Assembly (NCBI GenBank): GCA_030390025.1
Contig: CM059431.1
Location: 154,196,001-154,260,000, forward strand
Length of the DNA: 64,000 nucleotides
Reading direction: 5' to 3'
Source of the DNA: Squalus acanthias
Taxonomy: Eukaryota
A program made the position numbers and the translations under genes. A model generated the notes under the pieces. That model saw only the letters and a program-made list of their open reading frames with translations, did not search any database and was not told the origin of the DNA. Shown here one piece after another: positions 1 through 64,000 of this stretch (positions within the stretch are counted from its first letter, which is position 1; each line of letters starts with the position of its first letter).

Positions 1-275
1 TCTATGACATCTGGTTACCGAGCCATTTTCCAGAGAAAACCTTTCTCCCTACTTACTCCATTCAAACCCCTCATAATGTTGACTACCTTGATTAGAATTC
101 CCTTAACCTTCTCTGCTCCAAGGCGAACAACCCCAGCATCTCTAATATCTCCACATAACTGAAGTCAATCATCCCTGGTATCATCCTGTTAAACCCAATC
201 TGTACCCTCTCCAGGGACTTGTCATCCTTCCAAAATTGTGGTGCCCTGAATTGTATACAATACTCCAGCTGAGCC
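1..275 (-). mobile_element. CR1-type LINE 3' fragment (decayed ORF2 C-terminus)
   Basis: ORF 92..466 contains LEYCIQFRAP..LERVQ..RMIPGM..SY.E.L..LGLFALEQRRLR, the CR1 ORF2 C-terminal motif. Confidence 0.8.
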
Positions 276-899
276 TCCTGCGGATCTCTAATATTGACCT
301 GATTGTATGTACTAAAAATGTTGAAATGAATCAAAATTAGGTGTTGTGGTCTGTGCTGCTGGTGAAAACGCATCGACCGCTCACAAAAGGCAAGTGGTAT
401 CATTCCACATAATCGCATGGGATTGCATGTTGGGATTTTGATTACAAGTCCAGTTGTTATGTTCATTTTGGCTTTAAATTAATGTGAAAAACAAGTATTA
501 GATGTGAGGAGAATTATAGTGCCATGGTATAAAAATGTAATGTAAAGTCAGTTTAAGTTACATTGGACAGTGAATACTCCAATAACCTAAATTGGCTCGC
601 GGTCCACAAAATCCACAAATTTATCTTGCTCCTGCTTAAATCAAGTCATTCACCAGCCCCTCCCACTCTCTGTAACTCAGTGTTTTGCTGAGTCTGGCCT
701 CTCGTGTTTTACATAGAATTACATAGAATATATCGCACAAGAAAAGGCCATTTAGCACAACGTCGCTGTGCTGGTGTTTATACTTCACATGAACAACCTA
801 CCATTCTATCTACCTCTGTCACACGTTAAGCATACATTCAATTACCTTTTCTACCGTCCAGTTTCCTTTTCAAAGCTTCTAATCTATTTTTGCCTTACC

Positions 900-1135
900 A
901 TTGACTGTTGATTATTGTATCATCTCAGCCCCATGCTCCATAATTTCCTCCCTAAAACTCGTCACCTCCTTCTCCTCCTTCCGTAAACCCACCTTTTTCA
1001 ATAAACCTGTTGTCATCCACCCCTCCTAATAGCTCCTTTTTTACGCAATGTCAACTTTTTCTGATTATGACTTTGTGATGTGCCTTGGGACATTTTTCTA
1101 TATTAAAGATATCATATCAATGCAAGCTATTATTT
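900..1135 (+). mobile_element. L2-like 3' tail remnant
   Basis: Ends with gccttgggacatttttctatattaaagatatcatatcaatgcaag, a decayed version of the L2/SINE 3' terminus (…gcgctatataaatgcaag). Confidence 0.5.
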
Positions 1136-1339
1136 GAAAGGTTGTACATTTGATCAGCCTGCATGATAGTCATATTAGCAGAGTCATATCTGTTAACAGA
1201 TATCACAGACTCCTCTATAATCATGCTTTTGTATGTATGGTCCATTCAGCAAGGCAGTCCCACATGAATTCGGACAGAATGGTATTTAGTCGGAGTTGGA
1301 AAACCTGGTAAATCGTAATGTTGACACTTCTACCCCTGA

Positions 1340-3160
1340 GGTCATATTATGATACAGCACAGAGGAGGCCATTCCACCCATCCTCCCTGTGCCGGATCGA
1401 TGGTGGAGCTTTCCAATTAGTCCCACACCCCTGCTCTTTCCTGTATTATTCATTCAAGTATGCATCAAATTCCCTTTTGAAAGTTACTATTTTATTTGCT
1501 TCGACCACCCTTTCAGACAGTGCATTCCAGAACACGAAAACTCGCTACGTAAATAAATATTCCCTCAAGTCGCCTCTGGTTCTTTTGCCAGTTACATTAA
1601 ATCTGTGTCTACTGGTAACAAAACATTAAGCTACTGGAAACGATGTATCCTTAGTTAGTCCATCAGAACCGTTTATTTCTTTTGAACACCGCTATCAAAT
1701 CCCCTATCAAACTTCTCTGCTCTAAGGAGATCAACCCCAGCTTTTCCATTCTCTCCACGTTAATGATGTTCCTCATTTCTAGTGCCATACTAGTAAATCT
1801 CTTCTGCACCTATTAAAGGCCTTGACATCCTACCTAGAGTGAGGTGCCTGGAATTGAACACAATACTCCAGCTGCCGCAGGGACCGCGTTTTATAAAGGT
1901 TTATCATAACTTCCTTGGTTGTGTACTATATGCCTATATTAGTAAAGCCAAGGTTACCATATGGTTTTTAGCTGCCATCTTTAAAGATGTGTTTACATAC
2001 AAACCCCAGCATATCTCTTGTTTCATGCACTTTAAATCAGTACCATTTTGTTTATATTGTCTTTCCTCATTTATCCCACCAATATATCTCACTTCAATCT
2101 CCTCTGTGTTAAATTTAAAATACTACGTGTCTTCCCATTCACCAAACTGTCAATGTCGTCCTGATGTATGTAACTATCTTCCTCATTGTTAAATACATTT
2201 GCAAGTGTCATGTCATCTGTTAATTATAAAATTGTTCCCTTTATACTCAAATCCAGGTCATTAATATCTATCAAAAAGAGCATTGGATATGATACCTTTC
2301 CATGGGGAACAACACGTCCCTCCAGTCTGAAAAACAATGATACACAAGTATTTTGTTTACTTTTCTTTGTAAATGTTGCATCAATGCTGCCAGTGACCCT
2401 TTAATGCCATAAAATTTAATTTTTCTAACAAGTCTATGATATGGTACTCTATCAAATGGCTTTCGAAAGTCTGCATGCATTACATTAACTGTACTATCCT
2501 GAGCAACTCTCTCAGTTACTTCATTAAAAACTCGATCCAGTTAGTCAAAAACGAATTTCATTTAAGAAACCGTCTTAACTTTCATTTTTAGTCCATAGAT
2601 TTCCAAATGGGAATTAATTTTGTCCTGGATTATTGTCCCTACTATTTTCCTGATATGTGGTATGTAAATTGTGTGCTGCAATAACATTTTATGAAAGGCT
2701 AAATAATCAATACGGACCTTGTATTATTGGTAATTATTCAGTTATATTCTAATTATGGTTGTGAAATAGAAGTCCTCGAGGACAATTGTCTCGAAAAGTT
2801 TCCACACCACCGACGTTTGGCTGACTGGCCTGTAATTTCTGCGTTTAACCCTCTGCCCTTTTCAACAGCGGTGTCACATTTGCAATTAACCATGCTCCTG
2901 GCACCGCACCCTTATTTACGGAGGATTGGAAGTTGCGGAAAGAGCCTCTGCAATTTCCACACTTACTTCCCTCAGTAACCTGCGATGCATCCCCTCTGGA
3001 CGTTGAATACTGCCAAACGTTTAGGTACTTCTCTTTATAAAAAATCATATCCAATATCGCCACTATCTTCTCCTTTAGTGCTTCATTTGCAGTATCCTTC
3101 TCTCCGATGTAGACCGATGCATAGTATCAGTTGAGTACCTCAAGCATACACTCTGCCATG
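1340..3160 (-). mobile_element. Old CR1 LINE fragment (RT to 3' tail)
   Basis: Minus-strand ORF pieces DFRKPFDRVPYHRLVRKIK and WLIANVTPLLKR; 3' tail cagcacagaggaggccattc near 1355. Confidence 0.8.
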
Positions 3161-3849
3161 TACCCACAGGTCAAAGAAGGGTTAAAAAGACCTTCTGCTG
3201 ATTACCAGCTTACCACGCAACCACACCCGCCCCGATGAATTATAACCTTGCCATCCGGAATATCTTTAGCCCTTCATCACTTCCAAGACAATAAACAAGC
3301 CCTGGTTCAAAGTGGAGTGTACAAGGAGCGACATCAGCAGCCATAGATAAAATACCGGGATCCGGTAGACAGAGCGAAACCTTTTACCGAACTGACGGAC
3401 CAGAGCTCACTGTTGTAAGCACATGCTCACAGACCAGTATGGTTCTGGACAATCTCACAATTAATGGGACTCCATGAACCTTCCTATCCTCAAATAAGTC
3501 GGACATCGTCACGTGATTTCACGAGAGAAGAGCAAAGGGCCTGAAAATTTCTTCGGGTGAAAGGACCATGTTGATGATTCTATTCGGAATCATCGAGAGA
3601 TGGCGCCTTAATAGAATCAGTGTACCGCAAATTCAGTTCACTCCACTTGACATTAACAAGCAGCTGAATGCACAGAACACATTGAATGAATTTGGTCTTG
3701 ACTATATCACATCATTAGCTGCAGAAGAGCTGAACTTCAGAAATAGTTGTCCCTTTCACCGAGGCAAGCTATTCAAGTGCATCTTATGTTGACATTAGAT
3801 GGATAATATGTAAAGACCATACAGCTGTGTCCTAAACACAAAGTCAACA

Positions 3850-5450
3850 CCAAACTGGATCCAGCCAATCCCCGCCCTATTAGCCACCTCACAATATCAG
3901 CAAAGTAATGGATGGACTAATCAAGCAACATTCATTCATCAATAAGCTGCTCACCGACGCTGTTTTCTGTGGTGCCTCAAATCCTCGGATCCAGTCTTGT
4001 TTACAGATGCAAGAGTTTAGTGCCACAGAAGAGATAACCGGAACTCACCTCGGCAACAAGGCAATATTTTACTCAGTTTGGCACCATGGAATCCTAGCAT
4101 AATGAGGCCAATGCGAATCAAAGGGTCTTACAGAAGTTTCCTTGATTGGAAATTTCGGATTTGGGTGACGTTTAGTGGCGGTGTTTTATGTTGAAAAGTC
4201 TCGACCTCCAACTTTATATTCGTAACAGTGTCATAAACGAGTAATACATTTAAATACTTTTGGCAACCGTGGAACTTTAGCGTTGGAGTTTGCATTTGGA
4301 ACTTTTACTTTGCTATATTGCGCTTCCTGCAGCAAGCTCATTTCTGAATAAAAGCAAATACTTCCTGACCTGATCCAATATTGTAACTACAACGTTTTAA
4401 TATCATTAAACAACTACAGAAATCAACGGCAATGGGCCCATGCCTGTACATTAAGACACAATAATGGTGCTCAGTACATTTTGAATGCTTACCTTATGCT
4501 GCGGCTCATGATTCTGATTCCAGACAGTCTGTGTAAGTTAGCGTTGTGTGTTCTGCAGGTTAATGCACACACCCTGGGTAAAGATCAGTTACACATCACA
4601 GTCATATACCCGACCTTCAGCCTGATCAGTAGAGTCCCTTCCCGCCCTGTTCTCTGGTGCACGTTTCGACTTGAATCAAACACGGCCTCATTCGCATTGA
4701 AATGTTCTGATGAATTACTGATCGTTTCAGCAAAATCATTAATTCTGTGTGCGATAACAATGATTACATTTCCAACAGCTCTTCCCTCTGCAGTTCAGAA
4801 AACGCCACAAAGAAACCGGTTTCTGCAGCGGGAATCAGTTTGTGTCCTCAACTGAATTTTATTGCTCACCAATAAAACAGATTATTATCGGACTATAAAA
4901 GGGCACAGATAGCAAGGGACAAAGATCGCTGTTATTTTCCTTTCATCAAGCACCAGTTGGAAGGAAACAGTGAACTCTCTGATTTGAAACGCTTTGTTTG
5001 GAATTATCTTCGCTTTCGATCATTAACTGTTTCTTTGCCCAAATTCAAACTCTGATTAAATGAACGACATTCGCATCGCAACTGTATTAATCTCAGTATG
5101 AGGCCCGTTTTAATGTTAAGATATTTCTTGTTGCCCTAATTTGTACAATTGCCGTCACAAGTTATTTTTCTATTAGCAACAGGACAATGGTTATAAAATC
5201 CTGGAAATAGTCTCCAGTTAATGAGTACAGTCTTCATCAGGATGTTCACACCCATCAGTATCAGACTCCGGTTTCAGTAACTGGAAATGAACCAGCAAAT
5301 GTGGGTGGTAAACACGAGACATTTCTCCTTTATCGGCCTTTTAAGCTTTGGTGGTGGTGATATCATTTCACATTTTCATTTAATCTTAATTCTAACAGTT
5401 TGGCAATGACTTCAAATTATTGTCAGACTGAGAAACTTTGAACATTGAAT
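3850..5450 (-). repeat. Copy A of an inverted paralogous block (partner ~39170-40680 +) with a promoter/first-exon-like segment
   Basis: Reverse complement shares colinear exact words with copy B: tgcaccagagaacagggcggga, tactgatcaggctgaaggtcg, cacaacgctaacttacac, gtcgagacttttcaacataaaacac. Both have AAG|GTAAG at the same position. Confidence 0.8.
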
Positions 5451-7749
5451 TGATTTCCAAATTAACTTTTGTAGTTAATATAAATATTTACAGTTAATGC
5501 TACCTCTGTGTCTCCTGCGTGTCTCATTCTACTTCTGCTTTTTTCTTCAGAAGCTTTCATTCTGTGTCCTGCGCCCTCTGCTAAGTTACGGAGATCGCTG
5601 CTTCCGTCACCGATTCTATCCGTGGCCTTTAAGTGCTGCTTTCGTCCGCCACCAGTTCCATATCTGTTTCTCCCACATTAAGATTTCCATCAGCTCTATG
5701 TTTGATTCTATCCTAACTAACTTCCCCAGATGCACTTTCCATTTCGCCTGCTCCATGCCTGCCAGAAATTCCTTTACATCTGTAAACGTCTCCAGCTCTA
5801 CAACGTTCCTTCAACCTTAACTCTCTCCCATAATCTTTTATTCCTTTCCCCATCTGCTGAATCCCTGATTGACACTTACCCTTCCTTTCTTGCTGCTCCT
5901 TTCCCGACCTTCTCCACATACGTTCGACTTCCTGCTCTATTACTGAATCTCCAACTCCTTTCCTCTCCAACTGTCCCATGCCTGATTTTCTTCGCTGCTA
6001 CCGTCCCCATCCTTGTGCATGTCGGTTTCCCTATCCACCACAATGGATAAATCAAAGCAAGTCAATGTTTTGACGAATGAATTGGCTATGGTATATTGGG
6101 GAGCTTCATTAAAACGCATGACTGTGGATAGGCAATGGCTGACATTTAAGGAACGATTGCATGAAGTGCAGCAGTTATACATTTATTTCTGGTGCAAAAT
6201 GACAAAAGGAAAAGCGACCCAAACATGTCTAACAAAATAAATTAAGGATAGTATTAGATCCAAAGAGGAGACTTATAAAGTTGCCACTAAAAGAAGCAAG
6301 CCTGAGGATTGGGAACAGTTTAGCAGTCAGCAAAAAAGAACCAAGAGATTGATTAAGAGGGGAAAAATAGAGTATGAGAGTAAACTTGCAAGAAATATAA
6401 AAGTGGACTGTAAAAGCTTCTACAAGTATGGAAATAGGAAACGATTAGTGAATTTTTTTTAGTTCCCTTACAGTCAGAAACAGGGCAATTTATAATGGGG
6501 AACAAGAAAATGGCAGAGCAATTATACAAAAAAAATGGTTCTGTCTTCACGGAAAATGACACAAATAACTTCCCAGAAATGCTGGGGAACCAAGGGACTA
6601 GTGAGAGGGAGGAATTAAAGGAGATTAGTATTAGTAAAACAATAGTGCTGGAGAAATTAATGGGACTGAAAGCTGATAAATCCCCAGGGTATGATAATCT
6701 GCATCCCAGAGTGCTAAAAGTGGTAGCCATGGAAATAGTGGATGCATTGGTTGTCATCTTCCAAAATTCTATAGAATATGGCACAGTTCCTGCAGATTGG
6801 AGGGTGGCGAATGTAACCACACTATTTAAAAAAGGAGGGAGAGAGAAAACAGTGAACTACAGACCGGTTAGCGTGATATAAGTAGAAGGGAAAATGCGAG
6901 AGTCCATTATAAATGATGTGATAACAGGACACTTAGAAAATAGCAACTGGATTAGACAAAGTCAAAATGGATTTATGAAAGAGAAATCGTGTTTGACAAG
7001 CCTATTGAAGATTTTTGAGGCTGTAACTGATAGAATAGATAAGGGAGAACCAGTGAATGTGATGTATTTGGATTTTAAGAAGGCCATTGATAAAATCCCA
7101 CATAAGACGCTAGTGTGCAAAGTTAAAGCAGATGGGATTGGAGGTAATATACTTGCATGGATTGAAAATTGGTTAACAGGAAACAGAGAGTAGGAATAAA
7201 TGAATCTTTTTCAGGGTGTCAGGCGGTGACGAGTGGGGTACTGCAGAGATCATAGCTTGGGCCCCAGTTATATACAATGGGCCAGAAATTGATCTAGCTC
7301 CGTTCCCGCGGGTGTAAGGAGCAGGCGCGGTAATACATACCGCGTCTGCCGTTTCTTCTTTTCCACGGAGAAAATTCATCTTCTGGCTGATTGAGTGCAG
7401 GGCAGCGTATGACGTCACACTGCCCTGCAGCACAGCGTGCGCGTTGCATCGCGTGCGATGTGGAGTGAAGACACGCCCATTAAGGTCTCTTTTCCATAGG
7501 CCACGCCCCCGATTTTTTTCTCCACTGAAACCATTGTACAGCTGCTGAAGACACAGTTTTCTCACTGTTTTAGGTGGAATTTGCAGTAAGTAGGATTTAA
7601 ATGCATGGTTTTGTAAACTTTTAAAGATTTTTAGTATAATTTGAGTAATGTTAAACATTTGCAAAGAGATTTAAAGTAATTTAAATAGTTTTAAAAGCAC
7701 AGAAATCATTTTTTTCAGAGATTTAACTGTTTATAATCAGCAAACGAAA

Positions 7750-8406
7750 ATGGCTGCTATCAGCACTATCCAATTTATCAAAAGAACACAGAATTTCAGT
7801 GATGATGATCTCCGTACACTTCTTGACGAGGTAGAATCGAAACGTTCACGGATAATTGGAACTCAGAAGTCCAAGCCGCCGCGAAAAGGCCAAATGGCAG
7901 CGTGGAAAGAGGTTGCTCAAAGTGTGAGCGCAACCTCGACCATTCCACGTACAGCTGAGCAATGTCGCAAAAAATTCAGCGATTTATATCGAACGCTGAA
8001 GGTTTGTATAGTTATAACAAAAGTCAATGTTAAAATGTCTTAACATTTAAAATGAAAAGCCTTGAAAAAGTGTTTGTTTGCTAAGCTGAGTTAACTGAAG
8101 TCACAAGATGCTCCCACAAATTTTTATGGCTTTTGTAGCCAGGCAAGTCTCATAAAATGCTAATGTCATCTTGATTGAAATGCTTTGAGCTGCTTACTGA
8201 GTCCTCTTGAAGGACTGTTGCAGAAACCCAATGTGGAAGTGCAGCTTAGTAAAATAAATGAGTCTCTTGAAGGACTCATGCGAATAATTTCTGCTGCAAT
8301 TACTGTGACTCCATCAGAACCAACCTTACCTGCTCCCAGCGCAGAATCAGTGCAGGTCCAAGAGCCACCAACGATGATGCAATCAAGAAAGCGCAAGAGA
8401 CGTTAG
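7750..8406 (+). pseudogene. Harbinger Myb/SANT-like (trihelix) DNA-binding protein, two exons (7750-8001, ~8143-8406), disrupted
   Basis: KRTQNFSDDDLRTLLDEV…AWKEVAQSVSA…RTAEQCRKKFSDL is a Myb_DNA-bind_5/MSANTD-like pattern. Donor AAG|GTTTGT after 8001; acceptor ttttgtagccAG at 8142 is in frame with ORF 8185..8406 (ends RKRKRR) but two stops intervene (8161, 8176). Confidence 0.8.
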
Positions 8407-8911
8407 GGTGTTGCATGTTCCACAATGCACATCCATTGACCCTCAGGAATAGATTATTTGTGGTTAAATTTTTCAAGTGTTTAATTTTTAGTTTTATTTA
8501 AAACTTACATGTTTACATTTTTCTTTATTTATATATATATTTGACACTGAAACTAAAAGTTAGCTTTTCATTGAAAAAGTACAGCCTTTAGTCACTTTAT
8601 AAAAATTCAAATTGTTTATTTTCACAAAAAAATTGAACATTTAAACTTGTTTACATTTAGGAAAGAGTTATTTCCCATCTTGAATGTCTTTACTGCATTA
8701 ACGAAGCAAAAAAGTTACTGAGAACTGTTAACAAATTTTTAAAAAATCTATTTCTGTTTACGATTGTTTACAAAGTTGAAAAGTAGCTAGTTAACATTGG
8801 AAAGTTATAAACTATGTAAAGCAACAATGAACCTCACAAGTCTGTAATGCTGCAATAAAAGAGCACTGTTTCACTTTAAATTGTGTCTGTACCTTTATTT
8901 GCCTTGCTGGT

Positions 8912-9225
8912 GGAGAGGGAGGGGGAGGGGAAGGGGGAGAGGGAGAGGGAGGGGGAGGGGGAGTGGGGGAGGGGGGGGAGGGGGAGGGGGGGGAGGGGGG
9001 GGAGGGGGAGGGGGAGGGGGGAGAGGGGGAGGGGGAGAGGGAGAGGGAGGGGGAGAGGGAGGGGGAGAGGGAGGGGGGAGAGGGAGGGGGAGGGGGAGAG
9101 GGAGAGGGAGAGGGAGGGGGAGAGGGAGGGGGAGGGGGAGAGGGAGAGGGAGAGGGAGGGGGAGAGGGAGGTGGAGAGGGAGGGGGAGGGGGAGAGGGAG
9201 GGGGAGAGGGAGGGGGAGCGGGAGG
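8912..9225 (+). repeat. Near-pure purine (GAGGGA/GGGGGA)n tract
   Basis: About 310 bp of G/A hexamer repeats, directly visible. Confidence 0.97.
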
Positions 9226-9237
9226 TACAAGGCGACA

Positions 9238-9752
9238 CTACCTCGTGAAGGTGTTGGCTACCAGCTGCTCCCGAGCAGCCTTACTTTGAGCAGCAGTTGG
9301 CCCTTCCCCATCATGCCTTCCCACAGGCACATTGGCATTGTCCACGTCCTCCATTTCTGCAGGTAGTTCATCTGCAGCGTTAAGGGTCAGTCCTTCCTGC
9401 AGGGCAAAGTTATGCAAAGCACAACAGGCCACCACAATCTTTGCTACTTTCTGAGGAGAATACTGCAAGGTCCCCCCTGACCTGTCCAGGCACCGGAAGT
9501 GTGATTTCAGAACTCCAATTGTCCTCTCCACCACTTGCCGTGTGGACACGTGTGCCTGGTTGTATCTCTCCTGAGCCTCATTATTGGTCTTGCGGTAGGG
9601 AGTCATCAGCCATGGTCTTAGCGGGTAGCCCTTGTCGCCCAATATCCATGCGGATCCTGGAGGCAATGCGTTGAGGACGCCATATAAGTCAGAGTTACGG
9701 AGGACGATTGCAAAAGGGCATCTTTCTCTCACACAGGCTTCCTCCTCAAACT
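9238..9752 (-). pseudogene. Harbinger (HARBI1-like, DDE_Tnp_4) transposase, C-terminal half only
   Basis: WILGDKGYPLRPWLMTPY…ERYNQAHVSTRQVVERTIGVLKSHFRCLDRSGGTLQYSPQKVAKIVVACCALHNF is diagnostic. The N-terminal GAIDGTH/PGS.HD region is absent. Confidence 0.9.
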
Positions 9753-11465
9753 GAAAGTTGTAATGAAAAAATGGAAATAGTTGTTAAAGTAACTTTAGTT
9801 AAGTGAGTGGCTATAAAATCAGGTCAGGCTATGGTGGGACACGTGCGCTATCAGCTTGGGAACACATCTACCCGCCACACGGCCCTAGCTGATTTTCCAA
9901 AACTGTAACATTTTCATAAATTCATACATACATACATACATACTTACTTACTTACTCATTTTCATCTTTAAAACTTTTTGAAACGTAAACAGTTCATTTT
10001 TAAACTTTCATTTTCACAGATAGATACCTAAATATGCCTTGTACACACCCACAGTTGCTATACTACTCCAAATGGTCAAAACCCGTTTTTAAATTTTTTT
10101 TTTTAAACTCTTAACTTATAAAAGACTTCATTTAAAACTTTTGTGTCTTTCAGATTTAAAAAACTCACCTCAGTAGCCACACTCCAAAAGGATTTCTTCC
10201 TCCTACTATCTCGGTAAATGTATAAATGGCTGCTGCTCCTGGTTTTAAAATGTGTAACTGCTAGGAGCTTACACACACTACTCTCATTCACAAAATACAT
10301 TAATTTTCCGACGCACGCGCAGAATCACCAGCCCACGCGATTACTCGCATATCCATGAAACTGACCAGACATGAAGTGCCGGTTTCCAGCGCATGCGCAG
10401 TGCATGCAGAAAACCGGCAATTGCAGAGGGAATACGCGAGTGTACGCAGTGCGTACTCTCGCGCACCAGGATGAACTTTTGGGCCAATATATATCAATGA
10501 TTTGGATGAGGGAACCAAATGTAATATATATCCAAGTTTGATGACGACACGAAACTCAGTGGGATTGTGAGTTGTGAGGAGGATGCAAAGAGGTTTCAAT
10601 GCGATTTAGACAAGATGAGTGAGTGGGCAAATAAATGGCAGATGCAGAATAACGTGGATAAATGTGAAATTATCCACTTCGGCAGAAAAAGCAGAAAGGC
10701 AGAGTATCGCTTAAATTGTGATAGATTGGGAAATGTTGAAGTACAAAGGGACCTGGGTGTTCTTGTACACCAGTCACTGAAAGCAAGCATGCAGGTGGAG
10801 CAAGCAGTTAGGTAGGCACATGGTATATAGGCCTTCATTTCAAGAGGATTTGAGTATAGGAGCAAGGATGTCTTACAAGAGTTATACAGGGCCTTGCTGA
10901 GACCAAAACTGGATTGCTGTGTGCAGTTTTGGTCACCTTACCTAAGAAAGGATATACTTGCCATAGAGGGAGTGCAGCGAAGGTTCATCAGACTTATTCC
11001 TGGGATTACAGACCTATCGTATGAGGAGAGATTGGGTTGACTAGGCCTGTATTCATTAGAGTTTAGAGAAAGAGAGGGTACTCATTGAAACGTTTAAAAT
11101 TCTGACAGGGCGAGACAGACTGGATGCAGGGAGAAATTTTCCCCTGTCTGGGGGGTCTAGAACGAGGGGTCACAGTCTCAGAATACGGGGGAGTACATTT
11201 AGGTCTGAGATGAGGAGAAATGTCTTCACTCAGAGGGTGGTGAACCTGTAAATGTTCTACCACAGAAGGCTATGGAGGACAAGTCATTGAATATATTTAA
11301 GAAGGAGATTGATAGAAATCTAGACACAAAAGACATCAAAGTGTATGGGGAGAGAGCAGGAATGTGGTATTGAGATAGATGATCAGCCATGATCATATTG
11401 AATGGCGGAGCAGGCTCGAAGGGCCTACTCCTGCTCCTATTTTTCTATGTTTTCTATGTTTCTAT

Positions 11466-12927
11466 ACAATACCATCCAGGACAAACAGCCCGCTTGATTG
11501 GCACCCCGATATGGATCACCCACTCGGCACTTCTGGCTGAAGATGATTGCGAACGCTTCAGCCTTATCTTGTACAGTCACGTGCTGGGCTCCACCGTCAT
11601 TGAGGATGGGGATATTCATGGAGCCTCCAACTCCCGTTAGGTACTTCGTGGTCCACGATCGGATGTGGCAGAAGTGCAGAGCTTTGATCTGATCCGTTGA
11701 TTGTGGGATCGTTTTGCCTTGTCTAAAGCATGCTGTATCACCTTTTTCAAAGGCATGTAGTCCTCTGTTGCAGCTTCCCCAATTTTGAGCTTCAAGATCT
11801 GTAACTATCCCATTTAGCACGGTGGTAGTGCCACACAACACGATGGAGGGTGTCCTCAGTGTGAAGACGGGACTTCGTCTCCAGAATTATTGTACGGTGG
11901 TCACTGCTACCAATACTATCATGGATAGATGCATCTTCGAAATGTAGATAGGTGAGGACGAGGTCAAGTAGGTTTTTTCCATCGTGTTGGTTCGCTCACC
12001 ACCTGTCGCAGGATCAGACTGGCAGCTGAGCCCTTCAGGACACTTGCCAGCAGTGGTGCTACCGAGCCAATCTTGGTGATAAACATTAATACATTCTGTG
12101 CCCTTGCTTCTCTCAGTGCTTCTTCCAAGTGATGTTCAACGTGGAGGAGTACTTATTCAACAGCTGAGGAAGGGCGGTAGGTGGTAAGCAGCAGGAGGTT
12201 TCCTTGGCCGTGATTGACCTGAAGCCATGAGTCTCATGGGGTCCGGAGTGAATGTCGCGGACTCCGAGGGCAACTCCTTTCCGATTGTATACCATTGTGC
12301 CGCCACCCCTGGTGGGTCTGTCCTGCCGGTGGGACAGGACATAGCCTGGGATGGTGAGGGAAGAGTTTGGGACATTGTCTGAAAGTTATGATTCTGTGAG
12401 TATGACTATGTCAGGCTGTTGCTTGACTAGTCTGTGGCACAACTCTCCCAATTTTGGCACAAGCCCCAGATGATGGTCAGGAGGACTTTGCAGTGTCGCC
12501 AGGTGTGCCGTTGCAGTGTCCAAGCCGGTGCAGAGATCGATGCCCTTTGGTCCGTCCAGTTTAATTCTTATTATTTTGTTTCATAGCGGTTAGTTACAAC
12601 TGAGTGACTTGCTATGCCATTTCAGAGGACAGTTAAGAATCAACCACATTGCTGTGGGTCTGGAGACATAATTAGATCAGACCAGGTAAGGACGGCAGAT
12701 TTCCTTCCCGAAAGGACATTAGTGAAGGAGATGGGTTTTTGCGACAACTTGATAGTTTCATAGTTACCATTAACTGATGCTTACTATTTATTCCAGATTT
12801 AATTAATTAACACTGAATTTAAATTCCCCAGCTGCCGTGGTGGAATTTGAACCCACGTTAACCGGATAATTAGCCCAGTCCTGCTGGATTACAGGCATCA
12901 GTGTCATTAGCACTATGCTACCGTTCC
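11466..12927 (-). mobile_element. Rearranged 5' portion of a tRNA-headed CR1-superclade LINE (same family as 17624-21160)
   Basis: Shares GGGSMNIPIL.DGGAQHV…DKAEAF..IFSQKCRV with 19542..19934. The 5' end (12830-12927, minus) has A-box-like TAGCATAGTGC and B-box-like GGTTCAAATTC. Confidence 0.8.
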
Positions 12928-13968
12928 AATGGAACAGTAAACATTGGAAACAAGGAACAAATGAAACAGGAAACATAGGAAACAGGAAATATAGGAAATC
13001 TTAAACATAGGGAAGAAGAAAAATGGGTAGCATGAAAGATATGCAACAAGAAATAAATGAAAAAGTAAATATTGAAAATAGGAATCAAGTGAAACAGAGA
13101 CCATAAGGAACATATAATATAGGAAACAGGCAACATCGGAGATAGTAAAATTAGGGAACAGTAAACATGAGAAACACTAAACATAGCAAACATTAAACAT
13201 TGGCAACAGGAAACATCAGAAACAGTTTACATAGGAAGCAGGAAACATAGGAAACATCAGAATTACGAAACAGTGAACGTAGGAAACAATAAACAAAGGA
13301 AACAGTAAATATAGGAAGCAGTAAACACAGGCAACATAAATCATAGGGAAAAGTAAACATAAGAAACAGCAAACATAGGAAAAATGGAAAACAATAAATA
13401 TAGGAAACATGCAACATAGGAATCAGTAAACATAGGGAACAGGCAACATGCGAAAGAATTAACGTAGGGAACAGGAAAAATAGCAAACATGAAACATATG
13501 AAATAATAAACATAGGAAACAGTAAATATCGGAAAAGGAAACATCGTCAAATGGAAATATAAGAAACATGGACCACCGTGAACAGTTAATATAAGAAACA
13601 GTGAAGATAGGCAACTGTAGGAAATGTAGGCAACAGTCAACATTGGAAACGGGAAACAAAAGAAACAATAAAAAGATAAAACCATAGAAAACAGGAAATA
13701 TAAGACACAGGAAACGTAGTTAACAGTAAACATAAGCATATATCAAACATAGGAAACAGGAAACAATGTAAACACAGGAAACAGTAAACGAAGGAAACAG
13801 GACACATGGGAAACTGTAAATATAGGAAACATGAAACATAAGAAACAGGAAACATAAGAAACAGGAACCAGAAGAAATAGTAAACATAGGAAATAGGAAA
13901 CATAAGATACATACGGAAGGGTGAACATTGGAAACAGTAATTATAGGAAACATACAAAATATTACATA
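12928..13968 (+). repeat. Degenerate AAACATAGG / AAACAGT satellite, part 1
   Basis: Hundreds of variants of aggaaacatagg and aaacagtaaacatagg. Confidence 0.93.
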
Positions 13969-15390
13969 GGATTGCATTGGATATACAGCACAGAATCAGG
14001 CCATTCGTCTCAACCAGTCAATAACAGCGTTTATGCTCCACTCGAGCCTCCTCCCTTCTGTCCTCAGCTAACTCTATCCGCATAACCCTTTATTCCCTTC
14101 ACCCTCATATGCTCATCTAACCACCCCTTAAATGCATCGATACTACTCCCTTCAACCACTCCCTGCGGTAGCGATTTCCACAATCTCACCACACTTTGGG
14201 TACGAAGTTTCTTCTGAATTTTCTTCTTGATTTCTGGTGACTATCTTATATAGATGGCCACTAGTTCCACACAAATGGAAATTATTCTCTCTGAATCTAC
14301 TCCATCAAAACCTTTCATAATTTAAAAACCACTATTAGGTCACCCTTCAGACACCTCTTTTCAAGAGAAAAGAGACCCAGCCTGTTCATCCTTTCCTGAT
14401 ATATATACTCTCGCGTTTCTGGTATCCTCCTTGTAATTCTTCTCTGCACCATCTCCAGTGCCTTTATATTATTTTTATAATAAGGGGACCAGAATTATAT
14501 GCAGTGTTCTAAGTGTGGTCTAACCAACGTTCGATAAAAGTTTAGCAAAGCGTCACTACTTTTCAATTCTATTCCTCTAGAAAAAAACCCGAGTGCTTGG
14601 TTTTATTTATGACCTTGTTAACCTGTATTGCTACTTTTAGTGATGTGTGTATTCCGAAATCCCTTCATTCCTCCACACAACCCAGATTCCCATCGTCCAA
14701 TATGTGACCTCCTTATTCTTCGTGACTAAATTTAATACCTCACATTTATCTGTGTTGAAATTTATTTGCCAATTATATGACCATTATTCCTGTATTTTTT
14801 AGCAGACCTCCTCAGTTTTGACTAGCCCCCCTCCCCCGCTATTTGATATCATCCGCAAATTTAGAAATTGCTTTTTTGATTCCAAAGAATAAACCGTTAT
14901 ATGAATCGTGAACAACATTTGTTCCAACGCTGATCCTTCTGGAACTGGTATTCCCAACTTCTACCACTTTGAATTGCTACTCTTTCCCCCTACACTCTGC
15001 TTTCTGTCTTCGATGCCAGCGAGATAGCTATTTTGCTTCATGTCCCCTGACTCTGCATTCTCTGACCTTATTCATTAGTCATTAAGTGGTACCTTGTCGA
15101 AGCCTTTTGAAACTCTACATAAATTGCATCTACTGCATTATCCTTGTCTATGCTCTCTGTTAACTCTTCAAAAAATTTAATGAGGTTTGTTAAGCAAGAA
15201 TTCTCCTTTTGAAATCCATGCTGATTATTCGTTATTATATTTTTTGGTTACTAGATGTTCTCCTATTTCCCCTTTGGTAAGTATTCCATTATTTTTCCTA
15301 CCATCGATGTTATGCTGACTGGTCTAAAGTTCCCTGGACATGTTCTATCTCCCTTCTCTATATACGTATTACATTTGCTATACACCAGTC
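13969..15390 (-). mobile_element. Decayed CR1 LINE inserted in the satellite
   Basis: 3' tail tacagcacagaatcaggccattc at ~13985; 5' break at EKGDRTCPGNFRPVSITSMVGKIME (ORF 15263..15616). Confidence 0.85.
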
Positions 15391-15394
15391 CACT

Positions 15395-17623
15395 GTACAT
15401 GAAACAGGACACACAGCAATCTGGAAACATAAAAAGGAAACATAAGAAGCAGGAAACAAGAGACAGGAAACATAAGAAACAGTGATCTCTGGAATAATTA
15501 AACATATGAAAAAGAAACATATGAAACAATAAACATAGGAAATCGGAAAGGTAATAAAACTGAAACAAAGGGAACAGGAAACAAAGCAAACAGTAAAAAA
15601 AGAAAATATTAAACATAGGACAGCGAAAACATAGTCAACAGTAAATATAGGGAACATGAAATAGAGCAAACAGGAAGCAAAGTAAACGGAAAACAGTAAA
15701 CAGAACAAAGAGGAAACACCGTTAACAAGAGACATAGGAAACATGAAGCATTGGAATAATTAAACGGAGTGTACAGGAAAGAGAGGAAATTTGTAACATA
15801 GGAAACAGTAAACATAGGAAAGAGGCAAAATGAGAGACAGTAAACATAGGAAAGAGGAAATATAGGAAACAGTAAACATAGTAAACCATAAAAAGAAGAA
15901 AAAGGAGAAAAGGAACAGACAGCATCGTCTCCTTCTGTGGCGTAAATTTCCACGATTGTATGATAAGAAAGAATAAAAATAGAAAATATGAAACGTAAGA
16001 AACAGTAAACATAGGACACAGAAAATATAGGGAATATAAAATAGTAAAAGTATGGAACAGGAAACAGGATACATTAAATATACGAAATAAGGATAGGATA
16101 TGGAAACAGGAATCCTAGGGAAAAGGAACTATAAGAAACATAGGAAACATTGAACTTATGATAAAGAAAAGACATGATAGAGTAAACAGTCGACAGGAAA
16201 CAGGAAATAAAAAATAGGCAAAATGAGAGACAGTAAACATAGGGAGCAGAAAACAAAAGAAAATGTAAACACAGGAAACAGGAAACATAGTAAACAATAA
16301 AAAGAAGACAAAGGAGACATGATGCAGACTTCATGGCCTCCTTCTGTGGGGTCAATTTCCACGATTGTATGATAATAAACAATAAACATAGAACATAGGC
16401 AACAAAAGAAACAGTAAACATAGGACACAGTAAATATAGGGATGAGGAATGAGTAAACATAGATAACAGGAAACGTGGGATATAGTAAATATACGAAGTA
16501 ATAACCTTCTGATATGGAAAACATAGGAAACATGAAATAGGAATCCTAAGGGAAAGGGACTCTAACAAACACGAAACATAGGAAACATGGAACTAATGAA
16601 AGAGGGAAAATATGATACAGAAAACATTAGACAGGAAACAGGAACTATAAACTGTAGGAAACAGTAAGCATAGGAAACATGAATCATAGGAAACAATAAC
16701 ATAGGGACAGTAAACATAGGAAACACAAATCATAAGAAACAGTAAAATAAGGAGAGAGGAAACATCGAAAGTCGGAATCAGGAAAGATAGGAAACAGTAA
16801 ACATAGGAAATGTGCAACATAGGAAAAAGTAAACATAGGGAACAGGCAAATGGGAAAAATTAAAAGTAGGAAATTGTAAACATATAAAGCAGTAAAGTGA
16901 ACATAGGCAAACGGAAATATAAGAAATATTGGACCATAGTAAACAGTGAAAATTAGAACAAGTGAATATAGGAAACTGTAAACGTAGGAGAAGGAAACAT
17001 AAAAAAACTGGAAAAATAGGAAACAGGAATCAGAAGAAATAAAGTAACAGTGAAAAAAAGCGGAAATATAGGAAACAGCTAATTAAGAAAATAGGAAACA
17101 TAGGTTACATTAAACTTAGGAAACATTAAACATAGGAAACATCGGAAATATAGGAAATATAGGAAATACAGAAAAGAGGAAACACAGTAAACAGGAAACA
17201 AAGAAAATAGGATACCATTGAAAACGTAGGAATTGCGAAACATGGGAATTATTAAACATCAGAAACAGGAAATATTGGAAACGTTAAACATAGGAAATAT
17301 TGGTCGTCGGAAGCAGTCAAAAAAGAAAGTAGGATATATAGGAAAAAGCAAACATTGAAAATAGGAAGTATTGGCAAAATAATACGTAGGAAAAACGAAA
17401 CAATGGAAATATCAAACATAGATAACGTTGAACATAGGAAACAGTAAACAAGGAAAAATGCGAAATGTAGGAAACGGTAAACATAGGAACAAGTTAATGT
17501 AGGAAGTAGGAAACATCAGAGAAAGTAAAAAAAAAGGAAATAGGAAAAGTTGGAAAAATTAAACATAGGAAATAGGGAACATCAGAAACAGGAAACAGGA
17601 AAAAGTAAAATAAGAAGCAGTAA
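15395..17623 (+). repeat. Degenerate AAACATAGG satellite, part 2, with an internal ~410-bp duplication
   Basis: Same motif as part 1. The unique word ctccttctgtgg.gt.aatttccacgattgtatgataa occurs at ~15929 and ~16338. Confidence 0.93.
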
Positions 17624-20600
17624 ACTTTTTTTTATTCGTTCATGGGATGTGAGCATCGCTGGCAAGGCCAGCATTTATTACCCATCCCGAATTGACCTTA
17701 GGAATGTGGTGGTGAGCCGCCTTCTTGACCGGCTGCAGTCCTGGTGGTGAAGGTACTCCCACAGTGCTGTTAGAGAGGGATTTCCAGGGTTTTGACACAG
17801 CAACATTGAAGGATCGGCGATATACTTCCAAGTCAGGGTGGTATGTGACTTGGAGGGGAACTTGGAGTTGGTGGTGCTCCCATGCGCCTGCTGCCCTTAT
17901 CCTTCTAGGTGGAAGAGGTCGCGGGTTTGGGAGGTGCTGCCGAAGAAGCCTTGGTGAGTTGCCGCAATGCATCTTTTAGATGGTAAACACTGCAGCCACG
18001 GTGCTCCGCTGATGGAGGGAGTGAATGTTTAATGTGGTGGATGGGGTGCCAATCAAGCGACCTGCTAAGTCTTGGATGGTGTCGAGCTTCTTGAGTGTTG
18101 CTGGAGCTGCACTCATCCAGTCAAGTGGAGAGTATTCCATCACACTCCTTACTTGTGCCTTGGAGATGGTGGAAAGGCTTTCTGGAGTCAGGTGGGGGGA
18201 CACTCGCCAAAGAATATCTAGGTTCTGAACTGCTCTTGTTGCCACAGTATTTATGTGACTGGTCCAGTTAAATTTCTGGTCAACGGTGACCCCCAGGATG
18301 CTGATGTTGTGGGATTCGGCGATGGTAATGCCGTTGAATGACATGGGGAGGCGGTTAGAATCTCGCTTACTGGTGATGTTCATTTGCCTGGCACTTGTGC
18401 GGCGTGAATGTTACCTGCCACTTATCAGCCCAAAACTGAACGTCGTCCAGATCATGTTGCATGCGGGCATGGACTGCTTCTTTATCTGAGGAGTTGTGAA
18501 TGGTGCGGAACTCTGTGCAGTCATCAGCGAACATCGCCATTTCTGACGTTATGTGGGCGATACGGTCATTGCAGAAGCAGCTGAAGATGGTTTGACCGAG
18601 GACACTGCCGTGTGGAACTCCTGCAGCGATGCCCTGGGGCTGCGGTGATTGACCTTCAATCACCACAACCATCTTCCTTTGTGCTTGTATGATTCCAGCA
18701 AGTGGAGCGTTTTCCCCTCGATTTTCATTGACTTAAGTTTTACTAGGGCTCCTTAATGCCACACTCGGACAATTACTGCCTTGATGTCCAGGGCAGATAC
18801 TCTCAACTCAATGCTTGAATTCTGCTCCTTTGTCCATGTTTGGACCAAGGCTGTAATGAGGTCGGGAGCTGAGTGGTCTTTGCGGAACTCCAACTGGGCA
18901 TCATTGAACAGTTTATTGGTGAGTAAGTGCCGCTTGATAGCACTGTTAATGACATCTAACATCATTTTGTCGATGATTGAAAGTAGATTGATGGGGCGGT
19001 AATTGGCCGGTTGGATTTCACTTGTATTATGTGGACAGGACATACATAGAATCTAGGAGCAGGAGTAGGCCATTCGGCACGTCGAGCCTGCTCCACCATT
19101 CAATACGATCATGGCTGATCATCCAAATCCAGTACCCTGTCCCTGCTTTAATCCCCACATACACATATCCCACCCTACCCCTGTAACCCCACGTATTTAA
19201 TTCCCCCTAACATATCCCATCCTATCCCCATAACCCCACATATTTAATACCCCCCTAACACTAAGGGTCAATTTATCATAGCCAAATCAACCTAACCCGC
19301 ACATTTTTGGACTGTGGGAGGAAACCGGAGCACCCGGAGGAAACCCACGCAGACACGGGGAGAATGTGCAAACTAGGCAGTTTTCCACGTATTCGGATAG
19401 ATGCCAGTGTTGTAGCTCTACTGGAACAGCTTGGCTAGAGGCACGGCTAGTCCTGAGGCACAATTTTTCAGCACGATAGCCGGGATGTTGTCGGGGCTCA
19501 TAGCTTGTGTTCTATCCAGTGCGCTCAGCCGTTTCTTGATATCACGTGAAGTGAATGGAATTGGCTGAAGACCGGCTTGTGATGGCGGGGACCTCAGGAG
19601 TAGGCTGATATGGATCATACACTCGGCACTTCTGGCTGAAGAAGGTTCGAAATGCTTCAGCCTTGTCTTTTGCACTCACGTGCTGGGCTCCACCATCATA
19701 GAAGATGGGGATATTCATGGAGCATCCTCCTCCCGTTAGTTGTTTAATCGTCCAGCACCATTCACGGCTGGATGTGATAGGACAGCAGAGCTTTGATCTG
19801 ATCCGTTGATTGTGGGATCGCTCAGCCTGTCTATAGCATGCTGCTTCCCCTTTTTCACACATATGTATTCCTGTGCTGCAGCTTCCCGACATTGGCACAT
19901 CATTTTTAGGTACGTCTGGTGCTGCTCCTGGCATACTCTTCTACACAACTTATTGAAACAGGGTTCGTCCCCTGGCTTGATGGTAATGGTAGAGGGAGGG
20001 ATATGCCGGGCCATGAGTTTATAGATTGTGGTGGAATACAATTCTGCTGCTGCTGATGGCTCGCAGCGCCTCATGGATGACCAGTTTGGATCTGCTAGAT
20101 CTGTTCCGAATCCATCCCATTTAGCACGGTGGTAGTGACACATAATACGAAGGAGGGTGCCCTCAGCGTGAAAACGGGACTTCGTATCCAAAATGATTGT
20201 GCGGTGGTCACTGCTACCAATACTGTCATGGACAGATGCATCTGCGACAGGTAGATTGGTGAGGACGAGGTCAAGTAGGTTTTTCCCTCGTGTTGGTTCT
20301 CTCAACGTCTGTCGTAGGACCAGACTGGAAGATATGTCCAACAGGTCTCGCACAAGCTCGTTCAGTAGTGGTGCTACCGAGCCACTCTTTGTGATGGACA
20401 TTGAAGTCCCCCACCTAGAGGACATTCTGTGCCTTTGCTACCCTCAATACTTCTTCCAAGTGGTGTTTAACATGAAGAAGTACTGATTCAACGGCAGAGG
20501 GAGGGCGGTAGGTGGTAATCAGCAGGAGGTCTCCTTGCCCATGCATGACCTGAAGCCATGAGACTACATGGGGTCTGGAGTCAATGTTGAAAACACCCAA

Positions 20601-21160
20601 GCCACACCTACCCGACTGAATATCACTGTGCCGTCACCCCTGGTGGGACTGTCCTGCCGATGGGACAGGACATTCCCAGGGATGGTGATGGAGGAATTTG
20701 GGACATTGGATTAAAGGAATGATTCTCTGAGTATGACTATGTCAGGCTCTTGCTTGACTTGTCTGTGGGGCAGCTCTCCCAATTTTGGCACAGTTCCCTC
20801 GATGTTGGTGAGGAGGACATTGCAGGGTCCACTGGACTGGGTGCGCCGTTGTCGTGCCCGTAGCCGGTGCCGAGGTCGGTAGCGGTGGTCCGTCCACGTT
20901 TATTCTGCTTATTGTGCATCGTAGCGGTTGGTTGCAACTGCCTGGCTTGCTAGGCCATTTGGGAGGGCAGCTAAGAATCAATCACATTGAGTGTGAAGTC
21001 ACATGTAGGCCAGATCAGGTAAGGACGGCAAATTTCATTCGCTAAAGGACATTAGTGAACGAGAAAGGTTTTAACGACAATCGATAGTTTCGTGGTTACC
21101 ATTACGGATACTAGCTAGTCAAGTCCTCTGGATTACTAGCCCAGTGACACTACCACTCCC
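17624..21160 (-). mobile_element. Near full-length CR1-superclade LINE (APE + RT pseudogene, no evident ORF1) with poly(A) tail
   Basis: APE: LLITTYRPPS, EPTRGKNLLDLVLTN…SDHR. RT: NYRPINLLS, ALDIKA…RVWH, GVPHGSVLG, MFADD. The 3' end reads gaacgAATAAAAAAAA on minus at ~17626-17640. Confidence 0.88.
19043..19374 (-). mobile_element. HE1-type V-SINE, 5'-truncated, nested in the LINE
   Basis: V-domain ggaggaaaccggagcacccggaggaaacccacgcagacacggggagaatgtgcaaact plus a CR1-derived tail; near-identical to 62737-63147. Confidence 0.88.
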
Positions 21161-22795
21161 TGGATGCACTGCAGCTACTCCAACCAGTATTCTATTCTGA
21201 GTACTGGTGGGGGCGATGGGTCCGTTGGGGAGTGTAGCCAGAGACAAATCCAAGGCACCACTGGGGGCTCAGCTGCACAGCAGGGACGGGGGTGGGGAGA
21301 GAGTAAAAAGAGTGGAAGAGCAATAGTGATAGGGGATTAGATAGTTACGGGAGCAGACAGGCGTTTCTGCGGCTGCAGACATGACGCCAGGATGAAATTT
21401 TGCCTCCCTGGTGCAACGGTCAATGGTATCACTGAGCGGCTGGATCGAAAGGATCTAGCCAGAGTAAAATGGAACCAAAGACTGACAGGAAAAACTGCAA
21501 CGGAACAATGGGTGATCTTTAAGGAGGAGATGTTCGAAGTACAGGCTACGTACATTCCAACAAGAGGGAAGGGTAAGGATAACAAAGCAAGGGATCCTTG
21601 GATGACGAGGGAGATAGCGAAGATGATGAAACAAAGAAGCGGGTGCATGTTGGATGTCAGGTGAATTCTTCAAGGCAGAACCAAACCAAATACAATAAGT
21701 TGAGAGAGGATGTGAAGATGAAAATAAAATTGGCAAAGAGTGAATATGAGAGTAGAATGGCGCTCAACAAAAAAGGGAACGCAAAAATCTTCTACCGCCA
21801 TGTAAGCATTAAACGGGTAGGAAGAGGCGGGCTGGGGCATATTAGAGACAAAGAATGCGATATAAGCTTAGAGGCACAGGGCAAGGCTAGAATACTCAAT
21901 GAGTACTTTGTATCGGTGTTTACTAAGGAGGTGGATGCTAACAAAATATCGGTAGCTTTGGAAAAGTTAGAAGCAATGGAAGGGGTGATAATTGATAGGC
22001 AGGATGTACTGTAAATGCTGGGTATGGTTAGAGTAGATAAGTCGCCTGCTCGAGATGGATTGCATCCCAGGTTGCTAAGGGAATTGGGAAGGAGATAGGG
22101 GAAGGGCTTGCCATAATTTTCCTAACCTCCCTAAATGCAGGGGAGTTGCCTGAGGATTGGAAAGTGGCAAATGTGACACCATTGCTCAAGAAAGGGTGTA
22201 AGTACAATAATAGCAACGACAGGAGGTCAGTTTAACATCAGTGGTGGGTAAACTTTGAGGAACAATAATCAAGGAAAAAATTAACGTGCACTTGGAGGGT
22301 TTAAGCTAATTAAGGAGAGCCAAATCGGATTTGTAAAAGGCAGATCGTGTTTGACTGATCTAATTGATTTTTTTGGTGAAGTAACAGGGAGGATCGATGA
22401 AGGTAATGCAATGGATGTTGTCTACATGGATTTTAGGAAGTGTTTGACAAAGTACCACATAGGCGGCTGGTTAAGAAAATTGACGTTATGGAATAGGTGG
22501 GTCAGTGGCAGCTTCGATAAGGAATAGTCGTAAGGACAGAAAACAGCGAGTTGTGGCAAATGGCTGTTTTTCAGACTGGAGGATGGTAGACAATGGGGTT
22601 CCACCACGGTCAGTGGTGGTACCTCTGCTTTTTTTATATATATATAAATGACCAGGATATTGGAATACAATATAAAATTTCTAAATGTGGCTATTACATC
22701 AAACTTTTGATGCGGAGATGCTGGTGTTGGACTGGGGTGGACAAAATTGAGAAGTCTCACAACACCAGGTTATAGTCCAACAGTTTTATTTGAAA

Positions 22796-22833
22796 TCACA
22801 AGCTTTCGGAGATGCTGCCACTTCATCAGGTGA
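22796..22833 (-). ncRNA. Minimal type I hammerhead ribozyme motif (Penelope pLTR)
   Basis: Minus strand: TCAC CTGATGA A GTGGC AGCA TCTCC GAA AGCT T GTGA. Has the CUGAUGA/GAAA core, stem I TCAC/GTGA and a palindromic AGCT; stem II is eroded. Confidence 0.65.
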
Positions 22834-23399
22834 AGTGAAGGAATATGAATCGGCAAAGCATATATAGACAGAGAACAATGCCTGCGTAGCGTACAATGTC
22901 AGACGACTACATTTAATCCTTCTGACTGGCTTTCATCACACCTCGGCAGAGAAATAATCAGCTCAGCCAGGAAGGCACCACATCAAAGACATAGCAAGAT
23001 ACAACTGAGACAATGAGGTGGGGTCACAGGGGGTCTAATGTGTCAAATGCTGCAGTCTGTATGGAAAACCATAAACTTTAATATTTTTTTTACTGGAAAT
23101 CACATCTGTGAACAAACCAACGACGACTCGAATCTGGATGACTCTACGTCATGTAGCGTGACATGAACCCAAGATCCCTGTTGAGGCCGTCCTCATGGGT
23201 GCAGAAATTGGCTATCAGTTTCTGCTCGATGATTTTGCGTTGCCGTGTGTCTCGAAGGCCGCCTTGGAGAACGCTTACCTGCATATCCGAGGCTGAATGT
23301 CCTTGAATGCTGAAGTGTCCCCCAACTGGGAGGTAACAATCCTGCCTGGCGATTGTTGCGTGGTGTCCGTTCATACGTTGTCTCAGTGTCTGCATGGTC

Positions 23400-24453
23400 T
23401 CGGCGAAGGATCACTGAAAAGACTACACAATAACATCAACAAGTTCCATCCCACCATCAAACTCACCATGGATTACTCCTCAGAATCAGTTTCATTCCTG
23501 GACACACTAATCTCCATCAAAGACGAACACCTCAGCACTTCACTCTACCGCAAGCCCACGGACAACCTCACGATGCTCCACTTCTCCAGCTTCCACCCTA
23601 ACCACGGTAAAGAAGCCATCCCTATGGAGAAGCCCTGCGAATAAACAGGATCTGCTCAGACGAGGAGGAACGCGATGGACACCTACGGATGCTGAAAGAC
23701 GCCCTCGTAAGAATGGGAGATGACGCTCGGCTCATCGAACGAAAGTTACGACGGGCCACAGCGAAAAATCGCATAGACCTCCTCAGAAGGCGAACACGGG
23801 ACACAACCAACAGGGTACACTACGTCGTCCAGTACTTCCCCGGAGCGGAGAAACTACACCATGTTCTTCGCAGCCTTCAACATGTCATCGATGACGACGA
23901 ACACCTCGGTAAGGCCATCCCCAGGCCTCCACTACACGCCTTCAAACAGCCACCTAACCACAAAAGTACCATCGTTCGCTGCAAATTACCCAGCTTTCAG
24001 GACAAAAGCGAATACGACACTACACAACCCTGCCACGGCAACCTCTGCAAGACATGCCAGATCATCAACACAGATACCATCATCACACGTGAGGACACTA
24101 CCCACCAGGTACATGGTACATACTCATGTGACTCGGCCAACGTTGTCCACCTCATACGTTGCAGGAAAGGATGCACCAGAGCATTATTCATCGGCGAGAC
24201 CATGCAGACACTGAGACAACGTATGAACAGACACCGCACAACAATCGCCAGGCAGGATTGTCACCTCCCAGTCGGGGAACACTTCAGCAGTCAAGGACAT
24301 TCAGCCTCGGATCTGCGGGTAAGCGTTCTCCAAGGAGGCCTTCAAGACACACGACAACGCAAAATCATCGAGCAGAAACTGATAGCTAAGTCCCGCACTC
24401 ATGAGGACGGCCTCAACCGGGATCTTGGGTTCATGTCACGCTACATGACGTAG
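23400..24453 (+). pseudogene. Penelope RT C-terminus + GIY-YIG endonuclease (one frameshift near 23625)
   Basis: ORFs 23297..23644 and 23689..24453. Confidence 0.9.
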
Positions 24454-24772
24454 AGTCATCCAGACTCGAATCGTCGCTGGCTTGTTCACAGATGTGATTT
24501 CCAGTAAAAAAAAAGTAAACATTTTTATGTTTATGGTTTTCCATACAGACTGCAGCATTTGACATATTAGACCCCCTGTGACCGCACCTCATTGTATCAG
24601 TTGCATCTTGCTATGTCATTGATGTGTTGCCTTCCTGGCTGACCTGATTGTTTCTCTGCTGAGTTGTGACGAAAGGCAGTCTGCAGGATTAAATGTAGTC
24701 GTCTGACATTGTACGCTACACATGCATTGTTCTCTGTCTATATATGCTTTGCCGATTCGTATTCCTTCACTT

Positions 24773-24810
24773 TGACCTGACGAAGGGGCAGCAGCTCCGA
24801 AAGCTTGTGA
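24773..24810 (+). ncRNA. Minimal type I hammerhead ribozyme motif (Penelope pLTR)
   Basis: TGAC CTGACGA A GGGGC AGCA GCTCC GAA AGCT T GTGA; intact stem II (one G-U pair) and core. Confidence 0.72.
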
Positions 24811-24969
24811 TTTCAAAAAAAAATGTTGGACTATAACCTGGTGTTGTGCGACTTCTCACCAAACTTTCGGGTGTGGCATACAGTGACGATGACATCATTC
24901 GACTGCAACATGACATAGAAAGGTTAGCTAAATGGGCAGACAAGTGACAGATGGAATTTAATACAGCAA

Positions 24970-27093
24970 AGGAGCTGATTGGTGATTCACTGGTGAATGC
25001 ATTTTTTTAATTTTATAAGTTTATTTCTGCTAAGTTAGTTAATAGCCTATTAAGTTAAGGGAAAGTGGTGATTGGTGAATAGCTTTGGAGTGTTTTTAGT
25101 TAAGATTTATGTTTCTTTCTGCTGATTTAGTTATTAATCTATTAAATAGAGGCATGGCAGGGTAGTCAGTCCAGTCGATTGCACATCCTGTGCCATCTGG
25201 GAAGACCTGGACACTTCGCTTTGCCTGGACGATCACACGTGCGGGATGAGTCACCAGCAACAGCAACTCGAGCACCATGTTTTGGAGCTTGATTGGCGGC
25301 TGGAATCAGTGCAGTGAATCCGCGAGGCTGAGAGTTACGTGGATAGCACGTTTCTAGAGGTGGTCACCCCGCAGTTTAAAAATATGCAGGACGAGAGGGA
25401 ATGGGTAACCGCCAGACAGAAGAGGAGGACCAGGCAGGTAGTGCATGCGACCCCAGAGTGCATGGCGCTCTCAAACCAGTGTTAATTTCTGAGTACTGGT
25501 GACAGCGATAGTTCCTCTGGGGAGTGCAGTCAGTGTCAATTCCGCGGCACCACGGGTGGCTCAGAGTCACGGTGGTAGGACAAATACCGGAAGAGAAATA
25601 ATGGTCGGGGATTCGGTAATTAGGGGAGCAGACCGGCATTTCTCTATCGACTTGACGCCAGGATGGTATGTTGCCTCCCTGGTGCCAGGCTCAAGGATGT
25701 CACTGCCCGGCTGCAGGACCCTTTGAGGGGGGAGGGTGAACAGTCAAAGGTCGTTGTCATTATCGGTACCAACGACATTGGCAGAACGAGGGATGAGGTC
25801 CTGCAAGCAGAGTTTAGGGAGCTCGGAGAGTGATTAAAAAGCATGAACACCTGACGAAGGGTCAGCAGCTCCGAAATCTTGTGATTTCAAATAAAACTGT
25901 TGGACTAAAACCTGGTGTTGTGCGACTTCTCAATTTTGTCCACCCCAGTCCAATACCGGCATCTCTGCATAATTAATAAGCTTGACCTCAAAGGTAGTAA
26001 TCTCCGGATTACTCCTGTTGCATTGTGCTAGTGAGTACAGGAATAGGAGGATAGAAGTTGAATGCGTGGCTGGAGAAATGGTGCAGGGGGGAGGGCTTTA
26101 TATTCATGAGGCATTGGGATCATTTCTGGGGAAGGTGGTACCTGTACTAACCGGACGGGTTATACCGCAACAGACCCGGGACCAATATTCTCACGGGGAT
26201 GTTTGCTAGTACTGTTGGGGAGGGATTAAACTAACTTGGCAGGGGGAAGGGCAGCAGCATATAGTATTAGAAAAGAGGACTAGGGTGCATAAAAGAGTGA
26301 GTGTGTTGGATAGTACTAGAGAAGATAGTAGCAGAGGCGTTAGTAGTACCATATTAGATAGGTGCAGACTAAGAAAGACTACGGAAAATTCAAAAAATGG
26401 GTTTAGAATGCATGTACGTAAACGCACAAAGTGTGGTGAATGATTTTGGTGAGCTACAAGCACAATTAGCAGTGTGGCAATATGATGTTGTGGAAATAAC
26501 GGAAACGTTGCTTAATAACGGTGAGGAATGGGCACTTAATATTCAATGGTACAAGGTGTTCAGAAAAGATAGGGAAGGAAAAAAGGAGGTGGGGTGGCAG
26601 TTCTAAATAAGGAAAACATTTCAGCTTTGGGAAAGGAGCATGTTCTCGAGGGGACAAGGACATATTCCATTTGATTAGAGTTGAGGAGCAAAAAGGGGAT
26701 GACCACGCTATTGGGGGTATTCTGTAGGCCTCCAAATAGTGAGAGGGAGGTAGAGGAGTAGATCTGCAGGGAAATCGCAGAGATATGCAAGAGCTATAGA
26801 GTGGTGATATCAATATCGATTGGGATAATGGTAGGGTAAATGGAAAGCAGGGGTAGGAATTTCTGAAATGTGTTCAGGAGAGTTTTCTGGAACAATATGT
26901 TCTTTGGCCAACTAGGCAGGAGGTATTGCTGGATATTGTGCTGTGGAATGAGGTGGGTCAGGTCGATCAAGTGTCTGTGGGAGAATACTTGGGTACGAGT
27001 GATCATCGTATCATAAGATTTAGATTAGCAATGGAGTTGAGCAAGTTACAATCTAGAATGGAAATCCTAAACTGGAATAGGGCTAACTTCAAT
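24970..27093 (+). mobile_element. CR1 LINE 5' half (5'UTR, ORF1 Zn-finger/coiled-coil/esterase, APE)
   Basis: CxxC-type start at ~25153, MVGDSVIRGADR, TSKVVISGLL, LECMYVNAQSVVND..EL…YDVVEITET. Ends abruptly at gctaacttcaat. Confidence 0.87.
25847..25971 (+). mobile_element. Penelope pLTR mini-insertion starting at the hammerhead motif
   Basis: cacCTGACGAagggtcagcagctccGAAAtcttgtg…catctctgcat, flanked by a ~14-bp TSD attaaaaagcatga (25833-25846) / attaataagcttga (25972-25985). Confidence 0.85.
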
Positions 27094-29614
27094 TGAAGGG
27101 ATAATTACTGGTCCTAGCCCTTTTCATGCTACCCCAGATCAGGCGTGTTCCCCAGACGTTCACCTTCACCTAACATTAGCGGTAGCCGAATCCTAGCGAA
27201 GCTTAATTGGGCCTAAAGGTTCAGACTAGCTCTCCCTAAAGGAAAGGAAAGGCCTGAAGATGTACCGTCCTCCGGATAGCAATTTTAACAAGTTTAACTA
27301 GACTGTAACCTTCCGGATATTTTGAGGGTCATGAAAACCCCCCAGAATTCTGCAACTCCGATCTGAAGAGTGTACAGCAATTGAGTTCGTGAGATTGATA
27401 CAGAATGCTCAGTGAGACAATTTTAAAAATATATAGTTTCATTAAAGAACCGACATTTAGTGAACAGCTGGTATGGCAATCGCAACTTTAAACGTTAAAA
27501 ATACAAATAGCTTACATTTCTTATCTGAGATCCTTATTTTCAAATCTTAACTTCGTTACATTTCCACACTTCTATTTATTTCTTAATCCAGAATATCCAC
27601 CAAAATCAAATACCTTGATTACCCGAGACTCAGAGTTAAAAAATTACAGAGTGTGCCTTTGAAGTTGAGAAACACTTGCCCTTTCAGCGACTTCTGACTT
27701 TTCATCTGAAAAGCTCTTATTTTTATACTCTTTTTTAATGGTATATTCTTTGAAGTTTGCTGCTGATGTAAGCTAATTGTCTCTAGTGATACTCTATTGA
27801 ATTATTTTCTATTCTTACTCTCATTTCAGCTGCTGACTTTTAGAATTATGTCTCTACCTTTAGGGGGTTCAAAAACTATCATAAATTGGTTATTACCGAT
27901 TTATCCATTTGATGCTTTTCTTAGGAAGTCTTTCTACTGAATTCTTAATATCACTTAACTGCTTGTAAGCCAGACATAGAACATAGAACATAGAACAGTA
28001 CGGCACAGTACAGGCCCTTCGGCCCTCGATGATGTGCCGAGCATTGTCGGAAACCAAGATCAAGCTATCCCACTCCGTATCATTCTGATGTGCTCCATGT
28101 GCTTATTCAATAACCGCTTGAAAGTTCCTAAAGTGTCCGACTCCACTATCACAGCAGGCAGTCCATTCCACACCCCAACCACTCTCTGAGTAAAGAATCT
28201 ACCTCGGACATCCCTTCTATACCTCCCCCCATGCACCTTATAGTTATGCCCCCTAGTAACAGCCACCTCCACCCGAGTAAATAGTCTCTGAACATCCACT
28301 CTATCTATCCCCCTCATCATCTTATAAACCTCTATTAAGTCGCCTCTCATCCTCCTCCGCTCTAAAGAGAAAAGCCCTAACTCCCTCAATCTTTCCTCAT
28401 AAGACCTCCCCCCGCAAACCAGGCACCATCCTGGTAAATCTCCTTTGCACTCTTTCCAATGCTTCCACGTCCTTCCTATAGTGAGGTGACCAGAACTGCA
28501 CACAATATTCCAAATGTGTTCTCACCAAAGTCCTGTACAGTTGTAGCATAACCTCACGTTTCTTAAACTCAAACCCCTTGTTAATACACGCTAACACACT
28601 ATAGGCCTTCTTTACTGCTCTATCCACTTGAGTGGCAACCTTCAGAGATCTGTGGATATGAACCCCCAGATCCCTCTGTTCCTCCACGTTCCTCAGAACC
28701 CTGCCGTTGACCCTGTAATCCTTATTCAAATTTGCCCTACCAAAATGAATCACCTCGCACTTATCAGGGTTAAATTCTATCTGCCATTTTTCGGCCCAGC
28801 TCTGCATCCTATCAATGTCTCTTTGCAGCCTACAGCAGCCCTCCACCTCATCCACTACTCCACCAATCTTGGTGTCATCAGCAAATTTACTGATCCACCC
28901 TTCAGTCCCCTCCTCCAAGTCATTGATAAAAATCACAAACAGCAGACGACCCAGCACCGACCCCTGTGGCACACCGCTGGTAACTGGTCTCCAGTCCGAA
29001 AATTTTCCATCCACCACCACCCTCTGCCTTTTATGAGTTAGCCAGTTAATTATCCAATCGGCCAAATTTCCCTCTATCCCACAACTCCTTACTTTCTTCA
29101 TGAGCCGACCATGGGGAACCTTGTCAAACGCCTCACTAAAATCCATGTATACGACATCAACTGCTCTACCTTCATCTACACACTTGGTTACCTCCTCAAC
29201 GTCGTGACTCCGTGGTTCTCCAGGCTCAATAGAAAAACAATGTTTGGTGTCAACTATTGATATTATATCTTCAAAGTCTTCTGTAGGTATATTTTACAAC
29301 TTGTAAATTGAAAACAGTTCTCTTAGGGTGTTTACTTTTTTTCTTGCTATCTCAATAGATTTTATACTTAATCATGTTTCCTGTCTTATTTGATGTTACT
29401 TTATGAAGGCATATGGTTGTTTAATGTTCTAAGTTTCTGTAGCCTTGTGTGTTAGCTTGTAACTCTTTACTTGGATCATTCCATTGTGTTTCTCCCAAAC
29501 TCCAGAACTTCTGGAAGCGCCAATGGCTTGCTTCAATAGGGGCATTGTTTTTGTGTTTACAACCAACTCCCATTTCAAAGCTTGTGGTGCTTTATAGCTT
29601 TTGTTAACGCTTCA
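27094..29614 (-). mobile_element. Probable solo LTR (~1.3 kb without the CR1 insert at 27974-29199)
   Basis: TG…CA ends with inverted termini TGAAGGGATAA / TGAAGCGTTAA (9/11); non-coding; TATA-like GTATAAAAA on minus at ~27720-27728. No TSD seen. Confidence 0.45.
27974..29199 (-). mobile_element. Well-preserved 5'-truncated CR1 LINE (RT + tail)
   Basis: ORFs 28397..29146 (MDFS.AFDKVPH, GVPQGSVLG, KFADDTK) and 28060..28503; tail (catagaa)n at ~27976. Confidence 0.95.
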
Positions 29615-29804
29615 CCTTATCTCAGAAGCCTGTATTGTGTTTGCAGCCTGTGTCGCCGAGGCTATCCAGACTTTTAAACTCAGCACGTCATGTATTAATA
29701 TTATCAAAATCTGTTCATAGGATGATGTATTTTTCTGAAATATGGCTATTCCATTACACAACGAGATGCTAAAGTTCTGATGCCTTTCCGGAGATAAGGT
29801 CGCA

Positions 29805-29915
29805 TAATAGTTCTGCTGCAGAGGAGTCAGATGAGGACCTCGCAGGGCCAAGCTTCAGAAGAAGGCTGATGGGTTTGACAATCCAAATGCTTGGTGCAAT
29901 GGAGAGCCTGCATGG
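29805..29915 (+). mobile_element. Possible short remnant of a Harbinger accessory gene
   Basis: Reads EESDEDLAGPSFRRRLMGLTIQMLGAMESL, which resembles repeat-derived sequence I associate with such elements. Recognition only. Confidence 0.35.
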
Positions 29916-30659
29916 TCAACAGCAATGCCACTAATATATTCGAATTTTATTTCCACATACCTCCTGTTACGGTATATGATAGACAACAGGATTGCCTTCG
30001 ACTTTCATCAATGCAGTCCTTGAAATCAATGTGACTATATCATCTTTGAAACAAACAATATTTTTTGCAAATTTACCAGCCTACATGCATTTGAATATAA
30101 TTTTTGTTATCAATTAACTCTTGTTGATAAAATTGATTTTGAATCTTCGCGAGGTTGGCTGACGAGCTATTGACGAATCCAAATGCTTTCACTAGTCCCA
30201 CTGCATTAATGTTTACTGATCGATTGATGTGTAATTTAAAGTAACAGAGCTCGAGCCCATATCCATTGGGTTGAGGGCAGCCTTTGTGCCTTTGAATGAG
30301 CCGGTCACTTGCTGAGCGGTTCGATCTTCCAGTCTTATTCTCAGAATTCCCGAGTATCTCGAGCATTGGTTTCAAGGCCCCATCTGCAGTTAATGTCTGT
30401 ACTGCCGGCCTCACTGTCTAACAGGGGTGAATATCTGAGAGCGACGGACTGGGCAGATTTTTCCTTATATCCACATTGGGAACCGAGCCAGGACATAGCT
30501 GTTTAATTATTTTTTGTTGACGTCTTCATTTATTGGAATGCCTCCTGAACACCAGCATTAAGTCTAAATAAGGGATTGTGGGTTTGAAGCTGAAAAACAA
30601 TCAGGTAAAAATATGGAAACTTCACTTGATTGTTAATGTAAAAATTGTAAACAAAAATG

Positions 30660-31318
30660 AATGGCCAGGGCTACCAGCGGAGAAATACCTCCGATCCGCA
30701 ATTAAAATCCACGCCTACCTTCTTCCTCGGGATTCACGGAGACTCGCGGTCCTGGGCCTCGGCACCGAGACATGCGGAGAAGTCCACGTATCACGTGGGC
30801 CGGCAGAACCAATGAAAGAAGGTAATCCCAATGTATGCGTGTGGGGATTCTGCACGTTCGGAATCTCCATAAGCATGAATTGGGATGACATAAAAAACAT
30901 ACTGACATACCAAATAACTAAAAAAGTTACGTTTCAAAATTAATTAAAGTACAATTTAATTAAACATTTAAAACAAATGCTTAATTTTTGTAATTTTTTT
31001 TAAACGTTTTAAATGGGCTAAAAATAACCTAAACTTATTTTACAAGTTTTTTAAAGTTTGAATAATTGAATAAAAAAATATTTATTTAAATACTTATGCT
31101 GGTAAAAGAAGGCCATACGCCAGGTTTTACCAGCCATAAGAATTTCACGGGCATTCGCTGGGCAGTAGTTGGGCAAATAACCCAACTCACCACCCGCGAA
31201 TGCCCTTTTCCCGGGGATGATTCTTCACAGATCGCAAGTTCCGGGTTTTCAGGCATGCGCTTCCAGTGCCTACGGTTGCGTACACGGTCGCACCCGTAGG
31301 CACTGGAAAATACGGGCC
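30660..31318. mobile_element. Harbinger-like non-autonomous element remnant (right end …aaaatacgggcc)
   Basis: GC-rich subterminal blocks around an AT-rich core; ends GGGCC followed by AAT, like the 7279-10485 element. Left boundary uncertain. Confidence 0.5.
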
Positions 31319-31512
31319 AATGTTTTTCCCCACTAGTAAATCCCCAAGCAGACCTGTCACCTGCAGTTCCGAGAATTAAAGTGAAGTGTCCCTTTGCTCT
31401 GAGACACTTGTCGTGTCCGGCACCGGCAGTTTCTGTCGCGAAAGTCCCCGCTCAGCAATCGAACAGGATCAACAAGCTTTCCTCGTTGTGTCAAATCAAG
31501 TGGCTATGCGGG

Positions 31513-31597
31513 GTGTCGCCCATGCGGAAAGGTTAAGGCGATGACCTAGAATTCTGTTGGGGTCTCCCCGTTCAGTATTCGATTTCTGTCGACTTTG
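31513..31597 (+). pseudogene. tRNA-Ser(AGA) pseudogene
   Basis: GGTTAAGGCGATGacCTAGAAtTCtgTTGGGGTCTCCCCGttCAGtaTTCGAtTtCTGtCGACT aligns with vertebrate tRNA-Ser-AGA, including the long variable arm. The acceptor, D and T arms are eroded. Confidence 0.8.
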
Positions 31598-31769
31598 GGT
31601 CTCCTCCTTCTCTTCAAAATTAAACAGAAGAGTCACTATTTTTTCCAACATAAAGTAATACATATGAAGCATTTGTGGATAAATATGGATAATTTGGTGA
31701 TAAATATGAGCATGTCCTCTCTCATACTTGAAACAAAGCTGTTTCAACATAAGTGATCACTTATCATAG

Positions 31770-34230
31770 CTATAATTCCCCAGCCCAGGCAACATCCTCG
31801 TAAATCTCTTCTGCACCCTCTCTATTGCAATCACATTCTTCCTGCAATATGGTGACCAGCACTGCACGCAATATTCTAGCTGAGGCCTAACTAGTGTTTT
31901 ATACATTTCAAGCATATCATCGCTGCTCTTATATTCTATGCCTCGGCTAATAAGGCAAGTGTCCCGTATGGTTTCCTAACCACCTTCTCTACCTGTCCTG
32001 CGACTCTCAGGGATCTGTGGACATGCACTCCAAGGACCGTCTGTTCCTCTATAGTTCTCAGTATCCTATTGTGTATTCCCTTGCCTTATTATCACTTTAC
32101 AAATGCATTACTTCACACTTCTCCGGATTGAATTTAATTTGCCACTGTTCTGCCCACCTGACCACTCCATTGATATCTTCCTGCAGTCTGCAGCTTTCTT
32201 CTTCATTATCGACCACACGGACAATTTTTGTATCATCTGCAAACTTCTTAATCACACATCCTACATTAAAGTCCACATCATTGAAAAATACCACAAAAAA
32301 GCAAAGGACCCAATACTGAGCTCTGCGAACCCCGCTGGAAACAGCCTTCCAGTCACAAAAACACCCTTCGATCATTTCCCTTCGTTTCCTGCCTCTGAGA
32401 CAATTTTGGATAGAACTTGTCCCTTTGCCTTGGAAACCACGGGCTTTTACTTTCATGACCAGTCTACCATGCGGGACCTTATCAAAAGCCTTGCTAAAAT
32501 CCAAATTGCATCAAAGGTACTACCCTCATCGACCCTCCTTGTTACCTCCTCAAAAAATTCAATAAAGTTAGACAGACACGACCTTCCCTTAACAAATCCA
32601 TGCTGACTGTCCCTGATTAATCCAAATCTTTCTAAATGAAGATTCATCCTGTCTCTCAGAATTGTTTCCAATAATTTTCCCACCACCGAGATTAGGCTGA
32701 CTGGCATGTAATTACTTGGTCTAACCCTTTCTACCCTTTTTAAACAAAATACCACGTTAGCAGTCCTCCAGTCCTTCGGCACCACATCTGTAGCCAGAGA
32801 GGATTGGAAAATGTTGGTCAGAATCTCTGCTATTTCCTCTCTTACTTCTCTTAACATTTCATCCGGTCCTGCAGATTTATCCACGTTCAAAAATGCTAAA
32901 TCCCTTAATAATTCCTCTTTCACTATGTTTATTTAATCTAATATTTCACACTCATCCTCCCTGATAGCAATGTCTGCATCGTCCCTCTCTTTTGTGAAAA
33001 CAGACGCAAAGTGTTCATAAAGAACCATACTCATATCTTCCGTATCCACACACACATTACCTTTATGGCCCCTAAAAGGCCCTACTCCTAAATTAGTTAT
33101 CCTCTTGCTCTCAAGCATCTCTGGGTTTTCCTTGATTTTACTTAACAATATTTTTTTCTTCCCTCTCTTTGCTCTCCTAATTTCCTTTTTACGTTCACCC
33201 CTGCACTTTCTCTCGGGTTTCTGCAGTTTTGAGCCCTCGGTATCTGTCATAAGATTCCCTTTTTTTCTTCATCCTACCCTGTATGCACCTTGACATCCAG
33301 AGAGCTCTAAATCGGTTAGTCCCACACTTTTTCTTTAACGGAACATACTTGCTCTGAACCCTCACTAGCTCCTCCTTGAATGCTTCCCACTGCTCTGACA
33401 CTGACTTACATTCAAGTGTCTAACTCCAGTCCACTTTGGCCAAATCACATTTCAGCTTAGTAAAATTAGCTTTTCCCCAATTGAGAACTTTTATTCCTGA
33501 TCTATCCTTGTCCAATTCCATAACTAATCTAAATCTAACTGAATTATGATCACTACCACCAATATTCTCTCCCACTGATACAATGATATTTTTGAACTAT
33601 TCTTTATTCTGATGATGTTTGTCACTCCCAGTTCTCTGTGAACCTTGTATCTCCTCATTCGGCCTTCCTTTTATTGCCATCTCTACCTGCTAAATTAATT
33701 TATACCATACCCCACAACACTAGTTAACCTTCCTGAGAGGATATTGGCTCCTGCCTGTTACTGTGCAACCCGTCCATCTTGTACAGGGGCATCCTGCACC
33801 AGAACTGGGCCAATGCACCAGAAAACTGAACATCTCCCTCTTGCACCATTTCTCCAGCCACGCGTTAACATGTCTCATTTTACTGCTCCTATACTCACTG
33901 GTAGGTGGCAATGGGCGTAATGAAGAGTTTACTAACTTTGAAGTTCTGCTCTTTAAGATCGTTCCGAGATCCTGCAAAATCTGTCTGTAGTTTCACAACC
34001 CAATCTACCTACGTTATTGGTTACAACATGGACCACGACTGCTGGCTGTTCCCCTTCCCAATGCAACATGATCTACACCCGTTCAATTATATCCTTTACC
34101 ATGGCACCAGGGAGGCAACACTCCATGCGAGACTCACGCCGCCGGTTGCAGAAACTTCTGTCTATCAGCATGACCATCGAACCACCTATGCCACTGCATT
34201 TCCACACTTTTCTCCGCCCCCCACCCCTTG
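31770..34230 (-). mobile_element. CR1 LINE with internal deletion (ORF1 esterase + ORF2 RT)
   Basis: ORFs 34073..34279 (CCLPGAMVKDI.ER), 32453..32923 and 32097..32504 (MDFSKAFDKVPH, KFADDTK). Confidence 0.9.
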
Positions 34231-34294
34231 AAGTAATTTGCCTCACAGTGTCGTGGGTGTGCAGTATAGCGCAATACAACAGTGACTACACTTA

Positions 34295-34378
34295 AAAAGT
34301 GATTAATTCAATATGAAGCATTTGGGACATCCTGAGGATGTGATAGGCGCTATATAAATGCACGTTTTTTCTTTCTTT
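34295..34378 (+). mobile_element. L2-related SINE/LINE 3' tail remnant
   Basis: tttgggacatcctgaggatgtgataggcgctatataaatgcacg followed by a T-rich tail. Confidence 0.6.
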
Positions 34379-34548
34379 AGATTGCACTCCTCCGATGTGT
34401 CTTTAGCAATGAAAACCAGTTTGAGACTGCCACACTCCCGGGGGATTCCGGCACTGCCGTTGTCTTCCAACCCTGCAAATGGCCACCCAATTACGACCCT
34501 CAAAAAAAATAGTATCGCTGAAAATGAGGCAACGTATCGAATTATATA

Positions 34549-37500
34549 AGAACATAAGAAATAGGAGCAGGAGTAAGGCATTCAGCTCCTCGAGTCTGCT
34601 CTGCCATTCAATAAAAGCATTGGTGATCTTCTACCTCATCTCCACTTTCCTGCACTATCCCCATATCGCTTGATACCCTTAATATTCAAAAATCTATCGA
34701 TCTCTGTCTGGAATATATTTATTCACTGAGCATCCACAGCCCTCTGAGATAGAGAATTCGAAAGAATCACGACCCTCTGAGTGAAGAAATGTCTGCTCCT
34801 CTCAGTCCTTAATGACCGACCCCTTATTCTGAGACTCTGACCCCTGGTTCTAGACTCCCCAGACACGGAAAACATCCTCCCTGCATCTACCGTGTCAAGC
34901 CCTCTAAGAATTTTGTATGTTTCAATGAGATCACCTCTCATTCTTCTAAACTCTAGAGAATATAGGCCTAGTCAAACCAATCTCTCTTCAACGGACAATC
35001 CCCCCATCCCAGGAACGAGTCTGGTGAACCTTCGTTGCACTGCCTCGACGGCACGTATATCCTTCCTAAGGTAATGAGACCAAAACTGTACACAATACTC
35101 CAGGTGTGGTCTAACCAGTGCCCTATATAATTGCAGTAAGACGTCTTAACTCTTATACTTCAATCCTCTTGTGATAAAGGCCAACATATCATTTGCTTTC
35201 CTAATTGCTTGCAGTACCTGCATGTTAACTTTCAGTGATTCGTGTACAAGGACACCCAGGTCCCTCTGAACAACATTTCCCAATCTCTGATCATTTAAAA
35301 AATGCTCTGCTTTGTATTTTTCCTACCAAAGTGGATAACTTCAAATTTCTCCACATTGTATTCCATTTGCCATGTTCTTGCACACTCACTTAGCCTGTCT
35401 ATATCCTTTTGAAGCCTCCTTGCATCCACCTCACAACATAAATTCTCCCCACCTTTTTATCATCAGCAAACGTGGATATATAACATTTGGTCCCCTCATC
35501 TAAATCATAGATATAGATGGTGAATAGCTGAGGCTCAAGCACTGATCGTTGCGGTTCCCCATTAGTTACAGCCTGCCAACCCGAAAATGACCCGTTTATT
35601 CCTACTCTCTGTTTTCTATGCATTCACCAATCCCCAATCCATGCTAGTATATTACCACCAATGCCATGAACCCTAATTTTGTTTAATAACCACTTGTCTG
35701 GCACATTATCGAATGCCTTCTGAAAATTCAAATACATCACATCAACTGATGCCCCCTTTTCTATTCTGCTCGTTACAATCTCAAAAACTCAACAGATATG
35801 TCAAACACGATTTCCCTTTCATAAGTCCGTGTTGAGTTTGCCCAATCCTGTTATTATTTTCTAAGTGCTCTGTTACTACATCCTTAATAATAGACTCTAG
35901 CATTTTCTCCACCACTGATGTTCGGCTAACTGGTCTGTAGTTCCCCGTTTTCTTTCTCCCTCCTTTCGTAAATAGTGGGGTTACATTTGCAACCTTTCAA
36001 TCCGCGGGAACCGTTCTAGAATCTAGGGAATTTTGGAAAATGACAACCAATGCATCCACTATCTCTATAGCCAATTATTTCAAAACCCAAGGACGTAGGC
36101 CATCAGGTCCCGGGGATTTATTGGCTTTCAGTACCATTCATATCTCCAATTCTATTTTTTACTAATACTAATCTCTTTCAGTTTCTCATTCTCGCTAGAG
36201 CCTTGTTTCTCCATTATTTCCGGCAAGTTTTTTGCATCTTCTTCTGTGTAGACAGACAAAAAGTCTTTGTTTAATTTCTCTGAAATTTCCTTATTCCACA
36301 TTATAATTTATCCTGTCTCAGCCTGTGAGGAACCGACATTTACATTCGCTAATCTTTGCCTTTTTACATAGCTATGGAAGCTTTTACAGTCTTATTTTTA
36401 TGTCTCACGCTAGTTTGCTCTCATATTCTATGTTCCCCTTCTTCATCAATTCGTTGGTCCACCTTTGCATAATTTTAAAATCCTTCCAATCCTCAGACTT
36501 AACACTCTTTTTGACCACATTATAGAAACATAGAAACATAGAAGATAGGAGCAGGAGTAGGCCATTCGGCCCCTCGAGCCTGCTCCGCATTCGATGAGAT
36601 CATGGCTGATCATCCAAACTCAGTACCCTGTACCTGCCTGCTCCCCATATCCCTTGATACCTTGAGCTTTAAGAAATATATCTAACTCATTCTTGAATAT
36701 ATTTAATGACTTGGCCTCAACTACCTTCTGTGGTAGATAATTCCAGAGGTTCACCACTCTCTGGGTGAAGAAATTCTTCCTCATTTCTGTCCTAAATGGC
36801 TTACCCGTTATCCTTAGATTATTACCCCTGGTTATGGACTCTCCGACAATCAGGAACATTCTTCCTGCATCTAGTTTGTCCAGACCTGTCAGAATTTTAT
36901 ATGTTTCGATGAGATCCCCTCTCATTCGTCTATACTCCAGCGAGTATAAGCCCAATCGACCCAATCTCTCCTCATATGTCATTCCTGCCATCCCAGGTAT
37001 CAGCCTTGTGAATCTTCGCTGAATCCCTTCCTTGGCAAGAACATCCTTCCTCAGATAAGGCGACCAAAACTGCACACAGTACTCAAGGTGTGGTCTCACC
37101 AAGGCCCTGTACACCTGCAGCAGGACATCACTGTTCCTATACTCAAACCCTTTCGCTATGAAGGGCAACATACCATTTGCCTTCTTCACCGTCTGCTGCA
37201 CCTGCATGCTTACTTTCAGCGACTGGTGCACAAGGACAAGGATTATAAGCCTATTCCTTTGATCTAATACTAACTGTAACTTCTCTTGTTAGCAGCGTTT
37301 GGATCATATTTCCTGTGGGATTTTTATGCCATAAAGCAAGGTTTATTTGTAGTAAATTATGTATTAATTCTTTAAATGGTAGCCATTGCTTGTCTATCAT
37401 CATGTCTTTTAATGTCGCTTCCCTGTCTACCTTGCCAACTCGCCCTCATATCATACGTGAGTTTTTCAGCGTTTTCTGTTGTTATTTCGGATTTCCAGCA

Positions 37501-37972
37501 TCCGCAGTATTTTGCTATCTCATATCTACGTAGATCGATTTGTTTAGATTTAAGACCCTAGTTTCGGATTTAACTAAATCACTTTCCAAATCAGTATACA
37601 ATTCTATCATATTATGGTTATTCTTCCCTAAATGCCCCTGTACTACACGGTTATTAATTAACAATTACTCGTTGCACAATATTAGATCTAAAATAGCCTG
37701 TTCCCTATTTGGTTCCTCAACATACTGATCTAGAAAACTATCTTGCATACATTCCATGAATTCGTCCTGCACACTATTACTGCAAATTTGGTTTGCCCAG
37801 TCTATATGTAGATTATGGTCCCCCATGATCACTGTATTACCCTTTTTACATGCGCCTCTAATTTCCTGATTTAAACTCTGCCCTACATTACACCTACTGT
37901 TTGGGGGCCTATATACAACTCTCACGAATGTTTTCTGCCCCTTGCTGTTCCTTGGCTCCACGCAAACTGAGT
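34549..37972 (-). mobile_element. CR1 LINE (APE to 3' tail) containing a younger CR1 at ~36523-37240
   Basis: Tail aagaacataagaaataggagc at 34549; RT and APE motifs (VVYRPPNS, IMGD.NL..DW, EPNREQAILDL); flanked by an ~80-bp direct duplication. Confidence 0.88.
36523..37240 (-). mobile_element. Younger 5'-truncated CR1 3' end
   Basis: Open ORF 36620..37231 (YRALVRPHLEYCVQFWSP…FFTQRVVNLWN.LP); tail (atagaaac)n. Confidence 0.92.
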
Positions 37973-39169
37973 ACCCTGCAAATAACAACTCAATTACTGT
38001 CCTCAATAAAAAGTGTTGCCGCTGATAATGAGGCAAGGTATCGAATTATATAGTCAAGTGTGACTCCCGTGACCCCTAAAACTCCGTTATTGATACACTT
38101 TCCAATGAAGAGCACCAGATTTTGTCTGTAGCAGATTTTAAAATATTTTTCCCAAAGGGATTAATTGGTGTATTTTTAGACATAAGATACACTATGTTAG
38201 AACTATTGCACTTATTTGAAAATTTCATTGAGGTGACCTGAAACTTGCACGTTTCTACTGAAATGAAGTGTTTGGAAGTGTGTGCTGGTGCCTCGCATGA
38301 TTCAGTTCTGGGGCCAATTTTTTCTCTGTTACTAACTTGAATATCGACCTTCGTCGAGATCTGCAGATGATGCAAAAATGAAGTGGTCCCAGAACTGAAT
38401 ACTGCGAGGCAACAGCACACAGTTTTTCAGCCGCTTCATTTCAGTAAAAACCGTGTCCGTTTCAGGTAAACTCAATGCAACCTTCAAATAAATTCAAGAG
38501 TTCTGCCAGAGTGTATACAATGTGTAAAATGCACCAATTTATCACTTTAGGATATATATTGGTAAATATCATAAAGTGTTATATCGTTAATATTTAGAAG
38601 CCGGAGGAAATTTTAAATATGGGGAATTTGCTGAAAAGGTCACCTGGAATCAATGTCAGAGTCAATTGATACATACTTATAAAATATCAGCTGTGATTGT
38701 GCACGGAATTGAGGTAGATTCGCTGCTGTGCGGAGCAGAGCGACTTCGAGGGTACACGATATCAGACCGTTGCAGGCAACACCTCAGGTTGTTCAGACTG
38801 TCGAAAAGCTAATGTGCGTCTTGGTGTAATCACAAGAGTTATAGAATAAAGTAGCTGAAATAATAATGTATCTATATAAAACCTGAAAATAGACCCACAG
38901 TAAATTTCTGTGTGCACTATCGAACTACAGGCTTTAGGAAGGATTTTGAGCCTGTAGCGAGCGTCCGCATCAGATTCACTAGGCTACTAGCTGCTGTCAG
39001 GTTACACAGATACAAAGAAAGACTTAGAAAGCTTATTTTTTCACTAGAATAAAGCCATATTAAGGAGTGATATGATAGATGTGTTTAAAATTATGGACGG
39101 ATGTGACAGGATAGATAGAAGCAGGCTGTTTTCAGTAGTTGAGCTATCAGTAACCGAGGAGCCCATGAA

Positions 39170-40680
39170 TTTAATTTTCAGAGTTTCCCAGGCTCACAAT
39201 GAATTATACCGCTACTAAATATTTCGAATAAAGATTAAGTCAAAAGGTGAAATTCGAGCACCTCAAGCAGAAGTTAACAGGCCGCTGACGCAAAAACTTC
39301 ACTTGCTTACCGATACACATTTGCTGATTAAGTTCCAAGTAATTGAAACCCGGAGCCTGATACTCATGGGTAACAACATCCTGATCAAGGCCGAGGCTGT
39401 AACACATTAACTGGCGGCTTTCTGCCAAGAAAAAATAATCATAGCTCTTTTGTAAATCGGAATGTAACCCGTGACGGTAATTGTACAAATTCATGGCTAA
39501 CGGATTAGATTCGAATATTAAAGAGCCTGAGACGGAGATTCATGGAACCGGGATTCGAATGTAGTTGATTTACCCAGAGTTAGAATCTGGACAAAGAAAC
39601 AGCTAGTGATCGAAATGGAAGATCATTCCAAATACTTATCATTTCAGTGTTGAGAGATTACTGTGCCCTTCCCTCTGATGTTTGAATCTATGAAGCTAAC
39701 AGCGACCTTTGTCCATTGCTATCTATGGCATTTTATATTGCGATAATAAAGAGATTTTATGGAGAGCAATGAAATCGAATTGAGGACATGCAACTGATTC
39801 TTGCAACAGAGCACAATTTCTCTGCGGGGTCTTCTGGACCGCAGATGGACGTGCCGGGCGGACAAATGATCATTGTTACCACAGCAAGAATTAATGACTT
39901 TGGTTAAAGGATCAGTAACTCACCAGAACAGTTCAACCTGAATGAGACCGTGTGTGATTCAGATCGAGCCCTGCACCAGAGAACAGGGCGGGGAGAGATT
40001 TTACTGATCAGGCTGAAGGTCGTGTTTATGACGGTGGTCTACAACTGATATTCCCCCAGGGTGTAATCAGTAACCTGCTGAACTCACAACGCTAACTTAC
40101 ACGGACAGCCTGGAAGCAGAATTTGAAGCCACAGCACAAGGTAAGGACACGGAATATACTGAGCGCAATTATAGGGCATTAATGTTTTTGAAAATTTATA
40201 GTATCTAATATAAAATCAGAAAAGAAAAGATTGCCTTTTCAGAAATTACTTTACTGGAAGCTGCGCCATTTAACAGAACAAAACTTCCAAATATAAACTC
40301 ACACGCTAAAATTCTACAGCTGTAAGTAGGATTTATATATTGTTTTCGATTATATCACGGCTTTGAACAAAAAGTTAAAGGTCGAGACTTTTCAACATAA
40401 AACACAACCATAATCGAATCGAAATACAGAGTTTCCAGCCAGGGGCGGGAAAACCTTTATTTAACCAGCATTGACCTCAAGATACCAGAGCTCCTTGGTG
40501 CTGCCTTATTGTCGCGGGGAGTTACGGTCACCTGGTGTCAAGTTGGGATCCATGGATTTCAGGTATCACCCGAACTAAGCGTTGGTGAGCAGGTTATTGA
40601 TGAGTGAATCTTGCTTGATGGCGCCATCGATGAGTCCATCCATCACTTTTCTGGTCATTGTCAGGTTTTACTAGGCTGGT
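39170..40680 (+). repeat. Copy B of the inverted paralogous block (partner 3850-5450 -); candidate first exon ending at donor 40140|40141
   Basis: Shared words as listed for copy A; GC box AGGGCGGGA at ~39985; CACAAG|GTAAGG donor. Confidence 0.8.
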
Positions 40681-40739
40681 AATTGTTTGGATTCAGTCTG
40701 TCTTTGCTTTTGTAGATAGGACATCGCTGGTCATCCAAG

Positions 40740-42000
40740 TCATATCCCTAAAGAGGAAGAAATCCATTTGTACAGTCAAACAACCATGTGAGGTAAGACA
40801 CAATATAAAACATAAGGAAGGGAATTACACAAATGCCAGGAAAAAAGCTGATCCAATAAAGTAAACAACAAAGGGCACAAATAAATTATTAAAAGCAGCC
40901 AAAAGGGAACACGAATTAAACTTGTAATTAATATAAACGGTAATAATAAAAAAATTGTGTCAATATATTAAGAGTAAGAAAGTGGCTAAGTTAGGTGTGG
41001 GCTCATTAGAAAAAAAACACATGTGGTGCTGCAATAGCTAACAACGTAATAGCAGAATTATTTAACCAATACTTTGTATTGGTTTCCACAGTAGAGAAAG
41101 AGGGCAAAATGCCAGTGGTAGAAGGGATACTAAAAATAAATCAAGGGTGGAACTAACTGGATTAATAAAAGTAATACTGTTAATGGAGAAGAAAATAGGA
41201 TTTAGGATAGATAAATCTGCAGGACCTAATGGCACACACCCAAGGGTCCTAAACAAAGTAGGGGTGGGAATAACAGACGCATTAGTTATAATCTTTCAAA
41301 GCTCTCTTGATTCAGTTATTATGCCATAAAATTCGAAAATTGCTGTCGCCATTTCATTATTTAACATTGGTGAATTAGTGAAAAAAAGTAACTTCATGCT
41401 TGCCAGTTTTTGCATGGACTGGTTGGGCTGAATGGCCTGTGTCTGTGTTGTAGTTTAACGCTCGTTGAGGGGAAGCTACTAGAATCTATCATTAAGGATG
41501 AAAGGACTAAATACTTGAGAAAATATGAGCTGAACAGAGAGAGCCAGAATGGATTTGCTAAAAGTATCTCTTTTCTGACAATCTCGTCGACTTTTTGGGA
41601 GCTAATAATAAGGTAGACAAAGGCTTGTTTATGGATGTTATCCATGGGGATTTCCAGAAAGCATTCGAAAAGGTTCCACATAAAATTTATCTTGCAAAAA
41701 TGAGAGGGCATGGGATCTTTTTGAATTGGGTTAGAATTTGTTCAGGTGTTTGGAGGCGGAGTGAGGATAAAGGGTGTGCACACAAATTGACAGGTTGCAT
41801 AGATGTGGATTGAATTCCCTTGAGTAGTAGGTTGACAGATGATCTGATGGAGATCTTAAAAATGTTAAAATGATTCAATATGATAGATAGATAGAAACTG
41901 TTACCTCTGATTGGGGACTCACGAACGAGGGGACATAATTGAATCTTAGAATGAGGCTCAGACCAAGTGAAACTATAACATAGACAAGATACCACATGTG
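40740..42000 (+). mobile_element. Old CR1 LINE fragments
   Basis: DKSAGPNGTHPRVL, GKLLESIIKD, DFQKAFEKVPH. Confidence 0.8.
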
Positions 42001-42099
42001 GATTTTTAACATGGAGCTGCGTGACCAAACAGAAAAGCATATTGAATAGAAACATTAGCCAGCCAGTGGTTCATTATTGTCGGTACCATTTCTCGAGTC

Positions 42100-42380
42100 T
42101 GTAACTGCATTCGGTGAAGATAACATGGGCTGAGCTGTGCAGGTAATGTGCATTCTTAATGCGCATACTGAGTGTGATGGGGATGGCAGTGCAAGTAGTG
42201 TGCCGCAACTGCAGCATGTTCGAATTTCTGGAGAGCATTGTGATCCCGGACATCCACGTTTGTAGTAAGTGCCCGCATCTTGAAGAACTTCAGTTAAGAG
42301 TTATTCAGCTGCAGTCTGAGGTGCAGAAATTCCGGGGTATCAGGGATGGGGAGAGTTACCTGGACACTTTGATACAGGAG
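42100..42380 (+). mobile_element. 5' end (ORF1 start) of the CR1 that hosts the provirus; continues at 58622
   Basis: MAVQVVCRNCSMFE…HVCSKC.HLEELQLRV..LQSEV…GESYLDTL.QE continues as EAVTP after the right LTR. Confidence 0.85.
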
Positions 42381-45300
42381 TGCAGGGGGTTTTGGTTTGT
42401 GTCAGCTTCACCTCTGACTTCTGAGCGATTCGAATCGCTCCCATACCCTTGGTTTTACACCTTGGACTTATTTGGGGGCTGTGATAAAAAGTGCAGCAGA
42501 CAACTGCTTTTGATGCCAGAACTTTGATCTTTATTCAAGAAAGTAAAACACAACACAAACACTCTTAACACTCTAAAAGTGGTAAACACTTCAGTACAAG
42601 CGAGGGAAATAACATTAAAAGAGTACGACACCCCTCCCAATCCCACTTTTCTGGCTAGGCTGGACTCCAGAGGACCAGTGATGATACTCACCAGAATCCT
42701 TGACAGTTAGGTTAGTTCGCGGTTTTGGGGTTCACTCTACATGTCGGTTGGTGTCTGCCGTACCCCATACGCGGTAGAGGAATTCAACTGCGTATCTGGT
42801 CAGTCTTCGCGAGTCCACTGATGCGGTAGGGTGCATATTGGATTTATCAGGTGAGTACCAACTTTTCTTTGGTTTAGAAGTAGGGTTTAGAGTTTTTTAA
42901 GGGAAAATCTTACCCAGGGATAAGTCAGGAGTAGATTGTAGAGTGGAAATTTTGCGGTTCTTCGTTTTTCTTCGAGTTGGTTTTCTTTGGCCGTGGTGGC
43001 CCAAATATTGATACTTGGTGTTTGGTTGGTTGTTTCGTGAGGGCCTTGTTGCTGCGAAGTGTCCGATTGTCACTGAGGCGATCATACTGGTTTCTTCACG
43101 TGTCGGCCTACTTTGTTGCATGATCTGGCCTTCGAGCTGTCGAACTTCTGGCTGGACACGGAACGCTGATCCGTGATGTTATTAGAACTGTGTTGCGGAG
43201 AATGCCTCATACAAACATAGAAACATAGAAGATAGGAGCAGGAACAGGCCATTCGGCCCCTCGAGCCTGCTCCGCCATTCAATGAGATCATGGCTGATCA
43301 TCCAAATTCAGGACCCTGTCCCTGCCTTCTCTCCATATACCTTGAACCCTTTAGCTTTAAGAAATTTATCTAACTCCTTCTTGAATATATTTAATGAATT
43401 GGCCTCTACTGCCTTCTGTGGTAGAGAATTCCAGAGGTTCATCACTCTCTGGGTGAAGAAATTCCTCCTCATCTCAGTCCTAAATGGCTTACCCCTTATC
43501 CTTAGACTGTGACCACTGGTTCTGGACTCCTCGGCCATCGGGATCATCCTTCCTGCATCTAGTCTGTCGAGTCCTGTTCGAATGTAATTAGTTTTAATGA
43601 GATCCCCTCTCATTCTTCTAAACTCCAGCGAGTATAAGCGCAATCGACCCAAGCTCTCCTCTTTCGTCATTCCTGCCATCCCAGGTATCAGCCTGGTTAA
43701 TCTTCGCTGCACTCCCTCCATGGCAGGAACATCCTTCCTCAGATAAGGCGACGAAAACTGCACACAATACTCAAGGTGTGATCTCACCAAGGCCCTGTAC
43801 AACTGCAGCAAGACATCCTTGCTCCTGTACTCGAAAGCTTTCGCTACGAAGGCCAACATACCATTTGCCTTCTTAAACGCCTACTGCACCTGCATGCTAA
43901 CCTTTCGCGACTGGTGCACAAGGACCCAGGTCTCGTTGCACTTCACCTTCTCCCGATCTATTGCAGTTCAATAATAATCTGGCTTCCTGTTTTTGACACC
44001 AAAATGGATAACCTCGCATTTATCCACATTATATTGCATCTGCCATGCTTCTGCCCAATCACCCAACCTGTCCAAATCGCACTGGAGTTTCTCGGCATCC
44101 TCCTCATGGCACACACTCCCACTTAGCTTTGTGTCGTCTGCAGACTTGGAGATATTACATCTAATTCCCTCGTCTAGATCATTAATATTTATTGTGAATA
44201 GCTGGGGTCCTAGGACCGATCCCTGCGGTAACCCACTAGTCACTGCATGCCACTCGGAAAAAAAAAACATTTATTGCAACTCTTTGCTTTCTGTCTGCCA
44301 ACTAGTTCTCTATCCAATTCAATACCTTGCCCCCAATCCCATGTGCCTTAACTTTGCACGGTAATCTCTTATGCGGGACCTTATCGAAAGCCTTCTGAAA
44401 GTCCAAATACACCTCATCTATTGGTGTTCTCTTATCTATTTTCCCAGTCACATCCTCAAAAAATTCCGGTAGATTAGTGAAGCACGATTTACCTTTTGTA
44501 ATTCCATGTTGAGTTTGTCCGATCCTGTCACTGTTTTCCAAGTGCTCTGCTATTACATCTTTTGTAATGGACTCTAGCATTTTCCCCACTACCTATGTCA
44601 GGCTTACCGGTCTATAATTCCCCGTTTTCTCTCTACCACCTTTTTTGAATAGTGGGGTAACATTAGCTACCCGCCAATCCGTGGGTACTGTTCCAGAGTC
44701 TATAGATTTTGGGAGATGACCCGCAATGCATCTAATATTTCTCTGGCCACTTCCTTAAGTACCCTCGGATGTAGATTAACAGGCCCTGGGGATTTATCGG
44801 TCTTCAATCGAGTCAATTTACCTAACACTATTTCCCTACAAATACTGATTTCTTTCATTTCCTCTATTTCATTTGAGCCTATGTTCCCCCACATCTCTGG
44901 GAGGTTATTTGTGTTCTCCTTTGTGAAGACAGAACCAAAGTATGTATTTAATTGATGTGCCATTTCTTTGTTCCCCATTATTAATTCCCCTGATTCTTAC
45001 TGCAAGGGTCCTCCGCTTGAATTCACCAATCTTTTTCTCTTCACATATCTATAAAAGCTTTTACAGTCAGTTTTTATGTTCCTCACTAGCTTACTCTCAT
45101 ACTCTATTTTCCCCCTCTTAATTAATCCCTTTGTCCTTCTTTGCTGAATCCTATACTGCTCCCAATCCTCAGGTTTGCAGCTTTTTCTGGCCAATTTATA
45201 TGTCCTCTCCTTGGATCTTATGCTATCCCTAGTATCCTTTGTTAACCACGGTTGAGTCACCTTTTTTGTTTTATTTTTATGCCAAACTGGGATGAACAAA

Positions 45301-48286
45301 TTCTGTCGTTCATTCATGAGATCTTTGAATGTTTGCCATTGCCTCTCCACCGTCAGCCCTTTGAGTGACATTCCCCAATCAATCCTACCCAACTCGCACC
45401 TCATACCATCGTAGTTTCCTTTATTTAAATTCTGGACCCTAGTCTCTGAGTGAACAACTTGACCCTCCACCTTAATGAAGAATTCTATCATATTATGATC
45501 GCTCCGGCTCAAAGGGGCCTTGCATAACAAGATTGCTAATTAATCCTTTCTAATTACATAATACCCAGTTTAAGATGGCCTGATCTCTAGTTGGTTCATC
45601 CTCATATTGGTCCAGGAAACCATCCCGTATACACTTCAGGAATTCCTCCTCCACAGTATTGTTACTAATTTGGTTAGCCCAATCTATATGTAGATTAATG
45701 TAGCCCATGATAACTGCTGTGCTCTTATTGCACGCTTCTCTAATTTCCCTTTTAATGCCATGCCCAAACTCCGTACTACTGTTTGGGTGTCTCTACACCA
45801 CTCCCACTAGCGTTTTCTGCCCCTTGGTATTTCTCAGTCCTACCCATACAGATTCTACATCATAAGAGCTGATATACTTACTTTCAATTGTGTTAATTCC
45901 ACTTGAACCAGCAATGCTACCCGACCTCCTTTTCTTTTTTGCCTATATTTTCTGAATATTGAATACCCCTGTATGCTGAATTCCCAGCCTTGGTAAACCT
46001 GGAGCCAAGTTTCCGTAATCCCAATCATATCATGTTAATTTTCCTCTATTTGCGCAGCTTATTCATCCACCTTATTATGAATGCTCCTCCCATTAAGACA
46101 CAAAGCCTTCAGGCTTGTTTGTTATCGCTCTTCGACCTTTTAGAATTATTATTTACTGTGGCCACGTTTGATTTAAAGCCTTGATTTCTCTGACTGACAC
46201 CTTTGTTTTTTTCCTTCCTGACTTTTGCTTCCATCCTTGTTTCCCTTTCCTCTGTCTCCCTGCTCAGGTTCCCAACCCCCTGCCATTTTAGTTTAAACCC
46301 TCCCCCAGAGCACTAGCAAACACTCCCACAAGGACATCGGTTCCGGTCCTGGCCAGTTGCAAACTGTCCGATTTGTACTGGTACCACCTCCCCCAGAACC
46401 GGTTCCAATGTCCCAGGAATTTGAATCCCTCCCCCTTGCACCATTCCTCTAGCCACGTATTCATCTGAAATATCTTCTATTTCTACTCTGACTAGCACGT
46501 GGCACTGGTAGCAATCCTGAGATTACTACCTTTGAGGTCCTATTTTTTAATTTACCTCCTAACTCCCTATTTTCAGCTTTTAGGACCTCATCCCGTTTGT
46601 TACCTACATCGTTGGTAACTATATGCACCACGACAACTGGCTGGTCACCCTCCCCTTCCAAAAGGTTCTGCAGCCGCTCTGAGATATCCTTGACCCTTGC
46701 ACCAGGCAGGCAACACACCATCCTGGAGTCGCGTTTGCGGCCGCAGAAACGCCTATCTATTCACCTTACAATAGAATCTACTATCGCTATAGCTCTCCCA
46801 CTCTTTTTCCTCCCGTGCTGTGCAGCAGAAACACCCCTGGTGCCAGGAAGTTGGCTGCTGCTGCCTTCCCCTGATAAGCCACCCCCCTCAACAGTATCCA
46901 AAGCGGTATATCTGTTTGAGAGGGGGATGTCCACAGGGGACTCGTGCACTACCTGCCAGCGCCTACTACTCTGCCTGGTGGTCACCCATTCCCTTTCTGC
47001 CTGTGCAACATTTAGCTGCGGTGTGACCAAATGGATAAACGTGCTACACACTTGGTCCTCAGCATTGCGAATGCTCCAGTATGTATCCATTCGCAGCTCC
47101 AGCGCCACAATGCGGTCTGCCAGTAGCTGCAGCTGGAATTAACTTCCTGCACACATGGTCGTCAGGGACAGAGGAAGTGTCCCCGATTTCCCACACAGCG
47201 CAGGAGGAGCATACCACGGCGCCGAGCATACCACAGTGCCATGATTAAATCAAATCAATCCCACCAATTATACTATAGTTAAATGATATAGGGCTCTTGT
47301 TTACCAACTGTCCTCGAAATAACACAGAGACACTAGAAACTATAAACCACAAATTTTAAGTTTTGTAAAAAGCGAAAAAGAGAAATACTCTCCAACCAAA
47401 AACTTACCTGCTTTCTGGAGACGTCACACTTTGATTATTTTTTACTTCTTTCTCTCCCGCTCTCGGGGCTCAGATTGGTAAGCCTAACTCGTCGCTGTCG
47501 CCTTTTACTGCCGCCGCCTCGCCGCTGTCGCTCCACCCAGGTCCGCCGCCTCTGTGGGCCTACCTGCTCGCTGACGCCTTTTATTGCTGCCACCTCGCCG
47601 CTGTCGCTCCACCCAGGTCCGCCGCCTCTGTCGATGTCTTCTCTTTCTTCCTTCCTCTTCTTCTTTTTCAGTTTGAGAACGGGCCTTCAATTATACGCAT
47701 TGAAGATTCCAAATCTGCGCGCCAAATCAGGTCTCGGTCTTTGTTAGTTTTGGCGGGCTCGTCAACGGTCACTGGTTTGTTAAGGTGTGAAGTGGTTGCG
47801 GGATGGTCCCATCCCGTTGATGTGCCACTTAATCGGAGTTTGATTGTTCTGATGTTTTGGGTTTTCTTGGCTGGGCCTATGATTTGTATAGAGTATGCCG
47901 AAGTAATCTGTTTTATGCATGTCTTAATGGGCTCTGTAACTTTGGGGTGTAGACTGGTAATCCTCGGGTTTATTGTTAGGATGCTGAAGTCGCATAGGAG
48001 CCGATTTAAACTCCCAACAAGATCATGCGGTTCCCCAGACAGTTCCCATTAGCTCCAGTACCCAAACTGTTTTTGCAGAGGTTGAACCCACCTTCCTTCA
48101 CAGCTTTTTCTCCCTTACAAGCCCAGACATGTTTGAAAAGTACCAAATCTTGGTTTTTGCTCAACAGGTCCTCCGGTTCGGCCCAATGCACTTCACCACC
48201 CTGTAATAGCTGGAAAGGAGTTCAAAGTCTTTTTCCTTATGGTTTTCTTCGAGTTTTGGGGATCTGTGAATTTTGAGAATATTACA
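42381..48286 (-). repeat. 3' LTR (42381-43208 + 47629-48286), split by a full-length CR1
   Basis: Colinear with 57134-58621 throughout; summed length 1486 vs 1488 bp. Confidence 0.93.
43209..47623 (-). mobile_element. Full-length CR1 LINE (5'UTR tandem repeat, ORF1, ORF2, tail) inserted in the 3' LTR
   Basis: 5' repeats gccgctgtcgctccacccaggtccgccgcctctgt; ORF1 esterase (VCCLPGARVKDISERL); ORF2 APE/RT pieces; tail acatagaaacatagaa; GCCTC at both junctions (43204-43208 / 47624-47628). Confidence 0.93.
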
Positions 48287-48579
48287 GTTCCCGCTGTGAT
48301 ACTTTACCAGCTAGAGTATCATACCGGGTGAGCAAAATTCCTGATACTCGAGAACCAACCTTCCCCTGCAGTTTACCTATCTAAGACCCAAAACACACAT
48401 TTCCCTGTTGATGTAGTGTTCACATGCAGGCACAGGTAAGAATCCAGTTACAAACACATCCAAGTATGGAGGGGGTCCCACACCCCTGCACCAGTTGGAA
48501 AGTATTACATACATAGCAAAAATAATAATACACTTTCACAAAAACGTTATTCCTTTTAAGAAAACAATTCAGGCTCGCC

Positions 48580-50924
48580 CTAAAACTGGCCATAGGCTTT
48601 GTTGTAATGCTGGTCCAATGCTTTCTCATGTCGGGATCGGAGCACTCTGTTCTTTCCCTTGCATTTTGTGCATAGTAATTAGAGAAATATGCCAAGCTGG
48701 CAGACCATTAAAATATGGGAAGCCATTCTGAACCAGAAAGGGACCTCTATATTTTAGAAAATATCCCACCAGGGTGGAATTATGATGCCTGAATTCTCGG
48801 CCCCTATCTCGACTGTCTTTTGTTCCAGAGTGTAGAAATGTTTTTGTGATACTTGTACAGCTTTGAGTAGGGCGGTAAAATGTTTGTGTAGAGGAGCAAT
48901 CTTATAGACGAAGAATGTGACATAGTTTTGCAGGTTGGTAATGATTTCCCTGACAGTGAGGTGAACAGTTGAGGGTTCAGGAATGGGAACAATCCGTTCA
49001 TGGGCCACTTGAACTTCTGCCTCCGGTTTAAAGCAGCAACTACTGTTACTTACCGGACACCAGATGTGCTGTCCATGCTGGTAGTGGGGCGCACTTGTGG
49101 TGACACAATATGTCCCACCCCCTATGAATGCTACCTGTGGGGGAACATGGTCTTGTGCCATTACCTCCATGGTACAGTTGATAGGTCGTGCGCCAGCAGC
49201 TTTAAACCCGCACTGTGGTCTAGAATAGGCATTCAAGTGCTGGGGACACAGTATTATGTGTGCACCCCGGCTCCGGCACCTGGAGTGATCAGTACCCGTC
49301 ATAGCGTGCTCCCACATTATGACATAAGGTGGGACCGCTGCGAAACGGACGTGTATAGCCCCTTGAATGACCCTAATGTTCTCCACCCTGTATACCGGTG
49401 CGGGACGGGCTGTCCCACCCATGACCGGCATCCTCACCACTATCCACATGATAGAGTGATTGGAACGCCCACAATCGACAGGGACTGGGCAGGCTTCAGA
49501 GGCTAGGCGGAGTTGACATGGGCTCAGCGAATTGCTGAACGGGAGGAGGGCTGTGAGGTGTTTGTTGCTAATCCAGGAGGGGACTAAACTTTGTATTAAA
49601 TCCTCCAGGTTGCTGCGGCCCTCGCCCAGCAACCATGCCCCGTATAGTAAACACACCTCATTCTGTGCAGCCTGATCCGAAGCATTCCTCTCCTCCTGTA
49701 TGAGTGCATTAACTGTTTTTGCGTGTCTCTCTGGCTCAGCAATAATCTCCTTTAAGTGGACCTTCATAGCTTGGTCCTCGTGTAGCTCTGAGCATAGAAC
49801 TGTGTTTTCTTCCGTTAGGATCTTTCTCAGTTGTATTTTTAGACCATTTATCTGTGTTTGTAGTTCTATATCGTCCAGGCTATTTATTACAGAGTATCCT
49901 GTATTGCAGGTTGTGAAAATATCGTTTCAGGTCCCCCTTCTCTGTCTCCCTGCGCCCATAGTGTGCTCTGCGTGTAGTTTGTACAGCTCTGCTTTGTCTA
50001 TGTTGGCAAAATCGAATTCGTAGAATTTCCTAAAGATCTCATTCAGCAGGGCCTGGTATAGCTCTTCTGTCTCCTTAGGACACCACTCACGTAAGTCTAC
50101 CTCGGTAAGGTTTAGGATAACTGAAGCTATTGCATAGTGTACCCCCTGGCAGAGTACATTTTCGGTCGGCACTAGCAATAGCCCATTCTCTGGTCCCTTG
50201 CTGGTGGTTGGACATCTCTATATCACTGTCCGTGATGTCCTGGGCGTGGGCAGGGTCTTTCGTGGGCGTGCTACTAGTTCGGTGGCGTTGACTGGGATCG
50301 GGGAGAGTGGGAGCGTGCACCAATGAAGGCTAGAGTCCCACCCCATCCCCTACACGGCATCTTGCCATTGTCTGGAGAAGATGATGGATATGCCTGTGGG
50401 GCAGGCTCTCTCTGATCCCCACATACAGACATAGATTCCCTGTTCTGACTGCCACCACTTGTCCCAACAAACACTCACACCCTCATGGGTCCCTGTGATC
50501 GGCCGGTAGCTGTCCTTCCCCAGTCGTTCCCAGCCAGCTGTACGGTCCCCTATGTCCCTGCTCAGCTTCCTGAGCCATCACCACCTATCCAGGGGAATCC
50601 ATCCCTTGCAGGTGAGACACACATGTTTCCCCTCAGTGACACTGACCCTTGCAGCAACGACCTGTACCCTGGGGCACGGGATGGAGGCCTTCCCGTATGT
50701 GAACCCGGTCTGTCTGGAGTATTCTGTAGAGTTAAACCCCAGCCACCCTGTTCAGCTTCCCTCGTGGAAGTAAATAGCGAGCTCCTCCACACCGGTTTGC
50801 CACCCCCAGCGGTAACGATCGGCGCTCTCTCTCCCGAGCACGCATAAATGTGGGAGTCCTCCACGTCACCTCGGTCGCCGATGCTCACCCCTACCAGGGC
50901 GAGCAGGAGCAGAACCCTTGTCAT
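48580..50924 (-). pseudogene. env: env: class I fusion glycoprotein, F-protein-like (~780 codons, several stops/frameshifts)
   Basis: Signal peptide MTRVLLLLALVGVSIG; furin site RQRR|G at 49936-49947; heptad IELQTQINGLKIQLRKIL; Cys-rich ectodomain (ORF 48754..49767); PPWWDIF then a hydrophobic anchor FRMASHILMVCQLGIFL*LL and a basic tail. Confidence 0.8.
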
Positions 50925-50937
50925 GCCGATTTCCTCT

Positions 50938-50960
50938 CTGTAGGGACACACAAAACAGAT
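50938..50960 (-). promoter_or_regulatory. Putative env splice acceptor
   Basis: tctgttttgtgtgtccctaCAG|agaggaaatcggcATG, 13 nt upstream of the env ATG. Confidence 0.6.
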
Positions 50961-51402
50961 AGCCGTGTCCCAAGAAGATTCTCTGGCTTGACAGGTGATC
51001 GAGTCTCGAAAATTTTAAATTACTTTGGTAAAATAAACTCACTAAAACTAAAACTACCAAAACTGTAAAACACACCTAAAATACACTTTAAACTCTGTAC
51101 ATAGGCCGTCCGTCTCTGGACGGCCAGGCTAAATCCTGTATGGCATCTGCCTTGGCAGCTTCTGAGCAGCCTGTACGCCTGGGCATAAGTTGGCCTGTAC
51201 CGCAGGACCTTGAGAGTCCTTATTAAAACAACTGAGGGTTTTCCTGAATCCCTGATAATCCAGGGAGTGTCCCCTCCTGTGCTACAGCACATCACCCATT
51301 TGGTGTGGCTGCTGAGGCACTGTCCTGTCCTGTGGGTTCCTCGCAGCCTGTGGCCGCTGCCTGGGGATCCCTTTTCTTGGAATGACCCCTAACTTTGGTT
51401 AT

Positions 51403-54400
51403 TCACTTTCGGGTCGCAGCCCTTGCTGGGCTGAACCATTGAAGCTCTGGTGTCCACGCTAGTTTTGGCTGTGGTTTGCGAGGTGATCTTCTTAGGACTC
51501 CCGCTACCGAGGGTGCGTCCGAGTCCCACATAATTGGTGGGCTGGCCCCTCCTGTAATACTGCACACTGCCCCTAGTGGTGCGGTATGTGAGTCTGCCAC
51601 AGCTACTTGCTGAGGATCTCTACCTTTAGGGCGTATCGCCTTTGCTGGCTGTTCCCCTTTGGGCTTAAACAGCTTACACTGGTTAATGTGGAACCACTTT
51701 GTCCGGCGGGGCATCGTTATGGCGTAGACCATGGGGACTGACTTGTCGACAATGCTGTACAGCCCCATGTACAGTGGTTCGAAACTCCCTACCCGGGAAA
51801 AATTCCTAACCATGACCTGATCCCCTATCTCCCAATCGTGGTGCTTGCGGGGTTCTAGCAGCAGTCGGTTACTCCGATGCTGTTTTCCCATGTTGCTTGC
51901 AGCCTGCCAGTGAACCTGTTTAAGGTTTTCAAACAGATTCCTGACGAAGCTGTCCCGGTTCACCTCTATGAGCTGACCCTCCGTGAGCACCGGGGCTAGC
52001 ACATGGGTGGGGGTAAGCATAATCCTGCCTGTCATTAGCTGGTGTGGGGAATACCCCGTGCTTTTTGACTGGCTGGCTCGGATCCCCATTAGGACCAACG
52101 GTAAGACTTCTACGCTCTTCTTGGGTGAGTCTCCCGTTTCCTTCAGAAGCCTTTCCTTAATGGTATGGTGTAACCGCTCCACAGGACCCGATCAATGCGT
52201 GTTGTGGGCAGCGTGCCATTTCCCTTCGATGCCGAGTACCCTGAGGGTCTTCTGCATGACCTGCCCGGTAAAATGACTCCCCTGGTCGGTCTCCACATAC
52301 TGCGGTAGTCCCCATCGTAAGACAACTTCCCTGACCAGAATCCTAGCCGTACGCAATGCAGTAGCAGTACGGCATGGGAACGCTTCCACCCACTTAGAGA
52401 ACATATAGACCAGGACTAGTTAGTACTTAAACCTCCCTGGACGGTGGTTAGGGGCCTGATGTAAACGACCTGGATCGACTGCCATGGTCTCTCTACCCTC
52501 CTGATGTGTCCCATAGATACCTTCCTTTTCTGGGGGTCTGGGATGTTAGCAGCACACACCAAACAGCCGGCACAAAACACGTGGACTTCTTCCCTCAGTC
52601 CTGGCCACCATCCTGTCTGTTCCACCCGTTGCCAGGTGGTCTCAGGTCCTGGATGCAGCGCTCCTGGACCCTCATGGGCCAGTTGAAGGAATTCCCTTCT
52701 AAGCGTCACCACCCACTGCTCCCCCCTGAACAGCATGCCTTTCTGAACGGTGATGGCTGCTGTGCCGTACGGGCCCTTTATCTTTTTTCCCCTTTTTCAA
52801 GGGCGTTCAGGACGGCTTTGAGGACGGTATCCTGGGCTTGGGCCTGTTTTAAGTCCGGGGCCAAGGCTACCCCTTAGGTGCCTCCCTTTCTCTGGATTGC
52901 GACTACCGGACCCTGTTTGCTACGGATCGCAGAATACCCCTTCCCTGGCCCCCTGTTTGGCCAGCTCGTCTGCCTTACAGTTACTCTCCCACCTGGGCTC
53001 TGTCTTTGAATGGGCCTTGAGCTTATGGATATAGACCTTCCCTTCCTCCCCCACAGCCGCCATGATTTTCTCCAAGAGGGGCTTTATGGTGAGGGGTCTC
53101 CCATCAGCGGAGTTATTTCCGCGACGGGACCGGATGGCCAGGTACTCCGTACACGAATTGCATGTGAACATGCTGTCCGAGCAAATCGTGTATGGTGTAG
53201 GGAACTTCTCGGGGTGTGTAACCACGTACACTACCGCGGACAGTTCAGCCTGCTGGGCGCTCATGGTGCTGGGGAGTTTAATTGCCAGGGCAATGCCTGC
53301 CTCCTGGTCATAAACTCCACACCCGGTGAGTCGCTTGCCAGCAGATACTGTGCTCGAACCGTCCACATAGATTTCGCGGCCTATGGGGTGTACCCGGCCT
53401 GATAACCAATATTACTTCCCATACCACTTCAATGGAACACCGGTGGGCTGTCCCTGGGTAGATCATTTTGGCCGCGAGCTTCGGCTCGCAGAGACCTTTC
53501 ACCCTTAGGTCCATCTTGGAGAGAAACAGGTTCCAGCGAGCAATACGGGCACTGCTCACTGTCCCGTCTTTGATTCTCCCATCTAGGAGCATCTGGGTGG
53601 TCGTGTGATGGGTGAGCAGGGTGATGGGATATGTGCCTGTGAAGATCATTGATCTTTTCACAGCCCAGTGAGAGGTGAAGAGTTGCCTCTCACAGTTGGA
53701 ATAGCACTTCTCCACATCGGTGAGTATCCTGGAGGAGGAAACCACCGGTCTCAGCCGGTCGTGCCTCTTTTGGAGCAACACGGCACTCAGACAGTCCCCG
53801 CTCGCTGCCACCTACAGGAAAAACACCCTCTCCCCATCAATAGCCCATGGAGCCGGTGCGGTCTGCAGATCTTTCTTTAACTTGAGAAAGGCTGCCTCGC
53901 AACCCTCGTCCCAGGCCCACTCCACACCCTGTGCAGGAGTCGGAGCAGAGGGGCTGCGGTGGCTGCATAATCCTCAATAAAATCTCTGCCGTACACGGTC
54001 AGCCCTAAAAAGCATCTCACTCCTTTGACTGTGTTGGGGGCTGGTAACTTCTGCACTGCTTCCCTCCTAGCTTTGTCGATTGCCCTTTCCCCCGCGCGCA
54101 CAGTTAGCCCTAGGAATTTTATTTCCTGTTGACCGATCTGTAACTTTTTGGGGTTTAACTTGAAGCCTTCTTGCCGGAGCAGCTCCCGCAGTTCAGCCAG
54201 TAATGGACCGTGTTCCGCTCCCTCATCGGTGAACAGCAGTAGGTCATCCACATACTGTATCAACTGCCGGCGCCGGCTGAAGCCCTTCAAACAATTCGCC
54301 ATGCATTGGTGAAAAATGCTAGGGCTGTAGTGGAAGCCCTGAGGTAGGCATTTCCAGCTGTACTGTTGGACTTTAAAAGTGAAGGCGAACTTGCACTGGT

Positions 54401-55318
54401 CCTCTCTTCATAAACGTATGGACCAAAGCCCGCTGGAAATGTCCAGCACTGTGAAAGTGTTTGCAGATGCTGGGATACTTCCGATGAGGTCGGTGATGGC
54501 TGCTACCGTGAGTGCACAGGCGGGGATGTTACGGTTGAGTACCCGATAGTCCACTGTGGCCCTCCAGGAGTTGTCCGGTTTTCTAACCGGCCACAGTGGA
54601 GAGTTTACGTTGGTGGCTATCGGTCTCAATACCCACTGTGTTACTAAAGAAGCCATGGCCTTTTCCATGTCGGCTTCTGCCTCCCACGGGAAATTGTATT
54701 GCTTCTGTGGTTGGGTCATGGGGTCCCCGCTGACAATAACCTCGACCCCGTTTACCCTCCCAAAATCGTGCTTGTGAGTGGCAAATGCTGCGAGGTGTGC
54801 TCGCACAAATGCCTGGTATGCCATCGGAGTGTTACTGACCATTCGTTCGAGGTCGTAACCTTCCTTTGGTTTCAGGGTGCAAAGGTCCCCCTGACCTGTT
54901 TCCCTGGGATGACTGCAACTTCACTTTCTCTGCCTGTACATGCTCACCACAGACAGTGGTTCCTAAGATCCACTAGAATCCTGTGGCCTGTGATAAAGTT
55001 GGCCCCCAGGATCCCCGTCCCTTCCCGTTCGCAGTTCATCAGGACACAGGTCCACTTGGTGTGGAGTGCTCCTAAATGAATAGACAGCGGGATGGAGAAC
55101 GAGCCAGCCTGCCCGTTACCTGTAAACCCCACTTATCTGTACGGGACCCCATTAGACAGAGGTGAGGCGGCGGAGTTCGCTGAATAGACTATGGTGCTGA
55201 AAGTTCCAGTATCTGACAGATAAGTCACATTCACCTTCTCCACTTCCATCTTAACGAGTGGCCTCTTCCATGCGTCGTACTCCTAGAGACACAGGTTGAC
55301 AGGCTGCGCTGGTTGCAG
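51403..55318 (-). pseudogene. pol: pol: protease, RT, RNase H-like tether, RNase H, integrase (frameshifted)
   Basis: PR YLSDTGT…GILGANF. RT NSPLWPVRKPDNSWRATVDYRVLN, QYVDDLLL. Tether SRILTDVEKCYS.CE…WAVK. RNase H DGSS…SAQQAEL…SDS…KAH…NCKADELAK. IN AHEGPGALHPG…C..C, FSKWVEAFP, TDQGSHF, ERLH.TIK. Confidence 0.93.
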
Positions 55319-57131
55319 TCATAAGTCTGAGTTTGGGGTGGGGCAGATGGGGTTAAAGCACCAGTGCTGGTGGCAACTTTCCCCGGGCCGTTGACTGGAG
55401 CTCGGATTATGGCCACGACCGAGTCTAGCGTGGGGGAAGTGATCGGTGCTTCGCTGCTTGGGGCAGGAGCTGGGGAGTTCTTCCCTACGTTATCCTTCCA
55501 CGGATTCCTACACTCTTTTCTCCAATGCCCACTCTTCCCGCAACCGAAGCAGTTACACTTCGTGTCGGAAGTGTTACCCCCTTCCTGGTGCCACTCTTTC
55601 CTTTTACTAGGCCTTATTTCGTGGATCTTTCCCTCAGGTGGGTGCTCTTCTGTCCCTCTACTGTTCCGGTAGGCCAGGGCCAGTTGTCTGGCCACTGTCT
55701 CCTCGGTGACCCGGGGGTCGTTCGGGTCAAACCGCAGCTCAGATTGGCCCTGATCCGTGGCAAGCTGTTTGCCACTAGGCTTCGGAGCCAGTGGGCCAGC
55801 TCATCCTGATTTAGGTAAACCCGGTCGAGAACCCCATTACAGGCACTCCTGTACACAGGCCACAGTCGGTCTGCGAATGCCTGCGGGGTCTCCCCTACTA
55901 GCTGGGTTGTCTTCTCCACCCAGGAGAAGGGACTACCATCATTCATTCCCATGGCCTCCAGAACTTCCTCACTGATAGCAGCGAATCCACCCTGCCCACT
56001 TTTACTCTCTGCGGACAGTTAGATTTTGCTATCTAGGGAGAAAGGAGCATTTTTGCCATCACGGCATCATCGCAGTCGTTGATACACGCTGCCTGTTCCA
56101 CTTCCATGAAGTGGACTGAGGGGTCTCCTTTTTGGGTGAGCTTGCCCAGGTTTTTTATCATAGACTTAAGCTGTTGGGTGCCATGCGGAGCCACGAATTG
56201 GATTTCAAGAGGTCCTTTTCCCCCACCACGTCGGGCGGCCCAAACTTTTGCTGCCGGTCCGGGCACATCGGCCCCGGACCGACCTTTCCTGCATTGGTTC
56301 GCCTTCCCCTCCCTGCTGCCAAACCGAGTCAAAACCAGGCGCCACAGGTGGTGCTGTACACTCCCTGCCAGCCTCACAAATCGTCCGTCCCTCCTGCTGC
56401 CAAACCGGGTCGTTACCCGGCGTCACAGGTGGCGTCCCAACAGTTTTCCTTTGCATTTCCAGTTCCACCCGGTCCGCACCCGGGCTTAGTAGGCATACCA
56501 CGCCTTTCGCCCTGGAAAGAGCAAGGTTCAAACTCTCGATTTGTTTCTGGCAGGGGCCGTGATCTCCCGCCTCATACCCCCTAGTGTTTGCTATCTTGTA
56601 AGCGGCCTGGACGACTCTCAACCTCTCCTCCTGCTCTCTTACTTGTTTGGCCAGGCGGGCGTTCTCTTCCCGCAACACCAGTTCACTGGTTTTAGCTTCG
56701 CTGACCTGACACTGAAAATATTCCTGCCTGTTTCTGTGTGATTCCACTAGCTGCATTTTTTCCTGCTTTCGGATGGTTAACTCATTCAGTAATGTTTCCC
56801 CTGCTAGGGCCCTTGCTTGAGACAGCTGAGCAGACTCCTGCAGTTCTGCCTTAAGTGCCTCAACACGTTTGTCTAACAGCTGGATCTGTCGCTGGGAGCA
56901 GATCAACCAGAAGGCCTTTTCCACAGATTTCTTGTCGTCCTTGCTCTAAGTCCATTTAGCTGCAGCGTCTATTGGACGCTCAGAACGCAACAGACTGAGT
57001 ACCCATTTCGTGGTTATGTTCACTTTCTCGAACACATAAGAGGAAATTATCTCTTCCATCTTGGTTCTCTCCTCAAAAACAGTGTCCACTGCATCACATC
57101 CCTTTTGCCAAGGTCCTGCCACGGTCGCCAT
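55319..57131 (-). pseudogene. gag: gag: N-terminal coiled coil, capsid-like region, CCHC zinc knuckle (frameshifted)
   Basis: ORFs 56946..57344, 56205..56924 (heptad-rich), 55614..55952 (Q..GETPQAFADRL) and 55231..55695 (CFGCGKSGHWRKEC). Confidence 0.85.
57113..57130 (-). promoter_or_regulatory. Primer binding site, tRNA-Arg(TCG)-like
   Basis: TGGCGACCGTGGCAGGAC, 3 nt after the 5' LTR. It is 17/18 identical to the complement of the vertebrate tRNA-Arg-TCG 3' end (…GTCCTGCCGCGGTCG-CCA, from memory). Confidence 0.8.
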
Positions 57132-57133
57132 TA

Positions 57134-58621
57134 TGTAGGGGGTGGTGGTTTGTGTCAGCTTCACCTCTGACTTCTGAGCGGTTCGAATCGCTCCACTCCC
57201 TTTGTTTCTAGACCTTGGACTTATTTGGGGGTTGTGATAAAAAAAAGTGCAGCAGACAACAGCTTTTGATGCAAGAATTTGATCTTTATTCAAGAGAGTA
57301 AAACACAACAGAAACACTCTTAACACTCTAAAAGTGGAGAACACTTCAGTACAAGCGAGGGAAATAACTTAAAAGAGTGCGACACCTCTCCCAATCCCAC
57401 TTTTCTAGCTATGCTGGACTCCAGAGAAAAAGAGGTGATACTCACCAGAATCCTTGACAGTTAGGTTAGTTCGCGGTTTTGGGGTTCACTCTATATGTCG
57501 GTTGGTGTCTGCCGTATCCCGTACGTGGTAGAGGACATCAACTGCGTATCTGGTCAGTCTTCACGAGTCCACTGATGCGATAGGATGCGTATTGGATTTA
57601 TCAGGTGAGTACCCCCTTTTCTTGGTTTGGAAGTAGGGTTTAGAGTTTTTTAAGGGAAATTCTTACACAGGGGTAAGTTAGGAATAGATTGTAGAGTGGA
57701 AACTTTACGGTTATTCAGTTTTCTTCGAGTTGGTTTTCTTTGGGCGTGGTGTCCCACATGTTAATACTTGGTGTTTGGTTGGTTGTTTCGTGAGGGCCTT
57801 GTTGCCGTGAGGTGTCCGATGGTCACTGAGGCGGTCGTTCTGGTTTCTTCACGTGTCGGCCTACTTTTTTGGACGGCGTGGCCTTCGAGCTGTCGACCTC
57901 CTTGCTGGACACGGAACGCTGAACGGTGTTGGTTTTCGAACTGTATTGCAGAGAATGCCTCCGTCGATGTCTTCTTGTTCTTCCTTCCTCTTCTTCTTTT
58001 TCAGGTTGAGAACGGGCCTTCAATTATACCCTACGCAGGTTCACTTTCTGCGTGCCAAATCAGGTCTGGACCTTGGATGGTTTTGGCGGTGCTCGTTAAC
58101 GGTAAATGGTAAGTTAGGGTCTGAAGTGGTTCCAGGATGGCCCACATCCTGTCAATTTGCCACTTAATCGGAGTTTGATTGTTCTTATGTTTTGGGTTTT
58201 CTTGGCTGGGCCTTTGATTTCTATGGAGTAGGCCGAAGTAATCTGCTTTATGCTTGTCTTAATGAGCTCTGTAAATTGAGGTGGAGATTGGTTTTCCTCG
58301 GGATTATTGTTAGGATGCTAATGTCTGATAGTGGCCGATTTATACTCGCAGCGAGATCATGCAGTTCCCCAGAGAGTTCCCATTAGCTCCAATACCCACA
58401 CTTTTTTTTACAGAGTTTGAACCCACCTTCCTTCACAGCCTTTTCTCCCTTACAAGCCCAGACATGTTTTAAAAGTACCAAATCTTGCTTTTTGCTCAAA
58501 GGGTCCTCCAGTTAGGCCCAATGCCCTTCAACATTCTGTAATAGCTAGAAAGGAGTCCAAAGTCTATTCTTACGGTTTGTCTTCGAGTTTTGGGGGATCT
58601 GTGAATGTCGAGAATCTGACA
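57134..58621 (-). repeat. 5' LTR (1488 bp) with TATA (58338-58344), splice donor (57446|57445) and AATAAA (57285-57290)
   Basis: TG…CA termini; minus-strand TATAAAT, CTG|GTGAGT and AATAAA. The donor and AATAAA are also present in the 3' LTR. Confidence 0.93.
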
Positions 58622-61600
58622 GAGGCAGTCACGCCACTTCCGTTAGGTAGTGGCACAGGTCTGGTTAGTGTTCGGGTTCAGGAGGGTGTGGACTGCAACT
58701 CAGGCAGGTAAGGGGTGCCTTGCTGGAGGAGCCTTAGCCTTTGTCCTTGTCCAACAGGTATGAGGTTCTTGCTTCATGTGTGGATGAGGGAAAAGCCTGC
58801 AGGATGTATGAGCAAGCTGACCATGGCACCATGGAGCAGCAGGGCATTCAAGTGGGGTGCGTGAAAGTAAATGTAGTTGAGGTAGGGACAGAATAATCAT
58901 GGGGATAGATACTGTTCTCTGCAGCCACGACCGATTGTTCCAAAGGTTGTGTTGCCTGTCCGGTTCCATGGTCAAAGACACCTCCTCGCGGCTGGAGGAG
59001 AACTTGTAGTGGCGGCGGGTGGGGTGGGGGGGGGCGGGGGGCGGGGGGGAGGTGGATTCCAGTTGTCGTGGTCCACGTAGGACCAACGATATAGGTAGAA
59101 CTGGGAATGCGGTTCTGCTGAGGGAGTTCTAGGAGCTCGGATACAAATTAAAAAGCAAAACCACAAAGCTAATAACCTCTGGATTGCTACCTGAACCACG
59201 AGCAAATTGGCATAGTGTCAATAAGATCAGAGCATTGAATGGTTGGCTCAAAGTTTGGAATGGGAGAAATTTATTTCGATTCATGGTGCACTGCCACTAG
59301 TACTGGGGAAAGAGGGAATAGTTCCGTTGGGACGGGCTTCACTTCAACCATGTTGGGACAAGTGTCCTGGCGAATCTAATAATTATCACTACAGATAGGG
59401 CTTTAAACTAAAAAGTGAACGGGGGCGGGGGGTGGGGGTGTCAGGTGTGGGGTAATTTAGAAAGTTAACGAGAATGGACATGGCAATAGTGCAAGGTAGC
59501 GCTAGGGGTAATGATAACCAGAGTGTGACAGGAAGGGACAGAGCGTACAAACGTAAGTGGCTCGGAAGATGAAGATGCATAATCAGTTTGGGTGGAGATA
59601 AGAAATAGTAAGGGAAATAACTCACTGGTGGGAGTAGTCTATAGGTCACCTAACAGTAGCTACACGGTAGGACAGAGTATAAATCAAGAAATAATGGGGG
59701 CTTGTAAGAAAGGTACTGCAGTAATCATTGGCGATTTTAATCTCCATATAGATTAGACCAATCAAATTGGCAAGGGTAGCCTTGAGGATGAGATCATAGA
59801 GTGTATTCGGGACGGTTTCTTAGAACAATACGTCGTGGAACCAACCAGGGAACAGGCTATTTTAGATCTGGTAATGTGCAATGAGATAGGATTAATTAAT
59901 GATAAAGGATCCTCCAGGGAAGTGTTATCGTAGCATGTAGATTTTCACATTCAATTTGAGGCTGAGAAACTTTAGTCTGGAAATAGTGTCTCAAACTTAA
60001 ATAAAGGCAATTGCATCGGTATGAAGGCAGAGTTAGCTAAAGTGGACTGGGGAAATTGATTTAAAGGTAAAATGGCAGATAAGCAGTGGCAGACATTTAA
60101 GTAGATATTTCATAACTCTCGACAAAATATATTCCAGTGAGAAAGAAAGACTCTACGAGAAGGATGAACCATCGTGGCTAACTAAGTCAGTTAAGGATGG
60201 TATCAAATTGAATGAAAATGCATTTAATGCTACGAAGCTAAGTGGTATGCAAGAACATCTGGCATTTTTTAGAAACCAGCAAAGGATGACTAAAACAGAA
60301 TAAAAAGGTGGAAAATAGATTATGAGAGTAAAATAGCAAGAAATATGAAAACAAACAGTAAAGCTTCTCCAAGTATATATAAGGAAGAGAGTAGCTAAAA
60401 AAAAGTGTTGGTCCGTTAGAGGCTAAGACTGGGGAATTAATAATGGAAAACAAGGACATGGCAGAGACTTTGAACAAATATTTTGCATCTGTTTTCACGG
60501 CAGAATACACTAAAAGAATCCCATTAATAATAGATAATCAAGGGGCAAAGGTGAGGGAGGAACATAAAACAATCACTATCACTAGAATAAAAGTACTAGG
60601 CAAACTAATGGGACCAAAGGCTAACAAATCCCTTGGGCCTGCTGGTCTGCATTCCAGGCTCTTAAAGAAGTGGCTGCAGAGATAGTGAATGCCTTGGTTG
60701 TAACCTTCCAAGGTTCCCTAGATTCTGGAAAGGTTCCAGCGCAATGGAAAACCGCTAATGTAACGCCCCTTTTCAAGAAAGGAGCGAGACAGAAATCAGG
60801 AAACTATAGGCCAGTTAGTGTAACATCTGTCATTGGGAAAATGCTGGATTCCATTATTAAGGGAGTAGCAGCACGACTGTTAGAAAATCATAGTACAATC
60901 AAGCAGAGTGAACATGGTTTTATGAAAGGGAAATCGTGTTTGAAAAATTTATTTGAGTTGTTTGAGGATGTAACGATCAGGCTGGATCAAGGGGAACCAG
61001 TAGATGCAGCGTATTTGGATTTCCAAAAAGCATTCGCTAAGGTACCAAATAAAAGGTTACAGCACAAGATAAGAGCTCACGGTGTTGGGGGTAATATATT
61101 ATCATGGATAGAGGATAGGGTAACTAAAAGAAAACAGAGAGTGGGGATAAATGGGTCATTTTCAGTTTGGCAAACTGTAACTAGTGGGGTGCCAAAGGGA
61201 TCCGTGTTGGGGCCTCAACTATTTACAATTTATTTCAATGACTTGGATGAAGGGACCAAGTGTACTGTAGACAGGTTTGCTGACGATACAAAGATAGGTG
61301 AGAAAACAAGTTGTGTGGAGGGCATCAAGTGTCTGCAAAGGGATATAGATAGGTTAAATGAGTAGGCAAAAAAATTGGCAGATGGAGTATAATTTGGGAA
61401 AATGTGAGGTTATACACTTTGGTAGTAAGAAAGTAAAAGCAAAATATTATTTAAATGGAGAGAGACTGCAGAATGCTGCGGTACAAAGGGATCTGGTTGT
61501 ACTCGGACAAGAAACACAAGCAACTTAGCGTGCAGGTATAGCAATTAATTAGGAAGGCAAATGGAATGTTGGCATTTATTGCAAGGGACATGGAGAATAA

Positions 61601-61770
61601 TAGCAGGGAAATCTTGGTAGAACTTTACAGGGCTTTGGTGAGACCACACCTGTAGTACTGCGTACAGTTTTGGTCTCCTTATTTAAAGAGGGATCTTCTT
61701 GAATGGCGGAGCATGCTCGAGGGTCCAAATGACCTACGCCTGCTCCTATTTCTTATGTTCTTATGTTCTT
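58622..61770 (+). mobile_element. CR1 LINE remainder (ORF1 esterase, ORF2 APE/RT, tail)
   Basis: ORF 60670..61365 (YLDFQKAF, GVPKGSVLGPQLFTIYFNDL, FADDTK); tail ttcttatgttcttatgttctt. Confidence 0.92.
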
Positions 61771-61959
61771 ATCTGCTGCTGGAATATTTAGAATTGCTTC
61801 GATGTACTTATTTGGTGAATGGCGATTTAGGTATGTAGCAGGATAGAAAAGGAAAGAGAAAAGGTCATCAGGCATGGCGCAGATGGAAAGGAAAGCAGGA
61901 CGAGAATCAGATATAGACCAAGAGGGCGGATGGAAATGAGATAGATCGGGCACGGAGCG

Positions 61960-64000
61960 TAGAATATAATCATAGAATCATACAGCACAGAATGAGGTTA
62001 TTCGGTCCATCACACCTATTTCGGCTCTTTGAAAGAGCTGTCTAATAAAGTGCCATGCCCCAGATATTTCCGCATAACCCTGCAAATGAGTTCTCTTCAA
62101 GTACGTGTCCAATTGTCTGTTAAAAGTTCCTATGGAATCTGCTTCCAACACCCTTTCAAGTAATGCAATCCAGCTCTTAACAATTTCCTTTATGAATTAT
62201 TTTAAATGTATGACCTCCAGTTACCTACAGACATGCCAGAGCAAATTTTTTCTCTCTACCTGCTCTATCAAAACCCTCATGATTTCGAATACCTCTATTA
62301 GGTTGCTCCTTACCATTCTCTGCTCTAAGGAGAACCATCCAACCTTCTCCAATCTCCACATAACTGAAGTCGCTCATCAGTGGTATCATCCTGGTATGCC
62401 CCTTTTTGTACACTCTCCAGACCTTTGACATCCTTTCTAAAGTTTGCTCCCCAGAATTGTACAAAATACAAAATATTCCAGCTGAGGCCAAACCACTGAC
62501 TTCCTTGTTTGTGTATTCAATGCCTTTATTTACAAAGCCAGGTATCCCATACGGTTTTTAATCACCTGCTCAATTTGCCCTGCCACCTTCAAATATCTTT
62601 GAATATGCAACACAGGTCCCTCTGCTCTTGCACCTCTTTAAATAAATACCATTTCGATTATACTGCCTCGCCATTTTGTTTCTCCCAAAGTGCATCACTT
62701 CACAGTTAAATGTATGACATTTAATAGCCTCTGTCATATAGAAACATAGAATCTAGGAGCAGGAGTAGGCCATTCGGCCCGTCGAGCCTACTCCGCCATT
62801 CAATACGATCATGGCTGATCACCCAAATCCAGTACCCTGTCCCTGCTTTAATCCCCACAGTACACATATCCCACCCTACCCCCGTAACCCCACGTATTTA
62901 ATTCCCCCTAACATATCCCAATATCTCCACATATTTAATCCCCCCTAACACTAAGGGTCAATTTATCATAGCCAAATCAACCTAACCCACACATTTTTGG
63001 ACAGTGGGAGGAAACCGGAGCACCCGGAGGAAACCCACGCAGACACGGGGAGAATGTGCAAACTCCACACAGACAGTCACCCGAAGTCAGATTCGAACCC
63101 GGGTCTCTGGCGCTGTGAGGCACCAGTGCTAACCACTATACCACCGTGTCTACCCATTTCACCAGTCTGTTTTCATGCTCCTGAAGTCCACTGCTATCAT
63201 GTTAACTATTTACTACGTTTCCCAGTTTTTTATCGGCCGCAATTTATATATTAACAGAAAAGCAATGTTCCTAATTTCGACAATTGTCGCACCCCACTGC
63301 ATACTTATCTACAGTCAGAAAATAAACATTATTTCAATAATAATCTCCGCCTCTTATCCCTCAGCTAATTTGGTACCCAAGTTTCCACCCTCCTTGAAAT
63401 ACTGAGTGCTCCTATTTTCCGAATAAGTCTGATACGAGGTTCTTCAGCAAATGCCTTTTGAATGTCCAGAGATACAACATCTACTGCACTACCTTCATCA
63501 GCCCTCTGTGTTAATTCATCAAAGAACTTAATCAGGTTAGTCAGACACGATTTGCCTTTAACAAATCCGTGCTGGCTGTCCCTTATTAACCCATGCTTCC
63601 CGAAGTAAGAATTAATGTCCTTTCCCCCGGTCTTTAGTTGTATTCCCAACACTGAAGTTGACTGACTGAACTGATTTACCCTTCTCACATTTTTGAACAA
63701 GGATGCAACGTTTTTGCAATCCGATAACCATCTGGCACCTCTCCAATTTAAAGATGACGGTTAGTGCTATTGCTAACTCACTCCTAGGTCCCGTCAACAA
63801 GCTGGGATGCATCCCATCTCGACCCGCTGAATTTCTGATTTTAAGTGATGCCACCGCATTTCTACCTACCTTTATCCTATCCAATAGCCTATCTAATAGC
63901 AAGAGAGCTCGCTCGTCTGCTCCACCATTATCTTGTTCCTCCTCTTTTGTGAAGACAGATGCAAAGTACTCATTCAGACCACCTTCTGATTCCTGAGGAC
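61960..64000 (-). mobile_element. Old CR1 fragments (3' tail and RT), interrupted by a SINE
   Basis: Tail catagaatcatacagcacag; SQHGFVKGKSCLTNL..FFDE…LDIQKAF. Confidence 0.8.
62737..63147 (-). mobile_element. Full-length HE1-type V-SINE (tRNA head, V-domain, CR1-derived tail)
   Basis: Minus strand: A box TGGTATAGTGG, B box GGTTCGAATC, V-domain, tail ending ttctatgtttc. Confidence 0.92.

Follow-up and report, generated by a model that had tools for sequence, protein, structure and literature searches.

Snakehead retrovirus (SnRV) is the only exogenous member of the SnRV-like group, which is unclassified within Orthoretrovirinae. Endogenous retroviruses (ERVs) of its clade occur in fish, amphibians, reptiles and birds according to PMC12193657, which also ascribes accessory ORFs to SnRV. 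In the coelacanth the SnRV clade is the main class of ERVs (PMC4977317). SnRV-like ERVs are already known from a cartilaginous fish, as lineage I of CmiERV in the elephant shark (Han 2015, PMC4422223), a species in which ERVs are scarce with 100-700 insertions (review, PMC4977317). A second described group are the lokiretroviruses (PMC7947760). They have the order LTR-gag-pol-env, a tether plus RNase H and a furin-cleaved Env related to the F protein of Mononegavirales, as has the shark family investigated here. A screen for lokiretroviruses was positive in none of six chondrichthyan genomes (Wang and Han 2020, PMC7947760). An F-like Env structure has furthermore been described for foamy viruses (PMC11468914).

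Here we analyzed a provirus in a window of 64,000 nucleotides (the whole stretch of DNA under study) which the initial annotation had interpreted as a complete lokiretrovirus with an F-type envelope. Our results indicate that it is probably an ancient, defunct representative of an elasmobranch ERV family with high copy number, which belongs to the SnRV-like deep part of Retroviridae and not to the lokiretroviruses. The expectation of a cartilaginous, elasmobranch-like host was borne out: sharks and a skate are the only named sources of close protein relatives (60-90% identity). The host is not Heptranchias perlo, as the best match to a protein of that species reaches 80%.

Organization of the provirus

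Repeat alignment, the ORF list and Pfam searches located two LTRs, a primer binding site (PBS), gag, pol and env. The provirus is genuine and lies on the minus strand, which corrects the initial annotation. The features are as follows, in the order of the element's own sense:

[quoted passage not shown]
57113..57130, minus strand: PBS, an 18-mer three bases (TAA) after the 5' LTR
55231..56945, minus strand: gag region, about 1.7 kb, three overlapping open pieces in three frames (ORF list)
56205-56945, minus strand: coiled-coil-rich gag piece (ORF list)
55614-56018, minus strand: middle gag piece (ORF list)
55231-55800, minus strand: gag piece with one CCHC zinc knuckle (ORF list)
54881..55318, minus strand: protease region, 3 in-frame stops (tblastn of residues 1-146 of the natural pol P0002)
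53877..54920, minus strand: reverse transcriptase (RT) with YVDD, one in-frame stop (Pfam RVT_1, E 2.8e-23)
53308..53811, minus strand: RNase H-like tether (Pfam RT_RNaseH, E 4.1e-13; RT_RNaseH_2, E 9.1e-9)
52920..53411, minus strand: second, canonical RNase H (Pfam RNase_H, E 1.6e-18)
51155..52796, minus strand: integrase with HHCC zinc-binding, core and C-terminal part, broken (Pfam Integrase_H2C2, E 7.1e-15)
48586..50924, minus strand: env with signal peptide, an additional N-terminal domain (about 220 aa) and F2-like segment (ORF list and tblastn)
49936-49947, minus strand: RQRR cleavage site of env, followed by F1-like core, HRB and membrane anchor
47624..48287, minus strand: upstream part of the 3' LTR, 85.9% identity to 57957-58622
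43209..47623, minus strand: LINE within the 3' LTR, foreign to the provirus, 4,415 bp (gap in the LTR alignment)
42381..43208, minus strand: downstream part of the 3' LTR with the CA end, 89.9% identity to 57134-57961

Protease, RT, tether, RNase H and integrase were thus all found in the order LTR-gag-pol-env, a layout common to all retroviruses. The LTR pair aligns in two blocks (89.9% and 85.9% identity) and has a K2P distance of 0.134. The LINE contains RT pieces (RVT_1, E 1.9e-10 and 2.2e-8) and an ORF1 piece that appears esterase-like from sub-threshold Pfam matches to GDSL lipase and OSK. A clean target-site duplication was not found at the flanks of the provirus, where GCCTC stands against CTCCT in element sense.

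Completeness of the provirus holds for its architecture but not for its coding integrity. Scored by tblastn against naturally open copies, pol and env together contain no fewer than 17 in-frame stops as well as 6 frame shifts. [quoted passage not shown] The provirus is dead, an old, inactivated copy riddled with mutations. It also belongs to a set of five copies that segmental duplication has produced on this contig, and the junction between LINE and LTR is present in all four nearby same-contig copies. Of seven copies elsewhere, two stop exactly at the junction, one matches inside the LTR part only and four have no match to the stretch used for this comparison. In the probable order of events, germ-line insertion was followed by integration of the LINE into the 3' LTR, and then by segmental duplication along the contig together with the flanks, and decay.

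Primer binding site, gag and pol

At 17 of 18 positions the PBS of the window copy can pair with the 3' end of the host tRNA-Arg(TCG), the single mismatch being a CpG to TpG change. Allowing one mismatch, the host tRNA 3' end was located at 288 and 165 places (reversed control: 0), and ARAGORN identified tRNA-Arg(tcg) in 3 of 3 scanned loci. Reverse transcription would accordingly be expected to start from this host tRNA in a functional copy. SnRV likewise has a tRNA-Arg PBS, although the isoacceptor differs (ACG instead of TCG). Such a PBS is said to have been put forward by Hart et al. in 1996 as a distinguishing trait of SnRV.

The tRNA bears on a second possible identity, that of a foamy-like ERV (FLERV) of the shark-plus-frog lineage of Aiewsakun and Katzourakis. 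A frog FLERV is reported to cluster with shark FLERVs (PMC5512871) and our shark family also has frog relatives; its LTRs are long (about 1.5 kb), which fits this assignment too. The PBS reported there for FLERVs and foamy viruses is however Lys or Asn, not Arg.

In the gag region no Pfam match was obtained at E<=0.01, and PSP appeared below threshold only. Its N-terminal coiled-coil-rich part and single CCHC knuckle are common to SnRV Gag, with marginal similarity (knuckle E 0.001, coiled coil E 0.043). The knuckle argues against a foamy-like element, as foamy Gag is not known to carry one. The same applies to the arrangement of gag and pol in one frame across one stop, since foamy Pol is translated from its own spliced mRNA. 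All three naturally open copies examined show this gag-TGA-pol arrangement in a single frame, and SnRV resembles them in being gag-TAG-pol in a single frame, with a different stop codon. Gag-Pro-Pol may hence have been produced by read-through of the single in-frame TGA.

The pol ORF with a YVDD RT and two RNase H-like domains, as described initially, was recovered by Pfam (RVT_1, RT_RNaseH tether, RNase_H), and the protease motif DTGA is visible in naturally open copies. From this anatomy, Pol of the live virus would have comprised protease, RT and integrase as well as two RNase H domains, of which one is a degenerate tether and the other of the active type. Among the viruses compared SnRV is the nearest named exogenous relative by Pol: natural pol P0002 and SnRV Pol share 31% identity across 807 aa (E 2e-102). 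When shark-family Pol was used as query against the 17 confirmed retroviral loci of IMG/VR, SnRV again scored best (E 4e-100). This locus, L064, is identified as SnRV by its length of 10,688 nt and by an RT that agrees completely with the row labelled SnRV in the PMC7947760 supplement. Runners-up reached 1e-69 to 3e-80 for 9 of 10 gammaretrovirus-sized genomes (8.1-8.5 kb) and 1e-72 for the 10.3-kb L061; the other six, including the truncated L063, were weaker. Relatives from frogs and coelacanth are 42-45% identical to the shark family. As SnRV Pol reaches only 31% against these values, the shark family may form a separate deep lineage.

Position of the reverse transcriptase

We calculated a maximum likelihood tree of 40 RT rows and 283 columns (IQ-TREE, LG+C20, 10 gypsy rows as outgroup), in which lokiretroviruses, FLERVs of fish, sharks and frogs, ERV-L and CmiERV are left out. 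The shark family groups weakly, at 65/80 (UFBoot/SH-aLRT), with SnRV, the database sequence P0004, three sequences from frogs and two from coelacanth. An RT nested within ordinary Gypsy clades, named initially as a refuting outcome, was not seen: the retroviral rows including the shark family are split from the 10 gypsy rows at 100/100, and this contradicts a Ty3/gypsy identity. An epsilonretrovirus was rejected as well: despite the Env profile homology to walleye dermal sarcoma virus (WDSV) described below, the RT falls outside the gamma/epsilon (class I) clade of WDSV, Xen1 and gammaretroviruses (starred branch, 99/95). It is also located outside the lentivirus clade (100/100) and outside the clade of six exogenous foamy viruses (100/100), joining SnRV in the best tree, which speaks against a foamy-like origin. 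An AU test did not reject a common clade of shark family and foamy viruses (p-AU 0.194). In the outgroup-rooted tree SnRV and the shark group are the first retroviral branch, with weak support.

The outcome for the gypsy rows also concerns a reading of the provirus as an env-carrying, errantivirus-like Ty3/gypsy element with a baculovirus-F-type env instead of a retrovirus. In its favor, fold matches of the Env model include baculovirus F/Ld130 (E 8.6e-13 to 2.9e-10), and Pfam matched one chimeric relative weakly to Baculo_F (E 0.0011, which does not pass the cut-off). A tether accompanied by a second RNase H (PF00075) is however the retroviral arrangement, and MLV RT (1.6e-65) and foamy PR-RT both rank ahead of Ty3 as the best solved-structure sequence matches. 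A preprint reports having found no homologue of invertebrate errantiviruses among vertebrate ERVs (10.1101/2023.10.26.564294). We regard this origin as extremely improbable.

Envelope protein

The third ORF had been recognized as built like a class I viral fusogen, and signal peptide, RQRR site, heptad helices and membrane anchor agree with this. A naturally open homologue from the shark family has 784 aa. The proposed resemblance to paramyxovirus F was supported at the level of the fold by Foldseek, VIA and BFVD, using one AlphaFold model (pLDDT 70.4, pTM 0.51, 31 aligned sequences; an earlier model had a pLDDT of 30.7). Foldseek matched the model to F proteins at E 1e-11, and 237 of its matches had E<=0.001. 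VIA gave Z values up to 13.0 for paramyxovirus and pneumovirus F over model residues 21 to about 460. With Foldseek and VIA-align, all 50 among the matches listed were paramyxovirus or pneumovirus F proteins, and structure matches in BFVD agree with the F-like fold. The whole F2 plus F1 ectodomain is matched in hPIV3 (1ztm), Langya (8tve) and RSV (3rki) at Z 11-13 with 321-362 residues aligned. As in these proteins, a long central helix comes after the furin site of the shark Env model, and the model also has a beta-rich core, HRB and a membrane anchor. In contrast to the fold, sequence identity is only 8-13% with no detectable similarity; the shark Env also differs in having an extra N-terminal domain and in being encoded by a retrovirus. 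In scans of 15 Env proteins with E limits of 1 or 10, PF00523 (fusion glycoprotein F0) did not match any, and the Env profile found no F protein among PDB sequences. At fold level, shark-family Env is thus predicted to be a class I fusogen with a paramyxovirus-F fold, subclass Ib of PMC11468914. Its anatomy suggests that entry would have proceeded through a furin-cleaved fusogen with such a core, the extra N-terminal domain being the probable receptor binder.

By profile comparison, Env is homologous to the envelopes of two canonical retroviruses. Profile A3 aligned with SnRV Env at an hhalign probability of 93.7% (E 2e-7, 357 columns), where pairwise BLAST was not significant (E 0.79), and the profile aligned with WDSV Env at 96.4% (E 1.1e-9, 346 columns). 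Predicted folds of the WEHV-1 and WDSV envelopes matched shark Env as well (E 2.3e-9 and 4.8e-6, respectively). Both proteins are longer than the 784 aa of the shark family, with about 1,100 aa in SnRV and about 1,230 aa in WDSV. SnRV further differs by accessory ORFs (PMC12193657); in the shark element env and LTR are separated by a mere 300 bp or so, with no room for an accessory gene of the 3'ORF type.

For foamy viruses the fold gives a similar indication: feline foamy virus gp130 is among the matches (E 2.8e-5), and foamy gp130 falls into the same structural fusogen subclass (PMC11468914). The profile alignment to foamy Env in contrast reached a probability of only 18.7% over 95 columns, and the foamy Env family PF03408 had no Pfam match among the Env proteins scanned. 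Domain order differs too. As described in PMC11468914, the receptor-binding domain of foamy Env comes after the F2-like part and ahead of the furin site, and a leader peptide is cleaved off, whereas the extra domain of shark Env is N-terminal to the F2-like part and a leader peptide is missing. Taking gag, pol, PBS and Env together, we consider a foamy-like ERV unlikely.

Comparison with lokiretroviruses

The initial annotation had taken dual RNase H and an F-type Env as defining a lokiretrovirus. Since the same Env family extends by profile homology to SnRV and WDSV, an F-type Env is not diagnostic of lokiretroviruses, and its combination with a dual RNase H fails as a criterion for them. The provirus would otherwise have been the first lokiretrovirus from cartilaginous fishes. 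Several features are compatible with this identity, among them the presence of dual RNase H and F-fold Env itself. By eye, the start motif GP..G[IL][VM]L of Env and the pattern ..SV.N[SA].D after the furin site recall the printed Loki Envs, and the thumb-region motif FIEDYA..A.PL is nearer to the printed Loki rows than to the SnRV row. Frogs and coelacanth, from which lokiretroviruses are likewise known, harbor relatives of env and pol, and the weakly supported basal position of SnRV and the shark group among retroviruses would be in line with it. The coiled-coil-rich 5' region may parallel the 'smc' gene of lokiretroviruses.

The RT motifs point in the other direction. The hallmark Loki motifs PFGYANSPAEF and IYVDDIL are absent from the shark family, which has DISNGFWS and PQGFH.SP. 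In the supplement of PMC7947760, DISNGFWS matched three times, each time in an SnRV row and never in a Loki row, and PQGFHNSP had no match. Counting by hand in a block of 47 RT residues from printed rows, 36 are common with SnRV and 24 with one Loki row. Four motifs of the Xenopus tropicalis Env relative likewise gave no match in this supplement, which includes the Loki-Bsp and Loki-Aro Envs and the Loki-Xtr consensus. Wang and Han (PMC7947760) did not call lokiretroviruses in Chiloscyllium punctatum or Pyxicephalus adspersus, species in both of which env/pol relatives of the shark family are annotated. Published Loki Env matches PF00523, whereas the similarity of shark Env is confined to the fold. 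The N-terminal domain of about 220 aa is absent from printed Loki Envs (about 570 aa), and the peptide following the cleavage site is less hydrophobic in the shark protein. With Pol nearest to SnRV, the grouping in the RT tree (65/80), RT motifs of SnRV type, a tRNA-Arg PBS, Env profile homology to SnRV and WDSV and no PF00523 match, the lokiretrovirus assignment was not upheld, and on this indirect evidence we judge it very unlikely.

We therefore favor an SnRV-like ERV family. The other described SnRV-like element of cartilaginous fish, CmiERV lineage I (PMC4422223), is also reported to cluster with SnRV and to be old by LTR dating. It resides in a chimaera in few copies, in contrast to the thousands of candidate copies of the shark family. 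As regards the individual family, the suggestion that it is undescribed may be right, but SnRV-like ERVs of Chondrichthyes as such are already in print (PMC4422223). As a tentative and somewhat doubtful alternative, the shark family together with its relatives from frogs and coelacanth could represent a separate deep retroviral lineage beside SnRV, with an Env that unites the SnRV, epsilonretrovirus and lokiretrovirus envelopes, and more distantly those of foamy viruses, as one F-fold family.

Copy number and implications

As a single decayed copy of an abundant ERV, the locus itself is ordinary. A first look at the genome gave 2,091 candidate copies with RT DNA, 3,059 with env DNA and 10,463 with env protein as query, and by our own count 25 of 71 scored env matches contain no stop inside the matched 623 residues. 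Thousands of candidate copies and such a fraction of stop-free env matches are unusual among fish ERVs, given their scarcity in the elephant shark (PMC4977317). The family was presumably infectious in the past.

The reach of this Env to SnRV and WDSV bears on published scenarios for the origin of retroviral envelopes (PMC7947760, PMC9040795, PMC11468914). In the literature searched, with incomplete coverage, we did not find an earlier statement of such an Env kinship for SnRV or an epsilonretrovirus. If there is indeed one F-fold Env family, the envelopes of vertebrate retroviruses would go back to a fusogen of the paramyxovirus-F type as their ancestral form, and lokiretroviruses would not have acquired theirs by a special capture from negative-strand RNA viruses.

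Architecture of the provirus

Self-comparison of window positions 40000-61000 revealed a single long direct repeat, divided into two blocks, whose copies are the LTR pair of one element of ~11.8 kb; one of the LTRs is split by a foreign insert. The open pieces of retroviral character are all located on the minus strand, and the element therefore runs from 58622 to 42381.

Features of the minus-strand provirus (repeat identities from the self-comparison, pol domains from Pfam)
42381-43208 and 57134-57961: LTR block, 89.9% identical
47624-48287 and 57957-58622: LTR block, 85.9% identical
43209-47623: foreign insert splitting one LTR, 4,415 bp
pol: RVT_1 with YVDD, E 2.8e-23
pol: first, degenerate RNase H-like domain (RT_RNaseH, tether), E 4.1e-13
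pol: second RNase_H, E 1.6e-18
pol: Integrase_H2C2, E 7.1e-15

The four pol domains are arranged in retroviral order, gag contains a single CCHC knuckle, and behind the integrase lies a third gene. The LTRs start with TG and finish with CA; an 18-mer beginning with TGG, 3 bases past the upstream LTR, is the candidate primer binding site (PBS). The polypurine tract 5' of the 3' LTR is weak, and a target-site duplication could not be demonstrated at the provirus flanks. The parts named in the initial annotation (LTR pair, PBS-like 18-mer, gag, pol domains, third gene) were thus all present and the proposed architecture stood. Its strand and integrity did not: the element lies on the minus strand and is broken by stops, frame changes and a LINE-split LTR. 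The composition profile of the window also contains a G+C-richer block at ~18-26 kb.

The PBS fits the host tRNA-Arg(TCG) at 17 of 18 positions, the one mismatch being CpG decay; the PBS of snakehead retrovirus (SnRV) fits tRNA-Arg(ACG). The same host tRNA gene occurs in very large tandem arrays that repeat every ~1.62 kb (loci L066-L070 and contig 26, ~38.99-42.22 Mb), in which each unit carries tRNA-Arg(TCG) and tRNA-Ser(GCT); pattern matches across the genome amounted to 288+165.

Copies, decay and duplication

In the 3.71-Gb assembly containing the window, first-look candidates numbered 2,091 for RT DNA, 3,059 for env DNA and 10,463 for env protein, and all 40 scored RT matches were 93-100% identical. 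Other copies are better kept than that of the window: at three of eight RT loci the pol frame is open over at least 981 aa, and of 71 scored env matches, 25 by hand count are free of stops across the 623 residues matched, while env frames stay open for up to 870 aa. Natural frames of this sort served as queries, P0002 representing pol and P0033 and P0080 representing env. A single TGA separates gag from pol, which are in frame, in all three open copies examined. A copy on contig 22 (L051+L052, 1040001-1058000) was rejected as full-length model, being tandem, interrupted by a LINE and broken in gag; gag could therefore be compared in pieces only. In this copy the end of env lies directly 5' of the LTR opening the next provirus, i.e. 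a tandem sharing one LTR, and env is also broken by a LINE of the same family as the insert in the window. A second, related Env family is highly repeated across many contigs (9,352 first-look candidates) with many open frames of ~330 or ~690 aa; its best match to a Heptranchias perlo protein is at 80%.

Decay of the window copy was scored against naturally open frames of other copies. The pol part carries 7 in-frame stops and 3 frame changes relative to P0002, the integrase end 3 stops and 2 frame changes, and env 7 stops and 1 frame change; gag is preserved as three overlapping pieces. Divergence of the LTR pair is K2P 0.134 (1,488 sites), equivalent to ~300 million years at the rate of 2.2e-10 assumed by Han for the elephant shark (PMC4422223), from which the host's own rate may differ. 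Since the rate is uncertain and the second LTR block aligns poorly, we say of the window copy only that it is old.

The insert at 43209-47623 is located in the 3' LTR and comprises, on the minus strand, RT pieces of LINE type and part of an esterase-like ORF1 (GDSL/OSK, sub-threshold). A 74-bp tandem duplication (47482-47555 / 47558-47631) is found beside the LINE/LTR junction, and related LINE pieces at 59715-59898 and 60754-60856. Four further copies on the same contig (L010-L013), ~0.27, 0.94, 4.7 and 5.1 Mb distant, are 94-95% identical to the window copy in env, and all four have its LINE-in-LTR junction. When the junction was tested in seven copies elsewhere, the match stopped exactly at the junction in two and lay only within the LTR part in one, while four did not match the test stretch. 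From this distribution we conclude that one insertion was later amplified by segmental duplication on the window's contig.

Relatives and host

Named close relatives come from sharks and a skate (Heptranchias, Pristiophorus, Scyliorhinus, Rhinoraja; Pol 83-90%, Env 60-80%), bearing out the cartilaginous-fish host suspected from the flanking repeats. As a Heptranchias protein attains no more than 80% in this genome, the host is an elasmobranch other than Heptranchias. Remoter Env relatives were found in Mustelus, Chiloscyllium and Heterodontus and in the frogs Pelodytes, Mantella and Xenopus tropicalis; Pol relatives with 42-45% identity are 'NYNRIN-like' models of the coelacanth and three frogs. 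Four public gene models (P0030, P0044, P0048, P0071) join pieces of the Env family to host genes for a Niban 1-like, a cadherin-related, a PH-domain and an F-box protein, and are probably annotation chimeras.

Sequence and predicted fold of the envelope

A natural Env is 784 aa long. Behind its signal peptide lie ~220 aa of N-terminal region, a conserved segment beginning CP..GP.NGLVL and an RQRR site. A long heptad helix comes next, then a beta core rich in cysteine and another heptad region, and the protein closes with a stretch rich in tryptophan and the membrane anchor. Pfam assigned no envelope family to the window ORFs or the natural Env proteins, and the N-terminal domain matched Ig_3 at E 0.014 only. 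The ESM Atlas gave no usable match for Env, and phmmer and profile searches against PDB sequences only a marginal one to the HR2/anchor part of coronavirus spike (E 0.02).

Searched in full with HMMER, 1.84 billion representatives yielded 47 Env relatives. An AlphaFold model from 8 near-identical rows was unusable (pLDDT 30.7); with 31 relatives aligned, pLDDT was 70.4 and exceeded 80 in the beta core. Foldseek against PDB returned 237 matches at E<=0.001, with hPIV3 F best (E 1e-11), then RSV, NDV, Langya and Nipah F. The 50 entries listed by VIA-align (Z 13.0 to 8.8) are all paramyxovirus or pneumovirus F, and these matches span model residues 21 to ~460, i.e. the F2-like and F1-like parts. 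No foamy virus Env is among the 50 matches listed by either program against PDB, which does not imply that such a match is absent. Among predicted viral structures the model matched glycoproteins of arli-, lispi- and chu-like viruses, baculovirus F and paramyxovirus F0, and of retroviruses WEHV-1 Env (2.3e-9), Env of walleye dermal sarcoma virus (WDSV; 4.8e-6) and feline foamy gp130 (2.8e-5). On the predicted model, the initial annotation's reading of the third gene as a class I fusogen built like F therefore stands.

Kinship of the envelope across retroviruses

The Env profile aligned with SnRV Env (locus L064, 7631-9300; 93.7% probability, E 2e-7, 357 columns) and WDSV Env (locus L091, 5962-9648; 96.4%, E 1.1e-9, 346 columns); with the one foamy virus Env compared there was no alignment (18.7%). 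In the literature searched we found no statement of a profile homology of SnRV and WDSV Env to the F-fold Env family. By these two profile matches, SnRV and the epsilonretroviruses have an envelope of the F-fold type as well. Taken together with the published foamy virus Env structure (PMC11468914, accessible text), this means that an F-like Env by itself cannot assign an element to the lokiretroviruses. By eye, the lokiretrovirus Envs of ~570 aa printed in the accessible supplement of PMC7947760 (Loki-Bsp and Loki-Aro among others, beside a Loki-Xtr consensus record) resemble the shark Env in the GP..G[IL][VM]L start and in the pattern after the cleavage site, but their fusion peptide is more hydrophobic and the N-terminal domain is missing. 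They look like a minimal version of the shark-type Env.

Lineage of the family

Lokiretroviruses, to which the initial annotation likened the element, are defined in the accessible text of PMC7947760 by two traits: their RT clade is the sister group of the known retroviruses as a whole, and their Env is similar to PF00523. There they are reported from none of six chondrichthyan genomes. Reference retroviruses were taken from IMG/VR. We identified L064 as SnRV by its length of 10,688 nt, that of the GenBank record cited in the accessible text of PMC12193657, and by an RT equal to the row labelled SnRV in the accessible supplement of PMC7947760. Pol of the family is 31% identical to that of SnRV over 807 aa (E 2e-102), and among 17 retroviral loci SnRV was the top match.

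The RT tree was built from a 275-residue RT core cut around YxDD in 40 rows, comprising the family, frog, coelacanth and fish models, SnRV, 5 gammaretroviruses, WDSV, Xen1, a 10.3-kb fish virus, 6 foamy viruses, 3 lentivirus-like and 10 gypsy rows, without lokiretrovirus rows; gypsy rows P0016, P0025 and P0026 were left out because they have no recognisable YxDD. Nesting of the RT within Gypsy clades, one of the outcomes named beforehand as refuting the lokiretrovirus reading, was not found: the family lies among the retroviruses, which were monophyletic (100/100) against the gypsy rows. It falls outside the starred gamma/epsilon, foamy and lentivirus clades. The grouping with SnRV reached 65/80 only, and forcing family and foamy viruses into one clade cost 4.4 log-likelihood units and was not rejected (p-AU 0.194).

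In the accessible supplement text of PMC7947760 the motif DISNGFWS is confined to SnRV rows, with three occurrences; PQGFHNSP is absent, as are all four motifs taken from the Env relative in Xenopus tropicalis. In a 47-residue block, hand-counted from the rows printed there, 36 residues are common with SnRV and 24 with one lokiretrovirus row. Relatives of the family are annotated in Chiloscyllium punctatum and Pyxicephalus adspersus, for neither of which the accessible part of the same paper reports a lokiretrovirus. Judged from Pol, the RT tree, RT motifs, PBS, screened genomes and Env motifs, the lokiretrovirus assignment is wrong or at least unsupported. This sequence evidence is indirect, yet it all points one way.

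On the best reading, the host is an elasmobranch in which an SnRV-like ERV family is very abundant, and the element is a decayed member of that family. Since published work already covers SnRV-like ERVs of cartilaginous fish (PMC4422223; PMC4977317), this kind of element is known, and the family described here is a further member.
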